The notes under the pieces: model-generated
What the model was told of the DNA's origin: nothing
Databases searched by the model: none
Seen by the model: the letters and a program-made list of their open reading frames with translations, nothing else
Program-made: the position numbers and the translations under genes
Shown here: positions 1 to 64,000 of the stretch, piece by piece
Layout: each line of letters begins with the position of its first letter
How positions within the stretch are numbered: the first letter of the stretch is position 1
IMG/VR virus record: IMGVR_UViG_3300020420_000671
DNA: 64,000 nt
Direction: 5' to 3' (one strand)
Source of the DNA: a virus
Lineage: Duplodnaviria; Caudoviricetes

Positions 1-3000
1 TCAAAATTTGTTAATCTAACAATACAAAAACCATTCCAAATATCAGATACTGTATGCTCTGTATTGTTTAGATAATCAAAACTTAAATTTAAAACTGGTT
101 CTGGGTCTTGTCTTGTGCCACTGTTATATAAAGTGTTCGCCCACATTCTAAATTTATCTCCAACTTGATATGTGGCTCCATGCTGTAACTCTGTTCTTAC
201 AAACCATCTTGTATCAATAACGTTTGAAGAAGTAGCTCCATTATAATAACTTAATATACCATAAAATGAATTTCTAGAAGGTTCGGTTGTTTGTTGTAAT
301 ACTACTGTATCTAAAATATTTGTAAAAGGACTAGGTGTGCTAGGCGCACCCTCTTCCGCTAAAGTAAGATCTTGAACAACTAAATTAGGATTAGTTTCTA
401 TTAAGTTTGTAGTGCTAAATGTGCTTCCTAAAGATATTTGCCACCAACCTGTATGATAATCATCACCTATATGATTTACGGTTGTAAAGGATCCAACAGT
501 AACATTGTTACGTTGTACCGTACCTGATGTTTGTAGTTCTCCATTTACATTATTTAGATATAGTATCATTTTGTTATCAGAATCTATAAATCTATAAGCT
601 ACGTTTGCTCTAGCTGTTTCTGTTGTTATTTCATCTCCTACATCTGGTACATCAAGTGCACTTATGACTTCTATAACCATTTTAATTTTGTTAACAATAA
701 TATGGTTACCGTTTATAAAGGCGTCATTAATTACAGCGTCATTGTTAAAAGGTGATACACCTGACAGGGCACCAGTTTTGTACTGATTCCATTTTAATGT
801 TAAAATGTCACCTGCTTTTGATGCTTCCCATTGTTGTGTTTCCGCTCTCACTAAAATATGATCTGTACTCGCATCTGGCATACTGTGATTACCACGCATC
901 ATGTATACTATTGTGGGATAGCCTTGTGTGTTTGAATCATAATCATTTTCAGCCGCTTGTGCGTTTGAAGCATGATTAATACAACTTTGTACAGCCTGAG
1001 ATTCTATTATTCTATCTGCTTGCCAAAGTTGTTCTTTGTATAGGACAACATCGCCCCTTACATAAGCAGTTTGATTATTATAGTCTCCTTTATAAGAACT
1101 TTTAGTATTAGAAGCTTCTGGCGAACCAACAGCTAACCATTTACCATCTGGACTTAAAGAAGCACTAGTACCAAAGCCTCCGTTTTGATCAAAGTAAAAA
1201 GCATCTTCGTCTATTTGTTGTAATAAATTATAGTCCGTAGCTTCACTTGGTCTATTGTAGATATAAACACTTCCATTTAGATCTTTTGGAGCAGTAATTG
1301 CCATTAGATTATTTTGATCATTAACACTAATACTTGACCCGAAATCTTTTTGTGTGCTATCTAATAATCCTGCTGTAGTATTAACAATATTAGGTTTAAG
1401 CTCATATACCTGTTTGTAATTTAAGACAAGCCATTTACCAGTATCATCGTCGTCCACCCAGATCCTATCAGTATTTAAATTTTCACTTCCAATTGAAAAA
1501 GACCTTGAACCTTCGCCTTGTATGCTATCATTTGCTTCACTTAATTTTGTTAATCTAACGTTTTTAAATCTTGTAATAAATCCATTTGCTGTAGCTGTAG
1601 CTGTAATATTTTTTGTAGCTTCGTGTTCTAAAGTAATTACATTAAGAGATATACTTTTTATTTTGTAATAACCGTCAGTGTCTGTATCAATATCGTTGAC
1701 AGCTACTATGTCCCCTACTTCAAAATTTGTACCTTTATCTAAAGTAACAGTAAAGCTATTATCTACTGTATCAGTTGTGCTTTTAATTTTATATTCTGTT
1801 GGAATATATTTGTATACTCCCCAAGTTTTTTGTGACTTGTCAATTGCTGTCCAGACGTATTCTCCTCCCTTTAGATTTCCTAAAGTTTGTGTGGTGAGGT
1901 CTGTATAATTTAATAACTGTAAATTGACATCTAAAGGATTAACATATCCTGCGGACTTAACAAACATACTATCATCGTTATAGTACTTTGTTGGAAAAGG
2001 TTGATGGTTATAATTTTTAGATTTAGCGTAAACTCCATTTCTATCAAGTCTATATACTAAACTTGTATCTTGTGGATTCACTTCATTTACTAGTTCAACC
2101 GGTTGTGGTTCTAATCTATATTTTTCTTCGTCAAATAATAATTCAAATTGATCGTTACCTGTTGTTGCTCCATAACGTCCTGCTCTAATAGCCCACTCTT
2201 CAAAATATTCAATACTATCTTTGTTAGCACTTCCTAGTTTATCAAATAGTTTGTTTAAGACATTTCTTGTTCCTTTATCTTGAACCATTCCTTGGAAAAA
2301 TTTATATTGACTGACATCATCAGGAATAATGTTTTCAAGATACTTTCTCTTTTGATATCCTATCATATGTTGTGCTAACTTTTGCTGTTCCGTATCAAAG
2401 TTATCACTATCAAGATCATAAAAATCAGCAAACTGTCTAGCTTTGTAATCAAGATTTGGAAGTAATTGTTGTTCAGGTTTTCCATCTAATAACACAAAGT
2501 TACTTGCGTCAAATCTCAATGTGCCAGCCACATTATTTTTAGCCACATAATAAAATTCTTTATTTTGTACAATATCTCCAATTTTATAATCTTGATAAGA
2601 TGTCCATTCGTTAATAAAAGCATCGTCGAATATAAATCCAGGAACATTTAGAGATCCATTCCATTCATCAGATCTATAACCTTTAATTTTTAATCTTTCT
2701 TGCCTATAACCCTGTGGGCGATTATATATTACATCATTGAATACAGTAGTGTTATCTATTACAATAGCATGTTCTGTTTGAACAACTGGAACCTTGATAT
2801 GATATATTCCTTGATCTGTATTTTTGACATATATTCCAAAAACATTTGTGTTATCTCTTTCCGTTGTAGCAAAATCTGCTAATAATCTTTTTCCGTCTGC
2901 TTGTAGTAAACTATAATCGTAAAAATTATCATAAATGTCGTCCACAACAGTATACGGTTTTTCAAAGTATACTTGTCTAGCCGAAGGACTTATTGTAAGT

Positions 3001-6000
3001 ACAGCTCCTTCGCTCCAGTTTTGTGTAGACCAAAACATAAATTCTTTAGCACTTAAAGCCCAATTTTCTATCTCTTCTAAATCTTTGTTAAATGTATTAA
3101 ACTGAAACCCAACTGTTTTTAAATATTGTTCATATCCAATAATTAAATCAACTACGCCTTGTATATCCTCAAATACAGTTCCGTAATCAGTTTTTTGTAA
3201 TGTTGTATCAAATGTCTTAGAGAAATAAGCATTTGCTCCTCCTTCAGAAGGTAATTCTTCTAATCTTGTAAAGAAACTTAAATCTATTGCTCCTCCTGAT
3301 GTGTGTCCTGTGTTTGTTCTATAAAAGATACCATTGTTTTCTACAATTTGTCCTAGTGAATAAGTTTTGCCAGTATCAAATGTAACAAAGTCTTCACTTA
3401 TTCCACCAACATTAACTAGTATGTCATTTTGTTTTCTAAGAACTGGAAATGTATTAAAATATGGTCTGTCTTTATCATAACCTTTTACAATAAACCCAGT
3501 TGGAATTTTTTCTATTATCATACCGCTGTATGAATATACATCCAAAGGAATACTTTTTGTTAGAACAACACTATAGTTTTCTTCAGGAACAAAAATATTA
3601 CCTTCATTTTTTGGATTCCTACTATCTAGTATAAGCCTAAATTTATTTTTTTGTGTGAATCCGCCAATTTTATGTCCTAATTTATTTTCTAAACTACCTA
3701 GTCTAGTTTTATATGTTTTAAAACTGATGTCATCATTTCCTGCTAGGAAACCCTGCATATAATTTACTAATCCCGCAGTAAAAACTCTTGTAGTATCACT
3801 AGGCAAATTAGGAAATTTAATATCTTTTAAATTTATCCTTTTAGAAGTATCTGAATAAACAAGTTGTCCTGCTAAATTTCTTGCTATTCTACTTCTATCA
3901 AATGCTACGCCAAATAATTGTGCTGGTTGTCTAAGCATCCATGCTCTGATAAAAGCAAACGGATAATGAGAACTTCTTCTCCATGCTGTTTCCACAGGAC
4001 TTTCATCACCAAACTTAAAGCTGTCGTCATAATTACTTGCTATACCGCCTCGTAAATATCCTGTAGATACTGGATCTAAAATATTTCCTTGTGAATCTAC
4101 AGGAATATATTTTGTCAAATCTTTTATTTTAAATTTTCTTCTGTATTCAATTTTTTTATTGGGTTCTCTTACTATTCCTTTTTCTAGATCTTGCCATAAA
4201 GATAAATTATTGCTAGTATAAGGCGCTGGACCGTAAGTTGTATCAAACCAAGATGGTTTAATTTTGTATCCTAAACATTCCCAAGGATGTGTATGAGGTC
4301 GATCTGTATTGTAATAGTCTTTAAAAATTGCTCTCCATCCACCTGGTACAGCGTTACTGTCAGGATCAGAATGTTTGTAAAAATTTATACTAAAATTATT
4401 GCCGTTTTTATAATAGCTGTTAGTTGTATAATCCGGATTACCTACAGTTTCTAACCAACGATTGAAATCAGCAATCATAATATCAGCAGTTCTGTATCTA
4501 TCAAATGCCGTAGGTTGTGATTTAGAATTCAAAAAGTCTTGAATATCTATGATAGACTCATCGTAATCAATTTTAATGTTGTTATAAATCCTTTTTTCAA
4601 GATCAAGTATAAGTTCATCCCTATAATCTCCAAAGCATCTCCAAATAGATCCGTCATGACCTTGTATTACAGGTTGAGCCGCAGGCCATTCATCAAACAA
4701 ATTGCTGTCATTATCAGCATGATTCATAGAACTGGTTGGCATGAACCATAATCTGTTATCACCAGCAAAAGTATGAGTATGAGCAATTCCAGTTCCACCA
4801 TTGCTTTTGTCGTATGCTTGTGCGGATACTTCATCTGTAAATAAAGGATAAAACCAACCTACTTTATTTTTGTAAGATTGTGTAGTTGTAGTGTCTCTAC
4901 CATATACTTTATATGGGCCTGTTGAATCCGGAATCGAAGATATGTATGTTGTGTCCAACATTATTTCTGGAACATATTTAGGATACAAACCAAGTTTAGT
5001 AGGTGTAGGACTAATCCAACATCCGTCGGTAGATTCGTATTCATATATCTTAAGAATTTGATCAGCTGTGACAGATATCTTTAATTCTACAAAAGCATCA
5101 GGATCAATAGTATAATCAATGTCTTTGACCAATTGCTTATCGTCAAGATATACTAAAATAGCATTTTCATTAAGTTTAGTAAAACTAACTGCTCTGCTAA
5201 TAGGAAAAATTGTTTGCGAAGAATCTTCTATTTTAAATTCTGCTAAAGTGTCTCCACCAAAAGGAACCATATCACTAAAATAAAATGGATCTTGTTTTGT
5301 ATTTGTTTCAAATATTTTGTCTAAAATTTTGTCTACATGTATTTTTGTATCACCGTTAAATCCTAGTTCATCAGCAGTTTTTAAAAATTCTCTTTTAAAT
5401 TTTATATATTCCAAACCGGCATAATTTACAGCCCTATTCATATCAAATTCTTTTGTGGTTAGATTGAACATTGGTAGGTTTATTGGTCCTGAATGCTGTA
5501 AAAATTTTAAACCAAAATTAGATGTTGGTCCTAAATCTCGTAAGTTTCCTGCGCCAGGATAAACTCCTGTGAAGTCGCTTACATTACTGACAATACTATC
5601 AACATGATCGATTACTTCTCCTAATGTAAATGTAACAACATTCTCATTCATAGGATTTTTTTCTAAATTAATAGGAAATTTATAATGCCCTCTTTGATTT
5701 TTTTGTGTGCTAGATACTGTTTCAATTACTACTTTTTCATCATCTGCTAAATCAGTGTTGAATCTTACGTAGGCATATCTATTGATTCTATCTATTGTAT
5801 ATGTAGAATCCTCTACTTGTAAAACGTTGTTGAGATAAACTTTTATCTTTAAATCATTTAAATCTCCACTGTTATCATATACGTCAATAATAAAGTTATT
5901 GTTTCTTGGTCCGGTAGTATATTGTTTAACCACAGGCTGTGCTGACAAAGATTTTGCTTTGATCCAACCTGTAACATTTGTATACGTGCTTATATCGGTA

Positions 6001-7916
6001 TACTTACGTAAAATGCCAGTATCAGTACTTGCTGTAATTACATCAGCAACTTGATCATAATTATAAGTATCACTTAATAAATTAAAATCAAAAGTGATAT
6101 CACCACTATTTTCTATAGTTCTATATGTTAGTGGAAAACCTAATTCTGTATCATTAGTGCCTGTACCTTCCTTGTAAGAAAACAATTTATTTCCTTTGAA
6201 AGTGCTTCCTTCTAAAGTGTTAAGTGCGACGCCAGTATCATTAAATAGATCAAACAACGGTGATTGATTGATAGCTGTTTTATTTTGGCCTAGTTTCCAC
6301 CCAGTGCCTGTATAATAATAGATTTTACCTTTATTTTTATCTCCAGATTTAACTAAAACAGTTTGATTTGTGCTAGGTGTAGTATCAGTAGTTTCTACAA
6401 GTGTAATTTGATTATTACTATTTTGGCTTATAAACTTAACTTCATAAATTTTTCCATTTACGAAACTATCAGGATCAGCTGTAAACAGCACACGCATTCC
6501 TTGAACCAATTCTGTGCCGTCAACAAAGTATCCTGGGCTTCCTTCTATATTTGAAAATACGTCTGTAGTAACTGTATCAATTACGTCTACGGATTTTTTA
6601 GCAAAAGTTCCAAAGTCGTAAAGTTTCAATCCAGCGTCAAATTCAATAATAGGTCGAATTGCTCTAAAATTTTGATCTAGAGTAGTTGCTACTTCATTAA
6701 TTTTAGCAGTCACATCAATAACATCTTTGTGCGTCCATTTATTATATCTGGACCATTGATTTCTGTCTTTTGAAGCTCTGTTAATTACGATGTAATCTTT
6801 TTTATCAGCGTATGATACAGCATCATCAAAAGGAAAGTCATCAAATCCTCCTTCATCAAATTCTATATCCTGATCCTGTAGGTACCCTGCGGTAATTTCA
6901 ATATCAGATTCTGATATTAATTGTATTGAATCTCCCACACCTTCAACATACCAATAGCCTTCTGCGTATTTTGTTGGATTTAGGTTGCCATAAAACTTTA
7001 CTTTCATTCCATTTGATAAATCATATCCGTTGGTCATTGTGTATGATTTTTTACCAACAATATCTTTATCAACGTCTAGAAACGTATTATCTATGATATC
7101 CTTTATTATTATAAGTCCTGAAGCTTCAATGTTGTTAGAATCAACATAGTACAATACTCCAGGAGATTCTAAATCTACTGTAAATTCTAAAACTCCATCT
7201 TCTGTTTTCTGTCCTGTAATACCTTTTGTGTATAGGTTGTTATCATTTGTAATATCTACAGATGTTCTAATTGAAAATGGCATGTCTACAGTATCTACTT
7301 CAAATCTATAAGTCTGTCCTTTATATAAAGTTAGTGTAGGATTTCCTGTAGGATTATCTTGATTAAAAACATAAGCGTCGTTGTCCAAATTTACTTGTTT
7401 TGTAACTTTGTATGTGCTTTTTACATTTCTAAATGACCCGTATACTGGAATAGCATCTGGACCGCCCGGTAACCAATAATACTCTCTAAAGTTTGTAAAC
7501 TTATCCCAATTGATATGTGGATTCCAAGCATAATATTCTTGGGAAAATAATGCATCATGATTGCTAGTATCAACGCCACGAATCTTTATGCTGTTATATA
7601 AATCTCTATAATCTCTATAGAAAATATTATTACCAACAGAATCATTAATTACAGAAACAGGTTCTAATTGATATTGATCTCTATCTAAACTTATTTCAGA
7701 TACATAATTGTCACTAGCCTTAAAGGCCTTGGCATCTTTCCTACCTACGTATCCGTCAACCTTTTCTACGCTACCTGGCTGTACTAATTGATCTAGTGTG
7801 CTTGATAAGAATTTTTTATTTGCTACTGTGCGATAATAACGTGGCAGTAAATCGGCAGATCTTCTTTTATTTTTATCTGCGTCATTTACTGGAATAGCAT
7901 TTTCATCTTGTGCCAT
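1..7916 (-). CDS. Giant virion/baseplate structural protein, partial (>2638 aa, runs off window start)
   Basis: ATG at 7916 overlaps the upstream TAA (TAATG) and reads MAQDENAIPVNDADKNKRRSADLLPRYYRTVANKKFL. The same frame is open at the window edge (..EHTVSDIWNGFCIVRLTNF). The ORF track lists no long minus ORF here, as expected if there is no stop in the window. Contains FG-GAP-like repeats (FGSSISVNDQNNLMAITAP, GFGTSASLSPDGKWLAVGSP) and W..Y..GDIV-type carbohydrate-binding-like repeats. Confidence 0.85.
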   Translation of the reverse strand, partial: MAQDENAIPVNDADKNKRRSADLLPRYYRTVANKKFLSSTLDQLVQPGSVEKVDGYVGRKDAKAFKASDNYVSEISLDRDQYQLEPVSVINDSVGNNIFYRDYRDLYNSIKIRGVDTSNHDALFSQEYYAWNPHINWDKFTNFREYYWLPGGPDAIPVYGSFRNVKSTYKVTKQVNLDNDAYVFNQDNPTGNPTLTLYKGQTYRFEVDTVDMPFSIRTSVDITNDNNLYTKGITGQKTEDGVLEFTVDLESPGVLYYVDSNNIEASGLIIIKDIIDNTFLDVDKDIVGKKSYTMTNGYDLSNGMKVKFYGNLNPTKYAEGYWYVEGVGDSIQLISESDIEITAGYLQDQDIEFDEGGFDDFPFDDAVSYADKKDYIVINRASKDRNQWSRYNKWTHKDVIDVTAKINEVATTLDQNFRAIRPIIEFDAGLKLYDFGTFAKKSVDVIDTVTTDVFSNIEGSPGYFVDGTELVQGMRVLFTADPDSFVNGKIYEVKFISQNSNNQITLVETTDTTPSTNQTVLVKSGDKNKGKIYYYTGTGWKLGQNKTAINQSPLFDLFNDTGVALNTLEGSTFKGNKLFSYKEGTGTNDTELGFPLTYRTIENSGDITFDFNLLSDTYNYDQVADVITASTDTGILRKYTDISTYTNVTGWIKAKSLSAQPVVKQYTTGPRNNNFIIDVYDNSGDLNDLKIKVYLNNVLQVEDSTYTIDRINRYAYVRFNTDLADDEKVVIETVSSTQKNQRGHYKFPINLEKNPMNENVVTFTLGEVIDHVDSIVSNVSDFTGVYPGAGNLRDLGPTSNFGLKFLQHSGPINLPMFNLTTKEFDMNRAVNYAGLEYIKFKREFLKTADELGFNGDTKIHVDKILDKIFETNTKQDPFYFSDMVPFGGDTLAEFKIEDSSQTIFPISRAVSFTKLNENAILVYLDDKQLVKDIDYTIDPDAFVELKISVTADQILKIYEYESTDGCWISPTPTKLGLYPKYVPEIMLDTTYISSIPDSTGPYKVYGRDTTTTQSYKNKVGWFYPLFTDEVSAQAYDKSNGGTGIAHTHTFAGDNRLWFMPTSSMNHADNDSNLFDEWPAAQPVIQGHDGSIWRCFGDYRDELILDLEKRIYNNIKIDYDESIIDIQDFLNSKSQPTAFDRYRTADIMIADFNRWLETVGNPDYTTNSYYKNGNNFSINFYKHSDPDSNAVPGGWRAIFKDYYNTDRPHTHPWECLGYKIKPSWFDTTYGPAPYTSNNLSLWQDLEKGIVREPNKKIEYRRKFKIKDLTKYIPVDSQGNILDPVSTGYLRGGIASNYDDSFKFGDESPVETAWRRSSHYPFAFIRAWMLRQPAQLFGVAFDRSRIARNLAGQLVYSDTSKRINLKDIKFPNLPSDTTRVFTAGLVNYMQGFLAGNDDISFKTYKTRLGSLENKLGHKIGGFTQKNKFRLILDSRNPKNEGNIFVPEENYSVVLTKSIPLDVYSYSGMIIEKIPTGFIVKGYDKDRPYFNTFPVLRKQNDILVNVGGISEDFVTFDTGKTYSLGQIVENNGIFYRTNTGHTSGGAIDLSFFTRLEELPSEGGANAYFSKTFDTTLQKTDYGTVFEDIQGVVDLIIGYEQYLKTVGFQFNTFNKDLEEIENWALSAKEFMFWSTQNWSEGAVLTISPSARQVYFEKPYTVVDDIYDNFYDYSLLQADGKRLLADFATTERDNTNVFGIYVKNTDQGIYHIKVPVVQTEHAIVIDNTTVFNDVIYNRPQGYRQERLKIKGYRSDEWNGSLNVPGFIFDDAFINEWTSYQDYKIGDIVQNKEFYYVAKNNVAGTLRFDASNFVLLDGKPEQQLLPNLDYKARQFADFYDLDSDNFDTEQQKLAQHMIGYQKRKYLENIIPDDVSQYKFFQGMVQDKGTRNVLNKLFDKLGSANKDSIEYFEEWAIRAGRYGATTGNDQFELLFDEEKYRLEPQPVELVNEVNPQDTSLVYRLDRNGVYAKSKNYNHQPFPTKYYNDDSMFVKSAGYVNPLDVNLQLLNYTDLTTQTLGNLKGGEYVWTAIDKSQKTWGVYKYIPTEYKIKSTTDTVDNSFTVTLDKGTNFEVGDIVAVNDIDTDTDGYYKIKSISLNVITLEHEATKNITATATANGFITRFKNVRLTKLSEANDSIQGEGSRSFSIGSENLNTDRIWVDDDDTGKWLVLNYKQVYELKPNIVNTTAGLLDSTQKDFGSSISVNDQNNLMAITAPKDLNGSVYIYNRPSEATDYNLLQQIDEDAFYFDQNGGFGTSASLSPDGKWLAVGSPEASNTKSSYKGDYNNQTAYVRGDVVLYKEQLWQADRIIESQAVQSCINHASNAQAAENDYDSNTQGYPTIVYMMRGNHSMPDASTDHILVRAETQQWEASKAGDILTLKWNQYKTGALSGVSPFNNDAVINDAFINGNHIIVNKIKMVIEVISALDVPDVGDEITTETARANVAYRFIDSDNKMILYLNNVNGELQTSGTVQRNNVTVGSFTTVNHIGDDYHTGWWQISLGSTFSTTNLIETNPNLVVQDLTLAEEGAPSTPSPFTNILDTVVLQQTTEPSRNSFYGILSYYNGATSSNVIDTRWFVRTELQHGATYQVGDKFRMWANTLYNSGTRQDPEPVLNLSFDYLNNTEHTVSDIWNGFCIVRLTNF

Positions 7917-10900
7917 TAGTATCCATAGCCTCCGCCGCCTCCGCCGGAACTACCGCCTCCACCGCTAGATCCGCCGCCTCCTGAACTACCTGAACTACCT
8001 GAACTAGAACTGCTAGAGCTTGAACTGCTAGAGCTTGAACTTGTAGTTGTAGTTGAAGTTGCTGTGCTTGTGGTGGTGCTTGACAAAGCTGTACTTTGTA
8101 TACCAGCATTGGTTGTGCTAGTGCTTGTAATAACTTTGCCAGACGCTTGAATTCTAGAAGCCGTAATAGAATCTATTATTTCTACATCTTGAACAGTAGC
8201 ATCACTCACAAAAATTTCATCATTTTCGCTTTTTATTTCAATTAAGCTACCAAAGGCCAGTGTGCCTAGTTTTGGTACAATTATAAGATTAACTATATCA
8301 GGAGCAAGTGCGTTCGTAACATAGGTAGCTAATTCTGTGAAGTGAAATGTTTCGCCAAAATCCCAATTCTGTAAAGAAAAATATCTGTTTATAGCTGAAA
8401 TTATTCTTACTTTTACATCATTGTCATTTATTACTGCTTCTGGATTTTTTACTACCTTGAATACTGCTTGTAAATTTTCTCCTGCTTTGGAGCCAAATAA
8501 TACTTTGTATTTTACTGGATGATAGATAATTTCATCACTTATCGCTTTTACTTTGTTTATTTCTGTGCCGTATTGTTGAAACAATTCATCACTGCTAGGT
8601 GGTAACGGCATGTTTGTAATATTTCCTGCTAGATAGGATCTATATTGAACATCATATGATCTTGTAAGTAGATATACATCTATAATATTTGACGCACTAG
8701 GATCTATACGATTGCTTTCATTGGCACTATGGATATAGTGAAATTTTAAATCACTTCTTCCAATAAATGCTTGATAATCACTTGTGAGATTCAAAGCGTT
8801 ATTGTTTAAAATTTTAAAGTTTTTCTGGTCAAGTATGTAAAAAACTTTACCATCAGTATATTGAGAGTAAGCTCCTATAGCTGTTTCTGTAGAAACAATG
8901 GATATTGAACTTCCATCAGCATAGTAATTAAATTTATTGAACCCTTGATTGCTATCTTCTTTTTTAAGAAAAACATATTTTGTTGTTGGATTTACTAATG
9001 GATCAACTATTACATCAAAAATATCAGGATCGTCTATTGACCCATCATCATTTAAGTCAAAGAATCCAACTTGTACTTTTTTGCTGTTAATATAACCATC
9101 TTGATTTTTATAATCAGAAACAATTTCCCAATTTATATCATTATTAAATTGTGTAAGAGCATCGGGCTTCGTATTAAAATTCATTACAGAAATTTTATCT
9201 TTTACTAATTGTCCAGTTGCTGAATCATATATTTTATTTTGTCCATCATAATAAAAACTTAATTCTGTATCACTTTCAAATATGTATCGTAATCCTCTGT
9301 TTGTAACTGTATATTTTTCACCGTCAGTTTCGAATAGAACAAACCAACTTGAATCTAACTGGTTGCCTGTTACGTCTCCAGTTTTACCATTGCTAAACGC
9401 ATCATTTATATTTAAATTTTCATTTATAATCACACGCCAAATTCTATTTACTTGATCGTATCGTAAGCCAAAAGTTTTATAAGCAAAAACTTGATCAATA
9501 ATTTGTGATCTCACATCTGCTGTGATGTCTTTAACTAATTTAGGTTTTACTTCTTGTATAATACTATTAGCAGGTAACACAGCATTTACGGTGATAGGAC
9601 CATCACCTGTTGTAGCATCAACTGTTGTACCTGATCCGGTAACGCTAATTACTTTTACCCATTTATAAGAAGTAGCTCCTTTTTTATTAGCATCACTTGT
9701 CAGTTCTCCGTTACCTATAAAATAAAATCCTGTAGGTGGAATAAACTTTAATAATGCTCCTGGTTCAACATATCTTAAAAATCCTGTAGTAAATGTGCCT
9801 ACTTGGAAGGGCACTAAATTTATATTTTCTAAAAGTCCTGTAGAACTATTAGAAGCTTTTGTTGACTGTTTCCATGTTGCGTTTAAGTCACTAACAATTA
9901 TTTTAGCAAAGTTACCTAAATAAAAATTTGTAGTGCTTCTTTGCTGTATTGTTGGTACAATTAAGTTTTCTATATTTCCTTCTATATCAGTTTGGTTAGA
10001 AAATGTAAAAGATTTCTTTTCCTCAAATGCTTCCTTATAAATTACTCCATCGCTTCCATAAAGATTTGTGCTAGAATATTTTCCGGTAACATCTTTCAAA
10101 TCAAAATATCTACTGATACCACTTGATATTCTGTTCGTAGATTTTACTTTTACAATTTCTTGATTAGTTGATGAAGGATAAACATTATAATCTTCCCCAG
10201 TAATCATTCTATTTTGTGTGTAATATGTTTGTGGAGCATTTACTCTAATACTAGCGTCTGTTTCACTAGGAGAAGCATTAGATACAGGAGACTTTAATTC
10301 TAAACCTAAAGTAAGCGTTTCTGTTGTACCTGATTTACTAGTGTAGTCTAATGCTACTTGTACATCAGTAATTTCTTCTGGTTTGATTCTTAAACTTCTA
10401 TTAGCACTTGTTCTGTAAAATACTTGAAACTGTCCACTTGGTGCGTTACCAAATGTTCCATCAGCAAAAACTAAACTTACTTGATCATCTGCTCTTGTCT
10501 GTACAACATAAAAATCTCTAACTGCTTTATTAATACTGTTGTAAATGGCATTATTTCCTTCTGTGGAATCAACCTTTGTCCAAACTTTTTCTACTATACC
10601 TCCGGATGATAATTTTGTAAGCCATACATCTGTATCATTAATGTTATCTGCTTCAATAGTAATTCTTTGATTGGCAACAACATTGCCTATATCGAACACA
10701 CTATTTTGTAACGTACCTTGTCTAAAATGACAAAAGTATCCTGTATTAGAACTATTGTTTCCTCTTCCATCTTCTCTATACATAAATTGTAAAGCATTAC
10801 CTTCTATAGGAGTTTCTTCTTTCAAAGTTAAACTTACTTCGTCTATGTCAGTAGATACTATTTCGAACTGAGATGGTAAACCGTTTACTGTTTTTGTAAA

Positions 10901-11500
10901 TCCATAAACTGGTACTGCTGTTGTGTTTTGATTAAATCTATATGCCTGTGTCAATATACCATTTATATTTTTCGATTTTCTTGGTTTTCCTATTGTGTTA
11001 TTAGAAGGTAAAGCTGAATTCAAAACTCTTCTAAACTGTTCTGCCCAATTTGTATTACTAGGATCGTTCCATATTATAGTTTGATTAGATAAATTAGCAC
11101 CGTTACTATCTACTATGGACTCTGTTGTTGAAACAGTATCAAATTTCAATAAGCCGTTTGCGGCTCTGTTCCTTCTAGGATTATATGACAGCAATCTTGC
11201 TAGTCTTAAGACAGACTCTCTTCTTTCAGCAAGTTCTAAAAAGTTTTCTCTTGAATTTAAATCAACACGATAAGAAATATTTTGGCCTAAAAATGCTATA
11301 ATATCTATTAAAGCTAAAAATTCACTCGTTTCAATATAATCATTAAAGTCCTCAGGATAGTTGTTCCTGAGATACGTAATCATGACTCTTCTTAAAGAGT
11401 CAAAATCATAACTTTTAAATTCTGCGTTGCGAAAACTTTGGTATACTTTTGACCAATCTTCAGCAAGTAGTAGTCTATTTTGTCTATCTGTGGACGACAT
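7916..11500 (-). CDS. Baseplate wedge subunit (T4 gp6-like)
   Basis: N-terminus SYDFDSLRRVMITYLRNNYPEDFNDYIETSEF..LAERRESVLRLARLLSY and QNRMITGEDY resemble the gp6/baseplate-J family; adjacent to a gp25-like gene. Confidence 0.8.
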   Translation of the reverse strand: MSSTDRQNRLLLAEDWSKVYQSFRNAEFKSYDFDSLRRVMITYLRNNYPEDFNDYIETSEFLALIDIIAFLGQNISYRVDLNSRENFLELAERRESVLRLARLLSYNPRRNRAANGLLKFDTVSTTESIVDSNGANLSNQTIIWNDPSNTNWAEQFRRVLNSALPSNNTIGKPRKSKNINGILTQAYRFNQNTTAVPVYGFTKTVNGLPSQFEIVSTDIDEVSLTLKEETPIEGNALQFMYREDGRGNNSSNTGYFCHFRQGTLQNSVFDIGNVVANQRITIEADNINDTDVWLTKLSSGGIVEKVWTKVDSTEGNNAIYNSINKAVRDFYVVQTRADDQVSLVFADGTFGNAPSGQFQVFYRTSANRSLRIKPEEITDVQVALDYTSKSGTTETLTLGLELKSPVSNASPSETDASIRVNAPQTYYTQNRMITGEDYNVYPSSTNQEIVKVKSTNRISSGISRYFDLKDVTGKYSSTNLYGSDGVIYKEAFEEKKSFTFSNQTDIEGNIENLIVPTIQQRSTTNFYLGNFAKIIVSDLNATWKQSTKASNSSTGLLENINLVPFQVGTFTTGFLRYVEPGALLKFIPPTGFYFIGNGELTSDANKKGATSYKWVKVISVTGSGTTVDATTGDGPITVNAVLPANSIIQEVKPKLVKDITADVRSQIIDQVFAYKTFGLRYDQVNRIWRVIINENLNINDAFSNGKTGDVTGNQLDSSWFVLFETDGEKYTVTNRGLRYIFESDTELSFYYDGQNKIYDSATGQLVKDKISVMNFNTKPDALTQFNNDINWEIVSDYKNQDGYINSKKVQVGFFDLNDDGSIDDPDIFDVIVDPLVNPTTKYVFLKKEDSNQGFNKFNYYADGSSISIVSTETAIGAYSQYTDGKVFYILDQKNFKILNNNALNLTSDYQAFIGRSDLKFHYIHSANESNRIDPSASNIIDVYLLTRSYDVQYRSYLAGNITNMPLPPSSDELFQQYGTEINKVKAISDEIIYHPVKYKVLFGSKAGENLQAVFKVVKNPEAVINDNDVKVRIISAINRYFSLQNWDFGETFHFTELATYVTNALAPDIVNLIIVPKLGTLAFGSLIEIKSENDEIFVSDATVQDVEIIDSITASRIQASGKVITSTSTTNAGIQSTALSSTTTSTATSTTTTSSSSSSSSSSSSSSGSSGSSGGGGSSGGGGSSGGGGGGYGY
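7919..8110 (-). repeat. Low-complexity Thr/Ser/Gly coding tail (S-run, SSGGGG x3, ending GYGY)
   Basis: Tandem units on the + strand (gaactacct, gaactgctagagctt) encode STTTTSSSSSSSSSSSSSSGSSGSSGGGGSSGGGGSSGGGGGGYGY. Confidence 0.9.
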
Positions 11501-11527
11501 TTAGTTTCCTTAATTCTTTTATAAATG

Positions 11528-11534
11528 TATTTAT
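11528..11534 (-). promoter_or_regulatory. T4-like late promoter -10 box (ATAAATA)
   Basis: TATTTAT on + strand, 28 nt upstream of the wedge gene start; same motif precedes most structural genes. Confidence 0.65.
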
Positions 11535-11563
11535 TATATAGAATTATATGACCACTTAATTCT

Positions 11564-11998
11564 TTAACTTGTCAGGCCGTTTGCTTTGTCAAACTGAAGT
11601 CTAAGCTGTTCACTTATATTATATGTGAGATACTGTAATGTGCATTCAACTTGTAATCCACTTTCGAACTCAGTCACTGAAACACCACTTGCCTTTACTC
11701 TAGGATCATAATTTACTATATTTGTTACATTTCTTGTTATTGCGTCTATTAATTCACGTGTTAAGGGTTCGTATAATGCGTCCCAAATAATACATCCAAA
11801 TCTTGGATTTGAGAGTTTTTCCCCTTGTCTTATGTTAAAATGATTTAAAAGATCTTGTTTAATAAGGCCAAGATCATATTGTTGGAAGCTGGTGTTTTCT
11901 GGATTAACCGTACTAAATCCTCTGTAAGCCTTTTGCTTTACAGGCAACTTGGGTGCTTTTGCTGTTTTTATTTTTATTTCTTTATATAAGTCTGCCAT
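11564..11998 (-). CDS. Baseplate wedge subunit gp25-like
   Basis: DLGLIKQDLLNHFNIRQGEKLSNPRFGC and IVNYDPRV match the GPW/gp25 pattern. Confidence 0.85.
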   Translation of the reverse strand: MADLYKEIKIKTAKAPKLPVKQKAYRGFSTVNPENTSFQQYDLGLIKQDLLNHFNIRQGEKLSNPRFGCIIWDALYEPLTRELIDAITRNVTNIVNYDPRVKASGVSVTEFESGLQVECTLQYLTYNISEQLRLQFDKANGLTS

Positions 11999-12006
11999 AA
12001 TAATAT

Positions 12007-12318
12007 TTATTCGTTTGCGTATACCGTGGTTTGTGTTGTGCTTTTTATCTGAGCATTACAATCATAAGTATCACCTATTCTACCAACTTCTAAATCTTCG
12101 GCAAAAACATCTGGACTGTGAGTCACTAAAGGTGTTCCGTATACAGGTGGACAATGCGTGTGTGGTTCATTGAGATCTGTTTTTCTATGTATGCCATGAC
12201 CAGCAACAAATACAGTTGAACTACCCGTGTCAGTAAGTATGTCACCAGGGGCTACACAGATTGGATGTACTGTGTCCACTATATCTCCTGATCCTACTTT
12301 TCTAGCTATCAATGGCAT
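12007..12318 (-). CDS. PAAR-like spike tip protein (gp5.4-like)
   Basis: 103 aa directly downstream of the gp5-like gene; GSSTVFVAG, His/Cys cluster HTHC, GRIGDTYDC. Confidence 0.7.
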   Translation of the reverse strand: MPLIARKVGSGDIVDTVHPICVAPGDILTDTGSSTVFVAGHGIHRKTDLNEPHTHCPPVYGTPLVTHSPDVFAEDLEVGRIGDTYDCNAQIKSTTQTTVYANE

Positions 12319-15029
12319 TATTGTACCTGCATCACTCCTCCGCCATGTGCTATTGGTGTTGGCGGTGTTAAGGAAGCTAACGGTGTTAATTCTTTTTTCT
12401 TAATTCTTTGGTAGTAGCTTTTTCCTGTTTCTATTCTTTCGGAAGTTTTACTTCCTGTCCTGTCAGCATATCCAACAGCATTCTTAAATTGAGAACCTAG
12501 TGAAGTAAAGTTTGTTGTTGTCCAAGTTATAAATCCAGCCTTCTCTCCTTTTGTCAAGTATGCTACTGCTAATTTACAAGCAGTAGAAGGATCGTTTGCT
12601 AATTCAGGATTATTATAAATGTCTGTGCCTATTAATCCACCATATGTTTTGTAGTTGTCTGTACCTGTTAATTGTATCAAACCTCTACCTCGGTATGTCC
12701 AGCCGTCTCCTGTTTCTGGGGCACCATTACCCATTCTGTTTCCATATACAACACTTGCTATTTGAACTGGTTTTCTATGTAAAGTTTCTGAAAGTGCTGT
12801 TCCACCTTTTTTACTAAACATTTTAAAAGTTGCTCTCATACCAGCGGCACTATAATTCATGTTTTCACTCTTTGGTATGAAATTGCTTTCATGTTTTATT
12901 TGAGCACATGCCATTGCTATTGCTTCCCCTGCTCCACCAGGAGTAGCACCACTATTAAGTGCCTTGGCTGGATCTAGTCCTAATGACTTAATTAATTCGC
13001 TTATAAAAAATCTTGTCATATCTTCATCATTGACTGGATCATTTGGTTGTGTACCCTTGGTTCCGTCATTATTCGTTTGAAATATTTTACTTGTATCAAT
13101 TGATTCAGGTTCAGCATCTCCAGCTCTGAACACTCCTGAAGTGCTATTTCTTTCAGGCATGTCTGATTCCTTTTCCAAAGGTGGATTTTGACTTCTTATT
13201 TCAGGTGCTGGTGAATTTATACTGTCTGTTTCTCCTGGTGTATGAGCAGATGGATTATAACTTTCGTGTGAGTTCCAAGGCTCGTGTTGAGGAGTTCTTC
13301 TTGGTAGTAATGCTATGGCGGCATCTGATGCTCTAGTAGCATCAGCCGTAACTCTTTGGTCAGCTATAGGACTTCCATTCTTATCTAAAACTTGGTCTGA
13401 ATCATCAACTGCTTCATTTGTAGCAGGTTTAGTAAATGTATCACCGATTGAATCTGCTGTATCTGAAGGATCTGGAACTTGAGCAGGACTGTTCATATGT
13501 ATTTGCGAAGCCTGTTCTCTGTGTACATCCACTGATAAAATTTGTGTTTTACCTCCAGCATCTAATTTATTATCTGTGGCACTTTTAATTTGTGTATTAG
13601 CACCACTTGTAAATTTATTATCGCCTACAGTATTTAAATTAAACGCTCCATTGACTGTCTGTCTATAATCGCCTACAACCTTAGAATGAAAGTTTTGATT
13701 GATTGCTACATGTCCATCTAAAGTAACCTGTAAATTGTAATCTCCAGTAATTGTTGATCTATGTGTTCCTTCTATTTGAATATCTTCATCATTACCAATT
13801 GCTTTTTGTCTGTTTCCGCCAATCTTTAAATCCTGATTTATTGCCACATACTTGGTATCATTTTTAAGTATTCTAACATCATTGTTTTCAGCAACCTTTA
13901 CTTTTTTATCCCGCAGAGCTGTAAGGTTAAAATCTCTTCCTGCTAATATATTGATATCTCTGTCAGCAGTGATGTTTAAGTCTGTTTCAGTTCTTATGTT
14001 TATACTATCACTACCATAGATATCAATTTTTCCATTAGAAGTCATTTCTAACCAAGCACTACCTTGTGCGTTTGCGATATAGATTATATCTTCTGAATTG
14101 TGTAATAAAATCTGATGCCCTGTTCTTGTTCTTAAACGAACATGTTCGTTAAACGGTATAGTTTGATCACCTTTAGAAGCATTTTCAGCAATAGCTTCAA
14201 TGTCATAATACTTGGCTCCTGTGGATCCTGCTTTACCTGCTCTAATGATTGAAGGATCTCCGTCGTCCATTACAAAACTTGATCCACCTAATCTACTTCT
14301 AAAATATTCAATAGATTGTCCTTTGGACCCATATTTTCCTTTAGGTGCTCCATCTTTTTTATCTAAAGGTCCTGGACTATTCCATCCAAAAACTGTGCTT
14401 GGAATATCTCTCCTAGCACTTGATGTAGATTGTCCTCTGATTGGTTCTTTTAAAAGTCCCTGTGTTGAAAGAGCTCCTGCGAATAATGGATTGTGTGGCC
14501 TTTTGAAACGATCAGGATTATATCCTTTGTGATTTAATTTTTTATTATATTCACCGGTAGGTAATCTTCTACCTTTGTAGTCATCTGCTAATCCGTCTTG
14601 ATAAATTATGTCTGCTCCTGAGGTAGGATTGCTTCCTGGCATCATACTATTCATGTATTGATCTTGTACACATCCTATCCAATAACATTGGTTAGGTTTA
14701 TTTTCTACGAATATTACCAACACCTTTGTACCCGGATCAGGTGGTACTGCCCAAAATCCATAACTTTGTTGTGTAGCCGCAAACTGTTCATTTCGTGAAT
14801 TAGATTCAACATCGTTGACTCCATAAAAAGGAGTGCAATAATGAGCAGTAAATTGTTGTCCTTCAGGAAAAAGTTCTTCACCTCCCGGTTGGGTATATGA
14901 CAAAAGTTCAACTTTCAATGATCCCATTCTATCAGCATCAAGATGACTAACCACTCTTGCTAAAAACGGACCAGCTGTAAAATTTTTTTCTGGATTAGCT
15001 CCGGCGGTTCTTTTTACTTGAGAAGACAT
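12318..15029 (-). CDS. Baseplate central spike (gp5/VgrG-like) with C-terminal GH19 lysozyme/chitinase-like domain
   Basis: OB-fold signature SYGFWAVPPDPGTKVLVIF..YWIGC; RTRTGHQILLH; beta-strand repeat region; C-terminal QIKHES..ENMNYS..YGNRMGNG..GDGWTYRGRGLIQLTG. Confidence 0.85.
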   Translation of the reverse strand: MSSQVKRTAGANPEKNFTAGPFLARVVSHLDADRMGSLKVELLSYTQPGGEELFPEGQQFTAHYCTPFYGVNDVESNSRNEQFAATQQSYGFWAVPPDPGTKVLVIFVENKPNQCYWIGCVQDQYMNSMMPGSNPTSGADIIYQDGLADDYKGRRLPTGEYNKKLNHKGYNPDRFKRPHNPLFAGALSTQGLLKEPIRGQSTSSARRDIPSTVFGWNSPGPLDKKDGAPKGKYGSKGQSIEYFRSRLGGSSFVMDDGDPSIIRAGKAGSTGAKYYDIEAIAENASKGDQTIPFNEHVRLRTRTGHQILLHNSEDIIYIANAQGSAWLEMTSNGKIDIYGSDSINIRTETDLNITADRDINILAGRDFNLTALRDKKVKVAENNDVRILKNDTKYVAINQDLKIGGNRQKAIGNDEDIQIEGTHRSTITGDYNLQVTLDGHVAINQNFHSKVVGDYRQTVNGAFNLNTVGDNKFTSGANTQIKSATDNKLDAGGKTQILSVDVHREQASQIHMNSPAQVPDPSDTADSIGDTFTKPATNEAVDDSDQVLDKNGSPIADQRVTADATRASDAAIALLPRRTPQHEPWNSHESYNPSAHTPGETDSINSPAPEIRSQNPPLEKESDMPERNSTSGVFRAGDAEPESIDTSKIFQTNNDGTKGTQPNDPVNDEDMTRFFISELIKSLGLDPAKALNSGATPGGAGEAIAMACAQIKHESNFIPKSENMNYSAAGMRATFKMFSKKGGTALSETLHRKPVQIASVVYGNRMGNGAPETGDGWTYRGRGLIQLTGTDNYKTYGGLIGTDIYNNPELANDPSTACKLAVAYLTKGEKAGFITWTTTNFTSLGSQFKNAVGYADRTGSKTSERIETGKSYYQRIKKKELTPLASLTPPTPIAHGGGVMQVQ

Positions 15030-17824
15030 TAAGTGCTTCCTCCTACGTCGGTTCCAGACGCTTTTCTATATTCATATTCTTGTTGACGCATTATAAAGTT
15101 AGCAAAGTCTGCTTTTGTTTTCTTAAGGTATTCATTACGGAGTGCTTCTTCTCCTCTTTCTATTCCATTTAGGTTTGTGTCAGCCAAAGCGTTAGCTAAT
15201 TCTAAAGGATCACCACTTGCGATAGCGGCGTCAATTCTTCTTTGTTGCTCCGCTCTAGTATTGAATAGGGTCTCTCTAATTTCCTTGGCATGATCATATT
15301 TTTCATTTAGGAACTGATTTCCTCTCCTTACAAGTGTAAGATCATTAGTATATGTATTTCCTCTAAAACTATTTGACACGGTAATTACTTGATATAATCC
15401 ACTAAACTGATTAACGTCTGATAAACCTTTTGCTGTTGGTGTGCCTGTATCTATATCTATAGGCGTCTTAAAGTTAATTATAATATCAACCTGTCCATTT
15501 TGGTAATTCATGGTTCCGTCACTGTTTATATTAATATATGGTGTTGGTGCTGAAAAATAATTTCCGCCTCCACTGTCTGTCATAAAGTACAAGTCTCCAA
15601 GAATAGTCAAATCAGCCATAATAAGATCCGCAGGACTATTAATCAAAGCATCTTGGAAAGCTCTTGCTACTCTTACTGCGGGTGTTTCTTGTACCGCACC
15701 TTGTGTTTGTTCACCTAATTGTGTTGAATTTACTGACGAACTCATGGCCGCTGTTTTAGCATTAGTTTTACTGGTTGATCCTTTTGTGTTTTTTATTGAT
15801 GTTTTTACATCAGTTGTATCTCTTCCTTTTTCTGATAAACTGTTATTGGCTGATCTATTCATAAAATCATTAGCAATAGCAGTATAAAAAGCAGTTTCAA
15901 ATTTTATATCAAAACTGAGAACATCAGTATTTTTACCAGTGTAGATATAATCATAATGTTTAACTGCTTGTGATCTAAGGTAGTCATAACCTGGAGGAGG
16001 ATCGTTTGGCATCATGAATACTGATTGATGTACCATAGCAGGAACAACATTGTATACGAAAATTTTAGGAAACTTATTAAACTTTCCTTCTGTAGCAGGA
16101 GCATCCAAAACATAAGTTTGAACTTCAATCCTAAACCATTCAACTAATCCTTTTGGATCTGAGGCAAGTTGTCCTCTTTCTAAAAGTTTTTTCCCGTAAT
16201 CACTTATTAACACAAGTTCTTCAATTATTCTTTGTATTTTAGTTCCTTGTTTAAATTGAACTGTTCTAGAAGTAGGATTGATTGACGTGCCGTTTCTATG
16301 TAGCACTTTTGCTTTTTCATCATAAACAAATTTGCTTATTCCAAAATTACTCGTTCCTGGTGCTAAACTTCCTTGAGAAAACATAGCAGTTGATCCAATT
16401 GAATTAGTAAAATTAGCTGTCATGAAATCTTTTTTAATTTTTTCACTTAGGTTATTTCGTTTAATACTATAACCCAATCTATCATACACATATTCTTTCT
16501 TCAAAATCTCTTCAGCATTACTCCCTCTAGCTTTTAATGCTCCTGGAGATTGATTAACCATGAAGTCTGTACCTATAGCACTAGCCACTGCTTCGTCTAT
16601 ATCATACTCTCTTCTATCCTTTGTGAAATCACCAAAGACTGCTGTGTTATCTGTATCAGCAAGTTGACTCTTCATCACATTCTGAGACATGTCTGTTGGA
16701 AATAAAATTATTATTTCGTCTGGTTCGTGTGGATCATCGGCTTCTTTTGCTGTTGATAATAGCGAAGTATTAACTACAGAAGCAAGACTGTTTACACCCG
16801 TTTGTAAAATTTCTTGTACTGTTCTTCCGCTGATAGATATGTTAGTTGGTAAACTTTGATTTTGATCTGTTAAAGCAGTTTCATTGAACGGCGTAGCTCT
16901 TACTATGTATTTTGAACCTCCATTAGTAACTTCAAATTCTACATTAAAAAGTTTTACAGCAAGTTGACGTTTGCCTTCTTTGTTTAATCTTAATTCACTA
17001 AATTTAGATTCTCCTTCTTTCTGTATCATGTCAGAATATCCTACTACATCTAATTGTAAAAGATAAGGACATTCAAGATAATTAGAATATCCGGCATTCA
17101 TAGCACAAAGCTGTAGATGTTGTAGAAACTGTCCCATGCTATAAGGTTCTGTTACTTCAAACTCAATGTTAAAAGCTGAAGTAACTCTAGTTTTTGTATT
17201 AGGAGCTACCACAGTTTTTATTTCAACATTATCTATAAAATATTGTGTATTAGGAATTCCATTTTTAATTTCTAGGTCTGTCATTGGTCTGGCCGGCATA
17301 GGACCCAACCTGCTGTAGACGCTATCAAATCCTCCCATTTTAATAACTGTATGTTGAGGTTTCGGTCCTCGCAGTCTATAAGTTTTATGCGGAAAATTAC
17401 ATTCGTCGTTGCTTAATGCCGCGAACGTCCAAAGATAATTTTTACTTACATAATCGTCTAAAATATTTCGTTTACGTGCTGATCCAAAGTGATCTAATCT
17501 TGCGGCATCTACTTCTGCCTGTGTCTTGGCACCCAATTCAGCCGCTTCGTAATCTTCATCAGTTGGTTCAACATTAGTTGAATATCCGTTAGCTACAAAT
17601 TTAGGAGCATTAGGATCAGCATCTCCAGCTGTAGCTGATTCTGCTTTTTTTCCTGCTGTATCTTTTTTAATATTTTTGCTATCAGTTCCGTCTAGTCCAG
17701 CCGCTTTCCTATATTCAGCATCGGTATCGACTTCACTACCTACAGTCTGTTCACCTTCTTTAGGTTTAAAAAATTTTTTTGTGCCTACAACTATATCAGC
17801 ATAGGTGTACGGTTGCTCGGACAT
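15029..17824 (-). CDS. Putative baseplate hub protein
   Basis: 931 aa between the gp5-like and gp53-like genes; C-terminal LTILGD..FSGLYQVITVSNSF resembles hub (gp27/gpD-like) C-termini. Function inferred mainly from position. Confidence 0.45.
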   Translation of the reverse strand: MSEQPYTYADIVVGTKKFFKPKEGEQTVGSEVDTDAEYRKAAGLDGTDSKNIKKDTAGKKAESATAGDADPNAPKFVANGYSTNVEPTDEDYEAAELGAKTQAEVDAARLDHFGSARKRNILDDYVSKNYLWTFAALSNDECNFPHKTYRLRGPKPQHTVIKMGGFDSVYSRLGPMPARPMTDLEIKNGIPNTQYFIDNVEIKTVVAPNTKTRVTSAFNIEFEVTEPYSMGQFLQHLQLCAMNAGYSNYLECPYLLQLDVVGYSDMIQKEGESKFSELRLNKEGKRQLAVKLFNVEFEVTNGGSKYIVRATPFNETALTDQNQSLPTNISISGRTVQEILQTGVNSLASVVNTSLLSTAKEADDPHEPDEIIILFPTDMSQNVMKSQLADTDNTAVFGDFTKDRREYDIDEAVASAIGTDFMVNQSPGALKARGSNAEEILKKEYVYDRLGYSIKRNNLSEKIKKDFMTANFTNSIGSTAMFSQGSLAPGTSNFGISKFVYDEKAKVLHRNGTSINPTSRTVQFKQGTKIQRIIEELVLISDYGKKLLERGQLASDPKGLVEWFRIEVQTYVLDAPATEGKFNKFPKIFVYNVVPAMVHQSVFMMPNDPPPGYDYLRSQAVKHYDYIYTGKNTDVLSFDIKFETAFYTAIANDFMNRSANNSLSEKGRDTTDVKTSIKNTKGSTSKTNAKTAAMSSSVNSTQLGEQTQGAVQETPAVRVARAFQDALINSPADLIMADLTILGDLYFMTDSGGGNYFSAPTPYININSDGTMNYQNGQVDIIINFKTPIDIDTGTPTAKGLSDVNQFSGLYQVITVSNSFRGNTYTNDLTLVRRGNQFLNEKYDHAKEIRETLFNTRAEQQRRIDAAIASGDPLELANALADTNLNGIERGEEALRNEYLKKTKADFANFIMRQQEYEYRKASGTDVGGST

Positions 17825-17827
17825 ATA

Positions 17828-18112
17828 TTACTCCAATGCGTCTTTTACCCTAGAAGGGCTTGGTAGATATATAGAAGTTCCTGTAGCGATATCGTAGATA
17901 AAATCTTCTATTGTATCTAGATTTCTTTGCCCAAATACCCACCATAGATCTTTGTTTCCATAATAGTCATAAGCTAAAAGATCTGGTCTATGATTGTACT
18001 GAGGTTCAATTGTATAAAGTTTATCATCATAAAAAGCTGGAATAGGTCTAATGGTTAAAAGGTCTAATGTTCCATTTATTTTAAACTCTGTATCTTTATA
18101 AGGACTTGACAT
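17828..18112 (-). CDS. Baseplate wedge gp53-like (LysM-like) protein
   Basis: HRPDLLAYDYYGNKDLWWVF motif typical of gp53/gpX proteins. Confidence 0.7.
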   Translation of the reverse strand: MSSPYKDTEFKINGTLDLLTIRPIPAFYDDKLYTIEPQYNHRPDLLAYDYYGNKDLWWVFGQRNLDTIEDFIYDIATGTSIYLPSPSRVKDALE

Positions 18113-19047
18113 TAAATGTATCCTTTACCTAAGTTACTGCCGTTTACAAAATCACTGTAACTAAATTTAGAAACTTTGGATCTACTGTAGATAGGTTGTA
18201 CTGTAACTGTGAACTGTGATTCAGATGGTGCCCAGCCTACTGACATTCCTGCTTTTTGCTCAGCAATAGATGCTCCAAAGTCTGAAAAATCTATAGGATT
18301 AAAACCAGTTGCTATGTAGTCAACTTCGTTAGGCATATCAACTGTAAAGTTAGCTATGACTACCGGAACTTTATTAAAAACATAATCACCATAACCACTG
18401 AGTTCAACCACTGGAGGTGGATTACCTCTACCATCTTGATCTGATCCATGTTGCATTTTAGTTACTGTTCGTAGATAGTGCAAACAAGCTACCCAATAAC
18501 TAGCTTCTAAACCATTTTGACTGTAAAATTGTCCTGTAATAACCAACTGATCCACTTGTGAATTCTGATAAGCAAAAAAGGGATAATTATTATGTATAGG
18601 AGCCACTTGATTATAATTAGCTGAGTGACTCAATATAATAGTAGGAGTATAAGGAAACATCATTCCTCCCGTGTTAATCAAAGGTTTCATCAATTCCGAT
18701 CTCTCAAAAACTGAAGGCAAACTTAATTTGACTCGCCAATCTCTATCTTCAACTGTTGATTGTCCCCAATATGCTGTTGTCGGTGAAGTACCCAATGCAG
18801 GGTCGCCACCTTTTAGAAATTTAGATCTTACATCACCAACAAGATTGTCACCTCCACCAGTTATACCATCATATATGTCTTGGGCAGTACCTTTCATTGA
18901 TTGGTATAAGGGTGATTCGGTTACCCAACTAGGAGCTTCAGCTGAAGCTGTGTTTTGTCCTTCACTAGCGAAGGCTGTTTTGCTTTTATCGACGGCTAGG
19001 CTCTTTCCGTCTTTGCTTATTTTTCCGCCTTTAAAGTATGATGGCAT
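18112..19047 (-). CDS. Baseplate/tail-tube initiator-like protein (gp48/gp54-like)
   Basis: GGMMFPYTP, GNPPPVVELSGYGDYVFNKVPVVIANFTVDMPNEVDYI; first gene of the baseplate operon, preceded by CTAAATA (19067-19073, minus). Confidence 0.55.
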   Translation of the reverse strand: MPSYFKGGKISKDGKSLAVDKSKTAFASEGQNTASAEAPSWVTESPLYQSMKGTAQDIYDGITGGGDNLVGDVRSKFLKGGDPALGTSPTTAYWGQSTVEDRDWRVKLSLPSVFERSELMKPLINTGGMMFPYTPTIILSHSANYNQVAPIHNNYPFFAYQNSQVDQLVITGQFYSQNGLEASYWVACLHYLRTVTKMQHGSDQDGRGNPPPVVELSGYGDYVFNKVPVVIANFTVDMPNEVDYIATGFNPIDFSDFGASIAEQKAGMSVGWAPSESQFTVTVQPIYSRSKVSKFSYSDFVNGSNLGKGYI

Positions 19048-19073
19048 TTGGTTATCTCCTTACTATTATTTAG

Positions 19074-19102
19074 TTGACAAAATTAACAGAGTATATTATA
19101 AT
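19074..19102 (+). promoter_or_regulatory. Sigma70 consensus promoter for gp55
   Basis: TTGACA (19074-79), 17 nt, TATAAT (19097-102). Confidence 0.9.
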
Positions 19103-19107
19103 GTGGT

Positions 19108-19968
19108 ATGAACCTTGGAGAACCAATGAAAAGAATCAATTATTTAAACAACAAAGACATATTAGCAGAGATTCATAAGTCTAAATCATCGTTTTGTAGC
19201 TTTACGGACAACGATTTTGCTGACTTTGATATAATATTACCTAGTGTGTCTAAAATAAATGTCCGTACAATAGCAGAAGCAAAAAGGAACAAGGCAAAAA
19301 AATTACAGCAAAAGGCATTTGAAAAGGCAAAAGAAAGTGGAAAAAGAGTAAAATTAGCAGAATTTGCTATTGATTATCGAAAAATAGAAAAAACGGATGT
19401 GATATTTAGGATTATGATGTATGATCACATTCCAGAAGAGCCGGGACGTAAGAAAAATCCTAAAACAATAGCAGACACAAAAACAAAGGTAAATTTTCCT
19501 CCATTCCAACATTATAAATTTAATGATAACGGTGAACTTATCTGTGTAGGTAAAAGTCATTGGGAAGGTGGTATGGAAAATGGCAATTTTACCAAAGAAG
19601 GTGGTAAAGTAACAAATAAACTTGCTTTAATGTGGATGAAACTTTGTGATCGGTATGCTACCCGTGGTAATGTAAGAGGATACACGTATAATGATGAGAT
19701 GCGTGGCCAGGCAATATTACAGTTGTCTCAGATTGGATTACAGTTTGATGAATCCAAATCCAATAATCCTTTTGCGTATTATACTGCGGCTGTGACAAAT
19801 TCATTTGTAAGAGTTATTAATATAGAAAAAAGAAATCAAAATATTAGAGATGACATCTTAGAAATGAATCACATGAATCCTAGTTACACAAGACAGGCAA
19901 AAGGAGAATGGGAGCGTCAACAACGTGACCATAATTTAGCTAACCAAAAAGCCCAAAAAACTGATTGA
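19108..19968 (+). CDS. gp55: Late-transcription sigma factor (T4 gp55-like); probable start 19126
   Basis: YLNNKDILAEI; YTYNDEMRGQAILQL..FDESKSNNPFAYYT..SFVRVINIEKR; upstream of gp47/gp46 as in T4. GGAG at 19117-20 favours ATG 19126. Confidence 0.85.
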   Translation: MNLGEPMKRINYLNNKDILAEIHKSKSSFCSFTDNDFADFDIILPSVSKINVRTIAEAKRNKAKKLQQKAFEKAKESGKRVKLAEFAIDYRKIEKTDVIFRIMMYDHIPEEPGRKKNPKTIADTKTKVNFPPFQHYKFNDNGELICVGKSHWEGGMENGNFTKEGGKVTNKLALMWMKLCDRYATRGNVRGYTYNDEMRGQAILQLSQIGLQFDESKSNNPFAYYTAAVTNSFVRVINIEKRNQNIRDDILEMNHMNPSYTRQAKGEWERQQRDHNLANQKAQKTD

Positions 19969-19993
19969 CAAACTCTTAGTTTTCTATTATAAT
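19965..19993 (+). promoter_or_regulatory. Sigma70 consensus promoter for the gp47-gp46 operon
   Basis: TTGACA (19965-70), 17 nt, TATAAT (19988-93). Confidence 0.9.
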
Positions 19994-20013
19994 GCTAGAG
20001 GAAGGATTGTATT

Positions 20014-21024
20014 TTGTTTAAAAAAGCGGCGGTTTTTACTGATATCCATCTTGGATTGAAGTCTAACAGTAAAGTTCATTTACAGGATTGTGAAGAATTT
20101 GTAGATTGGTTTATCCAAAAAGCAAAAGAAAACGGTTGTGAAACTGGAATATTTTGTGGAGACTGGCATCACAATCGAAATACTATTAATGTACAAACAC
20201 TTGATACTACAACAAGGTGTTTAGAAAAACTAGGTAAAGCATTTGAAAAATTTTATTTCTTTGCTGGTAACCATGATTTGTATTACAAAGATAAACGTGA
20301 CATCTATTCTTTAGAGTTTGGTAAACATATTCCTGGCATCACATACGTAGATGAAATATTACAAGAAGATGACGTTGTTCTTGTTCCTTGGTTAGTAGGT
20401 GAAGAATGGAAGCAGATTTCTAAGATAAAAGCAAAATATATGTTTGGTCATTTTGAACTTCCTAACTTTTATATGAATGCCATGGTACAGATGCCAGACA
20501 CTGGTGAGTTGAAGGCTGAACACTTTAAGCATCAAGACTATGTATTTTCAGGACACTTCCATAAAAGACAGGTACAAGGAAAAATACATTATTTAGGAAA
20601 TGCTTTTCCACACAACTACGCAGACGCATGGGATGACAAACGTGGTATGATGATCCTTGATAAGGAAAACAATAAAGAACCAGTATACATAGACTGGGAT
20701 GATTGTCCAAAATATAGAACTTTAAAACTTTCTAAACTGTTAGATGAAAAAGAAAAACTATTAAAAAGTAAAATGTATCTTAGAGTTACACTTGACTTAC
20801 CCATATCATATGAAGAAGCTAGTTTTATTAAAGAAACTTTTGTAAACGAATATGACTGTAGAGAAATAACACTTATTCCAAGTCAAAAGGATGAAGAGAT
20901 ACACACTGATATTGATATAAGCACATTTGAAAGTGTAGATCAAATTGTAACTAAGGAGATTACAGCAATTGATACTGAACAATATGATAAAAACACGCTG
21001 TTAAGGATATATGACGAACTATGA
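20014..21024 (+). CDS. gp47: Recombination nuclease subunit, Mre11/SbcD-like
   Basis: Metallophosphoesterase motifs DIHLG, GDWHH, GNHD, GHF, SGHFH; TTG start. Confidence 0.92.
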   Translation: MFKKAAVFTDIHLGLKSNSKVHLQDCEEFVDWFIQKAKENGCETGIFCGDWHHNRNTINVQTLDTTTRCLEKLGKAFEKFYFFAGNHDLYYKDKRDIYSLEFGKHIPGITYVDEILQEDDVVLVPWLVGEEWKQISKIKAKYMFGHFELPNFYMNAMVQMPDTGELKAEHFKHQDYVFSGHFHKRQVQGKIHYLGNAFPHNYADAWDDKRGMMILDKENNKEPVYIDWDDCPKYRTLKLSKLLDEKEKLLKSKMYLRVTLDLPISYEEASFIKETFVNEYDCREITLIPSQKDEEIHTDIDISTFESVDQIVTKEITAIDTEQYDKNTLLRIYDEL

Positions 21025-28787: not shown

Positions 28788-30512
28788 ATGAGCTGGAAAA
28801 GATATTTTACACAAGCAGATGCTGATGGATCTAACAGTCCATTAAGTGTGGCAGGAAGCCAACCAGGACCGGCAAGAACCAACTATTCAAGTTATCTTCC
28901 AGATGTATACACCGGTGCTCCTAACAGAGTAGAACGTTACGGACAGTACAACGTAATGGATATGGACTCTGAAGTAAATGGAGCCTTAGATATTTTAGCA
29001 GAATTTTGTACCCAACTGAATACGCAAAACAAAACTTCATTTCAGATTGATTTCAAACAAACGGCAACGGGAAGTGAAATTAAGATAATTGAACAATACT
29101 TACAGCAGTGGCACAAACAAAACAATTTTGAAACACGCATGTTTAAAATAGTGCGTAACGTATTTAAATTTGGCGATTCTTTTTTCCTTAGAGATCCAGA
29201 AACTAAAAACTGGTTTCACGTTGATCCAGCAAAAGTATCAAGCATCATTGTAAACGAATCAGAAGGCAAAAAACCTGAACAGTATATTATTAGAGATATA
29301 AATTTAAATTTTGTTGATAAGGTTGCTACTACACCATATACCACTAACGGAAGTGTAACTGGAGGTGGTTCAGGATATCTTACAGGTGGTGTTAGAGGTA
29401 TGGTTGGAAATTCAAGTACACAAAGCAGTTCAACAAGATTTGGTCATGACAAGACAAAAGAAATTGCCATAGATGCTAAACACATGATTCATTTAAGTTT
29501 GTCAGAAGGATTAGACAACAACGCACCATTTGGAAACAGTTTACTAGAAGGCATATTTAAAGTATACAAACAAAAAGAACTATTAGAAGATGCTATCATA
29601 ATCTACAGAACACAGAGAGCGCCGGAAAGAAGAGTCTTTTATGTTGATGTAGGTAACATGCCAAGTCATTTGGCAATGCAGTTCGTAGAACGTGTGAAAA
29701 CGGAAATCCATCAAAGACGTATTCCGTCTAAATCAGGTGGAGGCACAAGTGTAATCGATAGTGCTTACAATCCATTATCAACAAACGAAGATTACTTCTT
29801 TCCGCAAACTGCTGAAGGTAGAGGATCTAAAGTTGAAACGCTACCAGGCGGAACAAATCTAGGTGAGATAGATGATCTTAAATATTTTACAAACAAACTT
29901 GTAAGAGGTTTGCGTATACCAAGTTCATACTTACCGGCGGCGGCACAGGATGAAGGACAAAGTTCATTTAATGATGGTAGAGTAGGCACAGCGTTTATAC
30001 AAGAGCTTAGATTTAACAAATACTGTGAACGTTTACAAAACTTACTTGTTGAAGTATTCAATCAAGAATTCAAAAGATATTTAATGGAAAAAGGTATCAA
30101 CATTGATTTAGCCATGTTTGACATTACTTTTCAACCACCACAAAACTTTGCTAGTTATAGACAAAGTGAATTAGACAATCAACGTATTGGTACATTTACA
30201 CAGATACAAGCAATCCCATTTATGAGTAACAGATACGCTATGAAACGATTCTTAGGAATGTCAGAAGCGGAACTTGCTGAAAATGAAAGAATGTGGAAAG
30301 AAGAAAACGCAGAAAATATTACTACACCAACAAACGCAAGTGGCGAAATGAGAGGTGCTGGCATAAGCGGTGCTGGTATAGAAGCAGATATAGCAGGAGC
30401 CGAAGACACACCACCAGAAGAAGATCCAGCTGGAGATGTTACAGTAGGTCAAGGAGACACACCTGCTCCAGATCCAACAGCAGGAGGAGCACCGGATACA
30501 CCTCCGGCATAA
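28788..30512 (+). CDS. gp20: Portal protein (T4 gp20-like)
   Basis: LLEDAIIIYRTQRAPERRVFYVDVGNMP, EDYFFP..GRGSKVETLPGG, DELRF-like QELRFNKYCERLQ. Confidence 0.93.
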   Translation: MSWKRYFTQADADGSNSPLSVAGSQPGPARTNYSSYLPDVYTGAPNRVERYGQYNVMDMDSEVNGALDILAEFCTQLNTQNKTSFQIDFKQTATGSEIKIIEQYLQQWHKQNNFETRMFKIVRNVFKFGDSFFLRDPETKNWFHVDPAKVSSIIVNESEGKKPEQYIIRDINLNFVDKVATTPYTTNGSVTGGGSGYLTGGVRGMVGNSSTQSSSTRFGHDKTKEIAIDAKHMIHLSLSEGLDNNAPFGNSLLEGIFKVYKQKELLEDAIIIYRTQRAPERRVFYVDVGNMPSHLAMQFVERVKTEIHQRRIPSKSGGGTSVIDSAYNPLSTNEDYFFPQTAEGRGSKVETLPGGTNLGEIDDLKYFTNKLVRGLRIPSSYLPAAAQDEGQSSFNDGRVGTAFIQELRFNKYCERLQNLLVEVFNQEFKRYLMEKGINIDLAMFDITFQPPQNFASYRQSELDNQRIGTFTQIQAIPFMSNRYAMKRFLGMSEAELAENERMWKEENAENITTPTNASGEMRGAGISGAGIEADIAGAEDTPPEEDPAGDVTVGQGDTPAPDPTAGGAPDTPPA

Positions 30513-30520
30513 ATAATAGC

Positions 30521-30763
30521 ATGATACTACGAGAATTTTTTTATTTTGATAAACAAACTTTTGAACCTGTCGAAGACAAGTCCTATGATGCCGTTGATGA
30601 CGAAAGCATTGTCAAGCGTGACGACACGAGAAAGACAAGACTTACACTAAAGCAAATCAATAAAGCTCGTAAAGCGTCAGAATTCCACCAAGAAGAAAAA
30701 GAAAAGGAACTAGACTTTATACGTCAGATGTACGGTATACAGGCACAACCAGAAGCCCTGTAG
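30521..30763 (+). CDS. Small head-module protein (80 aa); true start 30521 rather than 30293
   Basis: MILREFFYFD.. follows ATAAATA at 30509-15; the 30293 extension lies inside the portal gene. Confidence 0.75.
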   Translation: MILREFFYFDKQTFEPVEDKSYDAVDDESIVKRDDTRKTRLTLKQINKARKASEFHQEEKEKELDFIRQMYGIQAQPEAL

Positions 30764-30772
30764 GAGTTTTAA

Positions 30773-31372
30773 ATGACCGTAGCTTTCGTAATAGGCAATG
30801 GCGAGAGTCGTAAAGACATAGACTTACATCCTTTAAAAAATTACGGCAAAGTATATGCCTGTAATGCTGTATTCAGACATTTCCAACCACATTACCTAGT
30901 AGCAGTAGACGTAAAAATGATACTAGAAATAAATCAACATAAATGGCAAATGGAAAATGAAGTTTGGACCAACCCAAACAAACAATATCACGGGTTTCAA
31001 GGATTCAATTTTTTTCAACCTAGCAAAGGTTGGAGCAGTGGTCCAACAGCTTTATGGTTGGCAAGTACGCATCATCACGACACAATATATATATTAGGAT
31101 TTGACTTTCACGGCAAAGCAGATGACAAAGGACAGCGTACAAAGGTAAATAATCTGTACGCAGGAACACACAATTACAAAAAACTAGGTGAACCTGCTAC
31201 ATATTTTGGTAATTGGGAGCGACAAACAGCTTCTACTTGCGAAGCACACGCAGGAACTAAATATATAAGGATAGTTGAAGACGGCGACGATTTTATACCG
31301 AAGCAGTTAAAAAAAGTAAGTAACTTATCTCATATCACCATAAGTGAATTCAGGAGATATTATGATTTTTGA
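30773..31372 (+). CDS. Putative sugar/nucleotide transferase (MAF/MptE-like, sialyltransferase-like motifs)
   Basis: AFVIGNGESR, VYACNA, WSSGPTA, IYILGFDF motif pattern. Confidence 0.5.
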   Translation: MTVAFVIGNGESRKDIDLHPLKNYGKVYACNAVFRHFQPHYLVAVDVKMILEINQHKWQMENEVWTNPNKQYHGFQGFNFFQPSKGWSSGPTALWLASTHHHDTIYILGFDFHGKADDKGQRTKVNNLYAGTHNYKKLGEPATYFGNWERQTASTCEAHAGTKYIRIVEDGDDFIPKQLKKVSNLSHITISEFRRYYDF

Positions 31373-31396
31373 CACTAGGCGTCAAAAAAGCCCGTT

Positions 31397-31425
31397 TTGA
31401 CACCATTTTCCACGTATTTTATAAT
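31397..31425 (+). promoter_or_regulatory. Sigma70 consensus promoter upstream of the prohead genes
   Basis: TTGACA (31397-402), 17 nt, TATAAT (31420-25); followed by a late-like GTAAATA (31432-38). Confidence 0.8.
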
Positions 31426-31479
31426 AAAAGTGTAAATATTATCGACAGCCTTACACCATTAACATGACAGGAGAAACAA

Positions 31480-32472
31480 ATGGCAGATCAATCAAAACTA
31501 GAGCAAATGCTCGAAAAATTAGTTAACAATGATCGCGATGGCGCGGATTCATTGTTTCACGAGTTTGTAATCGAAAAATCACGTGGCATTTATGAAAAAA
31601 TGCTAGAAGATGACCTTAAAGACCTTGAAGTCGACGAAGGATCTCATAATAAAGATAAAAAAGATGAGAAGAAGAAAAAAGACGACAAGGATATGAAGGA
31701 AGAATCAGACGAATCAGAAGAATCAGTTGAAGAAGCTTCAAAAGAAGACGAAGAAGTTGAAGAAGCTTCAAAAGATGAAGAAGTAGACGAAGCTTCAGAC
31801 GAAGAAACTGACGAAAATATGGAAATTACACCAGAAGCTGACCCAATGGGCGGTGACGCGGCAGACGACATGATCGATGACATGGAAGCTGACGGCGAAG
31901 AAGGTGATATGGAAAAGGGCGACGACGATGAAGAAATCGAAGACAGAGTTGTTGACCTAGAAGACGCTCTTGATGACCTAAAAGCTGAATTTGAAAAAAT
32001 GATGGCTGATAAAGGTGGCGAAGACGACATGGATGACATGGACGACGATGCCGCTGATATGGATATGGGTGATGAAGAGAAGGAAGATGAAGCAGTAATG
32101 CCAACTTCCGAACTTGGCGGTGAAGAACTTCCAGTAGAAGACATGGAGCCAGCATTTGAAGGCAAAAAGTCCCAAACTGAAGTTATGCGTGAGTATGTAA
32201 ACAAAGTTGCTACACCAAAAGGTGAAGACAACAAAGCTAAAAGCCCAGTAGCAGGTGCTAACAATATGGGTGGAACAGCTAGTAACATAGCACAAGGCGG
32301 CGAAGGCGATACAAAAGGTTCAGCACAAACTCCAAAAGAAGATAATATGGGGAATGTAAATGTACCTGGTAACGCTAAAGCACCAGCATACAACAAAGCC
32401 AATGGCCACGGAGCTGAAAAGAAAGGCTCAGGCGAAACAGGTGCCGATACTAAATCACCTATCGGTAGCTAA
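31480..32472 (+). CDS. Highly acidic prohead core/scaffold-like protein
   Basis: Very D/E-rich 330 aa between portal and protease (gp67/gp68 position). Confidence 0.6.
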   Translation: MADQSKLEQMLEKLVNNDRDGADSLFHEFVIEKSRGIYEKMLEDDLKDLEVDEGSHNKDKKDEKKKKDDKDMKEESDESEESVEEASKEDEEVEEASKDEEVDEASDEETDENMEITPEADPMGGDAADDMIDDMEADGEEGDMEKGDDDEEIEDRVVDLEDALDDLKAEFEKMMADKGGEDDMDDMDDDAADMDMGDEEKEDEAVMPTSELGGEELPVEDMEPAFEGKKSQTEVMREYVNKVATPKGEDNKAKSPVAGANNMGGTASNIAQGGEGDTKGSAQTPKEDNMGNVNVPGNAKAPAYNKANGHGAEKKGSGETGADTKSPIGS

Positions 32473-32490
32473 TTGAGGACTAAAGGTTAG

Positions 32491-33126
32491 ATGTTAACTT
32501 TAACTGAAACACTATCATTCGACCAAGCAAAAATGGTCGTGGAGCATGCCGAAAATGAGTCAGGTGGTAAGGACTTGTACTTAAAAGGTATATGCATCCA
32601 AGGTGGTGTACGTAATGCTAATCAAAGAGTATATCCTGTTAATGAAATCGGTAGAGCTGTCAACACGCTCAACGATCAGATTAAAGGCGGATATAGTGTA
32701 CTTGGTGAAGTAGATCATCCAGAAGGACTCAACATTAACCTGGATCGTGTATCACACATGATAACTGAAATGTGGATGGACGGACCAAATGGTTACGGAA
32801 AACTTAAAGTCATTCCAACCCCGATGGGACAACTAATTTCAACAATGATTAATAACGGCGTTAAAATTGGTGTTTCATCTAGGGGTTCTGGGAATGTAAA
32901 AGAAGACGGAAGCGGAGAAGTCAGCGAGTTTGAAATTATAACTGTTGACTGTGTCGCACAACCAAGTGCTCCGGGAGCTTATCCAACTCCCATTTATGAG
33001 CATTTGATGAATACAAAACATGGCTACAAGGCATTCAATTTGGCTCGCGAATTAAAAAGCGATGAAAAGGCACAAAAGTATCTAAAGGACTCATTGGTAA
33101 ATATTATCAGTGGGCTCAGAAATTAG
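32491..33126 (+). CDS. gp21: Prohead protease (T4 gp21-like)
   Basis: NANQRVYP, LGEVDHP, GVSSRGSG, VAQPSAPGA. Confidence 0.92.
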   Translation: MLTLTETLSFDQAKMVVEHAENESGGKDLYLKGICIQGGVRNANQRVYPVNEIGRAVNTLNDQIKGGYSVLGEVDHPEGLNINLDRVSHMITEMWMDGPNGYGKLKVIPTPMGQLISTMINNGVKIGVSSRGSGNVKEDGSGEVSEFEIITVDCVAQPSAPGAYPTPIYEHLMNTKHGYKAFNLARELKSDEKAQKYLKDSLVNIISGLRN

Positions 33127-33136
33127 GAGAAACAAA

Positions 33137-34237
33137 ATGTTAGATGCACTGAAAAATCTCTTCGAAAACAACGCAATTTCAGAAGAAATCAGAGCAGAAA
33201 TCGAACAGGCTTGGAACGATAAGGTAAATGAAAACCGCTTACAGGCTACAGCAGAACTTCGCGAAGAGTTTGCTCAGAAGTATGAGCACGACAAGCAAAC
33301 AATGGTGGAAGCTATTGATAAAATGCTTGAAGACAGACTAGGCGCGGAGATTACTGAGTTTGCGGACGATCGTCAAAAACTAGCTGAAGCAAGAGCAAAG
33401 TATGCGGTAGCGATGCGTGAAAACGCAGATCTATTAAAGACTTTTGTTGTTAATCAACTAGGTAAAGAAGTAGGCGAATTGCACGAAGACCAGAAGGCTA
33501 TGGCAGGTAAGTTCCAAAAACTTGAGGATTTCGTTGTTGATTCTTTATCAAAAGAAATCGCAGAGTTCTACGAAGACAAAAAAGACTTGGCAGAAACAAA
33601 AGTACGTTTAGTACGTGAAGCCAAATCCCATCTAGCTAAAGTTAAAGGCAAATTCATCAAGGATGCGACTACAGTTGTAGCAGAAACAGTTGAAAAAGGT
33701 CTCAAGAAAGAGATTGGACAACTTAAAGAAGATATCGATTCAGCTCGTAAAAATGACTTTGGTAGAAAGATTTTCGAATCTTTTGCTAATGAATATGCGA
33801 ACAGTTATCTAAATGAGAAGTCAGAGACTGCTAAACTACTTAAAGTTGTTGACTTGAAGGACAAGCAATTAGCAGAAGCTAAAGTACAAGCTAGTGAGCA
33901 AAAAGCACTAGTTGAGTCTAAAGAGCAAGAAATTGCTAAAGTTACTGATTCAGCTAAGAGAGCTTCAACCATTAGCGAACTTACTGCTCCTTTAAACAAG
34001 AAGCAAAAAGCAATTATGACAGATTTGCTGGAATCTGTACAGACGGACAGACTGAAGTCACAGTTTGACAAGTACATACCGAGCGTAATAGCAGGTGACA
34101 CACCAGCGAAGGACACCAAGGCGACGTTAACAGAAGGCACAGAAGTTACAGGCAATAAACAAAATAATGACATAGATGCAGGTTCGTCTAACACAGATAA
34201 TGTGATAGACATTAGAAGACTTGCAGGATTAAACTAA
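33137..34237 (+). CDS. gp22: Prohead scaffold (T4 gp22-like)
   Basis: Coiled coil between protease and capsid; RBS AGGAGA favours ATG 33137 over the ORF-track start 33110. Confidence 0.85.
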   Translation: MLDALKNLFENNAISEEIRAEIEQAWNDKVNENRLQATAELREEFAQKYEHDKQTMVEAIDKMLEDRLGAEITEFADDRQKLAEARAKYAVAMRENADLLKTFVVNQLGKEVGELHEDQKAMAGKFQKLEDFVVDSLSKEIAEFYEDKKDLAETKVRLVREAKSHLAKVKGKFIKDATTVVAETVEKGLKKEIGQLKEDIDSARKNDFGRKIFESFANEYANSYLNEKSETAKLLKVVDLKDKQLAEAKVQASEQKALVESKEQEIAKVTDSAKRASTISELTAPLNKKQKAIMTDLLESVQTDRLKSQFDKYIPSVIAGDTPAKDTKATLTEGTEVTGNKQNNDIDAGSSNTDNVIDIRRLAGLN

Positions 34238-34247
34238 GGAGAAAAAC

Positions 34248-35435
34248 ATGTCAGAACTACTAGAAAGTCGCTGGCAGGATACGAAAACTGCACTTCTAGA
34301 AGGCCTCGAAGGCAATAAAAAGTCAGTTATGGGTGTTACATTAGAAAACACTCGTAAGTACTTGGCTGAGGCCGCAACAGCAGGTGCATCTAGTGCAGGC
34401 AACGTTGCTACACTAAACAGAGTGATCCTTCCAGTAATAAGAAGGGTTATGCCTACGGTTATCGCTAACGAATTAGTTGGTGTACAACCTATGACAGGCC
34501 CTGTGGGACAAATCCACACACTAAGAGTAAGATATGCTGACAGTATGGCATCATCTGCAACAGCTACTACAGCAGGCGAAGAGGCATTAAGCCCATTCAA
34601 AATTGCTGAGGGCTATTCAGGTGCTGGCGATGCGGCTACTTACAACGACAAAACAGCTAACACAACAGCTTCTTTAGAAGGTGTAGCTGGTAAGAGATTG
34701 TCAATCCAGATCTTAAAGCAAACAGTCGAAGCAAAAACCAGAAAGCTATCAGCTAGATGGACTTTTGAAGCGGCTCAAGATGCTCAAGCACAACAAGGTA
34801 TTGATATTGAAGCAGAAATTATGGCGGCATTGGCGCAAGAAATTACTGCTGAAATTGATCAAGAGATTCTTTCATCTCTACGTACTTTGGCTGGAACAGT
34901 CGAAACTTACGATCAGGCGGCTGTAAGTGGTACAGCAACTTTTGTTGGTGACGAACATGCGGCATTAGCTGTTCAAATCAACAGAGTGGCAAACTTAATT
35001 GCGGCTAGAACAAGACGTGGTGCTGGTAACTACGCAGTGGTATCACCATTTGCGTTAACATTACTACAGTCTGCTACAACTTCAGCGTTCGCAAGAACAA
35101 CTGAAGGTACTTTCGAAGCTCCAACTAACACTAAAATGGTTGGAACACTTAACGGTGCGATGAAAGTATACGTAGACGCTTATGCGGCGGATAGTACAGA
35201 AGTATTGATTGGATACAAAGGTTCAAGTGAATCTGATGCTCCAGCATTCTACTGTCCATACATTCCGTTAATGTCAAGTGGCGTTGTATTAGATCCAAGC
35301 ACATTTGAGCCAGTAGTGTCATTTATGACAAGATATGGTTACATTGAGCTATCTAATGTGGCATCATCACTTGGTAACGCGGCTGATTACCTTGGCGCAG
35401 TAGCAATTACTAACGGCAACGTATCATTTAGCTAA
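34248..35435 (+). CDS. gp23: Major capsid protein (T4 gp23-like)
   Basis: GVQPMTGPVGQIHTLR, KTRKLSARWTFEAAQD, EITAEIDQE, FYCPYIPL, FMTRYG. Confidence 0.95.
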   Translation: MSELLESRWQDTKTALLEGLEGNKKSVMGVTLENTRKYLAEAATAGASSAGNVATLNRVILPVIRRVMPTVIANELVGVQPMTGPVGQIHTLRVRYADSMASSATATTAGEEALSPFKIAEGYSGAGDAATYNDKTANTTASLEGVAGKRLSIQILKQTVEAKTRKLSARWTFEAAQDAQAQQGIDIEAEIMAALAQEITAEIDQEILSSLRTLAGTVETYDQAAVSGTATFVGDEHAALAVQINRVANLIAARTRRGAGNYAVVSPFALTLLQSATTSAFARTTEGTFEAPTNTKMVGTLNGAMKVYVDAYAADSTEVLIGYKGSSESDAPAFYCPYIPLMSSGVVLDPSTFEPVVSFMTRYGYIELSNVASSLGNAADYLGAVAITNGNVSFS

Positions 35436-35456
35436 TACCTAAACGACGACAAATTT

Positions 35457-35485
35457 AAAAAGGGCGACTTGTTCGCCCTTTTTTT
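35457..35485 (+). terminator. Intrinsic terminator after the capsid gene
   Basis: AAAAAGGGCGA-CTTGT-TCGCCCTTTTT with a 7-T run. Confidence 0.9.
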
Positions 35486-35518
35486 ATGGATTTTGGTAAA
35501 CAAAATACAAAAAAAGTG

Positions 35519-35547
35519 TTGACAAATGCTTTTTTCTCTGTTATATT
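35519..35547 (+). promoter_or_regulatory. Sigma70 promoter with extended -10, facing a non-coding unit
   Basis: TTGACA (35519-24), 17 nt, TATATT (35542-47), preceded by TG at 35539-40. Confidence 0.8.
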
Positions 35548-35583
35548 GTTTACATAAGCTAAAAACTTGTAGCTAGAGTTTTT

Positions 35584-35774
35584 AAATAGTGCAAGGAAGA
35601 GGCGTTTACCAGAGCGTCGAACTTGGCTGTTTAGGGGTGGTACCCAGGCTTGGTAGTAGAAATACGCTGAGTCACATCGCTCTACCGAGCGGAAACAGGC
35701 TCCCTGGTTATCAGAATGGCATCTGTGGCGAGGGGTTGTAGGTATAACCGAGTCCTACCTATTATTGCTTATTT
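35584..35774 (+). ncRNA. Candidate ~190 nt structured RNA gene, family not recognised
   Basis: Bounded by its own promoter and terminator; no ORF; hand count 92/180 GC over 35581-35760; closing stem 35584-94/35765-74 plus seven internal stems. Confidence 0.75.
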
Positions 35775-35775
35775 T

Positions 35776-35814
35776 AAAAGGTGTGCAAGGAAACTTGTAT
35801 ACCTTTTTCCTTTT
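35776..35814 (+). terminator. Intrinsic terminator of the ncRNA unit
   Basis: 14 bp stem AAAAGGTGTGCAAG-GAAA-CTTGTATACCTTTT followed by TCCTTTT. Confidence 0.8.
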
Positions 35815-35912
35815 CTGATAAATACAATGTCTAAGAGAGAACCTCTGAGATGAGGACTTATGCTGTTTAACCCACAGCGTAGACCTAGAACGTCTAACAT
35901 AAGGAGAAAAAA

Positions 35913-36530
35913 ATGGGAAGACCTATTAATAAAAAACACATTGGTGATGGAGCAGGTAAAATCCAAGTAACTGCGGTTAAATTCGCATCTGGTGGAGAAG
36001 TTACTACTGAGTCACATATTGTGTCACAAAGATCAACAAGAAAATTCATCGTAACTGATGGAAGTAAAACAGAAACTTGTACACTTGTAAACAAGTCAAT
36101 CGGTGGCTTAGGTGCTAGTGAATTCTGCATCAACGTAACTGACAGTGACGGTGTTACAAAACAAGTAACCAAGTTAATGAACAGAAAAATGCAACTTGAA
36201 GGTGCTTCTAACCATAAATGGGCTAGATCATCAACAGGTACATCTGAAGCGATTGAAAAAGCGATTACTGGAGCAACAGCGGCAAATCCATGTGTTATTA
36301 CATCAAATGGACACGGCTTTGTTAACGGAGATAAAATATCTATCCGTGGCGTAGTTGGAATGGTTGAGCTAAACACTGAAACTGCTTACACAGTGGCAGG
36401 AAAAACAGCTAACACATTTCAGTTATCAGGTGTAAACAGTGGCGGCTTTACTGGTTATACATCAGGCGGTATTGCAACTAAGGCGGCGGCTGAAAGCGGC
36501 GGCATTGTAGTTGACGCACAGGCATCGTAA
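35913..36530 (+). CDS. Virion structural protein with a beta-rich C-terminal module
   Basis: Late box ATAAATA 35818-24, RBS AAGGAG; ITGATAANPCVITSNGHGF..GMVELN..YTV module typical of phage structural proteins. Confidence 0.7.
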   Translation: MGRPINKKHIGDGAGKIQVTAVKFASGGEVTTESHIVSQRSTRKFIVTDGSKTETCTLVNKSIGGLGASEFCINVTDSDGVTKQVTKLMNRKMQLEGASNHKWARSSTGTSEAIEKAITGATAANPCVITSNGHGFVNGDKISIRGVVGMVELNTETAYTVAGKTANTFQLSGVNSGGFTGYTSGGIATKAAAESGGIVVDAQAS

Positions 36531-36543
36531 GATAAGATATAAA

Positions 36544-36570
36544 TGTTGTGGGGGCAAGTTCCCCACAGCA
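36544..36570 (+). promoter_or_regulatory. Strong intergenic hairpin (attenuator or stabiliser)
   Basis: TGTTGTGGGG / CCCCACAGCA 10 bp stem without a U-tract, just before the RBS of 36587. Confidence 0.5.
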
Positions 36571-36586
36571 ATTTAAGGAATTGTAA

Positions 36587-37537
36587 ATGTCAAAGAATTT
36601 AAATGTAAACAGCGGTAATTATACCATAAGAGTGGCAGATGGTAACACTATTACATTGGATACCGGAGCAACTGGTACTACTACGTTAACCGGCAACTTG
36701 ACTGTTTCTGGAACAACTACAACAGTAAATTCTTCTAATTTAAATTTAAAAGATAATATCATAAAAATTAATGATGGTGAAACAGGTAGCGGCATTACAT
36801 TAAACACAGCTGGATTACAATTTGATAGAGGGTCACAACAAGATGCGTTGTTCTTATTTGATGAGCAAACATCACATAACGATCCTGTAACACAAACTGT
36901 AAGAGCAGGTACTTTTACGTTTAAAGATAATTCAGGTGCTATAAGAGGAATACTAACAAATAGTATATCAACAGGCGGTGGAGATTTGTATCTCATAAAC
37001 AGCGGTACTGGAGTGATTAATGTTAGTGGAACAAACAATTATGAAACACAAGTTACAGCAGATGATGATATTCCAAACAAAAAATATGTTGACGATGCTA
37101 TAACAACAGGTATTCAAACTATTCAGATTACTTCTGTTGCTAGAGGAAACACAGCAGTTAACCTTTTTGATGATAGTTTAGATGCCAGCATAAGTGCTAT
37201 TAGATTTACTGTTGACGGAAATGAAAGAGTTTTAATTAAAAATAGTTCAACTGAAATTGAAAGCATCAGTTTTCAAGATAATTTAATTACAACAACATCC
37301 AGTGGAGCAGATTTAACTCTAAGCAGTAATGGTAGTCCTTTTGTAAAAATAGACGGATTACTTAGATTACCCTTACAAGATGATAGTTCAACAGTAACTT
37401 ATTCACCCACACACGTTGCTGTATATGCCAAAGATCCTGATAAAGGAAAAACAGGAGTGTGGTACAAGAATAAGTATGATCATGAAGATGAATTGATAAG
37501 TACTAATAGATCATTGCTTTATAGTATGTTATTTTAA
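36587..37537 (+). CDS. Virion structural / fibre-associated protein
   Basis: GNLTVSGTTTTVNSSNLNLKDNII and IPNKKYVDDA are fibre-type repeats. Confidence 0.65.
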   Translation: MSKNLNVNSGNYTIRVADGNTITLDTGATGTTTLTGNLTVSGTTTTVNSSNLNLKDNIIKINDGETGSGITLNTAGLQFDRGSQQDALFLFDEQTSHNDPVTQTVRAGTFTFKDNSGAIRGILTNSISTGGGDLYLINSGTGVINVSGTNNYETQVTADDDIPNKKYVDDAITTGIQTIQITSVARGNTAVNLFDDSLDASISAIRFTVDGNERVLIKNSSTEIESISFQDNLITTTSSGADLTLSSNGSPFVKIDGLLRLPLQDDSSTVTYSPTHVAVYAKDPDKGKTGVWYKNKYDHEDELISTNRSLLYSMLF

Positions 37538-37546
37538 GGAAAGAAT

Positions 37547-37891
37547 ATGGCGATTGTAAATAAACAAATAGGTTTAACAGATACAATAATTCATACGGTG
37601 CCAGCAGGAAGTAGACACGCAATTACTACTTTGCTTATCTGTAATAAGGCGGCAGTAGATACAGGAGGTAGTAATGATACTTCTGTGGACTTACACCTTA
37701 TTCCAAATGGACAAGCGAAGGGTAATGCTGATCCAAACGCAAACCAAATTTTAAATGATTTGGTGATAGCAGGAGCAGATACGTTTACTTTTGACACTGA
37801 AAAGATTGTACTTGAAGGAGGAGATAAAATTGTGGCTGTTAGTCAATCTCCTGCGAATCTAATTGCGACAGTAAGTTATTTGGAAGTATAA
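37547..37891 (+). CDS. Small fibre-associated protein (paralogue 1 of 3)
   Basis: HTVPAG..LLICN..EKIVLEGGD resembles 45548 and 56753. Confidence 0.7.
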   Translation: MAIVNKQIGLTDTIIHTVPAGSRHAITTLLICNKAAVDTGGSNDTSVDLHLIPNGQAKGNADPNANQILNDLVIAGADTFTFDTEKIVLEGGDKIVAVSQSPANLIATVSYLEV

Positions 37892-38409
37892 TGAGATTTA
37901 TTAAAGCACAAAGAACATCTCGAGGAATCAATGCCGACACCAAAGGCTTGAATATAGATGCTTTGGGACTGGCAACAATTAATACTGATAAAGCAGTAAT
38001 ACCACCAAAAGGTGATCAAAATGCTAGACCTTTTACTCCTGTAGAAGGAATGTTGAGATATAATACTGATGTTACAAACTTTGAAGTGTATCAAAATAGT
38101 GCTTGGAAACCAATAAGATTTAAAGAACCTATTACAATCACACAACAAAACTTAGGCAACGGTAATGGAACAGAAACAACATTTGGACCTTTAAATAGTG
38201 GAGATAGTTTTTATCCAGTGCCTATTTCAGAAAACAATATATTAGTAACTATTGAAAACGTTTTTCAGTTAGCAACAACTAACTATACGTTAGTACAAAA
38301 TCCTTCCTCAGGACCAGGCGCACCCTATGCCGCAGGTTGGTATCTTGTGTTTGGCACTCCTGTACCGTCAGGTAAGCCCGTACAAGTGCTACATAACTTC
38401 GACAAGTAA
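37891..38409 (+). CDS. Fibre-associated protein
   Basis: PPKGDQNARP..GMLRYNTD motif shared with the C-termini of the large fibre genes. Confidence 0.65.
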   Translation: MRFIKAQRTSRGINADTKGLNIDALGLATINTDKAVIPPKGDQNARPFTPVEGMLRYNTDVTNFEVYQNSAWKPIRFKEPITITQQNLGNGNGTETTFGPLNSGDSFYPVPISENNILVTIENVFQLATTNYTLVQNPSSGPGAPYAAGWYLVFGTPVPSGKPVQVLHNFDK

Positions 38410-38445
38410 TACAATAAATACAGTTGTTAAATCGAGGGAAATAAT

Positions 38446-41400
38446 ATGGTACAAGTAGCCCGTATAGCTGGTCAGCTTTTACAAGACAACTTACAACGTG
38501 AACTTGCCGACTTGGCATTTGATACGGATCTATTGGTTGTAAAAAGAGATAATACTTTAGGTATTAACACAACCACAACTCCAAGAAATTTAACAATAAA
38601 CGGTACAATGAGAGCCGCATCTGGTAGCTCAGATCCAGATGTAATATTCGGCAACAGTTTTTCCGTTGGTAATCTAACAGTGGCAACTACAGGAATATCA
38701 ACACCAAGTGGTGATGTCAGTATATTGTCAACACATCCTCAAGGATATATTAAAACTAACGGAATAGGCAGTAATAATTTTGCTGTAAGAGATGATGGAA
38801 TAAAAGCATTACAAACTAACGGTAGTGTAGGAATACGTTCAGAAGTATATGACGGACAAACAGCCGCATGGAATTCAAATGGCAACTATGGAAATTACTG
38901 GTATCCCGGACCAATTAATTCGGCTAGTTCTCCACCAAATGATGGAACTAGATTATATGACATAGCTGAATCAATCAGACTAAGAGGCTCGCCTTTTACA
39001 GCACAAGAATTAGAAGTATTTGATTGGGACGATGACGGAAATATTTTGGCTGACGATGTATTAAAAACAGGTACATTGAATACTGCTTACGGCAGTGGCA
39101 CAGCTTTTCCAGCTTCTAGAACTTTAGGAGATCATCCTAGACCAGACAAATTAAAAGCATACATAGAATCAGTATTACCAAGGAGTGCTCCTAAAAAATT
39201 ACAGCTAGACACAGGTAGCACACTGACAGTAACTGGAAATGTACACGCTACAGGAAATATAACTTACGGAGGTACTTCATTAACTATAGGAGATGACTCC
39301 ACAGACACTGCACAATTTTTTAGTGATTTTCATAACGACATAGTACCAGATCAAGATAATGTTTTCCATATAGGAAAAGATGATGACAGTACTGGTGGAG
39401 CAAAAAGATTTAGAATTAATGTTAATACGTTGGTTGCTGACACAGTACAAGCGAACGGATTGATTTATCAAGGAATTGAAGTTTCAAAAGATGTAGGAAT
39501 TATATTTGTATCAAATGGAAATGGTAAAGATACTAATGAAGGAAATAATCCAGGCGGACCTTTTGCTACAATTACAAAAGCATTAAGCGTAGCAAATGAA
39601 AATTCAATAATTTATATCTATCCAGGAACGTATCAAGAAGCGTTTCCTATGACGGTTCCAAGAGGTGTAACTATCCAGGGAGACAATATTAAAAATGTAG
39701 AAATTGTACCTACATCAGCTACCCAAAGCAATGATTGTTTTAAATTGAATCCGGATGCTACTGTAGAAAATTTAACTATTAAGGATTTTTATTATGATTC
39801 AGGCAACGACAAAGGGTATGCTTTTAGATTAGTTGACAATTATAATATAGGAATAATAAATCAAGAAATAGGAAGATCCCCTTACGTAAGAAACTGTACT
39901 GTAATTACAAAGGGTACTACAACATCAGCAAGTGATCCAAGAGGATATGCGTCAGCAGACGCCGGAAGAGGAGCTTTGATTGATGGTTCTGTAGCCCTAC
40001 AGAACAGTAGATCAGCAAGTGTATTATTCCACGCTGTGACTTTTATTACGCCAGGGGTTACAGGACTTGTAGCTAAGAGTGGAGTAAGAGTTGAATGGCT
40101 GAATAGTTTTACATATTTTGCTGAGACAGGAATAAAGTTAGAACAAGGATCAGGAAGAACAGCACCTGATGGTAGTACAGTATATGGTTGTGAACTCAGA
40201 AGTATAGCTAGTGCTAACGTATATGGTAACAAAGGTTTGGTTGCTGATGGAGCAAATAATTTAGCTTACCTCATTAACCATAATTTTGCTTATATAGGCG
40301 CAGGTAAAAATGTTACCAATGACAATACACTTACTATCCAAGCTAATGAAGTAGTTACTACAAATAATGCTAAAGCATATTACACAACACAGGATCAAAG
40401 AGGAAACTACAGAGTAGGAAATAATTTTTTAGTAGATTTAGAAAATGGTAGAACAAGTTTTGATATTGAAAGTATTTTTGCTAGTAACTCTACAGTAAGA
40501 ATAAAAGATGATAACGGAACAGTTACATTATCACCAGGCCAGATAGCTATGGATAATATCTATATCCAAGGAAACACTATTGAAGCAACAAGATCAGCAT
40601 TAGATTTTAATAGTGCTGGCACAATACAGTTCCAAGATAATGTTACTATGCCAAGTGCTACTATGACTGGTAACTTTACCATAGGTGGATCTCTAAACAC
40701 AATTGGTAATTCTCCAACAGACACGGTTGATTTTAACACACCTATTAGTCAAGCATTTGTTCCTGGAGATACAGAAGGACAAAAGTTAGGAACACCTACA
40801 AACAGATGGGCTGAATTAAATTCTGTATCTGCTAACATAAACACAATTAGAATTCAGACAGGACAAATTGGAACTAATGAAACTAATGCTGATTTAAATT
40901 TACAAAGCACAGGTACAGGAAAAATAAAATTTGACAATGTAAGATTCAAGAGCAACATAGTTGATTCAAGCACAGGTGATCTTGTAATAAAACCAACTAC
41001 TGAATTAAAAATTGATGCTACAGGCGAACTAAGATTACCAAAAGGAGAAACAGCTCAACGTCCTTCCACGCAAGGTGGTATAAGATTTAACACAAATTAC
41101 AACGGCTTTGAAGGAACTTCAGTAAGCGGATCTGTTAGCTTACAAGGTATATATGATTCAGACAGAGATACCTATTTAGATTTGTCAAATAATCAGTTCA
41201 ATTTTGTTACAGCAGGACAAACTAATCACACCCTAAATGGTACATTGTTAGAAAGCACAGGATTCAGTTCAGATCATAAACTATCTATAGATGGAAATGT
41301 TGTGTCTACTGACCAGCAAGACGGAACATTTCAGCTTAAATCTAACGGTACAGGAAAAACTGTAATAGGAGATTTACAGTTCCAAGAAAGCAATCTATTC

Positions 41401-41676
41401 AATGATTCTAACAGTAATTTTACATTTAATTTGACAAACACAAGCGGAAATGCTTACTTAAAATTTGATAACGTAAACGGTATGATTCCGCCATTTGGTA
41501 ACACAGCACAAAGACCTACAAGTCCTGAAATAGGTAATACTAGATATAACACGCAACTAGAAAGAGTAGAAACCTGGAACGGTACTAACTGGATTAATGC
41601 CGCGGGAGAAGTTGAAAGTATACTTGCTGGTGACGTTGAAGAATTAGCCTATTTATTCAACCTTATATTAGATTAA
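38446..41676 (+). CDS. Large tail-fibre/virion protein with a beta-helix-like domain
   Basis: IFVSNGNGKDTNEG..PFATITKAL..IYIYPGTYQE; paralogous to 41814; late box ATAAATA 38414-20. Confidence 0.75.
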   Translation: MVQVARIAGQLLQDNLQRELADLAFDTDLLVVKRDNTLGINTTTTPRNLTINGTMRAASGSSDPDVIFGNSFSVGNLTVATTGISTPSGDVSILSTHPQGYIKTNGIGSNNFAVRDDGIKALQTNGSVGIRSEVYDGQTAAWNSNGNYGNYWYPGPINSASSPPNDGTRLYDIAESIRLRGSPFTAQELEVFDWDDDGNILADDVLKTGTLNTAYGSGTAFPASRTLGDHPRPDKLKAYIESVLPRSAPKKLQLDTGSTLTVTGNVHATGNITYGGTSLTIGDDSTDTAQFFSDFHNDIVPDQDNVFHIGKDDDSTGGAKRFRINVNTLVADTVQANGLIYQGIEVSKDVGIIFVSNGNGKDTNEGNNPGGPFATITKALSVANENSIIYIYPGTYQEAFPMTVPRGVTIQGDNIKNVEIVPTSATQSNDCFKLNPDATVENLTIKDFYYDSGNDKGYAFRLVDNYNIGIINQEIGRSPYVRNCTVITKGTTTSASDPRGYASADAGRGALIDGSVALQNSRSASVLFHAVTFITPGVTGLVAKSGVRVEWLNSFTYFAETGIKLEQGSGRTAPDGSTVYGCELRSIASANVYGNKGLVADGANNLAYLINHNFAYIGAGKNVTNDNTLTIQANEVVTTNNAKAYYTTQDQRGNYRVGNNFLVDLENGRTSFDIESIFASNSTVRIKDDNGTVTLSPGQIAMDNIYIQGNTIEATRSALDFNSAGTIQFQDNVTMPSATMTGNFTIGGSLNTIGNSPTDTVDFNTPISQAFVPGDTEGQKLGTPTNRWAELNSVSANINTIRIQTGQIGTNETNADLNLQSTGTGKIKFDNVRFKSNIVDSSTGDLVIKPTTELKIDATGELRLPKGETAQRPSTQGGIRFNTNYNGFEGTSVSGSVSLQGIYDSDRDTYLDLSNNQFNFVTAGQTNHTLNGTLLESTGFSSDHKLSIDGNVVSTDQQDGTFQLKSNGTGKTVIGDLQFQESNLFNDSNSNFTFNLTNTSGNAYLKFDNVNGMIPPFGNTAQRPTSPEIGNTRYNTQLERVETWNGTNWINAAGEVESILAGDVEELAYLFNLILD

Positions 41677-41703
41677 TTACATAATTCACATAAATAAGTA
41701 TAA

Positions 41704-41800
41704 TGCAACAAAGAGCAGGCCAAGCTGTTGCAGTACAAACTGTGGTTAGCCGGCAAAGAGCAAATGCTGTAAATCGGGCTAGAGGGACAGGATCCCCGTA
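41704..41800 (+). promoter_or_regulatory. Structured 5' leader of the 41814 gene
   Basis: After late box 41690-96: stems TGCAACA/TGTTGCA, TAGCC/GGCTA and GGGA/TCCC, ending just before RBS GAGGAG. Confidence 0.5.
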
Positions 41801-41813
41801 TTGAGGAGTAGAT

Positions 41814-44800
41814 ATGGCAATCGGTCGTATATCCGGTCAGCTCTTGAAGTCAAATCTTACGCGAAATGGTGTAGATTTAGCTTTTGAGACAGACCTTTTA
41901 TATTTGGATGTAACAAATCGCAGGATAGGCGTAAAGACAACATCACCTCAATATCCATTAGACATTAACGGCGTTGCCCGTGTTACAGATCTAGAAATAA
42001 CTAATAATACATTCCAAGTTGGAAACATTACGCTTAATGGTTCTACAAACACTATTTCTACATCTGCTCAAGAATTTAACATTGCTACAGCTGACAATAC
42101 TATTGTAGGTAATAGAGTATTGGTAGGCGATTTAGAAATTAATAATAATCACATTGAAAATACAAATACTAATAGCGATTTGTTTATTAGAGCCAACGGT
42201 ACAGGTAATATTAATGTAATAGGTAACACTAACATTAATGGTAATTTACATGCTACAGGTAATATCTCAGCAGATGGTAATATTACATTAGGTGATGCTG
42301 ATACTGATAGCATCTTTATTAATGCTGATATTGCTAGTGATATCATGCCAGATGTTGATAACACATATGACATAGGTAAAGTAGGAAAACGTTGGGCTAC
42401 TGGTAGATTTGCTAACGTAACAACTAATACATTAACAACAAACGATTTAGATTTTGGAAGCATTGATTTGATTTCAGTGCCGGGTAATATAATATATGTA
42501 GCTACCAATGGTGGAGATACAAAAACAGGAACACACCCACAGGATCCTGTAAGAACTATTGCGAAAGCATTAACACTTGCTTCATTAGGAGATACTGTTT
42601 ACATTTATCCAGGACAATATCAAGAAGCATTTCCGTTGAATGTTCCTCTTGGTGTAACTGTTAGAGGACACAGTTTAAGATCAGTTGAAGTTTCTCCAAC
42701 AAGCGGATCACAAAGCAATGATGCTTTTTTATTACAGGGCGACTCTGCTGTAGAAGATTTAACTATTAAAGATTATTATTACAATTCAGGAAGTGATACA
42801 GGTTATGGATTTAAATTTGCTCCTAACTTTAGAGTGTATTTAAGATCTCCATACATTAGAAACGTTACTGTGATCACAAAAGGAACTACAACTTCAACAA
42901 CAGATCCAAGAGGATTCGATTCAGGTGATGCTGGAAGAGGAGCCCTATTAGACGGAAGCATAGCAAACAGTGATTCAAGAGAAGCATCTATGTTGTTTCA
43001 TGCGGTTACATTTATTACTCCTGGACAAACAGCATTAAAAATTACCAATGGTTCAAGAGTAGAATGGTTAAATTGTTTTACGTATTTTGCTGACAAGGGA
43101 ATTGAGATTGTTGACGGAACCTCTGGACTTAAAGGTGACGGTAAAACAAAAATAAAATATAGTGGATTATCAGGATCAGCACCAGGAGCAGGTAATACAA
43201 TTACACTTTATAATGCGGCTGGTACACAATTAGCAACAGCAACCATAGAATCGGTAGCAACTAATGAAGTTATTATAGACGGTAAACCAACAGGATTTAT
43301 TACTCCATTAAGTAGAGCAAAGAAAACTGTAACAGCAGTTGGAAATGCTCAAATTACAACATCTAGTCCAGTTAAGTTTGGATCTGGAATGGGTCTTTTA
43401 GATGGAACTGGTGATAGATTTAGCATTACAACATCTTCAGACTTTGGTTTTGGAACTGGTGACTTTGATGTTGAGGCTTGGATTTATATTTCAGATGATA
43501 CAGGTACAGAATCATTATTTGATTTTAGAGCAGGTAGTGATACGGATAACGGATTACATGTTTATTTTGTAGATAGAAAGCCAAAGGTGTACATAGGAAA
43601 TACAGAAATTTTAGCACCAAACGTAACTCTTACAAATACAACTTTTTATCACGTAAGTGTAACAAGAGTTGGAAATACTTTGAGCTTGTTTATTGACGGC
43701 TTACTACAACAAAACGTGGTTAATACAACTGACTTAGGCACAACCAAACCTTTAATTATAGGATCTAAGTTTGACGGAAGTTCAAGCGATTGGCAAGGTA
43801 GAGTAGATGACGTTAGAATAAGAAAAGGCACAGGTGTAAGCTCTGCTCCTGGATCAGCACCAACTGCTCCAAAGGTAGTTGACCAATATACTGTTTTAAA
43901 ATTAGACTTCAACGGTGATAATGGAAGTCAATCAATTATTGATGACGATACATTTATACAAGACATTAGATTTAATAACGGAGCAACAGCAACAGCATTT
44001 ACATTAATTGATCAATCCGACTTTGGTGGAGAAATAAGATCAATTGCTAGTGCTAGTGTATACGGAAATTACGGAATATACGGTGACGGACCAGGTGTAA
44101 TAGTATATGCTATCGGAATGAATCTAGCATACATTGGTACAGGTAAAGATGTAACAAATGATACAACACAAGTCATACAAGATAATGAAGTCACAGCGTT
44201 GAATGGTGCTAACATTTATTTTAGCACAGTTGATCACAAAGGTGACTTTAGAGTTGGAGATTTATTTAGAGTAAATCAATCAACAGGAGAAGTTACTTTT
44301 ACCAACGCAGAATTTTTATTTAACAACAACCAAGGAATAACTTTTACCGACGGAGTTAATACAACAATTATCGACGGAACTAAAGTAGAATCTGGTGCTA
44401 TAAGAATTACAGGAAACACAATATCAAGTACAAGTGGTGATATAAATTTAAATAGTTCATCTGGAACTATTAACTTATTAGACAATGTTGCTATCACAGG
44501 AAATTTAGATGTTACCGGAAATGTAAGTGTTGGTGGAAATATTACATTAGGTGATGAAGCTACTGATACAATTGATATTCAAGCTAGAATTGCTAGTGAT
44601 ATTGTTCCAAGCGTAGACAATACTTACAAATTAGGAACTAACTTATTAGCTTGGTCCGAATTAAACGTAGGAAAAGTTGTTGTTGATGATATTACAATAG
44701 ATAATGATACAATTCAATCTACAGGAAGTGATGGAAGTATAAATCTTGTTCCAAACGGATCAGGAAAAGTTGTAATTGATAATTTAAAATTTGATTCTAA

Positions 44801-45536
44801 TATTATTTCTAATGATAGTGGAGACATAGTTTTAGATCCTAGCAGTGAATCTGTACAGATTGACAGCACAGGAGCATTGGTGTTACCTAAAGGAACAACA
44901 GCTCAAAGGCCTGGATCTGCTATCACTGGTATGATAAGATACAATACAGACACGAATGTTTTTGAAGCATATGACGGACAGTGGACTGAATTAGGTGGTG
45001 TATACGATGATGACAGAGATACTTATATTACACCAGAACTAACACCTGGCGCAGATGACGATACAATACGCTTTTATGCTGGTGGATCTGTTGTAGCAGA
45101 CGTTACAGCTAATAGATTTGATGTTAAAAAATTAGAAGTAGATGACATATCTGTATCAGGAAATACGCTTCAAACCATAACAACCAATCAAAACTTGGTG
45201 TTAACAGCAAATGGCGGCGGATTTGTTTCCATAGAAAACTTTAGTTTTAACGGAAATCAGATAACTAATACTATAGACGGTGCTGTTACTACATTAAAAC
45301 AGACAGGTACTGGATATTTTAAAATTGACGGTACTGGTGGATTTGTAATACCTGTAGGCACAAACGCTAATAGACATCCAACTCCTGTAACAGGAATGAT
45401 GAGATATAACAGCGTAGCTGACAGGGTTGAAATCTACGATATAGGTGGTAACTGGGTATCAGTTGCTGGTTCAACTGGTGCTGTTTCGTTTAACGATGCG
45501 GAGGAAATAGCTATCAAACTTGCTTTGACAATTTAG
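41814..45536 (+). CDS. Large tail-fibre/virion protein with beta-helix and LamG-like insert
   Basis: IYVATNGGDTKTG..; SPVKFGSG..DGTGD..FGFGTGDFDVEAWIY..YHVSVTR LamG-like module. Confidence 0.75.
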   Translation: MAIGRISGQLLKSNLTRNGVDLAFETDLLYLDVTNRRIGVKTTSPQYPLDINGVARVTDLEITNNTFQVGNITLNGSTNTISTSAQEFNIATADNTIVGNRVLVGDLEINNNHIENTNTNSDLFIRANGTGNINVIGNTNINGNLHATGNISADGNITLGDADTDSIFINADIASDIMPDVDNTYDIGKVGKRWATGRFANVTTNTLTTNDLDFGSIDLISVPGNIIYVATNGGDTKTGTHPQDPVRTIAKALTLASLGDTVYIYPGQYQEAFPLNVPLGVTVRGHSLRSVEVSPTSGSQSNDAFLLQGDSAVEDLTIKDYYYNSGSDTGYGFKFAPNFRVYLRSPYIRNVTVITKGTTTSTTDPRGFDSGDAGRGALLDGSIANSDSREASMLFHAVTFITPGQTALKITNGSRVEWLNCFTYFADKGIEIVDGTSGLKGDGKTKIKYSGLSGSAPGAGNTITLYNAAGTQLATATIESVATNEVIIDGKPTGFITPLSRAKKTVTAVGNAQITTSSPVKFGSGMGLLDGTGDRFSITTSSDFGFGTGDFDVEAWIYISDDTGTESLFDFRAGSDTDNGLHVYFVDRKPKVYIGNTEILAPNVTLTNTTFYHVSVTRVGNTLSLFIDGLLQQNVVNTTDLGTTKPLIIGSKFDGSSSDWQGRVDDVRIRKGTGVSSAPGSAPTAPKVVDQYTVLKLDFNGDNGSQSIIDDDTFIQDIRFNNGATATAFTLIDQSDFGGEIRSIASASVYGNYGIYGDGPGVIVYAIGMNLAYIGTGKDVTNDTTQVIQDNEVTALNGANIYFSTVDHKGDFRVGDLFRVNQSTGEVTFTNAEFLFNNNQGITFTDGVNTTIIDGTKVESGAIRITGNTISSTSGDINLNSSSGTINLLDNVAITGNLDVTGNVSVGGNITLGDEATDTIDIQARIASDIVPSVDNTYKLGTNLLAWSELNVGKVVVDDITIDNDTIQSTGSDGSINLVPNGSGKVVIDNLKFDSNIISNDSGDIVLDPSSESVQIDSTGALVLPKGTTAQRPGSAITGMIRYNTDTNVFEAYDGQWTELGGVYDDDRDTYITPELTPGADDDTIRFYAGGSVVADVTANRFDVKKLEVDDISVSGNTLQTITTNQNLVLTANGGGFVSIENFSFNGNQITNTIDGAVTTLKQTGTGYFKIDGTGGFVIPVGTNANRHPTPVTGMMRYNSVADRVEIYDIGGNWVSVAGSTGAVSFNDAEEIAIKLALTI

Positions 45537-45547
45537 GATAAAAAAAT

Positions 45548-45877
45548 ATGGCAACAAATTTTAGAAACATAGTAGGAAAAGACATAGGAACGCAGAGAGT
45601 GGCGGTATACACAACACCTTCGGCAACTAGCACTACAATTATAGGAATGAACATAGCAAACTTAACTGATTCAATGGTAAATTGTACACTAGAGTTAGGC
45701 GACGAAGGAAGTACTATTGGTACATTAATTAGAAATATGCCAATAGCACCAAACACGGCAATGAAACCAATAGGTAAAGGTGAGAAAATTGTTATGGACG
45801 CAAACAACGTTTTATATGTAACCGCGAGTCAAACAGCATCATTAGATGTTATACTCAGCATAGTGGAGATAGTATAA
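45548..45877 (+). CDS. Small fibre-associated protein (paralogue 2 of 3)
   Basis: VYTTPSA..MNIAN..EKIVMDAN. Confidence 0.7.
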   Translation: MATNFRNIVGKDIGTQRVAVYTTPSATSTTIIGMNIANLTDSMVNCTLELGDEGSTIGTLIRNMPIAPNTAMKPIGKGEKIVMDANNVLYVTASQTASLDVILSIVEIV

Positions 45878-46236
45878 TGGCTGATACATTTTTAGGACAA
45901 AGTATTACTGATATGGTTGCTCAAACCGATCAGAGATTCTTTTATGGATTACGAAGAACAGCAGATGGTGAACTTTTTATTGCTAAAATAGATCAACTAC
46001 AGGCAAATGATAGTTTAGTTGTAAACAATGAAGGTGATCCAACACAAAATTATGAAGATTTTGAACAAGGGCAAGATTTTTACGAAGGCAGAAACGTAAA
46101 TCATGAAATTGTTTATGAAAACTTAAATTATGAACAATTTAGATGGGATAACAGAAGTATCAATTACTACATAGATGATAGTGGTAATCTTGTTGCTAGA
46201 ATTAATGAAGGGTACACATACCCTACAGGAGTATAA
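45877..46236 (+). CDS. Hypothetical virion-module protein
   Basis: TAATG coupling with the upstream gene, in the structural operon. Confidence 0.7.
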   Translation: MADTFLGQSITDMVAQTDQRFFYGLRRTADGELFIAKIDQLQANDSLVVNNEGDPTQNYEDFEQGQDFYEGRNVNHEIVYENLNYEQFRWDNRSINYYIDDSGNLVARINEGYTYPTGV

Positions 46237-46259
46237 TAAATACATAAAAGGTTGAGAAA

Positions 46260-49200
46260 ATGGCAGATTTTAAGTTAAGCAGAGTTAGATTTAATTGGAA
46301 AGGTAGTTGGACCGGAGGCGGCAATTATATCGTTGACGATATGATTGAATACAATGGTTACACTTATGTGGCATTAAGAACACATATTTCCGCAGACTTT
46401 TATAATGATCTAGCAGGTACAGATAAAACTCCTGCTCAACCTAAATGGAAAAAACAATCAGAAGGTGTAAGTTGGAAAAAAGATTGGTCAACTAGCACTT
46501 TTTACTCAGTAGGAAATATTGTAAAATATGGTGCTAGTGTTTATGAATGTACAGAATCACATACATCATCATCTACTTTGGCATCAGGCACTGACGGACT
46601 TGTAGCAGATATTAACAAGTGGACACTTGTTGCTGTTTCATCAGCAGATTGGAAATACAACTGGACAATTAATACTCTTTATAGAATCAACGACCTTGTA
46701 AGATACAATGGTAAAGTTTACAAATGTACAGCTCAACACGTATCAGCCGCAACAATATTATTGGGATTAGAAGCAGACCAATCTAAATGGACTGTTTTAT
46801 CAGATTCTGATACTTGGAGAGCAACTTGGGCAATTGGAACAAGATACAAAGTAAATGATATTGTTAAGTATGGTGGTATTGTTTATAAATGTATTACAGG
46901 TCACACTTCAGCAGACAACACAACATTAGGACTAGAAGAAGATCAATCTAAATGGGAAATACAAATTTCCGGAATAGAATATATTGTTAATACCGATGCT
47001 AACACAGGATTGATATCAGGAGAATGGGTAGGCGGAACTCGTTATAAAGTAAATGATATTGTAAAGCGTGGCGGCAACATAATGAGATGTATTGTTGGTC
47101 ATACAGCAACAGCCGGTGACGCTGGATTCAACACAGACTATGGAACAGGCAAATGGACAACCTACTTACCGGGTACAACATATGACAATATTTGGGACAA
47201 CGGTGTATATTATCAAAAAGGAGATTTGGTATTATACGGTGGTTACATTTATAAAGCGGTTACTTTCAACACAGGCAAAGAACCAAGTCAATACGGATCA
47301 GATTGGAATTTAACATTTGAAGGATATAAATTTAGAGGTGATTGGAACAACGCAGGATCAGCAGATAGTGCGGATGTAAACTATAAAACTGGAGACATTG
47401 TAAGACTAACAGGAAACTTATATATTGCTATCCAAGATAGCACAAACTTACAACCAGATCAGTGGCCAACTTATTGGGAACACCTAGTAGACGGCAGAGC
47501 ATTTAGAAACTTCTGGGAAGATAACACAGAATATTACAAAGGTGATATAGTGACTTGGGCAGGTACTGCTTATGTAGCTTTAGTATATCATCGTTCAACT
47601 GAATCAGCATCAAGACCAGACTTAGATGTAGAACAACCAGATCAAAATTACTGGAAGTTAATGATTCTAGGAAATAGAACTAACAAACTTGCTAGAAAAG
47701 GTGATTTAAAAACCTTTGAAGACCAAGACTCAACTGCTATTGATACACAAAGATTAGCAATAGGACAGGATGGTGCGGCATTAATATCAACCGGTACAAT
47801 GCCAGCTTGGGATTTAATTGATTTAGCAGACAAAGTGTATTATGTTTCACTAGACGGAATAGATGATCCAGATAGAGGAGGCACTCTTAATGCTCCATTT
47901 AGAACAGTAAGATATGCCACACAATATCTATTCCAAGATGAAGTAAACAGAGTAGGTATTGGAGCAACTATTTTTGTAACAGCAGGAGATTATAAAGAAA
48001 TACTTCCAATAAGTTTACCAGCAAAGGTAGCATTGGTTGGAGCAGAACTGAGATCCACAAGTATTAGTCCTGCTATTAACGGAACAGATGTTGTACTTGG
48101 TCCAAGAAATGCCGCAGGAATACAAGAAGCTTTAACAATTCCTTCATTGAACGAAAGAAATAATATGTTCTATGTAAGAAACAGTTGTGGCATAAGAAGA
48201 CTTACTCTAAGAGGATTGACTGGAGTATTAAGTGTAGCAAACGCTTATGGTACAAAAAGACCAAGTGGTGGAGCATTTGTATCACTAGATCCAGGTACTG
48301 GTACATCTGATACTGATGTTTGGATTGCTAGTAAGGCAAAAGCGTATTATACACCTTCAACTGCTTCTTATAATCCAGCAGACGGTGTGTTTACAATGAC
48401 TTTACCTACACAACAGTATACGGTAACTGATGCTACATATGATCCTAAGTCAGGAGTAATGGTAGCTACAATAGGTAATCATACACTAGACGTTGGAGAA
48501 ACAATTAGAATTGCGACAGAAAGCGTATCGTTTACGTGTTCAAAAGACAATTATAATTCAGTCCATGCTTATCCAAGAATAAGTGATCCGGCGGCAGGTA
48601 CAGATATAAGAATATTTGATAAATCTGCTACAACTATTTCAGTAAATGTTGGTAAGAGTAAAGATAACGATCAATATACCCATAAATTTTCAAGTGCTAC
48701 TAACAACGGTATAACTTGGAATCATAATTTAAAAGTTGGTAATTCAATAGCGATTGCCGGCAATGCTTTTACATTTACTTGTACAATGGACGGAAACACA
48801 GCACAGAAGACATATCCAAGAACAACAGATCCTGCTTACAATCAAAAATTAGCAATTACAGCAGTAACTACTGAAACCTTTACAGTTAATGTAGGAAAAT
48901 CAAGTGCTAGTGATCAATATGCTCATACTTTTGTTTCAGTAACACCTGAATCAGTGAGCTTTGAAAGAATATCAGCAGGACGTTCACCATATATCCAAGG
49001 TGTAACAACAATAGGTGATAATTGTATTGGAATGAAAATTGATGGAGCATTACACAACGGCGGAAATAGATCAATCGTTGCTAATGACTTTACACAAGTT
49101 TTATCAGACGGTATAGGTTACTGGGCAACAAACTTAGGACGTTCAGAACTTGTATCGGTGTTTACATACTACGCTCACATAGGATACCTAGCTGAAAACG

Positions 49201-51839
49201 GCGGTATAATGAGAGCAACAAACGGAAATAACTCTTATGGAGACTTTGGTTCAGTTGCTGAAGGATTTGATGCTAACGAAATTCCACAAACTGCTACAGT
49301 CAACAACAGAAGTACTGAAGCACAAGTTGATAATATTTTTACAGATGGTTCACAGGTACTTGCTTTAGAATACACCAACGCAGGTGAAACATATAGCACA
49401 GCATCAGCGGCATTTACACAAGTTGCTGGTACAGGTTTATCTGTGTATTGGGAAGAATTTAGACAAGGCGCTGTAAACAAGATTGAATTACAACTACCAG
49501 ATGACAGTACTAACGTTGGTGGTAGAGGTTTTCAATTTGCTACTAATACAGCTCAAGCAGGAGACTTAACAAGTATTACATTATCACAGTCGGAATCAAG
49601 AACAGCTTCTAGCATTAATGGTTCAAGAATTATGATCACAGAAGGTCCTGGTTCTGGACAATATGGTTATATTGTAAATTATAATGCGTCAACAAAAGTA
49701 GCACAGGTTTATAAAGACAGTACAGGTACACCAGGCTTTGATAATTTACTAGCAGGTAAGGTAAATGCTACAGCATTAGGAGCAACGACAGTTTATGCTA
49801 TAGAGCCAAGAGCAACGATTGCGGCGCCGACATTTAATGTGTCTAACAACAGCATTCAATCAGGTGCTCCTGACATTGGATATAGTGATACACTAGGATT
49901 ATGGTATTATGGAGTAACAGGTACTGATGATTTTTACACATCACCAGACGGAAGTGTATGGACACAAAGACCGACGGCAGTAAGCAATATTGCTTCTCAA
50001 AATTATACAGCATTTTCAAAATCAGGTCCAATATTAGCGGCAGTGGCAAATTCAACAGACACATTAGTATTTTCAAATGATGGAGCTACTTTTGATACAT
50101 CAACTTTACCAGCTACCAACAATTGGACAAGAGTTCAAATAGGTGGACTTAATGACAATGTTATTATGGCAACGGGCGATAACAACAGTGACATTTATGT
50201 TGGCTCACTTACAACTTCAAATGATAGTACTATTGTTACAGGAACTTGGACAACCAAAGCACTTGGCACAGGAAATAAAAACTGGGTAGGTTTAGCTTAT
50301 GGAGCAGGTAAGTGGATTGCTATTGCTACAGATGGTACAACAGTGATTTCCACAGACAACGGAGTAAGTTGGAGTACAGGTTCAGCAGTTACACCAGGTG
50401 GATCAGAAGAATATACAGATTTAATTTTTGGAAGTAATGCTTGGGTAGCATCAATGAAAAATTCAGATAGAATAATTTATAGTGCTGATGGATCAAATTG
50501 GTACGATGCGGCACTACTAGGTGACTCAACAACCAACGCATGGAAAGTTGGTTATTCACAAGGAGCTTTTGTTGCTGTAAATGAAAACGGAAACGCACTT
50601 GAATCAGGTGATGCTCATAATTGGAATACTATTTCTACAATTAATAACTTAACAGCCATAGTTGGAGGCGTAGCTTCAAACAAACCAACTTGGATTGGGG
50701 TAAGACAAAGCACAGGAACAGGAAATATTATTACAGGTGGTAAGAGAGCTTTTGCTAGGGTAGAAATTGCTACAAACAGTATTAGTAAATTTAAACTATA
50801 CGAAGTAGGAAGTGGATATGATTCATCAACACCTCCAACATTAACAGTTTATGATCCAGGTGAGACAGGTGAACCTTATTACCAAGTAAATGTTGCGAAT
50901 GGTGTATTAGGACAGCCAACTTTCTATAACAGAGGTACAGGTTATGCCACGGCAGTCATAGCAATTACTGGTAACGGTTATGCCGAAGCAAAACAAGTAG
51001 GTAACTCAATGGTAATTACAGGAATAGATCTTGTACCAGGTCCTGGAGCAAACGTTGTGTTCACAGGAGATTCCACAGTTTATAGATTGGTTAAAGTAAC
51101 TAAGACTGAAGGCTCTGCTCCTAATAGACAAATTACTTTCCAAATATCTCCAGTACTATCAAGAGGCACAGCACCAGCCCATGGTGTAACAGCTACAATT
51201 AGAGAAAGATATTCACAATGTAGATTGACTGGACATGACTTCTTAGACATAGGAACGGGTAACTTTGCTAATACAAACTATCCAGCACTATACATAGCAG
51301 GACAAACAAGTGTCAACGAAACAGAACAAGCAAATGAAGTACGCGAAGCAAACGGTGGTAGAGTATTCTACACAAGTACAGACCAAGACGGTAACTACAG
51401 GGTTGGTGAACTATTTAAAGTTAGCCAAGCACAAGGTGGTGTTACTTTAAGTGCTGACTTCTTTGATCTAGAAGGATTAGATGAAATTAGATTAGGTGGA
51501 ATTAGTGTAGGGGGAACACAAGCTGTTATTAGAGAATTTTCAACAGAAGTTACTTTTGTTGCTAATAGCAACAACATAGTTCCAACACAAAAGGCACTAA
51601 AAGCCTATATCGAAAATAGATTTACAGGTGGTGGATCAAATCTGTTTACAAACGCACTTACAGCTGGACAGATCAAGTTAGAATCAAGGACTATATCCAA
51701 TACAGCAGGATCAAATAATCCATTGGCAATGGCAACAGTATCACCAAATTTTGAAATTAGGGGGTCGTTAGGCGGAGGACTAGCGGCACTTAATATGTTC
51801 TTTTCATCAAGAACTGAAAGAGATGACTTTAACGGATAA
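46260..51839 (+). CDS. Giant tail-fibre-like protein: carbohydrate-binding-like repeats, beta-helix, Asp-box region
   Basis: Repeated W...T.Y..ND.VKYGG..Y.C...HTS; YYVSLDGID..GGTLNAPFRT; SPDGSVW, SNDGATF, STDNGVSW, SADGSNW; late box 46236-42. Confidence 0.78.
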   Translation: MADFKLSRVRFNWKGSWTGGGNYIVDDMIEYNGYTYVALRTHISADFYNDLAGTDKTPAQPKWKKQSEGVSWKKDWSTSTFYSVGNIVKYGASVYECTESHTSSSTLASGTDGLVADINKWTLVAVSSADWKYNWTINTLYRINDLVRYNGKVYKCTAQHVSAATILLGLEADQSKWTVLSDSDTWRATWAIGTRYKVNDIVKYGGIVYKCITGHTSADNTTLGLEEDQSKWEIQISGIEYIVNTDANTGLISGEWVGGTRYKVNDIVKRGGNIMRCIVGHTATAGDAGFNTDYGTGKWTTYLPGTTYDNIWDNGVYYQKGDLVLYGGYIYKAVTFNTGKEPSQYGSDWNLTFEGYKFRGDWNNAGSADSADVNYKTGDIVRLTGNLYIAIQDSTNLQPDQWPTYWEHLVDGRAFRNFWEDNTEYYKGDIVTWAGTAYVALVYHRSTESASRPDLDVEQPDQNYWKLMILGNRTNKLARKGDLKTFEDQDSTAIDTQRLAIGQDGAALISTGTMPAWDLIDLADKVYYVSLDGIDDPDRGGTLNAPFRTVRYATQYLFQDEVNRVGIGATIFVTAGDYKEILPISLPAKVALVGAELRSTSISPAINGTDVVLGPRNAAGIQEALTIPSLNERNNMFYVRNSCGIRRLTLRGLTGVLSVANAYGTKRPSGGAFVSLDPGTGTSDTDVWIASKAKAYYTPSTASYNPADGVFTMTLPTQQYTVTDATYDPKSGVMVATIGNHTLDVGETIRIATESVSFTCSKDNYNSVHAYPRISDPAAGTDIRIFDKSATTISVNVGKSKDNDQYTHKFSSATNNGITWNHNLKVGNSIAIAGNAFTFTCTMDGNTAQKTYPRTTDPAYNQKLAITAVTTETFTVNVGKSSASDQYAHTFVSVTPESVSFERISAGRSPYIQGVTTIGDNCIGMKIDGALHNGGNRSIVANDFTQVLSDGIGYWATNLGRSELVSVFTYYAHIGYLAENGGIMRATNGNNSYGDFGSVAEGFDANEIPQTATVNNRSTEAQVDNIFTDGSQVLALEYTNAGETYSTASAAFTQVAGTGLSVYWEEFRQGAVNKIELQLPDDSTNVGGRGFQFATNTAQAGDLTSITLSQSESRTASSINGSRIMITEGPGSGQYGYIVNYNASTKVAQVYKDSTGTPGFDNLLAGKVNATALGATTVYAIEPRATIAAPTFNVSNNSIQSGAPDIGYSDTLGLWYYGVTGTDDFYTSPDGSVWTQRPTAVSNIASQNYTAFSKSGPILAAVANSTDTLVFSNDGATFDTSTLPATNNWTRVQIGGLNDNVIMATGDNNSDIYVGSLTTSNDSTIVTGTWTTKALGTGNKNWVGLAYGAGKWIAIATDGTTVISTDNGVSWSTGSAVTPGGSEEYTDLIFGSNAWVASMKNSDRIIYSADGSNWYDAALLGDSTTNAWKVGYSQGAFVAVNENGNALESGDAHNWNTISTINNLTAIVGGVASNKPTWIGVRQSTGTGNIITGGKRAFARVEIATNSISKFKLYEVGSGYDSSTPPTLTVYDPGETGEPYYQVNVANGVLGQPTFYNRGTGYATAVIAITGNGYAEAKQVGNSMVITGIDLVPGPGANVVFTGDSTVYRLVKVTKTEGSAPNRQITFQISPVLSRGTAPAHGVTATIRERYSQCRLTGHDFLDIGTGNFANTNYPALYIAGQTSVNETEQANEVREANGGRVFYTSTDQDGNYRVGELFKVSQAQGGVTLSADFFDLEGLDEIRLGGISVGGTQAVIREFSTEVTFVANSNNIVPTQKALKAYIENRFTGGGSNLFTNALTAGQIKLESRTISNTAGSNNPLAMATVSPNFEIRGSLGGGLAALNMFFSSRTERDDFNG

Positions 51840-51875
51840 TGATAAATATGTATAATACCAAGAACGGAGCAAAAA

Positions 51876-54800
51876 ATGGCAGAATTTAAACTAGGTAGAA
51901 TTAGATTTATCTGGAAAGACAACTGGGCGGCTACTACGACTTATCTAAAAGATGACGTAATTAGATATGGTGGTAGAACTTATGTTTGTGTAACTGGACA
52001 CACATCAACGTCTAATTTCTACTCAGATATATCAAACTGGAACAATTTCAGTGATGGTACCCAATGGAAAAGTGATTGGAGCGCCGCAACTTTTTACAAA
52101 ATAAATGACATCGTAAGATACGGTGGTATCATTTATATTTGTAACACAGGACACACAGCACAATCAACACTAGAAGCTGATCAATCAAAATGGGATCAGT
52201 TTGCTACATCAATTGACTGGAAAGACAACTGGGTAGCAGGTACTGTTTACAAAGCGAACGACTTGGTAAAATATGGTGGAAACATTTACATTTGTAACAC
52301 TGGTCATACTGCCGCGGCCACGAATGCACTTGGACTTGAAGCTGACATATTAAAATGGGACCTATTCTCCGAAGGTCAAGATTGGAAACAAAATTGGGCT
52401 ATCAATACAAGATATAAAATTAACGATATTGTTAAGTATGGTGGAACACTTTACGTTTGTAACACTGGACATACTTCAAACGCATCAGCATCAAGCGGAT
52501 TAGAAGCAGACCAGGCAAAATGGGATTATTTAAATAAAGGAATTGAATACTTAGGTGAGTGGGCAAATAGCTACAGATACAAAGTAAATGACGTTGTACT
52601 TTATGGTGCGACACTTTGGATTTGTACAACACAACATACTTCAGTTGTAACAAATGCAGATTCACAACTAGGTACGCTACAAGCAGATATTGCCAACTGG
52701 GATAAATTTGTTCCTGGATTAGAATTTGAAAACACATGGCAAGGCGATGAAAGATATCAACCAGGTGACTTTGTTACATATGGTGGTAATCAATATGTTG
52801 CTAATCAAAACGTATACGGTGACATTCCTCCTTCAAGTGCTAAATGGGATCTTGTTACATCAGGATTTAATTTAAGAGGCGACTGGGGTGATGACTCTAC
52901 CAACCAAGAATACAAAATTGGTGATGTTGTAAGACTAGGTGGTTACACTTATCTTGCTACAGCTAACAGCACAGGACAACGTCCACCTAACGCAACTTAT
53001 TGGTCAAGATTGAATCAAGGTATTGAATGGAAAAATACTTGGACCACAGCTACAGTTTACGACTTAGGTGATGCTGTACGTTATGGCTTAATCAGTTATG
53101 TTTGTGTACAAGCACATACATCTGACACAGCAAAACGTCCAGACAATGATTCAGCAGGTGCTTTTTGGAATAACCTAGCATCAGGTGCTGAGGAAAGTAC
53201 AATTACAACGCAAGGTGACTTGTTATACTTTGGTGGATCAGGACCAACTAGATTACCAATTGGAGCAGACGGCCAAGTATTAAGTGTATCAAGCGGAGGC
53301 ATTCCAGAGTGGAAAGACTTTGGTGCTGTACCTGATGTATATTATGTATCAGGCGGAATTGGTACAGATAATCCAACTCCAGCAAACGGGACTACTTTAG
53401 ATAGACCTTGGAAAACAATTAGATACGCATGTGATCAAATTGAAAAAGGTGCTAAAAATCCTAATGCTGTCAGCTTGTTAGAAAAAAATAGAATGTTTAT
53501 AGCATATGAAACTGCTAAATGGGCAAAGAGACAGATCATTGAACAGAATTCTCCGTTCTTTATTGGATTTTCTTTTGATGAAGCCAAGTTCCAAAGACTA
53601 GCAGGTTTTGCTTTAGATGCTATCACAGTTGATTTGAGAAGAGGCGGAAACGTAGAAACACGTAGAGCTGGTCAGGCAATGAAGGACAACGTAACTGGAG
53701 ACTTCTTTGATACAGGTTCAGAAACACAAAACGTTGCGGCATTAAATCATGTCATTTCTTTATGTAGTGATGTAATTAATAGTGCTACACCATCCGCTGA
53801 CTACCAAGCATTAGATGGAGTAGCATCAGCAGATAGATATTTACAAACTAAAGATTCTACAATAACACCAGAACCAACTGCTTTGTCAACTTTAACAACT
53901 AACATGGCTGTCATTACAAGTTCTATTACACTTGGAGGTGGATACACTCTCCCAACACAAGTGATACTTCATAAAGTATTATTAGTAAAGACTGGTAATT
54001 ACAAAGAAGTTCTTCCAATTAGAGTTCCTGAAAAAGTTGCTATTGTTGGTGACGAATTGCGTTCGACTAGAGTTGAACCAGCAGGGCAATTAACGAACTC
54101 AGGAGATACTGTTTATTCATTAGCGGGAATTACTCACATGAAGAGTATATTAGACGATATTATTGAAGGAACATCAATAACACGTCAAACAGGAAATACT
54201 CTCACACAGGATGTATCCAAACCAAATAGTACTTCAGCAGTATCAACTATTGTTACAGATCTTTCACAAGAATTGTATGACAAGATTGACTTTGAAGTTA
54301 ATGGAGCATCAGGAGACTCAACTGCTCCAACTATTAGAGGTTCAAATACAAGAGTAGATGATCAAGATAAGTTTGCTGGTGTTAGAGCAATAATGATGAA
54401 CAAGGACTTTATTGCTGAAGATGTTACAAAATATATAAATGTTAACTATCCATCTTATACATTTGATGAAGCACAATGTAAATCAGATATAAAAAATTAT
54501 CTTGATGGATTTATACATGACTTAACATTTAGTTTCAGCGAAGGATCAAACTATGCTACAATCTACAACGGATTATATTATGGAAATAGCGTAAACGGTT
54601 CTACATTAGAAAACATGTATCTATTAAGAGATGCTACTGGTATTAGAAATCAAACACTAGGTGGATTAAGCGGAACATTAAGTTCAGCAAACCAATACGG
54701 AACTAAGAGACCATCAGCTGGTGCTTACTGTTCATTGGATCCAGGATGGGGACCAGATGATACAAGAGTTTGGATATCAACACGTTCACCATACGTACAA

Positions 54801-56723
54801 GGTGTAACTAACTTTGGTACAGCTTGTGTAGGATTGAAAATTGATGGAGACTTACATAACGGTGGTAATGATTCAATCGTTGCTAACGACTTTACGCAAG
54901 TCATATCAGATGGTATTGGTGCGTGGGTTACAAACTTAGGTAGAGCAGAACTTGTTTCTGTGTTCTCATACTATGGACACATTGGATATCTATCAGAAAA
55001 CGGTGGTAAGATAAGAGGTACTAACGGAAACTGTTCATACGGTGACTTTGGTGCGGTATCTGAAGGCGTTGACGGAAGTGAAACTCCAATAACTGGTGGT
55101 GTTAACAATAGAAAACTTGAAGCAACAGTTGGTAGAGCATTGACTGACGGAAGTAGCATTATACATTTTGAATACACAAACGCAGGTAACAATTATACCA
55201 GTGCTACATACACAATAAGTGGAGCAGGATATGGTGCGGTTATTGCTAATGCTAATGCTGTAAACAATGGTATATTTGAAGTTAGACTAAGAAATCCAGA
55301 CGATGGATCGACTTATAATACTTCTGATGTTGACAATGACGGAGTATTAAATGATCCAGATGTAATTGGTGGTAGAGGATATGTGTCAAGTGAAAACACG
55401 GCACAGGGTGGTAACGCTACTACTATTATTTTATCAAACACTGAAACAGCTAACAGTACAAAATATGTTGGAATGAGAGTTGTAATTACAGCAGGTACAG
55501 GTGCTGGACAATACGCACAAATTACTGCGTACAATCCAGGAACAAAAGTTGCTAACGTTGCTAAAGAATCAGATGGAACAGCTGGATGGGATACATGGCA
55601 CTATTCAAATGGTATTCAATCTACTTTAGATGCTACAACAACTTATTCAATTGAACCAAGATGTGTTATTTCCGGCGGTGGAGGAACAGGAGCTCAAGTT
55701 AGAGCACAAGTTTCCAACGGTAGAATCACACAGTTTTACATAATAAATCCAGGAAGCGGATACACAAGTGGTCCATCAATGTTAATTGTTGATAACAATG
55801 AAACTATTGAAGCACCGTTTGAAATTAGAGTTGGTAATGGAGTATTGACACAACCTACATGGACTAGTAGAGGACTTGACTTTGAGACAGCAGGTGCTAC
55901 TTTGGTTGGTGACGGTTTTGCTGACACATTCCAAAGCAAGAACTTCTTAAACGTTTATGGATTAACAGATCAACCAGAAGAAGGCTCTAACTTAGAAATA
56001 GATGGTGATAGCAGATACTTCAAGGTGGTTTTTGTAAGAGAACTATCAGGTAGTGCTGGAAACTATTCAGCAAACTTACAAGTTTCGCCAAACATTGGTG
56101 TAGAAAAAGCACCTATACACGGTGCTAATATTTCTATAAGAAAGAGATTTAGTCAAGTTAGATTAACAGGACACGACTTCCTAGATATAGGTACTGGTAA
56201 CTTTGCTAGTACAAACTATCCAGGAACTCCGTCTGTACCAAATGACGCAAATGACGAAGTTAAAGAATATGGCGGTGGAAGAGTATTCTACACATCCACT
56301 GACCAAGATGGTAACTTTAGAGTAGGTAGATTGTTCAACGTTGAACAGTCAACTGGTTCTGCCAGCTTAAACACAAGTGCGTTTAGTTTAGCAGGACTAC
56401 AAGAACTTTCATTAGGTGCTGTAGGACTTGGTGAGAGTGGAGCAACAATTAATGAATTTAGTACAGACGGTACGTTTAGTGCTAATTCAAACAGCGTTGT
56501 TCCGACTCAGGCGGCTATTATTACTTACATCAATTCACAAATTGGTGGTGGATCTAGTAGCCTTAACGTTAACGCAGTTACAGCTGGTAAAATAAATATC
56601 ACTGGAAACACGATTGGTACAACTGACAATTCGCAGATCACTGTAACCACTGGAATGAATTTCAATGGTGGAGTATTAGGATCTCCGGTTGCCATGTCGT
56701 ACTTTTTAACAAGTAAAACATAA
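51876..56723 (+). CDS. Giant tail-fibre-like protein, paralogue of 46260
   Basis: MAEFKLGRIRF start, same repeats, shared blocks SIVANDFTQV.SDGIG and RLTGHDFLDIGTGNFA.TNYP; late box 51842-48. Confidence 0.78.
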   Translation: MAEFKLGRIRFIWKDNWAATTTYLKDDVIRYGGRTYVCVTGHTSTSNFYSDISNWNNFSDGTQWKSDWSAATFYKINDIVRYGGIIYICNTGHTAQSTLEADQSKWDQFATSIDWKDNWVAGTVYKANDLVKYGGNIYICNTGHTAAATNALGLEADILKWDLFSEGQDWKQNWAINTRYKINDIVKYGGTLYVCNTGHTSNASASSGLEADQAKWDYLNKGIEYLGEWANSYRYKVNDVVLYGATLWICTTQHTSVVTNADSQLGTLQADIANWDKFVPGLEFENTWQGDERYQPGDFVTYGGNQYVANQNVYGDIPPSSAKWDLVTSGFNLRGDWGDDSTNQEYKIGDVVRLGGYTYLATANSTGQRPPNATYWSRLNQGIEWKNTWTTATVYDLGDAVRYGLISYVCVQAHTSDTAKRPDNDSAGAFWNNLASGAEESTITTQGDLLYFGGSGPTRLPIGADGQVLSVSSGGIPEWKDFGAVPDVYYVSGGIGTDNPTPANGTTLDRPWKTIRYACDQIEKGAKNPNAVSLLEKNRMFIAYETAKWAKRQIIEQNSPFFIGFSFDEAKFQRLAGFALDAITVDLRRGGNVETRRAGQAMKDNVTGDFFDTGSETQNVAALNHVISLCSDVINSATPSADYQALDGVASADRYLQTKDSTITPEPTALSTLTTNMAVITSSITLGGGYTLPTQVILHKVLLVKTGNYKEVLPIRVPEKVAIVGDELRSTRVEPAGQLTNSGDTVYSLAGITHMKSILDDIIEGTSITRQTGNTLTQDVSKPNSTSAVSTIVTDLSQELYDKIDFEVNGASGDSTAPTIRGSNTRVDDQDKFAGVRAIMMNKDFIAEDVTKYINVNYPSYTFDEAQCKSDIKNYLDGFIHDLTFSFSEGSNYATIYNGLYYGNSVNGSTLENMYLLRDATGIRNQTLGGLSGTLSSANQYGTKRPSAGAYCSLDPGWGPDDTRVWISTRSPYVQGVTNFGTACVGLKIDGDLHNGGNDSIVANDFTQVISDGIGAWVTNLGRAELVSVFSYYGHIGYLSENGGKIRGTNGNCSYGDFGAVSEGVDGSETPITGGVNNRKLEATVGRALTDGSSIIHFEYTNAGNNYTSATYTISGAGYGAVIANANAVNNGIFEVRLRNPDDGSTYNTSDVDNDGVLNDPDVIGGRGYVSSENTAQGGNATTIILSNTETANSTKYVGMRVVITAGTGAGQYAQITAYNPGTKVANVAKESDGTAGWDTWHYSNGIQSTLDATTTYSIEPRCVISGGGGTGAQVRAQVSNGRITQFYIINPGSGYTSGPSMLIVDNNETIEAPFEIRVGNGVLTQPTWTSRGLDFETAGATLVGDGFADTFQSKNFLNVYGLTDQPEEGSNLEIDGDSRYFKVVFVRELSGSAGNYSANLQVSPNIGVEKAPIHGANISIRKRFSQVRLTGHDFLDIGTGNFASTNYPGTPSVPNDANDEVKEYGGGRVFYTSTDQDGNFRVGRLFNVEQSTGSASLNTSAFSLAGLQELSLGAVGLGESGATINEFSTDGTFSANSNSVVPTQAAIITYINSQIGGGSSSLNVNAVTAGKINITGNTIGTTDNSQITVTTGMNFNGGVLGSPVAMSYFLTSKT

Positions 56724-56752
56724 TGGCTAAATATAGAAAAGAGGAGTAATAA

Positions 56753-57079
56753 ATGGCAACAGGAGTATTAGGATCAAACGATTTATCAGCGGCGACTGAT
56801 ACAAGCGTTTATACGGTTCCAGCAGATACTTACAGCGTGGTAACTGTATCGTTTTGTAACAGAGGTGCTTCAACAGCAAATATTAGATTGGCTGTAGCGG
56901 CATCTGGTACACCAACAGCGGCAGAATATCTAGAGTACGATGTATCTCTAGGACCAAACGGTGTATTAGAAAGAACTGGTATCGTTGCACAAGCTACTAA
57001 AATTATTGTCGCTCGATCATCAGCTACCAGCGTAAGTTGTGTAGTAATGGGTATCGAGACAGCAGTACCGGCAAGTTAA
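56753..57079 (+). CDS. Small fibre-associated protein (paralogue 3 of 3)
   Basis: VYTVPAD..VSFCN; late-like CTAAATA 56727-33. Confidence 0.7.
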   Translation: MATGVLGSNDLSAATDTSVYTVPADTYSVVTVSFCNRGASTANIRLAVAASGTPTAAEYLEYDVSLGPNGVLERTGIVAQATKIIVARSSATSVSCVVMGIETAVPAS

Positions 57080-57094
57080 AGGATAGGAAAAAAA

Positions 57095-57544
57095 ATGGGA
57101 AGACGGATTTCACTAGGTTCACCAGGTTTAACTATACCTTTTGGGAACACGGCACAGAGAACAGCAAACGCAGGAGCAGGTTCAGTAAGATATAACACAC
57201 AAGTAAATGTGTTAGAACTTTACAACGGAACAAACTGGATTCCTGTGGGTGTTCTAAATGCTAAAACAGTCACAACTACGTACACAGCGGCATCTGGAGA
57301 ACAGTTGTTTGTTGATACTAATGGTGGAGGCTTTACTATTAACCTACCTGGTTCACCAGCAGTAGGAGATGTTGTTAGATTTTTTGATCTAAGAAAAACA
57401 TTTGATAGTAATAACCTTACAGTTGGTAGAAACGGAAAACTTATCCAAGGTGATAGTGCGAACATGACTGTTAACTCAGAAGGTGCGGCGTTTGACCTTG
57501 TATATTCAGGTGATAGTTACGGTTGGCGTATCCTAACTGTATAA
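57095..57544 (+). CDS. Tail fibre connector-like protein
   Basis: LFVDTNGGGFTINLPGSPAVGDVVRF..NNLTVGRNG..YSGDSYGW resembles T4-like long-fibre repeat units. Confidence 0.65.
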   Translation: MGRRISLGSPGLTIPFGNTAQRTANAGAGSVRYNTQVNVLELYNGTNWIPVGVLNAKTVTTTYTAASGEQLFVDTNGGGFTINLPGSPAVGDVVRFFDLRKTFDSNNLTVGRNGKLIQGDSANMTVNSEGAAFDLVYSGDSYGWRILTV

Positions 57545-57565
57545 TATTATTGGAGAGAGAACCAA

Positions 57566-58405
57566 ATGGCAAGTTACGCAAGTTATAAGAAGGTTACATC
57601 AGAAGGTATCCCAAATGGTGCCATCACTAGAGCTAAACTCCAGCCTGGTGCGGGTGCTTGTAGAAAAGTACAATTCATTTACAATGAACGTGGACTACGT
57701 TGTCACATGTGTGCTAGACAAAGTGGATGCTGTGAACAAGCAAATGGTAAGTGCTGTTATTGGTGCGTACCATCTAACGTTTACAAGGTAACTTTTGAAA
57801 TATGGTCAGGTGGTGGCGGAGGCCCAGGACACACTTGTTGTAATAATTGTTCATTTTCGATCGGTGGATCGGGTGGAAACTACGCATTAAAAACTATTGA
57901 CACTAATCCAGGATGCCAATATACAGTATGTGCAGGCGGATCATGGCCTTGTGGTAAATCACATGGTTGTGTAGCAAGTATGGGATGTCGTTCATATGTG
58001 AACGGACATAACCTATCAAACTTCTGTGTAACGGGCGGATGCGGAGGTTGGATGTGTAATGGTGACGCATGGGGTCAAAGACATATGACTCACAGTTGTG
58101 CTAACTGTTTAATATGTGGAGTATTTGGAGCTGACTTTGGTGGCATGGGAGCTACTGGAAGAAAAGCTGGAACAACAACTTGTAGATGTCACGGACAAAC
58201 AGGTTACAGTGGTGAAGCATTTGGCATGGGAGTCATAGGCGGAACAGCAACTAACGAAGCATGGTGTGCATGTGGTTGTCACATTGTTTGGCCCGCTGGA
58301 GGCGGACAACCTGGAACTTCTAGTTATTGTAATAACTGGGCAAAGTGTTGTGCTGGTGGTTCTGGACAAGGTGGATCAGGGATTGTTAAAATAACATTCG
58401 TGTAA
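57566..58405 (+). CDS. Cys/Gly-rich putative fibre-tip adhesin, copy 1
   Basis: 30 Cys in 279 aa (hand count); VTFEIWSGGGGG..GGSGG.Y..PG.QYTV.AGG glycine-rich domain pattern. Confidence 0.7.
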   Translation: MASYASYKKVTSEGIPNGAITRAKLQPGAGACRKVQFIYNERGLRCHMCARQSGCCEQANGKCCYWCVPSNVYKVTFEIWSGGGGGPGHTCCNNCSFSIGGSGGNYALKTIDTNPGCQYTVCAGGSWPCGKSHGCVASMGCRSYVNGHNLSNFCVTGGCGGWMCNGDAWGQRHMTHSCANCLICGVFGADFGGMGATGRKAGTTTCRCHGQTGYSGEAFGMGVIGGTATNEAWCACGCHIVWPAGGGQPGTSSYCNNWAKCCAGGSGQGGSGIVKITFV

Positions 58406-58417
58406 GGAAATATAATT

Positions 58418-59254
58418 ATGGCAACATACGCAAGTTACAAAACATTAACAGCAGAAAATTTTACTGATAATAGTATATCTGCCGCTAAATTAGGTGCGGG
58501 AGCAGGACACAAATATTGTACAAAATGGATCTACAATGAACGTGGATTAAGATGTCATGCTTGTTCTGATGCTGGAGATTGTTGCGAACAAGCAAACGGA
58601 AAATGTTGTTATTGGTGTGTTCCAACAGGAGCAAGTAAAGTAACTTTTGAAATATGGTCAGGTGGTGGCGGAGGAGCAGGAAATACTTGTTGTAATAACT
58701 GTTCTCACTCAGCAGGAGGTTCAGGCGGAAGTTATGCTGTAAGAACTATCAGTACATGTCCTGGTTGTCAGTATACAGTTTGTGCTGGAGGAACGTGGCG
58801 TTGTTCTAAGTCACATATATGTACAGCAGGTATGGGCTGTAGAAGCTATGTAAACGGACATAATTTATCGAATTTTTGTGTAACAGGTGGTTGCCCAGGT
58901 TGGATGTGTAATGGAGATGCGTGGGGACCACGTCATACTCAGACATGTGCCAACTGTTTAATATGCGGAATTTTTGGATCAGATTTTGGCATAATGGGAT
59001 CAACTGGAATATCAGGCGGACACGGTGCTTGTCAATGTAAATCAGCTGACTGGATGCAGTCAGGTGTAGCACCATTCGTAGGAAGAACAATGACACACTC
59101 ACACGCAGAAGCGTGGTGTGGTTGTGCTTGTTATGTAAATTGGCCAGCAGGCGGCGGTGGAACAGGAACTTCTAGTTACTGTAACAACTGGGCAAAATGC
59201 TGTGCTGGAGGAAACATGGGAGGATCGGGATTAGTTAAAATCACGTTCGCATAA
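58418..59254 (+). CDS. Cys/Gly-rich putative fibre-tip adhesin, copy 2
   Basis: 31 Cys in 278 aa; collinear with copies 1 and 3. Confidence 0.7.
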   Translation: MATYASYKTLTAENFTDNSISAAKLGAGAGHKYCTKWIYNERGLRCHACSDAGDCCEQANGKCCYWCVPTGASKVTFEIWSGGGGGAGNTCCNNCSHSAGGSGGSYAVRTISTCPGCQYTVCAGGTWRCSKSHICTAGMGCRSYVNGHNLSNFCVTGGCPGWMCNGDAWGPRHTQTCANCLICGIFGSDFGIMGSTGISGGHGACQCKSADWMQSGVAPFVGRTMTHSHAEAWCGCACYVNWPAGGGGTGTSSYCNNWAKCCAGGNMGGSGLVKITFA

Positions 59255-59263
59255 GGATAGAAA

Positions 59264-60103
59264 ATGGCAACATACGCAAGTTATAAAAAAGTACCAGGTG
59301 ATAGCATAGCAGACGGAGCAATTACCGGCGATGATATCGCACACGGAAACGGTAACAATTACGGAGTACAGTGGATCTACAATGAACGTGGATTACAATG
59401 TCACCAATGTGCTAGACAAAGTGGTTGTTGTCAACAAGCAAATGGTAAGTGTTGTTACTGGTGTGTACCAGATGGTGCTTCAACAGTAACTTTTGAGATT
59501 TGGTCAGGCGGCGGTGGCGGACCGGGCCATACATGTTGTAACAACTGTTCTTTCACAATTGGAGGAGCAGGAGGAAATTACGCATCAAGAACAATAGCAA
59601 CATCACCAGGATGCCAGTATACAGTATGTGCTGGTGGCGCTTGGCCATGTGGAAAAGCACATGGATGTACAGCAAGTATGGGATGCCGTTCATATGTAAA
59701 TGGCCACAACCTAAGTAACTTCTGTACAGAAGGAGCCTGTGGCGGCTGGATGTGTAACGGAGATGCTTGGGGACCAAGACATACTCACTTTGCTTGTGAA
59801 AACTGTAGAATCTGTGGTATGTTTGGTAATGATTTTGGAATGATGGGATCAACGGGTTGGAACGTAGGACACGGTGGTTGCCATTGTAATTACACTTATT
59901 CAGGCTCAGGACAAACACCATTAATTGGAAAAATGAATGTATCTGTAACTAACCTAGCTTGGTGTAACTGCGGATGCCATATTGAATGGCCAGCAGGTGG
60001 CGGTATGCCGGGTGTAAGTTCGTACTGCGGAAACTGGGCAAAATGTTGTGCGGGTGGCTCTGGACAGGGCGGTTCTGGAGTTGTTAGAATAACTTTTATG
60101 TAA
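59264..60103 (+). CDS. Cys/Gly-rich putative fibre-tip adhesin, copy 3
   Basis: 29 Cys in 279 aa; collinear with copies 1 and 2. Confidence 0.7.
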   Translation: MATYASYKKVPGDSIADGAITGDDIAHGNGNNYGVQWIYNERGLQCHQCARQSGCCQQANGKCCYWCVPDGASTVTFEIWSGGGGGPGHTCCNNCSFTIGGAGGNYASRTIATSPGCQYTVCAGGAWPCGKAHGCTASMGCRSYVNGHNLSNFCTEGACGGWMCNGDAWGPRHTHFACENCRICGMFGNDFGMMGSTGWNVGHGGCHCNYTYSGSGQTPLIGKMNVSVTNLAWCNCGCHIEWPAGGGMPGVSSYCGNWAKCCAGGSGQGGSGVVRITFM

Positions 60104-60133
60104 AATGATAAATACTTGTAGGAGCAAAACGCA

Positions 60134-60925
60134 ATGAGAAGAATAGAAAAACAGTTTACTTACCCAATTTGGGATGAGTGGAGAACAAACAGCTTTACAA
60201 AAGGTATTACTGGAAACCATACTTACAAAGGTCCAGAATTCCTTACTTTAGAAGTAAACAAGGACAAAGATAGTGAAGATTATGGTAAAGAATCTGGCTG
60301 GTGTTTATATCTTAAAAGTGAATTTGAAAGACCCACTGGTGCTGATATTATGAGAATTACTGTAGATTGTAAAGAAAATCCATTGCTTTGTGAAATTGTA
60401 AACGATGAAGGTCGAGAAGATTTAGTTGATATGCGTCGTGGCAGAAAATGGGAAGTACTTTGGGACGCTCCAGACGGATATCCAGATGTAGAATATACAA
60501 AAGAAGTAGAACCAAGAGACGTTTATGATGATCAAAATGTAAAATACGACTTTGATAACGATACATGGATTATCCCAGCACATGATTGGGAAGCTACAGG
60601 TGTTAACAAATCAATTACTTGGAATGATGTTAGAGACGTAAGAGATTCTCATTTACACGAAACTGATGCTAAAGTAGGACAAACAGACGCTCCAGAAGCA
60701 TTACAAAAAGAGTGGACGGACTATAGACAAAAATTAAGAGATCTTCCTGCTGTAATGGAAGCAAAAGGTTACGAACCATGGCAAGCAGTTATGATGTTTC
60801 CAGCTTATCCAAGAGATATGAGAGATCCAGAAGCGTCTTCAGATCCAAATGATCCATACAGAGACGGTGCTTATCCTATTGATGTTGAAGTACACGCTCT
60901 AAGAACATCTGGTAAAAAAGGCTAA
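60134..60925 (+). CDS. Tail fibre assembly chaperone-like protein
   Basis: C-terminal WNDVRDVRDSHLHETD..EWTDYRQKLRDLP matches the phage tail assembly chaperone pattern; late box 60108-14. Confidence 0.75.
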   Translation: MRRIEKQFTYPIWDEWRTNSFTKGITGNHTYKGPEFLTLEVNKDKDSEDYGKESGWCLYLKSEFERPTGADIMRITVDCKENPLLCEIVNDEGREDLVDMRRGRKWEVLWDAPDGYPDVEYTKEVEPRDVYDDQNVKYDFDNDTWIIPAHDWEATGVNKSITWNDVRDVRDSHLHETDAKVGQTDAPEALQKEWTDYRQKLRDLPAVMEAKGYEPWQAVMMFPAYPRDMRDPEASSDPNDPYRDGAYPIDVEVHALRTSGKKG

Positions 60926-60955
60926 TCACTTTTACTAAACAACCCACTAAAACTC

Positions 60956-60963
60956 TATAAATA
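60956..60963 (+). promoter_or_regulatory. T4 late promoter consensus TATAAATA
   Basis: Exact consensus upstream of the glycosyltransferase-like gene. Confidence 0.75.
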
Positions 60964-60993
60964 TTTTCGTACAAAGAAATATTGGAGTTTAAT

Positions 60994-62061
60994 TTGTCTC
61001 GAAAAAAAGCATATTTTATGAACGGTGGAGCAGGCCGTGTAATAGCGTCTATTCCTGCCTTTGAAAAGTTATACGAAAATGATCAAGACTTTATTATTGT
61101 ATGTGAAGGAGGCATGGACTTTTATAAGGGTCATCCACAATTACATGAATTAGCATACGATCATTGGCATAAAAATTTATTTAAAGATTATATCAAAGAC
61201 AGAGATTGTATTACTCCTGAACCATATAGGGTTTGGGAATATTATAATCAACAATGTAGTTTAGCACAAGCATTTGACATAGCCATAAACAACGAAGGCA
61301 TCAGAGATTTATCTGACCCTAAAATTTATATGAACAAACATGAACTTGTTCAAGGATATAAAGTTGTTGAAGAAATAAAAGCAGTCACTGGCAAAGACAA
61401 AGTTGTAGTTTTTCAACCGTTTGGAAGAACAGCAGAGAACATGGGCGACTTTGTAATTGACGGAACATCAAGAAGTTTCCATCTTAATGACGTAATTAAA
61501 ATTTGTAAAGACCTAAGAGATGATTATGCTGTTATCATAATGAGTGAATTCCCTGTGACAGTAGAAGAAAATCCAAAAGTACCAGTAGCAGTTCCACAAA
61601 TACCTGATGTGAGAGTTTGGTCTAGTGTAATTCAAATAGCAGATCATTTTATAGGCTGTGATAGTTTAGGACAACACATGGCAAAAGCATTAGGAACGAC
61701 ATGTACAAGTGTTATTGGTAGTACATATCCTATTAACATTTCATATCCTAACAGTCCAGACTTTGATGTTATAGACTTAGGAGAAGGAAAAAGAAAATTT
61801 AGCCCAATAAGATTATCAATGGAAGACGAAATTGAAAGATACAATGACGAAGTTATGGAGTTAACTGATGAAACCTTTAAACAAATTATATCAAGTGCTC
61901 GTAAAAGGCTTGGTAAGCCTAGGACTTATACGGGAACGTACAAACCCGAACAAGGACAACAAGGAGAAGTCTGCCCAACGCATGGGGTTGTCCACAAAAA
62001 TGATGCAGGAGTAACACACGCAAATCAACCTGCCCAAATTTTAGGAAGGACTGGACAATGA
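60994..62061 (+). CDS. Glycosyltransferase, GT9 (heptosyltransferase)-like
   Basis: GGAGRVIASIP, VVFQPFG, ADHFIGCDSLGQHMAKALG resemble GT9 motifs. GGAG at 60984-87 favours TTG 60994 (ORF track starts at 60982). Confidence 0.6.
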   Translation: MSRKKAYFMNGGAGRVIASIPAFEKLYENDQDFIIVCEGGMDFYKGHPQLHELAYDHWHKNLFKDYIKDRDCITPEPYRVWEYYNQQCSLAQAFDIAINNEGIRDLSDPKIYMNKHELVQGYKVVEEIKAVTGKDKVVVFQPFGRTAENMGDFVIDGTSRSFHLNDVIKICKDLRDDYAVIIMSEFPVTVEENPKVPVAVPQIPDVRVWSSVIQIADHFIGCDSLGQHMAKALGTTCTSVIGSTYPINISYPNSPDFDVIDLGEGKRKFSPIRLSMEDEIERYNDEVMELTDETFKQIISSARKRLGKPRTYTGTYKPEQGQQGEVCPTHGVVHKNDAGVTHANQPAQILGRTGQ

Positions 62062-63881
62062 CACAATGGATAGGAGCAATCACAAGAGGTCATAATGGTG
62101 GTGCCGTGTTATTAAAAGACGGTGAAATTGTTTTTGCTATTGAAGAAGAAAGATTATCAAGAAAAAAATATGATGGTGGTCCATTTGCCGCCATGATAAA
62201 GTTCAAAGAATTTACAGATAAGTTAGATTATCTAGTGGTTGCTCATACTCAACCTTTAGAAGAATCTAGCAGAGTTGATTTTAGCGGTGGAGATATTTAC
62301 ACAGGACTAGCTAGAAAATTAGGATTAATAGATGGCAAAGATTCTGCTTATGATCAAAACTTTAAACATAGGCAAGTAATAGATTTAAGTCATATTCATC
62401 ATAAGCTACATGCCGCTTGTGCTTTTTATAGATCAGGTTTCGAATCAGCAACAGCAGTAATAGTTGACGGGGCCGGAACTTTTATTCCTATGAATATAAA
62501 TTCTGGAACTTTTAATGAAGAATTTATGACATGGGAGTGCGAAAGTGTATTTTCATGTAACTATCCAGATGACTTTAAAACATTGTATAAGCATCAAGGA
62601 GGAAATGGTCCTTATCCTGGCACACATATTACGCAAATTCCTAGTGACAGAGAAGGAGAAGAAGGATTTCATGAATTGGTGTTGGATGACTCAGCAGGAA
62701 TAGTTAAAGCCTACGAAGCAGTAACACAATATTGCGGATTTCAACCAATCGAAGCAGGAAAAACAATGGGCTTGGCTCCATATGGCAAACCAAATTCTAA
62801 TATTCCTGCTATCTATACAGATGGTTCAGGAGGAAAGTGGAGAACTGCTGATAGAAATGTTATTATTCCTACATATCCCAATGCCGCTTTAGTAAACGAC
62901 GGCAAATATGATTATTTGTATACATCAACAGACTTACAAAATAGCAAAGTTGATCTAACCACGTTAGAAAACAGAAGAGATCTTGCTTATGCTGTCCAAG
63001 ACGAATCACAACAAGAAGTTTTAAAATTAATTTTTAAAGCTGTTGAAATGACGGGAAATAAAAATGTTGTATTAAGTGGAGGATACGCACTTAACTGTGT
63101 GGCAAATTATTGGTATCTAGATAAACTTAATAAAGAAGATATAAAGTTATACGTTGAACCTGTATCAAGTGATGCTGGAACAGCTATAGGAGCCGCTTTA
63201 TTATTATATCATCAACTAACAAAAGATAAGAAAGTAAGATCATATACAGAAACAATTTATGAAGGATTCAAATATCATTTGACTCTAAATGACATCGATA
63301 ACATTGCTGAAAAATATGGAGCAAGTACAAGTGACGTTGATCATAAAAAGGTTGTTGAGATCATCCGTAACAAAAATATTGTTGCTCTATGGCAAGATAG
63401 ATCCGAAAATGGACCAAGAGCTTTGGGAAATAGAAGTTTGTTATTCGATCCTACTATTGAAGATGGTAAAGATCATGTGAACAGAGTTAAACGTAGAGAA
63501 TATTTTAGACCTTTTGCTGGAACTATAATGTTAGATCATGCTAACGATTGGTTTGATATGCGTGGTTTAGAACAATCTCCTCATATGATGTACGCAATGA
63601 ATTGTAAAGATGGCGTTGCTGAAAAAATTCCTAGTATAATTCATGTAGACGGAACCTGTAGAATACAAACTGTAACTCAAGAACAAAATAAACATTACTA
63701 TGACATCATAAAAGAGTTTTACGATCAATCCGGTGTGCCTATAATTTTCAACACAAGTTTTAATTTAGGCGGAGAACCGTTGGTAGAAACATTAGATGAT
63801 GCTGTGAGAACATTATATAACAGTGAAATTGAATATCTTTATCTACCAGAATTTGGAAAATTGGTAGAAATGAAGAATTAA
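62058..63881 (+). CDS. Carbamoyltransferase (NodU/CmcH/TobZ family)
   Basis: GHNGGAVL..EEERLSRKK, HHKLHA, DGAG, LSGGYALNCVAN, DAGTAIGAA, GPRALGNRS, RPFA, HVDGTCRIQTV, NTSFN..GEPLV. Confidence 0.92.
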   Translation: MTQWIGAITRGHNGGAVLLKDGEIVFAIEEERLSRKKYDGGPFAAMIKFKEFTDKLDYLVVAHTQPLEESSRVDFSGGDIYTGLARKLGLIDGKDSAYDQNFKHRQVIDLSHIHHKLHAACAFYRSGFESATAVIVDGAGTFIPMNINSGTFNEEFMTWECESVFSCNYPDDFKTLYKHQGGNGPYPGTHITQIPSDREGEEGFHELVLDDSAGIVKAYEAVTQYCGFQPIEAGKTMGLAPYGKPNSNIPAIYTDGSGGKWRTADRNVIIPTYPNAALVNDGKYDYLYTSTDLQNSKVDLTTLENRRDLAYAVQDESQQEVLKLIFKAVEMTGNKNVVLSGGYALNCVANYWYLDKLNKEDIKLYVEPVSSDAGTAIGAALLLYHQLTKDKKVRSYTETIYEGFKYHLTLNDIDNIAEKYGASTSDVDHKKVVEIIRNKNIVALWQDRSENGPRALGNRSLLFDPTIEDGKDHVNRVKRREYFRPFAGTIMLDHANDWFDMRGLEQSPHMMYAMNCKDGVAEKIPSIIHVDGTCRIQTVTQEQNKHYYDIIKEFYDQSGVPIIFNTSFNLGGEPLVETLDDAVRTLYNSEIEYLYLPEFGKLVEMKN

Positions 63882-64000
63882 TGTTCATAGATTTATATTC
63901 AATTCCAGTTTTTGCCGAACCATTAAGCACACATGATGAAGTAAAAGAAGATTTTACTAACATAATACAAGATGATAGTAACTTTAACAAGTATCCTAGC
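63881..64000 (+). CDS. Partial ORF (MFIDLYSIPVF..), function unknown; N-terminus reminiscent of phage 2OG-Fe(II) oxygenases
   Basis: TAATG overlap; 40 open codons to the window end. The family guess is weak. Confidence 0.4.
   Translation, partial: MFIDLYSIPVFAEPLSTHDEVKEDFTNIIQDDSNFNKYPS

Follow-up and report, generated by a model that had tools for sequence, protein, structure and literature searches.

A copy of the manA RNA family arranged as a free-standing early gene behind the capsid gene of a marine jumbo T4-like phage

The manA motif is a structured RNA known since 2010, when it was reported in marine metagenomes, in T4-like cyanophages, and in two gamma-proteobacteria; its position in 5' UTRs led to its rating as a probable riboswitch (Weinberg et al. 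2010, PMC2864571). It has been an orphan riboswitch candidate since then, and no ligand has been reported for it since 2010 in the literature that we searched. In 2026, manA RNAs were found to assemble in vitro into pentamer-based octamers and decamers and into a 60-subunit T=1 cage (bioRxiv 10.64898/2026.07.01.735769). The contacts between molecules are L5-L7', L8-L9', and L1-L1' in the RNA A0F1, and L5-L7', L3-L8', and a GNRA L6-receptor contact in the RNA pho34 (bioRxiv 10.64898/2026.07.01.735769). These oligomers, including the cages, have been seen in vitro only, at high RNA and Mg2+ concentrations, and with family members other than the one studied here. The words covariation, in vivo, and physiological are absent from the main text of the preprint, which still labels manA a putative cis-regulatory element (bioRxiv 10.64898/2026.07.01.735769).

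Here, we analysed a 64-kb stretch of viral DNA (IMG/VR record IMGVR_UViG_3300020420_000671), referred to below as the window. Its source is a marine jumbo T4-like phage that occurs in many seawater metagenomes. We found that positions 35519-35814 hold a new copy of the known manA family, arranged as a free-standing early gene. Three points of biological context for manA emerge. In this phage lineage, the RNA forms a full gene that brings along both a promoter and a terminator. The cassette is optional and goes with no fixed neighbouring gene. Finally, the loops by which molecules hold on to one another in the solved structures show covariation among natural sequences, with L1 staying self-complementary. 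On these grounds, we argue that self-association is a selected property of the RNA and that the cis-regulatory label is doubtful.

Locus map and family membership

The following features were located around the RNA.

34248-35435, + strand: major capsid protein gene, the upstream neighbour (Pfam Gp23, E = 8.6e-97)
35457-35487, + strand: intrinsic terminator of the capsid gene, a hairpin and U run (-15.6 kcal/mol, z = -4.0)
35519-35547, + strand: sigma70-type promoter TTGACA-17-TATATT with an upstream TG (TG-n-TATATT), 11/12 matches
35554-35772, + strand: mature RNA body in the minimum-energy fold, with the terminal stem AUAAGC (35554-59) / GCUUAU (35767-72)
35561-35768, + strand: manA RNA core (Rfam RF01745) by cmscan, covering model positions 1-192 (the full model)
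35776-35812, + strand: intrinsic terminator of the RNA gene, with a 14-bp stem (35776-35807), a GAAA loop, and a U run
35818-35825, + strand: ATAAATAC, a T4-late-promoter-like box for the next gene, conserved as GATAAATAC 3' of the terminator in relatives
35841-35915, + strand: freshwater-2-like leader (RF02980) of the downstream late gene, outside the manA unit (46.1 bits)
35913-36530, + strand: downstream gene, a probable virion structural protein (Pfam E1_FCCH, 2e-11; PHROG 584, tail category, 4e-9)

The capsid gene shares about 67% nucleotide identity with the capsid genes of jumbo phages. A first-pass annotation of the window, made from the sequence alone, had drawn this part of the locus as a capsid terminator, a sigma70 promoter, about 255 nt without an ORF, a second terminator, and a late-promoter-like box, and all of these were present. 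Transcription of the manA unit is predicted to start near 35552-35554. The stem of its terminator (35776-35807) together with the U run has an energy of -18.2 kcal/mol (z = -5.8). Boxes of the ATAAATAC type were not more frequent across the window than expected by chance.

The freshwater-2 match in the window lies below the gathering score of 49.9 bits, and relatives score 54-77 bits at the same place. The gene after the capsid gene has freshwater-2 (RF02980) as its conserved leader (for example, L001:5702-5784 and L060:4774-4857); the motif begins just past the late-promoter-like box GATAAATAC and extends to the ribosome-binding site and the ATG. A literature search on the freshwater-2 motif returned nothing relevant. 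In several relatives, the capsid gene is separated from the manA promoter by a glutamine riboswitch aptamer (RF01739; 47-58 bits; L070:2734-2783, L007:3972-4021, L001:5234-5281, L018:5666-5713, and L005:5233-5280), which the window lacks. This makes the spacer 3' of the capsid gene a hot spot for structured-RNA cassettes.

Cmscan against Rfam matched the RNA to manA at E = 7e-14, with a score of 59.0 bits where the gathering score is 55.2, and manA was the only Rfam family above threshold in the window. The score is modest compared with about 100 bits for a cyanophage manA copy (PMC9964418); among relatives with the RNA at this locus, the scores run from 37 to 80 bits, and this range links the window copy to canonical manA. 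The first-pass annotation had taken the stretch for an RNA of unknown kind and had set a clear known-family match beforehand as the outcome that would speak against its novelty; the cmscan search that it suggested returned just such a match, full-length and above the gathering score, and the claim of novelty has to be given up.

The window RNA shares with the described motif (Weinberg et al. 2010, PMC2864571) the nine-helix layout, the AGUG junction, L5 of the form GURGUR, the GNRA loop L6, and an ACC-type L7, and both occur in T4-like marine phages. In the cmscan alignment and in a loop table of 61 relatives, the signatures of the window copy were read as the AGUG junction, GUGGUR in L5, a GNRA L6, and ACC in L7. 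These loop and junction signatures agree with the published construct sequences, against which our loop numbering was also confirmed. The usual L1 of the motif is a GACG tetraloop, whereas the L1 of the window is a larger loop with a 6-nt palindrome. In addition, the motif is catalogued as a cis-regulatory element of 5' UTRs, whereas the window copy is ended by its own terminator and the gene after it has its own promoter. The 5'-UTR position (Rfam type Cis-reg, an annotation and not a structural criterion) is therefore not found here, as a strong terminator (35776-35812) and a separate late-type box precede the next gene.

The helices and loops of the window RNA are also those of the assemblies solved by cryo-EM, manA_A0F1, manA_67AA, and manA_pho34_A767. 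A0F1 has GUGGUG in L5, ..ACCA.. in L7, and GAAA in L6; pho34 has GUUGUG in L5 and GACA in L7, as in one subgroup of the relatives studied here. The following elements of the fold are used below.

35561-35583, + strand: P1 hairpin, whose loop L1 holds the palindrome UAGCUA (35570-75); relatives have palindromes in L1 as well
35607-35612, + strand: loop L3, UACCAG, invariant or nearly so in the near clade, on a stem that varies
35637-35642, + strand: loop L5, GUGGUA, aligned with the consensus GUGGUG
35659-35662, + strand: L6, a GNRA tetraloop GAAA in the loop table, capping P6 (35647-54/35666-73 and 35656-58/35663-65)
35682-35687, + strand: loop L7, CUACCG, co-varying with L5
35716-35721, + strand: loop L8, AUGGCA, of the long P8 hairpin (35701-35735), with co-varying complementarity to L9
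35743-35753, + strand: loop L9 of P9 (GUAGG 35738-42 / CCUAC 35754-58), from covariation and the loop table

A search with the capsid protein gave 80 related IMG/VR loci, and a covariance model was then built from eight copies of the RNA. Scanning with this model found the RNA in 21 loci in full and in 2 in truncated form, always on the + strand behind the capsid gene. Standard pairs filled 93% of the alignment cells in 11 helix segments, compared with 35-43% in controls with slid partners, and 53 of the 58 base pairs had changes on both sides across relatives; the alignment was fitted to the manA model, which biases these pair statistics in the model's favour. The terminal stem reads AAUGC/GCAUU in the phage Mosig and takes other complementary forms in other relatives, and L6 is GAAA or GAGA in most of them.

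Covariation supported seven of the eight stems that the first-pass annotation had drawn: GGCGTT/AGCGTC, CTGTTT/AAACAG, GGG/CCC, GGCTTGGT/GCTGAGTC with its GAAA cap, the CGCTC/GAGCG hairpin, the 35701-35 hairpin, and GTAGG/CCTAC. Its closing stem, 35584-94/35765-74, was not supported; the pairings with support are those of 35585-89 with 35759-63 and the terminal stem 35554-59/35767-72. Minimum-energy folding alone gave a further candidate, 35584-91/35625-32, that would replace P2 and P4; it was rejected for want of covariation. The annotation had placed the RNA on the + strand, rightly so, as only this strand folds better than shuffled sequences (z = -4.4, compared with -0.07 for the - strand).

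Two short ORFs, of 50 codons (35589-35741) and 45 codons (35716-35853), overlap the stretch, which could accordingly be read as a small protein-coding gene or as a DNA-level element with no RNA gene at all. However, neither ORF is conserved, nor is any other in the roughly 255 nt between the promoter and the terminator. Close relatives differ in this stretch by single-base indels and by the compensatory changes noted above, and the strand-specific folding and the full covariance-model match also speak for an RNA. We regard the coding or DNA-level reading as effectively refuted.

The transcription unit and its neighbours

The first-pass annotation had described a stand-alone RNA gene, and the promoter and terminator that belong to the RNA itself bear this out: the RNA is a transcription unit in its own right and does not form the leader of the next gene. 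Read by eye, the promoter GGTTGAC-17-TGnTATATT keeps a constant distance to the RNA in nearly all of some 60 relatives; L119, L133, and L146 are the exceptions, with upstream sequence of another kind. With a stricter automatic pattern, 45 of the 60 were matched. We relied on the reading by eye, as the automatic patterns missed TATAGT boxes as well as terminators with a broken U run. The fixed distance of the promoter implies that the fold starts with the first bases of the transcript. At the other end, an intrinsic terminator follows the RNA by 5-12 nt in all 18 of the capsid-linked relatives; the sequences of its stem are unrelated among the 18 loci, and its pair probability in the full transcript is about 1.

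At the RNA level, metatranscriptome contigs from three studies cover 35551-35783 and span the folded RNA; one of them starts at 35551. Contigs of the capsid gene stop near 35448, and those of the next gene start at 35843-35847. The RNA-library contigs leave 35449-35550 and 35784-35842 uncovered, but without a DNA control such gaps are no evidence of transcript ends, and the contig boundaries are a weak hint of them. Some read-through of the terminator in the window is possible.

A cis-regulatory leader, or orphan riboswitch, would work differently: its ligand-bound fold would set how much transcription passes the terminator at 35776-35812 into the downstream gene. This would agree with the Rfam type 'Cis-reg' and with the rating of 2010 (PMC2864571), and GUGCAAGGAA, which occurs both at 35589-98 and in the 5' arm of the terminator (35784-93), could allow alternative pairing. 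However, when the terminator arms were compared with the RNA body in the 18 capsid-linked loci, no antiterminator signal was found, that is, no excess of complementarity over shuffled arms (z from -2.7 to +1.5). Together with the terminator probability of about 1, this result argues against an attenuating riboswitch. The RNA is also conserved between relatives whose terminators are unrelated in sequence, the downstream gene has a late-type box and a leader of its own, and the ligand search had come back empty. We therefore consider a riboswitch unlikely at this locus. An antiterminator formed through the GUGCAAGGAA repeat (the P2/P3a junction and the 5' arm of the terminator) was rejected in particular: relatives with altered P3a or altered terminators lack matching changes on the other side, as in L007 and L018, where P3a has changed and the terminator has not followed. 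The repeat is not kept in relatives and is probably due to chance.

What follows the RNA varies within the family. About half of the 61 copies have no terminator and run into a TATAAATA box and an ORF, straight into an ORF (as in Mosig), or into a tRNA-Gly. Continuation into an ORF is what a leader would show, and as terminator-less copies exist, a leader role may apply to some members of the family. However, the downstream partners (the structural protein, rubrerythrin, tRNA-Gly, and others) are unrelated and not functionally coherent. In one subgroup (L107, L129, L090, L089, L126, L114, L091, and L140), an exact TATAAATA comes right after the RNA and is followed by a conserved ORF whose product begins MNTSIAAL; an early manA transcript would here enter a gene that also has a late promoter. 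In L075 (5499-5573), and also in L092 and L105, a tRNA-Gly (UCC) gene begins 6 nt past the manA RNA. The tRNA of L075 lies before the terminator of the unit, so that one transcript carries both RNAs.

Of 51 related capsid loci, 17 contained the cassette, with a distance to the capsid gene of 127-1020 nt, and elsewhere it precedes unrelated genes. Its scattered presence and variable distance indicate that it is optional and independent of capsid function. The fold and its place next to the promoter stay constant, and the downstream partner changes; an autonomous RNA module fits this pattern better than a regulator of one pathway.

The position directly behind the capsid gene in these 17 loci could also be taken to mean that the RNA serves the capsid, as a scaffold or in the manner of the packaging RNA (pRNA) of phi29. 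The phi29 pRNA is transcribed from an early promoter and multimerises by intermolecular loop pairing, and loop-loop contacts and an early-type promoter are what the two phage RNAs have in common. The pRNA differs in fold and in the type of phage and has no similarity to the RNA in sequence or model; an Rfam search of 34500-37000 gave no pRNA match up to E = 10. Moreover, 34 of the 51 related capsid loci lack the RNA, in Mosig and others it adjoins replication or metabolic genes, and its promoter is of the sigma70 type, not the late type. To our knowledge, packaging of the T4 type needs no RNA. A capsid-linked function is thus highly improbable.

Pairing between the loops

The loops were compared in 61 distinct full-length copies from a pattern scan. 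An exact complement of the central triplet of L5 was found in the L7 of the same copy in 45 of the 61, compared with a mean of 19.6 when partners were permuted, and 0 of 5000 permutations reached the observed value; the permutation tests of loops ignore phylogeny, so that their significance is overstated here and below. The pair occurs in five states (GGU/ACC, AGU/ACU, UGU/ACA, UGC/GCA, and UAU/AUA), and in the window UGGUA of L5 pairs with UACCG of L7. RNAalifold likewise pairs the columns of L5 and L7. With an initial set of 17 sequences, this pair was not distinguished by a run-length permutation test (316/2000); it stood out only with the larger set and the position-specific test.

When own partners were compared with permuted ones in the 61 copies, the z value was 8.7 for L8-L9, 6.1 for L3-L8, and 2.7 for L3-L5. 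The complementarity of L8 and L9 co-varies in many forms, and in near relatives L8 is a second UGGUA loop. The first-pass annotation had proposed that TACCA (35607-11, in L3) and TGGTA (35638-42, in L5) form an intramolecular kissing pair. Their complementarity stands as a fact of the sequence; as a specific pair it gains little from the family (the z of 2.7 above) and is not the best-supported assignment, as L5 co-varies with L7, which is a second loop with ACC besides L3. In the window RNA, L3 has 5 bp of complementarity to L5 and, weakly, 3 bp to L8, and it is able to compete with L7 for L5.

In the cryo-EM assemblies, molecules are joined by the very loop pairs for which covariation is seen here. 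Those assemblies were obtained in vitro from other sequences, and several details differ: in the window L8-L9 and L3-L8 are weak, with 2-3 bp each, L3 can pair with L5 as well, and L1 is a palindromic loop in place of GACG.

Covariation fits pairing within a molecule and pairing between molecules equally and cannot separate the two. The RNA might accordingly act in trans as a monomer, as a decoy or sponge for a host protein or nuclease, with its loops joined in intramolecular tertiary pseudoknots. A stand-alone unit with an early-type promoter would suit such an RNA, the drawing of 2010 has a 'pseudoknot?' of L5 and L7 inside one molecule (PMC2864571), and the L5-L7 and L8-L9 covariation is as compatible with it as with self-association. 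However, the contacts lie between molecules in every solved manA structure (bioRxiv 10.64898/2026.07.01.735769), and a self-complementary L1 cannot pair within one molecule. We consider the monomeric RNA rather unlikely, though less so than the riboswitch.

L1 is long (7-9 nt) in the clade of the window, and 26 of 27 long L1 loops contained a Watson-Crick palindromic hexamer, compared with a mean of 6.3 for shuffled loops. Four forms were seen: UAAUUA, UAGCUA (35570-75 in the window), AUUAAU, and UUAUAA. As self-pairing of such a loop requires a second molecule, the palindromes are the most specific sign of selection for pairing between molecules, and among the loop data they alone argue specifically for it. 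The L1 palindrome could instead be a DNA-level site for a dimeric protein.

A possible mechanism and a cultured relative

We think it fairly probable that the locus is a gene for a free-standing manA RNA that self-associates through its loops and acts in trans. Host sigma70 RNA polymerase would start at about 35552-54, at the first base of the fold, and transcription would end at the intrinsic terminator (35776-35812), giving a discrete RNA of about 255 nt with both ends paired together. The nine-helix manA fold would then expose complementary loops: L5 (35637-42) and L7 (35682-87), L3 (35607-12) and L5 or L8, and L8 (35716-21) and L9, as well as L1 (35570-75), which would be complementary to itself. 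By analogy with the solved family members, these loops would most likely link individual RNA molecules to one another in closed, pentamer-based oligomers, mainly through L5-L7' and L1-L1' and with weaker contacts of L3, L8, and L9. As a free product the RNA would act in trans, and it would not switch the late gene downstream of it. Among the roles listed in the first-pass annotation, packaging RNA, riboswitch, and ribozyme have found no support, and a trans-acting decoy or scaffold may still apply.

It is possible, though we put this forward only tentatively, that selection keeps the contacts between molecules and that marine phages build RNA-only cages in infected cells early in infection. 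If so, manA would be the first RNA cage of natural origin that functions in living cells, and the cages could be a sequestering compartment or a multivalent decoy for a host factor.

Among cultured phages, a blastn search with the L005 manA copy gave no match, but Pelagibacter phage Mosig EXVC030M carries an unannotated manA copy (MT647606.1, 108169-108352; L081:2482-2689). It has 76% identity to the window RNA, 64 bits in Rfam, and the same TTGACA-17-TATATT promoter; its L1 is palindromic (AUUAAU/UAAUUA), and its L3, L5, and L7 loops are as in the window. Unlike the window copy, it lacks a terminator and continues into the ORF for rubrerythrin; the gene on its other side is a hypothetical one. 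As Mosig on HTCC1062 is a cultured phage-host pair with a close manA copy, the question of self-association in infected cells is directly testable.
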